From positions 1 to 11,014 of the forward strand of contig CAYJVT010000026.1 in the NCBI GenBank assembly GCA_964373695.1: 11,014 bases of DNA. Direction: 5' to 3'. Source of the stretch: an uncultured archaeon (GTDB lineage: Archaea; Aenigmatarchaeota; Aenigmatarchaeia; GW2011-AR5). This document shows positions 1 to 11,014 of this stretch, in pieces. The number at the start of each line of letters is the position of its first letter. Position 1 is the first letter of the stretch. A program made the position numbers and the translations under genes. The notes below the pieces were generated by a model that worked only from the letters and a program-made list of their open reading frames with translations, had not been told where the DNA came from and did no database searches.

Positions 1-158
1 CAAAATCCTAGTCTTCAACGGAACCCAATGGTCAGAATCATATGATTCATCAGAAGAACAAATTACTTCTCTATCAGTCTTCAACAACAAACTCTATGCA
101 GGAACATTCCCAAGCGGCAAAATCCTAGTCTTCAACGGAACCCAATGGTCAGAATCAT
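1..158 (+). repeat. Coding tandem repeat of 117-bp period (39-aa beta-propeller blade)
   Basis: Bases 1-41 are identical to 118-158 (CAAAATCCTAGTCTTCAACGGAACCCAATGGTCAGAATCAT). GTCTTCAACAACAAACTCTATGC occurs at 77-99 and again at 218-240. Confidence 0.9.
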
Positions 159-2947
159 TGAATAAAACAACTTTTAATTCGTACATGTTTAATTCGGTAA
201 ACATTCGATCATTTGTTGTCTTCAACAACAAACTCTATGCGGGAACAAGTTCTGGTGGTAGAATACTTGTCTACGAAGAGTCTCTCGGCATACCAATAAT
301 AACATATTCATGCGTTGACCCGGCTCCTTCCAATGCCGCATTGTGCGCCGGAGACGACCAAGGCCTTTCAGGAAATGTCCAGAGGACTCTGGTTTCATCC
401 TGCACATCAGCAAAGTGCGAGTACACTTGCAATTCAGGGTTTACAAGAAGCGGCAATTCTTGCGTATCCAGCAGCAACGCTGCAGGCGCGTTGTCGATTA
501 CTACAAATTTCCCTAGCAAGGTCACCACAGCCGCGGCTTTCTTGCGCGTGAACGCCCCAGACGGCTCTTCGTGCAAGTACTCCGCTGAAACGGACTCTTA
601 TGATGTCATGAGAAGCAGGGCGTTGACAAACGCTCCATACATGTGGCTTGTCAAAGACCTGAAGAACGGTGAGAAGACGGTTTACGTAGCATGTCAAAAA
701 GGCGGAAATGAAGGAAGATTGTCTGTCAGGTTCACTGTGGAACTGCCGCAGCAGGCTTCAGTGCCAATAACCCAGAAGCCGTGCAATGAACTGACGCTGA
801 GCCAGTGCGACACCCAGTACACAAGATGCAGGAGGGTTACTGTGATAGGCACGGAGCAAATATGCGTTAACATAACTTCAGGCCAGCAGCCCGGCATTCC
901 AATAACATATTCATGCGTTGACCCGGCTCCTTCCAATGCCGCATTGTGCGCCGGAGACGACCAAGGCCTTTCAGGAAATGTCCAGAGGACTCTGGTTTCA
1001 TCCTGCACATCAGCAAAGTGCGAGTACACTTGCAATTCAGGGTTTACAAGAAGCGGCAATTCTTGCGTATCCAGCAGTGGCGCTCGGCCGCCGGAACAAA
1101 TTGCCTGTGAAGGCCGCGCGCCTTATCTTAAGGACGACGGCTCTTATATGGCAGGCATGACATGGGGCAATACTTACCGTTCAGCAGATTACACACCGAC
1201 TTCCTGGACTTACAGTGAATCAAGCGCGGTCAGTATGGGCCCGTGTACATGGAAGTGCGCCACTGGATATCAGAGGAGCGAGAGCGGTGAAACGTGTGTG
1301 CTGAAGACCACTACATCTCCTTCAGGAGATTCGTCTGGTTCGAGCTTGTCGATTACAACAGATTTCCCCAAAACTATCACCACAACCAAGGCTTTGTTGC
1401 GCGTGAACGCCCCAGCCGGCGCGTCCTGCAGGATTTCGGCTACAACTGATGTATATGACTCCATGAGAGGTGTGACGTTAACAAACTCTCCATACGTATG
1501 GCTTGCCACAGGCCTGACGGACGGCCAGAGCAAAGTATACTACGTGGCTTGCAAGGACAGGGCAGGAAATAGCGGAAAGCTGACTGTCAGCTTCGCTGTG
1601 GATTTGCCTGGTGAAGGGACCCTGTGCAGCGGCACTCCGCCTTCCGGCGACAATTACATAAGAGGCCCCTGGACTTATACCGGAACCACAGGACTTTCAT
1701 GGACATACGATGAATCCGCCACAACGTCAACTGCATGCAAATGGAAATGCGCTTCAGGTTACACAAAAAGCGGCAATTCGTGCGTCGCGGAAAGCAGCGT
1801 TGTATATGTATGCACCGGACAGATACCGCAGAACTCGCAGCTGTGTTCTGGTGACGACTCTGGATTGAGTTCGAACACGCCAATAACTTTGGTTGACTCA
1901 GACTCATGTTCGGCACCGAAATGCCAATATACATGCGTTTCCGGCTATGTCAGGAGCGGCAATTCGTGCGTTGCTGCAAGCGATAGCGGCACAGGTGGCG
2001 GAGGAGGTGAAGGCGGTGTAGTTGTTTCGGATGCCATAACGGTCAGCGAATACTCTACCATGTCCGGCAGGGTTACAGCTTCCAGCTTGGGGCTTGTGAC
2101 GGGCGGCACTGCTACGGCCGCATCTGGCACTTCCATTACCTATAGCACTTATATTGACCTTACATCTCCACAATCCGCAGATTACGAGCTGACTTATGAC
2201 AGCATGCGCGGCCGGATTTCAAGGCAGCTTAACTTCGGGTCGCTGCCTGCGGTTGCTTCAAGGAGCGCATACTTCTACAAATCAGTGGTTGAGTTTCAGG
2301 TGCCAGTGGCATTGAGCGAGATGCCGGGCATGCGGCTGAATCTGTTCGGCGCCGATTACACCGTGATAGCCGCGACGCCGACAAATATTTCATTTTTAAG
2401 GGATGCGCAGATTATCAGCGGCATAAAGCAGGGGGAAGTGAGGGAGTTCACGTTCGGCGGCCAGAAATACAGCATACATTCATCAACGATAAGGGCGTCG
2501 AGCGTTGATTCGATGCGCATCAGAAAGGAGGATGCAAGCGGCTATATGGATACATTGAGCTACTCGAGCAGTTCCGCCACGAAAGACATGGCCCAGAACA
2601 GCTTCGAAAGGTTCGGAGGCAGCGGCGGTATCGATGTCGGGCTGAAGAAAATAAATTACACATCCCTGAACAGCGCTGCGAATGACTATGAGGTCATAAT
2701 AGGGCGGAACGTAATCACGGTGGCGGAGAATTCCGAAACAAACAATCCGGGCTACTTCCTTGATGTCGAGACTGATTCCAATGGAAGGATAGCAAAGCTC
2801 GTCGTATACGTGACGAAGAGCAACGAGGGAAGGGATTACCTCATCGCCGGCGAGAAGTTCACCGATCCGTACTGGAAGAGCTTCAGGATTAAGATGGGGT
2901 CTGTCGGGGATACGCAGGCCATAATAACCGTAGAGAAAGTTGCCTGA
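2..2947 (+). CDS. Large multidomain Cys-rich cell-surface protein, 5'-partial (beta-propeller repeats, Cys-rich repeats, Ig-like modules, probable S-layer-like C-terminal domain)
   Basis: The frame of the 158..2947 ORF is open back to position 2 (KILVFNGTQWSESYDSSEEQITSLSVFNNKLYAGTFPSGKILVFNGTQWSES), so the TTG at 158 is not the real start. Modules: propeller-type blades (SLxVFNNKLYAGT..GxIL); Cys module A (C.DPAP.NA.LC.GDD.GL...C...KCEY.C.SG...SGNSCV) x3; Cys module B (C.G..P...SWTY.ES...C.WKCA.GY..S) x2; Ig-like module (LSITT.FP...LRVNAP...C..S...YD.M...L.DG...Y.AC....GN.G.L.V.F.V.LP) x2; Gly-rich linker; ~300-aa beta-rich C-terminus. Confidence 0.85.
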   Translation, partial: KILVFNGTQWSESYDSSEEQITSLSVFNNKLYAGTFPSGKILVFNGTQWSESLNKTTFNSYMFNSVNIRSFVVFNNKLYAGTSSGGRILVYEESLGIPIITYSCVDPAPSNAALCAGDDQGLSGNVQRTLVSSCTSAKCEYTCNSGFTRSGNSCVSSSNAAGALSITTNFPSKVTTAAAFLRVNAPDGSSCKYSAETDSYDVMRSRALTNAPYMWLVKDLKNGEKTVYVACQKGGNEGRLSVRFTVELPQQASVPITQKPCNELTLSQCDTQYTRCRRVTVIGTEQICVNITSGQQPGIPITYSCVDPAPSNAALCAGDDQGLSGNVQRTLVSSCTSAKCEYTCNSGFTRSGNSCVSSSGARPPEQIACEGRAPYLKDDGSYMAGMTWGNTYRSADYTPTSWTYSESSAVSMGPCTWKCATGYQRSESGETCVLKTTTSPSGDSSGSSLSITTDFPKTITTTKALLRVNAPAGASCRISATTDVYDSMRGVTLTNSPYVWLATGLTDGQSKVYYVACKDRAGNSGKLTVSFAVDLPGEGTLCSGTPPSGDNYIRGPWTYTGTTGLSWTYDESATTSTACKWKCASGYTKSGNSCVAESSVVYVCTGQIPQNSQLCSGDDSGLSSNTPITLVDSDSCSAPKCQYTCVSGYVRSGNSCVAASDSGTGGGGGEGGVVVSDAITVSEYSTMSGRVTASSLGLVTGGTATAASGTSITYSTYIDLTSPQSADYELTYDSMRGRISRQLNFGSLPAVASRSAYFYKSVVEFQVPVALSEMPGMRLNLFGADYTVIAATPTNISFLRDAQIISGIKQGEVREFTFGGQKYSIHSSTIRASSVDSMRIRKEDASGYMDTLSYSSSSATKDMAQNSFERFGGSGGIDVGLKKINYTSLNSAANDYEVIIGRNVITVAENSETNNPGYFLDVETDSNGRIAKLVVYVTKSNEGRDYLIAGEKFTDPYWKSFRIKMGSVGDTQAIITVEKVA
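298..474 (+). repeat. 177-bp exact direct repeat, copy 1 (Cys module A1)
   Basis: Identical base for base to 901-1077 (offset 603, in frame). Confidence 0.95.
901..1077 (+). repeat. 177-bp exact direct repeat, copy 2 (Cys module A2)
   Basis: Identical to 298-474. Confidence 0.95.
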
Positions 2948-2961
2948 AAACAATTCTAAGG

Positions 2962-2997
2962 ATTGATATCAATAGATGTCTATTTAAATCTTGATAT
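2962..2997 (+). promoter_or_regulatory. Putative TATA box with flanking palindromes (candidate autoregulatory operator) of the RHH gene
   Basis: Perfect palindrome ATTGATATCAAT 2962-2973; ATAGA-N2-TCTAT 2972-2983; TTTAAA 2983-2988, about 30 bp before ATG 3019; TTGATAT repeated at 2963 and 2991. Confidence 0.45.
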
Positions 2998-3018
2998 AGA
3001 TAGAATACAAGTGATATT

Positions 3019-3339
3019 ATGCAGCAGCAAAAAGAAAGCGAGCTCGTATCGGCAAGATTAAGCCCGAGGGAAATGGAAGAGATAGAAAAATTGGTAAATG
3101 AAGGATTCTACATGAATGTCGCAGATTTTGTGAGAATGTCGGTAAGGGAAAAGCTTGAATCAATAAAAGTGATAGATGTAAGAAACGTAAGCAAGGAAAA
3201 AGCACGGAATGAAATAATAAATTACATGAAAACCAACAAAAAGGCTTATCCAAGTGATATTGCCGATGGCTTGAATCTTGATTTTGACCTTGTTCTGGAA
3301 ATTGTGAAAGAGCTTGCCGGCGAGGGCAGGATAAAATGA
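3019..3339 (+). CDS. Ribbon-helix-helix (CopG/Arc/MetJ-type) regulator/antitoxin with C-terminal winged-HTH-like domain
   Basis: N-terminus VSARLSPREMEEIEKLVNEGFYMNVADFVRMSVRE fits the RHH pattern (strand, helix, G-Y-x-N/S, helix). C-terminus YPSDIADGLNLDFDLVLEIVKELAGEGRI is wHTH-like. Confidence 0.75.
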   Translation: MQQQKESELVSARLSPREMEEIEKLVNEGFYMNVADFVRMSVREKLESIKVIDVRNVSKEKARNEIINYMKTNKKAYPSDIADGLNLDFDLVLEIVKELAGEGRIK

Positions 3340-3512
3340 TTTTGAGAAACATAGGCGACGAGGTTCAGGGCGAACATATAATTTGCTTTTACAGAAAAAG
3401 AGACAGAGAGATATTATTTCCGATGACATCAGGGCACAGAGGTATTAGGCTCAAAATAAAAGGACTGCCTGCACGCGCCGTCATTGAGAAGCAAGTGGAA
3501 TTTGTAAAATAA
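3336..3512 (+). CDS. 58-aa ORF coupled to the RHH gene; possibly a degenerate RelE/ParE-like toxin remnant
   Basis: ATGA overlap with the RHH stop. Translation: MILRNIGDEVQGEHIICFYRKRDREILFPMTSGHRGIRLKIKGLPARAVIEKQVEFVK. GEHIICF...EILF..SGHRGI loosely resembles the RelE C-terminal G-x-x-R-I-I-Y...I...GHR pattern. Below the ORF-track length cutoff. Confidence 0.35.
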   Translation: MILRNIGDEVQGEHIICFYRKRDREILFPMTSGHRGIRLKIKGLPARAVIEKQVEFVK

Positions 3513-3516
3513 TCTA

Positions 3517-3910
3517 TTAAATTTTGCCGATTTTCAGATGAGGAATTTTATTGTAGTGCTCAAGATTATCAGTCAGTAAAAATGAAATTTTTTGATATCG
3601 CTGATGATGCTATCAGGATGTCAAAATCGTCTACAAGATTTCCTTTTTTCCTTAATTCATTTCTCAATTCCCCGAATTTTTTGCAGATTTTCTGGTCTAT
3701 ATATGCGACTTCGACGCCGCTTAAAAATTCCTGCAGCGCATTTTCATGCTTTTCCGTATTTTTTGAGCCAAATACGCCTTCGTAAATTTCAGCTACCGAT
3801 ATTATGCTCACGGCAAGCCCGCCTTCTGGCAGGTTTTTGATTTTTTCTACCGTTTTTTCCCTGCCTTTCAGCCAGTTTATTATCCAGTCCGTATCTATCA
3901 AATATGTCAT
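3517..3910 (-). pseudogene. vapC: VapC PIN-domain toxin with a +1 frameshift (A5 run at 3578-3582)
   Basis: PIN motifs YLIDTD, SVAEIYEG and DDFDILIASSA are present. The frame stops early at ...SKNFIFTD*. Removing one base from the A5 run restores the canonical C-terminus NFILLTDNLEHYNKIPHLKIGKI* (130 aa, stop 3517-3519). Confidence 0.85.
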
Positions 3911-4170
3911 TCAAATTCAACTTTCTTTCCTGAAATTTTTCTGCTTTCATATATTTTCTTGATGATAGAATCGGAATCCACATCCCGCCAGCCCCCGGCT
4001 GATTTGAGGAATCTGTCATTAGCGGTTTTTTCTGCAGAACTCATCAATTTTATCAGTGCTATTTCCGCAGCCTTGCTGAACGCGCCCTTTCTGTACCCAA
4101 ATCTTTTGAGAGCGTATTCCCTGAATTTCTTCTCTACATTATCAGAAACCTTTAGTTTTAATTCTCCCAT
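3907..4170 (-). CDS. vapB: VapB-type antitoxin (RHH-like N-terminus)
   Basis: 87 aa, directly upstream of vapC with an ATGA overlap at 3907-3910. The N-terminal LKLKVSDNVEKKFR...KGAFSKAAEIAL is RHH-like and the C-terminus is charged. Confidence 0.7.
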   Translation of the reverse strand: MGELKLKVSDNVEKKFREYALKRFGYRKGAFSKAAEIALIKLMSSAEKTANDRFLKSAGGWRDVDSDSIIKKIYESRKISGKKVEFE

Positions 4171-4175
4171 ATTCC

Positions 4176-4197
4176 CATAAGTTTTTAAATACTTATG
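4176..4197. promoter_or_regulatory. Inverted repeat around an AT-rich TATA-like core upstream of vapB (candidate operator)
   Basis: CATAAGT-TTTTAAAT-ACTTATG: perfect 7-bp arms with an 8-nt spacer, overlapping the fen stop codon. Confidence 0.5.
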
Positions 4198-5203
4198 ATT
4201 TAGTCCATCTTGAGAGAGAGCTCTGCTTCTTGGTGCCCAGCTTGCCTATGGCGTTTTCCACCCTCTCATGGGAGAAGTCGTGACTCTCGACAAGGATTTT
4301 CATGACCTTCGCCTCGTCCAGCGGCTTGAACTCCAGCGAGTAATCGGCTTCCTTCGGCTTCATGAAAAAGTCGAATATCTCCTGCGGCTCCGCATCGGAG
4401 TTCCACTTGACCTTTTCCAGCACAGCCTCCAGCGTCTTCTCCTGCTTCACCAGTTCCAAACTCTTTTTAGGTCCGTAACCCAGCACGCCGCCCGGATTGT
4501 AGTCCGTCCCTATCAGCATGCCGACTATTATCAGCTGTTCCCTGCTTATGCCCAGCTTATCGAGGATATTTTTCAGGTTTATCATTTCAGGATTCACGGT
4601 AATGTATTCGCTTCCGCGCTTCCTCTTCCCGCTCATTGAAAGGTTCCTTATGAGTCTTGTAGCGCCAAAAAGAAGCGTGTCATAATCCTGGGACGCAACG
4701 CTATATACATCACACTTCGTGCACATTATGCTGCACAGAGCCTCGCCCTCGTTGGGCGCCTGTACCCATGGCACTCCCATGGCGTCCAGCAAACGCTTGG
4801 ATTCCTCAACCATGTCCTGTGTCACGGTAGACGAACGCTGCGCATATTTGCGGGCGGCCTCGTAATCCTTCTTCTCGAGGGCCTTCTTCCATTCCTCCCT
4901 GGCCTCTTCCCTGACGTCGTGGCGCTTCTCGTTCGTTTCCTTCTTGAGTTCCGTGGGCTTCCCGTCAAAGACGTACACAGGCTTTATTCCGGACTCCATG
5001 AGCTTCAGCGTCCGGTAGAACAGCCCGGACAGGTGGGATGTTACGTTGCCCTTGAAGTCCTTGAGAGGCTCGCCGTCCGGCTGCCTTATTATAGAAAGGA
5101 ATTGATAGAGCCAGTTATAGGTGTCCACCGCTATTTTCTTGTCGAGAAGGGCGTCGATGGATATCTCTTCGCCTTCGACAATGTCGGTAAGCTGAATGCC
5201 CAT
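4193..5203 (-). CDS. fen: Flap endonuclease 1 (archaeal FEN-1)
   Basis: MGIQL start, IAVDTYNWLYQFL, SHLSGLFYRT, VFDGKP, EGEA, SQDYDTLLFG, GTDYN and the C-terminal PIP box KQSSLSRW are all present. Confidence 0.98.
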   Translation of the reverse strand: MGIQLTDIVEGEEISIDALLDKKIAVDTYNWLYQFLSIIRQPDGEPLKDFKGNVTSHLSGLFYRTLKLMESGIKPVYVFDGKPTELKKETNEKRHDVREEAREEWKKALEKKDYEAARKYAQRSSTVTQDMVEESKRLLDAMGVPWVQAPNEGEALCSIMCTKCDVYSVASQDYDTLLFGATRLIRNLSMSGKRKRGSEYITVNPEMINLKNILDKLGISREQLIIVGMLIGTDYNPGGVLGYGPKKSLELVKQEKTLEAVLEKVKWNSDAEPQEIFDFFMKPKEADYSLEFKPLDEAKVMKILVESHDFSHERVENAIGKLGTKKQSSLSRWTKS

Positions 5204-5223
5204 TGAAATATTATTGGACTCGA

Positions 5224-5257
5224 AATCTTTAATAATACCCGATTAAAGATTATTAAA
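5224..5257. promoter_or_regulatory. Nested inverted repeats in the fen promoter region
   Basis: AATCTTTAAT (5224-5233) and ATTAAAGATT (5242-5251) are perfect 10-bp arms with an 8-nt spacer. TTTAATAAT (5228-5236) and ATTATTAAA (5249-5257) form a second pair. The minus-strand TATA-like TATTAAAG lies about 26-33 bp upstream of the fen ATG. Confidence 0.5.
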
Positions 5258-5457
5258 ATGGCAAAATTACAGTCTGTCAAACGATTTGCCAGCAGGCATG
5301 CGGGCTGTCGGACCCTGACTGCTGCCTCTCTGGAAACAGATGCTGGGTCAAGGCAGGCAGTTCGTATGGCTGCTTCAATGACGGCAGCATAAATCCTTAC
5401 AATCCGGAGCAGATATGTAATACGCAGAACCTGAAGACAAGCTGGACGCTCAGATAA
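5257..5457 (+). pseudogene. Start-less 66-codon Cys-rich coding fragment (8 Cys), surface-protein-like
   Basis: Open frame NGKITVCQTICQQACGLSDPDCCLSGNRCWVKAGSSYGCFNDGSINPYNPEQICNTQNLKTSWTLR*, preceded by in-frame TAA at 5254-5256. The ATG at 5258 is out of frame by one base at the A4 run 5263-5266. Confidence 0.55.
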
Positions 5458-5704
5458 GCGCGGCGTCCCCGGCTTCCACCGAGCCAACGCCCTTTATGCG
5501 GCGTATCTTTTCCTCTATGATGTCGGTGTTGGCTCCCTGCCTGTCGTCAAAAATGAATATGGCATCGAGCATCTCCAGTCCGAAGCCAATGGATTTTTTC
5601 TCTATGTTGTTGGCGCCAAGCTCCTTCACGGCGTTCTTTATGGCATCGATGTCGGAATCAGGACCTTCAGGCATTATCTTGATGTTTACGGCGACTTCTC
5701 CCAT
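5450..5704 (-). CDS. ef1b: Archaeal translation elongation factor 1-beta
   Basis: 84 aa; MGEVAVNIKIMPEGPDSD start, the IGFGL motif and the IEEKI..IKGV.SVE C-terminus are typical of aEF-1beta. Confidence 0.95.
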   Translation of the reverse strand: MGEVAVNIKIMPEGPDSDIDAIKNAVKELGANNIEKKSIGFGLEMLDAIFIFDDRQGANTDIIEEKIRRIKGVGSVEAGDAALI

Positions 5705-5863
5705 TCAGGGTCCCTCGAAGCCGCATTCAGGGCATGTATAAACGGTGCTTTTCAGCCTGCATATCTTGCATCTCACTATCGTTTCCTTTGAGCACGAGGA
5801 ACATGTAAACTTCGTGAAATTGTCCTCTGATATCAGGACCGTATGGCATGATGTGCACTTCAT
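5705..5863 (-). CDS. Small Zn-ribbon protein (DUF1610 / HVO_2753-like) upstream of ef1b
   Basis: 52 aa, MKCTSCHTVLISEDNFTKFTCSSCSKETIVRCKICRLKSTVYTCPECGFEGP, with four CxxC motifs and the CPxCGFEGP end. Its TGA abuts the ef1b ATG, the conserved archaeal arrangement. GGTG SD-like motif upstream. Missing from the ORF track (<60 aa). Confidence 0.93.
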   Translation of the reverse strand: MKCTSCHTVLISEDNFTKFTCSSCSKETIVRCKICRLKSTVYTCPECGFEGP

Positions 5864-5882
5864 TTCAACACCTTATGTTTCT

Positions 5883-5914
5883 TATATAAAAACGCTTATA
5901 AATCTAAATTTAAG
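5883..5914. promoter_or_regulatory. AT-rich divergent promoter region (Zn-ribbon/ef1b operon versus tRNA-Arg)
   Basis: TATATAAA 5883-5890, purine-rich AAAAACG followed by CTTATAAA 5895-5902, and TTTAAG 5909-5914 about 30 bp before the tRNA 5' end. Confidence 0.45.
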
Positions 5915-5941
5915 AGATTCTTGGAGAACAGACTATTCAGA

Positions 5942-6031
5942 GCTCCCGTAGTTTAGGCTGGATAGAATGTAAGGTTGCGGACGAATATTGGCAATTACCT
6001 TATGACCCGGGTTCAAATCCCGGCGGGAGCA
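5942..6031 (+). tRNA. tRNA-Arg(GCG) with a 16-nt intron at canonical position 37/38 (5981-5996)
   Basis: Acceptor stem GCTCCCG/CGGGAGC, discriminator A, no encoded CCA. D-loop GGAT (A20, an Arg identity element). Anticodon stem TAAGG/CCTTA, anticodon GCG 5977-5979. T arm CCGGG-TTCAAAT-CCCGG. Strict BHB: central helix TTGC/GCAA with 3-nt bulges GG|A and TT|A. Confidence 0.95.
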
Positions 6032-6056
6032 TTATAACATGCTAGGAATGTAGTGG

Positions 6057-6752
6057 ATGAGAAAGGTAAGATTCAGCTTTATCGTGCCGGCCCTGAACGA
6101 GGAGAAGTATATAGGTGCGTGCCTCGACTCCATCGGGAAGCAGAAAAGGAAGGACTTTGAGATAATTGTCGTGGACGGCTACAGCAAAGACAATACAGCG
6201 GCATTGGCGAAAAGATATGGAGCAAGGGTTCTATATGAAAAGATGAGGGGCCCTGGAGCCGCGCGCAATAAGGGAACCGTGAATGCAAAGGGCAACATCA
6301 TTGTTTTTCTCGATGCTGACGTCAGGATAGGGAATGATTTCCTCGGCATCATAGAGGAAAAGATGTCGCAGGATATAGGAGGCTTCATCTGCAGGCTGTA
6401 CTCCTACGACGGTTTTTCTTCGTCATATAATCTTGCCCATATAATAATGAAGCTCCTTTTCAAACTGCGCATAGTCATGACGGCTGGGAGCTGTTTTATC
6501 TACAGGAAGGATGTATTCGAGAGGGCTGGCGGTTTCAACCAGTCGCTCATGACGAACGAGGACCACGATCTGGCGATAAGGGCTTCAAAGCTGTCGCGTT
6601 TCGTGTATTTCGACGACATACCGGTTCTTACATCATCAAGAAGGATAAGGAGAAACGGGTTTCTTGGAAGCGTGAAAATATACCTCAAGTCGACATTTGC
6701 TTATTTCCTTAACGGCACGCATATCAGGGGCTACTGGGACTACGATTCCTAA
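6057..6752 (+). CDS. Glycosyltransferase family 2 (GT-A fold)
   Basis: SFIVPALNEE, IIVVDGYSKD, AARNKG, FLDAD (DxD), GGF..L..NEDHDL and TSSRR motifs. Confidence 0.93.
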   Translation: MRKVRFSFIVPALNEEKYIGACLDSIGKQKRKDFEIIVVDGYSKDNTAALAKRYGARVLYEKMRGPGAARNKGTVNAKGNIIVFLDADVRIGNDFLGIIEEKMSQDIGGFICRLYSYDGFSSSYNLAHIIMKLLFKLRIVMTAGSCFIYRKDVFERAGGFNQSLMTNEDHDLAIRASKLSRFVYFDDIPVLTSSRRIRRNGFLGSVKIYLKSTFAYFLNGTHIRGYWDYDS

Positions 6753-7909
6753 TGCTTTTCTGCAGACTTGTATATCTTGAGCAGGTTGTCTGCAAATCTG
6801 CCTGATGAGTATTTCCTGCCGCACGACAATGCGTTCTTTGCATACCTGCCGCCTTCGCGCATCATTTTATCCACGCCATCGGCGAACCCGTCTTCCGTGC
6901 ATACGATTCCGGTCCCGTTTTTCCTGACGAAATCGGACATTACGGGGGTGTCCAGAACCACGCACGGCAGGCCATTGGCCGCCGCCTCAAGAAGCACGAC
7001 TCCCTGCGTCTCGCTTTTTGATGCCATTACAAAAATATCGGCGGCCCTGTACATATCGGCTATGTCGCTTTCTTTCATGTATCCGGTGAAGATGATGTTT
7101 TTTTCAACGCCTAGCTTTCTGGCGAGTTTTTTGAGCACAGGCTTCTCGGGGCCTTCGGAAGTTATAACGAGCCTGGTGCCACCTTTTGCAAGAAGTCCTT
7201 TAAGAGAACTGATTACGAATCTGGGGTTCTTTTCCTTCGATACCCTACCCACATGAAGCAATATCTTCTCGGCGCCAAACCCGAATTTTTTCCTGCATTC
7301 TTTCTTTGACTTCCTGCTTATTATGTCGTCATTAATTCCAGTTGGCACGACAGATATGTCCTTCGTTATACCCTTCTCTTTTAGGAGGTTCTTAATAGAT
7401 TCTGACGGGGATATGACGGAATCCATCTGGTTGTAGAACCAAGGCAGGTATCTCCACGATAATTTATCAAACAGCATTTTCACCTCCTTTATCTGGCCTA
7501 TGAACTGCGGCCTGATGAAGTAGTGTATGTATTCGGAGAATAGCGTATGAAAAGTTCCTACGCATGGCACGTAGTATTTCCTCGTTATTCCGAGCGCCAA
7601 GGCCCCTATCGAGAACGGCGTGTGAACGTGCATGACGTCGAAGTCGAATTTCTTCAGGTTCTTGTCATTCAGGAACTCGACCGGCACGCCTATCCTGTAT
7701 TCTTTGTGGGCCATGAAGGAAATAGATGAGAATCTGTATATGCCGCCCTCGGTGTCGGTATATTTTGGCACGGACGGCGCAAAAACCATGACTTCGTGGC
7801 CCTTTTTTTCCAGCGACTTCTTCACTATCTCTATGGATGTGACGACGCCATTTATCTGCGGCCTGTAGGAGTCGGTGAACATTGCTATCTTCAAAGGAAC
7901 CCCCTCCAT
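6749..7909 (-). CDS. Glycosyltransferase family 4 (diacylglycerol-glucosyltransferase-like subgroup)
   Basis: KIAMFTDSYRPQINGVVTS, HVHTPFSIG, FHT, GRVSKEKN and SKSETQGVVLLEAAANGLP (E-x7-E). The true start may be the TTG at 7894, which has GGAGG 8 nt upstream and gives the usual MKIAMFTD N-terminus. Confidence 0.93.
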   Translation of the reverse strand: MEGVPLKIAMFTDSYRPQINGVVTSIEIVKKSLEKKGHEVMVFAPSVPKYTDTEGGIYRFSSISFMAHKEYRIGVPVEFLNDKNLKKFDFDVMHVHTPFSIGALALGITRKYYVPCVGTFHTLFSEYIHYFIRPQFIGQIKEVKMLFDKLSWRYLPWFYNQMDSVISPSESIKNLLKEKGITKDISVVPTGINDDIISRKSKKECRKKFGFGAEKILLHVGRVSKEKNPRFVISSLKGLLAKGGTRLVITSEGPEKPVLKKLARKLGVEKNIIFTGYMKESDIADMYRAADIFVMASKSETQGVVLLEAAANGLPCVVLDTPVMSDFVRKNGTGIVCTEDGFADGVDKMMREGGRYAKNALSCGRKYSSGRFADNLLKIYKSAEKH

Positions 7910-8247
7910 TGAGATTGCTCAGAAAGCAGAGCTTTCTGGCATGCCAAAGAACTTTCAGTTCTCTTCAAAGAAGTTAATCTTCTTTGAGATTCTGAAGAGT
8001 TTTGCTCTTCAAGGATTTGAGCACTCAAATCTGCAGAGGAACTGTTTAAATTTCTCCGAGATGTCAAAGGAACCTCGTTCCTTTGCACAAAACCCTGTTT
8101 TTTGGAGATTTTCATTTGCAAAGAGTATGATAACCATACTTTTAATGTTGAAATATCATTTATATTTCAGCATGCAAATCCGCTGTTCTAAAACAGCGGA
8201 TTCTTAAGCTGTTTGCCGATTGTTCGGAGAACATATTAAAGCATCGG
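7910..8247. repeat. Array of tandem, sequence-distinct short inverted repeats (hairpin/cruciform array)
   Basis: Perfect stems: 7920-7938 (8 bp), 7948-7962 (6), 7965-7987 (9), 7993-8011 (7), 8014-8031 (8), 8065-8085 (9), 8177-8202 (11). Stems with one G-T pair: 8121-8143 (9) and 8145-8173 (12). Palindromes: TGGCATGCCA 7937-7946 and TTTGCAAA 8115-8122. Also 8221-8233 nested inside CCGAT/ATCGG 8216-8247. Loops are mostly 2-5 nt. Confidence 0.9.
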
Positions 8248-8263
8248 GTTGTAATTTAATGAA

Positions 8264-8782
8264 ATGGATTTTCTGCTGTTTGTAGTGAATATATTCTGGT
8301 TTATAGCCTCTTCTTATGTTGCCAATGGATTTCCTCCTGTGATGGGGGGCAAAAGGCCGATTGACTTCGGGAAAAACCTGAGAAACCACAGGATACTCGG
8401 AAACAGCAAGACCATTGAAGGGACGGCCGGGGGAATTGTGGCGGGACTTGCCGTGGGTGCTGCGCAAGTTCTCTATCAGGACATGATACCTCTGGAGCTA
8501 TACCACATGACGTTTCCGCTTGTTGCCGCCCTAGTATTCGGGACAATGGCCGGGGATATAGCCGGCTCCTTCACAAAGAGGAGGTTCGGCCTGAACAGCG
8601 GCGATTCCGCCGCCATAATGGACCAGCTGGGCTTCCTGGTTGCAGCCCTGCTGTTCGCGGCCGCCATCGAGCCGCTCGACCCTTTCATAGCTATAGCCCT
8701 CCTCCTCGTCACGCCGCCCATACATATCTTCACGAATTTTGTCGGCTGTCATATAATGAAAGTGAAGAAGCATCCTTGGTAA
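8264..8782 (+). CDS. carS: CDP-archaeol synthase (CDP-2,3-bis-O-geranylgeranyl-sn-glycerol synthase)
   Basis: YVANGFPP, GKRPIDFG, ILGNSKTIEG, GDIAGSFTKRR, MDQLGF and the KKHPW terminus match CarS. TATTAAA at 8234-8240 fits a leaderless promoter. Confidence 0.95.
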   Translation: MDFLLFVVNIFWFIASSYVANGFPPVMGGKRPIDFGKNLRNHRILGNSKTIEGTAGGIVAGLAVGAAQVLYQDMIPLELYHMTFPLVAALVFGTMAGDIAGSFTKRRFGLNSGDSAAIMDQLGFLVAALLFAAAIEPLDPFIAIALLLVTPPIHIFTNFVGCHIMKVKKHPW

Positions 8783-9271
8783 TCATGTCAGGTATTTCGA
8801 TACCATGTCCCACCCATAGAATCCTGCATATGCAAGGAACAGGTAAAGGATGATCTTTCCGGCGGCCGAGACGATAATGAATTTCTTGGGGTTATATTTT
8901 ATTGCACCGCAGAACAGGCCTATTATATCATCCGGCAGCGGCGTGACTGCGAAGATAAATATTATTAAAACTCCGCCGTACTTCTTGAAAAGCTTCTCTA
9001 CATGATTCAGGTGCTTTCCTGATACGGCCTTTTTCCTGTCAATCAGAGCCCTTCCTCCATACCCTGCTGCGTAAGCCGTCATTTCGCCTATGGCTGCTCC
9101 TATACCTCCTATTATTCCCACGGCAGCCGGGTTGAGTATGGTTCCTGCGAAGAAAATGACGAAAAACGACGGCACCGGAAGGATAATAGAGGCACTGCCT
9201 ATGAGGCTGGAGACAAAAACACCAAGGTAGCCGAAAGACGTGACAAGCCCTATGAGGATTTCCGAGACCAT
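8783..9271 (-). CDS. DedA/VTT (SNARE-associated) family membrane protein
   Basis: GYLGVF..SLIGSASIILPVP, GAAIGEMTAYAAG and FAVTPLPDDIIGLFCGAIKY..KKF motifs; hydrophobic throughout. Confidence 0.9.
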   Translation of the reverse strand: MVSEILIGLVTSFGYLGVFVSSLIGSASIILPVPSFFVIFFAGTILNPAAVGIIGGIGAAIGEMTAYAAGYGGRALIDRKKAVSGKHLNHVEKLFKKYGGVLIIFIFAVTPLPDDIIGLFCGAIKYNPKKFIIVSAAGKIILYLFLAYAGFYGWDMVSKYLT

Positions 9272-9299
9272 TTAACCACTATATGAGTTGATTTTTCAA

Positions 9300-9305
9300 T
9301 TTAAA
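9300..9305. promoter_or_regulatory. Palindromic TTTAAA TATA box possibly shared by the divergent DedA and CDP-alcohol phosphotransferase genes
   Basis: TTTAAA lies about 25-30 bp upstream of ATG 9330 (+) and about 29-34 bp upstream of ATG 9271 (-). Confidence 0.4.
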
Positions 9306-9329
9306 TTCTTCTGTGGAAGCATTATTGTT

Positions 9330-9920
9330 ATGCTTTACAAGAACAGGAAAAAGTTCGACGTTTTCGGGAAATCCGTCGGAAGGGTGATGTCTAGGGCGCC
9401 GGTAACGCCGAACCAATGGACGTTGATTTCATTCTTTCTGGCAGTCCTGGCTGCTTATATGGTTGTTTCCGGAAGGTTCGCTACGGCCGCGGCGGTTTTT
9501 GCACTGGCGGCGCTGTCGGACATGGTCGATGGCTCGGTTGCCAGGTACAGGAACTCGGCCGCGCCGAAGGGGGCTTTTTACGACACTGTCATAGACCGGT
9601 ACGTGGAATTTATCATATTGGTTTCCCTTATGGCCGCCGGGCTCCCACCTTTCCTTGTCGGGGCAAGCTTGTGGATAGCGGCTCTCTTGTTCGGCAGCAT
9701 AATGACCACCTTCGTCAGGGCGGCCGCCATGAGGGAGCTCGGGATTGAGGTGAAAGGAGGCCTTGTCGAGCGCGGGGAGCGCATGATATTGCTGTTCCTG
9801 GGAATTTTGTCGGCTTCATTTGACGTCATGTACCTGGTCTATTTCATAGTGCTACTGGCAGTCCTGACGAATGTGAGCGCTCTGCAGAGGATAGCGGCTT
9901 CCGTGAAAAGGAGTGGTTGA
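9330..9920 (+). CDS. CDP-alcohol phosphatidyltransferase (archaetidylinositol-phosphate-synthase-like)
   Basis: TPNQWT, the signature DMVDGSVARYRNSAAPKGAFYDTVID (D-x2-D-G-x2-A-R-x8-G-x3-D-x3-D) and GLVERGER are present. ATG 9330 is preferred over the TTG at 9288 because of TATA spacing. Confidence 0.9.
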   Translation: MLYKNRKKFDVFGKSVGRVMSRAPVTPNQWTLISFFLAVLAAYMVVSGRFATAAAVFALAALSDMVDGSVARYRNSAAPKGAFYDTVIDRYVEFIILVSLMAAGLPPFLVGASLWIAALLFGSIMTTFVRAAAMRELGIEVKGGLVERGERMILLFLGILSASFDVMYLVYFIVLLAVLTNVSALQRIAASVKRSG

Positions 9921-10562
9921 ATGCCGGTCGCCTCTGTCATCATCCCTGTCTACAATGAAATGAATGACATAGAAAGCGTCCTCAAAAAAATAAGGAAAGA
10001 TTATGAGGTGATAATCGTAGACGACGGCTCCGACGTTAACATATGCAGGGTTCTTGGAAAAAAAGTGAGTAAGTGCATACGCCTGGAAAAAAACACGGGG
10101 AAAGGGTATGCATGCAGGACAGGAGCCGAACGCGCGTCGTGCGAAAAGATAGTCTTCATTGACGGAGATTCCCAGCTGGACCCGCGCCAGATACCTGAAT
10201 TCGTCTCGGCTCTGGACAAGGCTGACATGGCCATAGGCTTCCGCAGGCGGAGCGACATACCTTTCCAGCGCATGATATCCAACATGTTTTCGGTTCTCAT
10301 GGTTTTTATTTCCACTGGCAAGGCTTACAGGGATGTCCTTTGCGGCTTCAGGGCTTTCAGGAAAAGAAAGTTTCTTGGATTGGGGCTCAGGAGCAACAGG
10401 TACGAGTTCGAGACAGAGACGATTATAAATGCCTCGAGGTCCGGCCTCAAAGTCACGCAGATACCCGTCAGCGTCGATTACAAGCGGAGGGGCATGGGGA
10501 TAAAGGAGAGCGCGAGGCTTGCAGTCTACCAGATAAAGGAACTGATAAGGTCGTATGTATAA
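9921..10562 (+). CDS. GT2 glycosyltransferase, dolichol/polyprenol-phosphate glycosyl (DPM-like) synthase family
   Basis: SVIIPVYNE, IIVDDGSD, GKGYA, FIDGDSQLDP, DVLCGFRAF and YEFETE motifs; ATG abuts the upstream TGA. Confidence 0.9.
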   Translation: MPVASVIIPVYNEMNDIESVLKKIRKDYEVIIVDDGSDVNICRVLGKKVSKCIRLEKNTGKGYACRTGAERASCEKIVFIDGDSQLDPRQIPEFVSALDKADMAIGFRRRSDIPFQRMISNMFSVLMVFISTGKAYRDVLCGFRAFRKRKFLGLGLRSNRYEFETETIINASRSGLKVTQIPVSVDYKRRGMGIKESARLAVYQIKELIRSYV

Positions 10563-10593
10563 AGTTTTTAAGGGAGCCGTTTATAATAAACCA

Positions 10594-10932
10594 ATGAAAC
10601 AGATAATTGTGATAAGACAGGACATAGTGATGTCGCCTGGAAAGACGGCAGCGCAATCCTGTCATGCATCCGTCGCCGCTTTGTTGAAGTCGAAGAAAAA
10701 AAATGTCGATACGTGGGTCAGGCAGGGGCAGAAGAAAATAATACTCCAGGCTGCAATGGAAGACATCCTTGAAATAAAGAAAAAATGCGACAAGTCCATG
10801 ATAATTTCTTGCCTGATATCCGACGCCGGGCTGACGGAACTCGAACCTGGTACAATCACGGCGCTGGGCATAGGCCCTGATGAGGAAAAGAAGATAGACA
10901 AGATAACGGGTTCTTTGAAACTCCTTAAATAG
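10594..10932 (+). CDS. pth2: Peptidyl-tRNA hydrolase 2 (archaeal/eukaryotic type)
   Basis: KQIIVIRQD, GKTAAQSCHA, GQKKIIL, DAGLTE, TALGIGP and IDKITGSLKLL motifs. ATG 10594 is preferred (TTTTAAG about 25-29 bp upstream); ATG 10555 is the alternative. Confidence 0.96.
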   Translation: MKQIIVIRQDIVMSPGKTAAQSCHASVAALLKSKKKNVDTWVRQGQKKIILQAAMEDILEIKKKCDKSMIISCLISDAGLTELEPGTITALGIGPDEEKKIDKITGSLKLLK

Positions 10933-10983
10933 CAAAGCTATTTAGGATCTTAAATAAATTCATTTCTTTAAAGATTCTGAAAT
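10924..10983. repeat. Palindrome cluster beginning at the pth2 stop codon
   Basis: CTTAAATAGC-AAA-GCTATTTAGG 10924-10946, alternative stem TATTTAGG-AT-CTTAAATA 10939-10956, palindrome TCTTTAAAGA 10965-10974 inside ATTTC...GAAAT 10962-10983. Confidence 0.7.
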
Positions 10984-11014
10984 AAGTGTCTGATATGCAT
11001 TTCGCTCTTAGAAC

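Follow-up and report, generated by a model that had tools for sequence, protein, structure and literature searches.

Very small palindromic repeats, probably accreted, between the divergent GT4 and carS genes of an Aenigmatarchaeota genome

The DHEs of Allomyces mitochondria are small two-hairpin repeats in the intergenic spacers of a compact genome and are seemingly mobile without a known enzyme. Stem-loop repeats that fill the intergenic spacers of Galdieria organelles are seemingly mobile without a known enzyme as well (PMC4316638). The REP, BIME and REPIN sequences of bacteria are mobilised by RAYT tyrosine transposases (PMC2817692, PMC3116915, PMC3733652). PATE, which are derived from IS200/IS605 elements, have no terminal inverted repeats, carry near-terminal palindromes and produce no target duplication; the SMR-A repeats of Haloquadratum walsbyi (about 110 bp), which are more than 95% alike, also show no target duplication (PMC3119063). 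A general census of MITEs found a high MITE density in some DPANN genomes and makes no mention of the hairpin family described here (PMC11602168).

The genome under study (G000; 1.02 Mb in 60 contigs, 91% complete) belongs to the Aenigmatarchaeota (DPANN). Its close relatives are Candidatus Aenigmatarchaeota from groundwater, and two genomes of the same genus (G001 and G002) were used for comparison. The window analysed is the entire contig C26 (11,014 nt), in which an array of hairpins (7910–8247) sits between a divergent GT4 glycosyltransferase gene (− strand) and the gene of the CDP-archaeol synthase CarS (+ strand), as assigned by a Pfam scan of the open reading frames. Our preferred reading, to which we give a probability of roughly 0.7, is that the array has accreted from very small non-coding palindromic repeats, selfish DNA of the REP/BIME/MITE kind, and is not one functional structure. 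The hairpin family is undescribed but of known kind; no description of it was found in the searchable literature.

The array and its parts

With perfect hairpins defined by a stem of at least 7 bp and a loop of 2–7 nt, positions 7910–8247 contain seven; 2000 shuffles that preserved dinucleotides gave 0.26 on average and never more than 3. Perfect hairpins of at least 6 bp cover 53% of the region. RNAfold z-scores are −9.8 for the + strand and −7.1 for the − strand, and the minimum-energy fold has 10 local hairpins in 7919–8240, beyond which there are one hairpin over the GT4 start (7892–7911) and one degenerate hairpin (8034–8058). The array ranks second in the genome by perfect hairpins, after one at C53:2200, and is the largest by a looser definition (at least 7 pairs, one mismatch allowed), with 11 hairpins at 7891–8202.

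The original prediction had described about 12 hairpins with seven perfect inverted repeats, a GC content near 37% and a loose CAAA/TGAA bias of the arms, at a density not expected by chance. All seven inverted repeats are present where they had been placed, five of them being the repeats I4, I5, I6, I7 and I10 and two the cores of I1 and I2. About 12 is a fair count given the fold (10 hairpins plus the GT4-start and the degenerate hairpin), the computed GC content is 37.3%, the density is indeed far above that of shuffled sequence, and the arm bias is real: 58 hairpins in the genome have a CAAAG or CAAAA foot, the mean per 5-mer being 0.64, whereas no hairpin shows the reverse arrangement CTTTG...CAAAG. 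The parts of the array are as follows, R1 denoting the covariance model of the two-hairpin unit introduced below.

7892–7911, − strand: hairpin spanning the ribosome-binding site and the likely TTG start of GT4, degenerate in G000, a perfect 8-bp stem (CAAAGGAG/CTCCTTTG) in G001 and G002
7908–8015, unstranded: insertion block 1, about 108 nt, with hairpins 1–4 (three-genome alignment), edged by a TTGAG direct repeat
7912–7976, + strand: doublet D1 (R1, 67.9 bits)
7920–7938, + strand: hairpin A of D1, arms CAGAAAGC/GCTTTCTG
7939–7944, + strand: linker GCATGC of D1, between hairpins A and B
7945–7962, + strand: hairpin B of D1, 3′ arm damaged
7955–8019, − strand: doublet D2 (R1, 37.7 bits)
7965–7987 and 7993–8011, − strand: hairpins 3 and 4, which with the linker AGATTC between them are the components of D2
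8014–8031, unstranded: hairpin 5, arms GATTTGAG/CTCAAATC, the 3′ arm overlapping the 13-nt word TCAAATCTGCAGA
8026–8064, + strand: segment like the left end of a high-copy PATE-like element (CAAATCTGCAGA ... CCGAGATGT); the hairpin inside it has decayed
8065–8085, unstranded: hairpin 6, perfect 9 bp (three-genome alignment)
8086–8120, unstranded: unpaired block, the best-conserved part of the spacer (three-genome alignment)
8121–8143, unstranded: hairpin 7, 9 bp including one G-T pair, overlapping the candidate GT4 TATA box
8146–8206, unstranded: insertion block 2, about 59–61 nt (three-genome alignment), with duplicated TA at its flanks
8145–8173 and 8177–8202: hairpins 8 and 9, the components of block 2
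8205–8240, + strand: weak branched hairpin ending in the carS TATA box (fold and TATA position rule)

Several familiar classes were considered for the array and rejected. It has no constant repeat and therefore is no CRISPR array; the genuine CRISPR repeat of the genome (on C11) is unrelated apart from a 10-nt word. An array of integron attC sites would adjoin an IntI integrase and have cassettes between its hairpins, where there are only gaps of 2–8 nt. In the array Rfam gave no match at E ≤ 1, and what it returned for twelve other arrays was sub-threshold and attributable to chance; ARAGORN finds no tRNA in the window and hence none in the array. The open frame 7875–8207 (110 aa) is not a gene: it has no Pfam match and lacks an ATG in G002, and its only conserved part alters amino acids yet keeps hairpin 6. 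No recombinase gene was found among the ten open reading frames of the window that were scanned against Pfam.

Two other features of the contig deserve mention. About 577 bp of low-GC DNA (2940–3518), absent at the orthologous place in G001, encode a ribbon-helix-helix (RHH_8) regulator (3019–3339, + strand) and adjoin a PIN-domain gene (3569–3910, − strand) and a small upstream open reading frame; the segment looks like an accessory islet of the toxin-antitoxin type. A tRNA of 90 nt at 5942–6031 is found by Rfam (51.9 bits) and missed by ARAGORN, and for this reason it is probably intron-bearing. In the relative G017, hairpins of this kind are densely packed into tRNA introns.

Recurrence and turnover of the modules

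Perfect hairpins occur at 0.62–0.69 per kb in the genome overall; 331 of them lie in non-coding DNA (1.9 per kb, versus 0.36 per kb in coding DNA). There are about 15 other arrays with at least four hairpins, many at contig ends, including the start of C26. Contig ends in general, for example also C26 160–232, often fall in hairpin arrays or in a high-copy PATE-like repeat, and since G001 joins contigs C14, C26 and C2, the breaks in G000 are repeat-induced.

The individual unit has a purine-rich 5′ arm, often beginning with CAAAG, CAAAA or CAGAA, a loop of 3–5 nt (mostly 3 nt) and a pyrimidine-rich 3′ arm. Genome-wide, the gaps from hairpin to hairpin show a sharp peak at 4–8 nt and almost none measure 9–17 nt. 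The hairpins are mostly paired, the basic unit being a doublet in which two of them are joined by a 6-nt RRATGY linker with an invariant central AT. In D1, for example, the order is ATGCT, hairpin A, GCATGC, hairpin B, AGCAT. The ends of the doublet are inverted (TATGCTCA... and ...TGAGCATA), and TA flanks it on the left in 9 of 14 cases and on the right in 7 of 14.

Each hairpin sequence type is low-copy in the genome. Hairpins 1+2, 3, 3+4, 7 and 9 have one to five further copies each, at 84–92% identity, and several of the differences among module copies are two-sided so that the pair is kept. Diverged copies of D1 are found on C60, C39, C3 and C37, copies of D2 at C33:4780 (91%), C12:7801 and C1:34037 (the latter with compensated arms), and a copy of hairpin 7 at C2:39149. 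The copies of hairpin 9 at C22:1669 and C2:45588 have G-C pairs compensated to A-T pairs, and directly after each follows a TATA box. The two-hairpin unit to which these belong (C22:1620–1705 and C2:45540–45626) ends in GGATTTTTAAAC, and the TATA box in it belongs in one case to a leaderless gene and in the other to a tRNA. At 8171–8207 of the window the ending is degenerate and reads GGATTCTTAAGC. This unit may be a promoter-carrying repeat.

Beyond the genome, exact copies of hairpin A of D1 with its linker were found in 20 metagenome contigs, where the flanking sequences are unrelated, and in 11 of the 44 genomes of the family, which represent 5 of its 19 genera; a reversed control pattern gave no match. 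In an alignment of 15 copies, seven of the nine pairs of hairpin B change on both sides; the covariation score of 0.202 exceeds that of all 500 shuffles and of every slid control, and there are 2 one-sided as compared with 19 two-sided change cells. R1 yields 72 matches in the genome at E ≤ 1, counted on both strands, which correspond to about 50 places, some 35 of them at E ≤ 0.001. Three of the matches tile the array (7912–7976 on the + strand, 7955–8019 on the − strand and, weakly, 8026–8096 on the + strand, where the PATE-like segment and hairpin 6 together give 22.5 bits, E 0.027). Of the 70 genomes of the order 48 are matched. The number of matches in a genome ranges from 0 to about 60, and from 0 to 29 inside one genus; two families of the order are almost without matches. 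In sampled genomes of other genera, 8-bp hairpins are in three- to seven-fold excess, and these genomes, too, contain arrays. In viral contigs neither the doublet nor a PATE-like end was found.

The near-perfection of the stems could also be explained if the palindromes arose and stayed perfect in situ by template-switching during replication (fold-back synthesis and correction of near-palindromes) and by local duplication, the arrays being mutational hot spots without any transposition. Stems that are nearly always perfectly Watson-Crick paired, the rarity of one-sided changes in hairpin B, the resemblance of hairpins 2 and 3 to a partial tandem duplication, the TTGAG direct repeat that bounds block 1 and the lack of a linked transposase are all consistent with it. 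It does not account for the recurrence of identical 25-nt modules, linker included, across 5 of 19 genera and 20 metagenome contigs whose flanks are unrelated, for feet and linkers that are sequence-specific, or for a copy number that varies widely among close relatives. Since dispersal fits module identity, specific feet and linkers and the swings in copy number better than independent origin does, we consider an origin in situ unlikely.

Comparison with the relatives shows that hairpins are gained and lost in blocks. The GT4-carS spacer measures 120–200 nt in G001 and G002 versus about 380 nt in G000, CarS being 84% and 70% identical, respectively, to its G000 orthologue. Block 1 is absent from the orthologous place in both relatives and block 2 from that in G001, and in the three-genome alignment both are present in G000 alone. 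Common to all three are hairpins 5–7 and the unpaired block 8086–8120. The orthologues of hairpin 6 are perfect in all three genomes with purine-tract arms that differ (GGAAC, GAAGC, AGAGC), and at the counterpart of 8026–8064 G001 has a near-perfect 10-bp hairpin. In G001 the sequences of contigs C14, C26 and C2 are united in one 55-kb contig, and along this synteny at least five further hairpin blocks (62–200 nt) are each found in one genome only, in both directions. Every such block is a mosaic of modules with copies at other places in G000. Several junctions could be resolved and show 2-nt AT or TA duplications; IS200/IS605 elements make no such target duplications. No full-length donor copy of block 1 or block 2 was found in the assembled genome, and with a conserved 29-mer as query no strain variants of the GT4-carS locus were found in metagenomes. 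It should be noted that block 1, because it is bounded by a 5-nt direct repeat, is also explicable by slippage or by repeat-mediated deletion in the relatives.

One of the differential blocks concerns a promoter. In G001 a block of 176 nt (C37 2343–2520; compare G000 C14:10533) separates the ATG of a leaderless gene from its TATA box. The block supplies a TTTTATAG of its own at a distance of 27 nt from the ATG, as though insertions survived only if they restored the promoter.

Transcription context

In 187 occurrences among the upstream regions of 426 genes, TATA-like hexamers cluster with their start 27–31 nt before the ATG, and words of the Shine-Dalgarno type are rare in this genome. From these two properties together it follows that most genes are leaderless. 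For carS, the first base of ATTAAA (8235–8240) is 29 nt ahead of the ATG (8264), an arrangement shared by about 44% of genes, and a 5′ leader of carS was rejected on this ground; with this geometry carS would be leaderless and most of the array would lie upstream of its promoter.

GT4 has no TATA box at −29 and has GGAGG (7907–7903) 8 nt before a TTG at 7894, from which the protein would start MKIAMFTD; it thus needs a leader. A candidate TATA box, TTAAAA, is present on the − strand at 8145–8140 and would place hairpins 1–6 inside this leader. Part of the array therefore probably lies in the 5′ leader of GT4, and by the same promoter geometry the unpaired block 8086–8120 is the probable region of transcription start. 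The ribosome-binding-site hairpin has a counterpart elsewhere: GT4 (7892–7911) and an NAD-dependent epimerase gene (C1:34069–34088), unrelated genes of sugar metabolism, both open TTG-AAG-ATA and have GGAGG and the TTG start within a CAAAGGAGG...CCTCCTTTG hairpin.

The array, or its GT4-proximal half, could accordingly be thought of as a structured 5′ leader RNA on the − strand that tunes translation or stability, with the GGAGG/TTG hairpin as a switch. This would agree with the leader that GT4 needs, with the position of the candidate TATA box, with the − strand z-score and with a ribosome-binding-site hairpin that is perfect in G001 and G002 and recurs before the epimerase gene. Hairpins 1–4 are absent from the leaders of both relatives, however, so they are not needed; the same modules occur in spacers of all orientations; Rfam has no match; and G-U pairs favour no consistent strand (the G-U versus A-C changes are too few and mixed in direction). 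A regulatory leader is for these reasons improbable as the explanation of the array. It also overlaps with the preferred reading as a cluster of repeats, because inserted repeats can be transcribed passengers, and some hairpins may be put to use by the cells, for example that over the GT4 ribosome-binding site.

Divergent, tandem and convergent spacers are equally rich in hairpins (1.5–1.9 per kb), and 24–26% of each orientation kind carry at least one hairpin. Such evenness speaks against any role at the ends of transcripts, and a function as terminator or 3′ end was rejected on these grounds; for the same even spread, a reading of the array as a precursor of small RNAs is unnecessary.

Finally, the palindromes might be operators or architectural sites, bound by dimeric proteins, through which the divergent promoters of GT4 and carS on either side are organised. 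The hairpin 9 copies that abut a TATA box at two other loci, and the G001 insertion that brings a TATA-like box at the right distance from the start codon, would suit such a role. At least ten different sequences would call for many proteins, though, and the arms co-vary for pairing and not for a consensus half-site; the relatives lack most of the sites, and the spread over spacer types is even. We regard this as very unlikely.

Mobilising enzymes and comparison with known systems

The genome has one intact Y1 gene (C52:1357–1749) and one fragment. The intact protein scores 97 bits against the NCBIfam model of IS200/IS605 TnpA and 19 bits against that of RAYT (cut-off 80), and no RAYT was found in the genome. 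Among 31 relatives the Y1 gene was found in 7, and G001, G002, G005 and G006, all rich in doublets, gave no hit for it; with so patchy a distribution the link to Y1 transposase as mobiliser failed. Neither an IS630 (DDE_3) nor an IS110 transposase was found in the genome. IS630-type genes are present in 10 of the 70 genomes of the order, and a link of these to the doublets was rejected because the IS630 ends in relatives match a 95-bp double-hairpin MITE instead. No insertion sequence with ends matching the doublet was found.

A PATE-like repeat has at least 12 copies in the genome, with the left end CAAATCTGCAGATTCCAC and, at the right end, a CCACCGT...ACGGTGG hairpin followed by TCATTGACA. 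The 3′ flank of the sole intact IS200 tnpA (C52) has this end hairpin in common with the repeat, TCATT following in both, which is why the repeat is regarded as a PATE-like relic family. It carries a variable cargo of mini-hairpins; the window contains no more of it than the 13-nt word at its end, TCAAATCTGCAGA, and a hairpin in decay (8026–8064).

The right hairpin of the 95-bp MITE has extra mini-hairpins nested in its loop at C16:11031–11141 and none at C32:5518–5565, and in metagenome contigs the doublet is found exactly between both hairpins of MITEs of the 95-bp type. The CRISPR repeat of 37 nt (C11:8250–8420 and 11915–12250) adjoins Cas12f-like genes; the 10-nt word AATCTGAGAT is found both in it and inside the PATE-like repeat, possibly by chance.

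The preferred reading can be put as a sequence of events. Hairpins and doublets would be copied to new intergenic places by an enzyme acting in trans, new copies would favour sites beside or inside existing hairpins, and recombination between copies would then reshuffle the modules, with the result that spacers become back-to-back mosaics. In the GT4-carS spacer, hairpins 5–7 and a relic resembling an IS200-type element end would form the older core. Into it the 108-nt block seen in the alignment would have been inserted in this lineage, probably into the putative GT4 5′ leader, and the 59–61-nt block between the predicted divergent TATA boxes. The preserved pairing would reflect either a need of the mobilising enzyme for the hairpin or repair of one arm with the other as template. 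A more radical version is doubtful: the single mini-hairpin (about 24 nt between two AT) would itself be the mobile unit, the smallest known, added beside or into hairpins by an enzyme that is host-encoded or is an IS200-type TnpA acting on single-stranded DNA hairpins. Each insertion would recreate its own target, so that spacers would lengthen as polar hairpin chains, some of them taken over as 5′ leaders or promoter modules.

Of the three readings that the original prediction offered, the first is supported, by which the hairpins constitute a structure-defined palindromic element family of the REP/RPE/MITE kind, as is borne out by copies elsewhere with pairing-preserving changes, by blocks gained or lost between G000, G001 and G002 with the pairing of hairpin 6 kept despite changed arms, by the two-sided changes and by an order-wide distribution. 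The original prediction was also right in excluding a CRISPR array, there being no constant repeat, and a terminator, the density being equal in all three kinds of spacer. Its argument that almost exclusively Watson-Crick stems point to a structure at the level of DNA is reasonable but not decisive. A linked nuclease or recombinase, which it had envisaged, was not found at the array, the sole HUH/Y1 gene being an ordinary IS200-type TnpA on another contig. Nor is the array the best candidate for an undescribed system, since it is a composite of several small elements of familiar kind and not one system.

What follows is that a gene-dense DPANN genome of 1 Mb still hosts a rich population of miniature palindromic repeats, which make promoters and leaders differ from one close relative to another and cause breaks in metagenome assemblies. 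In annotation, hairpin-rich spacers, introns and contig ends of Aenigmatarchaeota should be treated as repeat clusters and not as new RNAs or defence arrays. The model R1 can be used for masking such repeats.

Of the known systems, REP, BIME and REPIN share most of the organisation: short extragenic palindromes (20–40 nt) that occur as singles, inverted doublets and mosaic clusters with short linkers, in which compensated changes preserve pairing and whose copy number differs between close relatives. They differ in the head, which is GTAG or CGTC in REP/BIME/REPIN, whereas the feet here are CAAAG, CAAAA, CAGAA or TGAAA and the linkers RRATGY, and in the cognate single-copy RAYT flanked by repeats, which this genome lacks. 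Moreover, classical REPs are of few high-copy types; here there are many low-copy types, with arms of purine and pyrimidine tracts, in a DPANN host.

With the PATE and SMR-A repeats of Haloquadratum the family has in common an archaeal genome full of small repeats that are free of transposase and whose mobilising enzyme is unclear, relics of IS200/IS605-type ends with near-terminal palindromes, and an apparent preference of the small repeats for inserting into other repeats and their palindromes. Unlike SMR-A, the units here are 25–65 nt long and heterogeneous, and several junctions have a 2-nt AT/TA duplication. Hairpin MITEs (Correia/NEMIS, RUP and IS630-derived elements; PMC11602168) resemble the doublets in being non-autonomous, intergenic and nested, with inverted ends and often TA flanks. 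The units are much smaller than typical MITEs, however, and the genome is without a DDE_3 gene; an IS630-type element of the relative G058 has ends like those of the 95-bp double-hairpin MITE and unlike those of the doublet. To the organelle repeats of Allomyces and Galdieria there is a resemblance only, hosts and sequences being unrelated.
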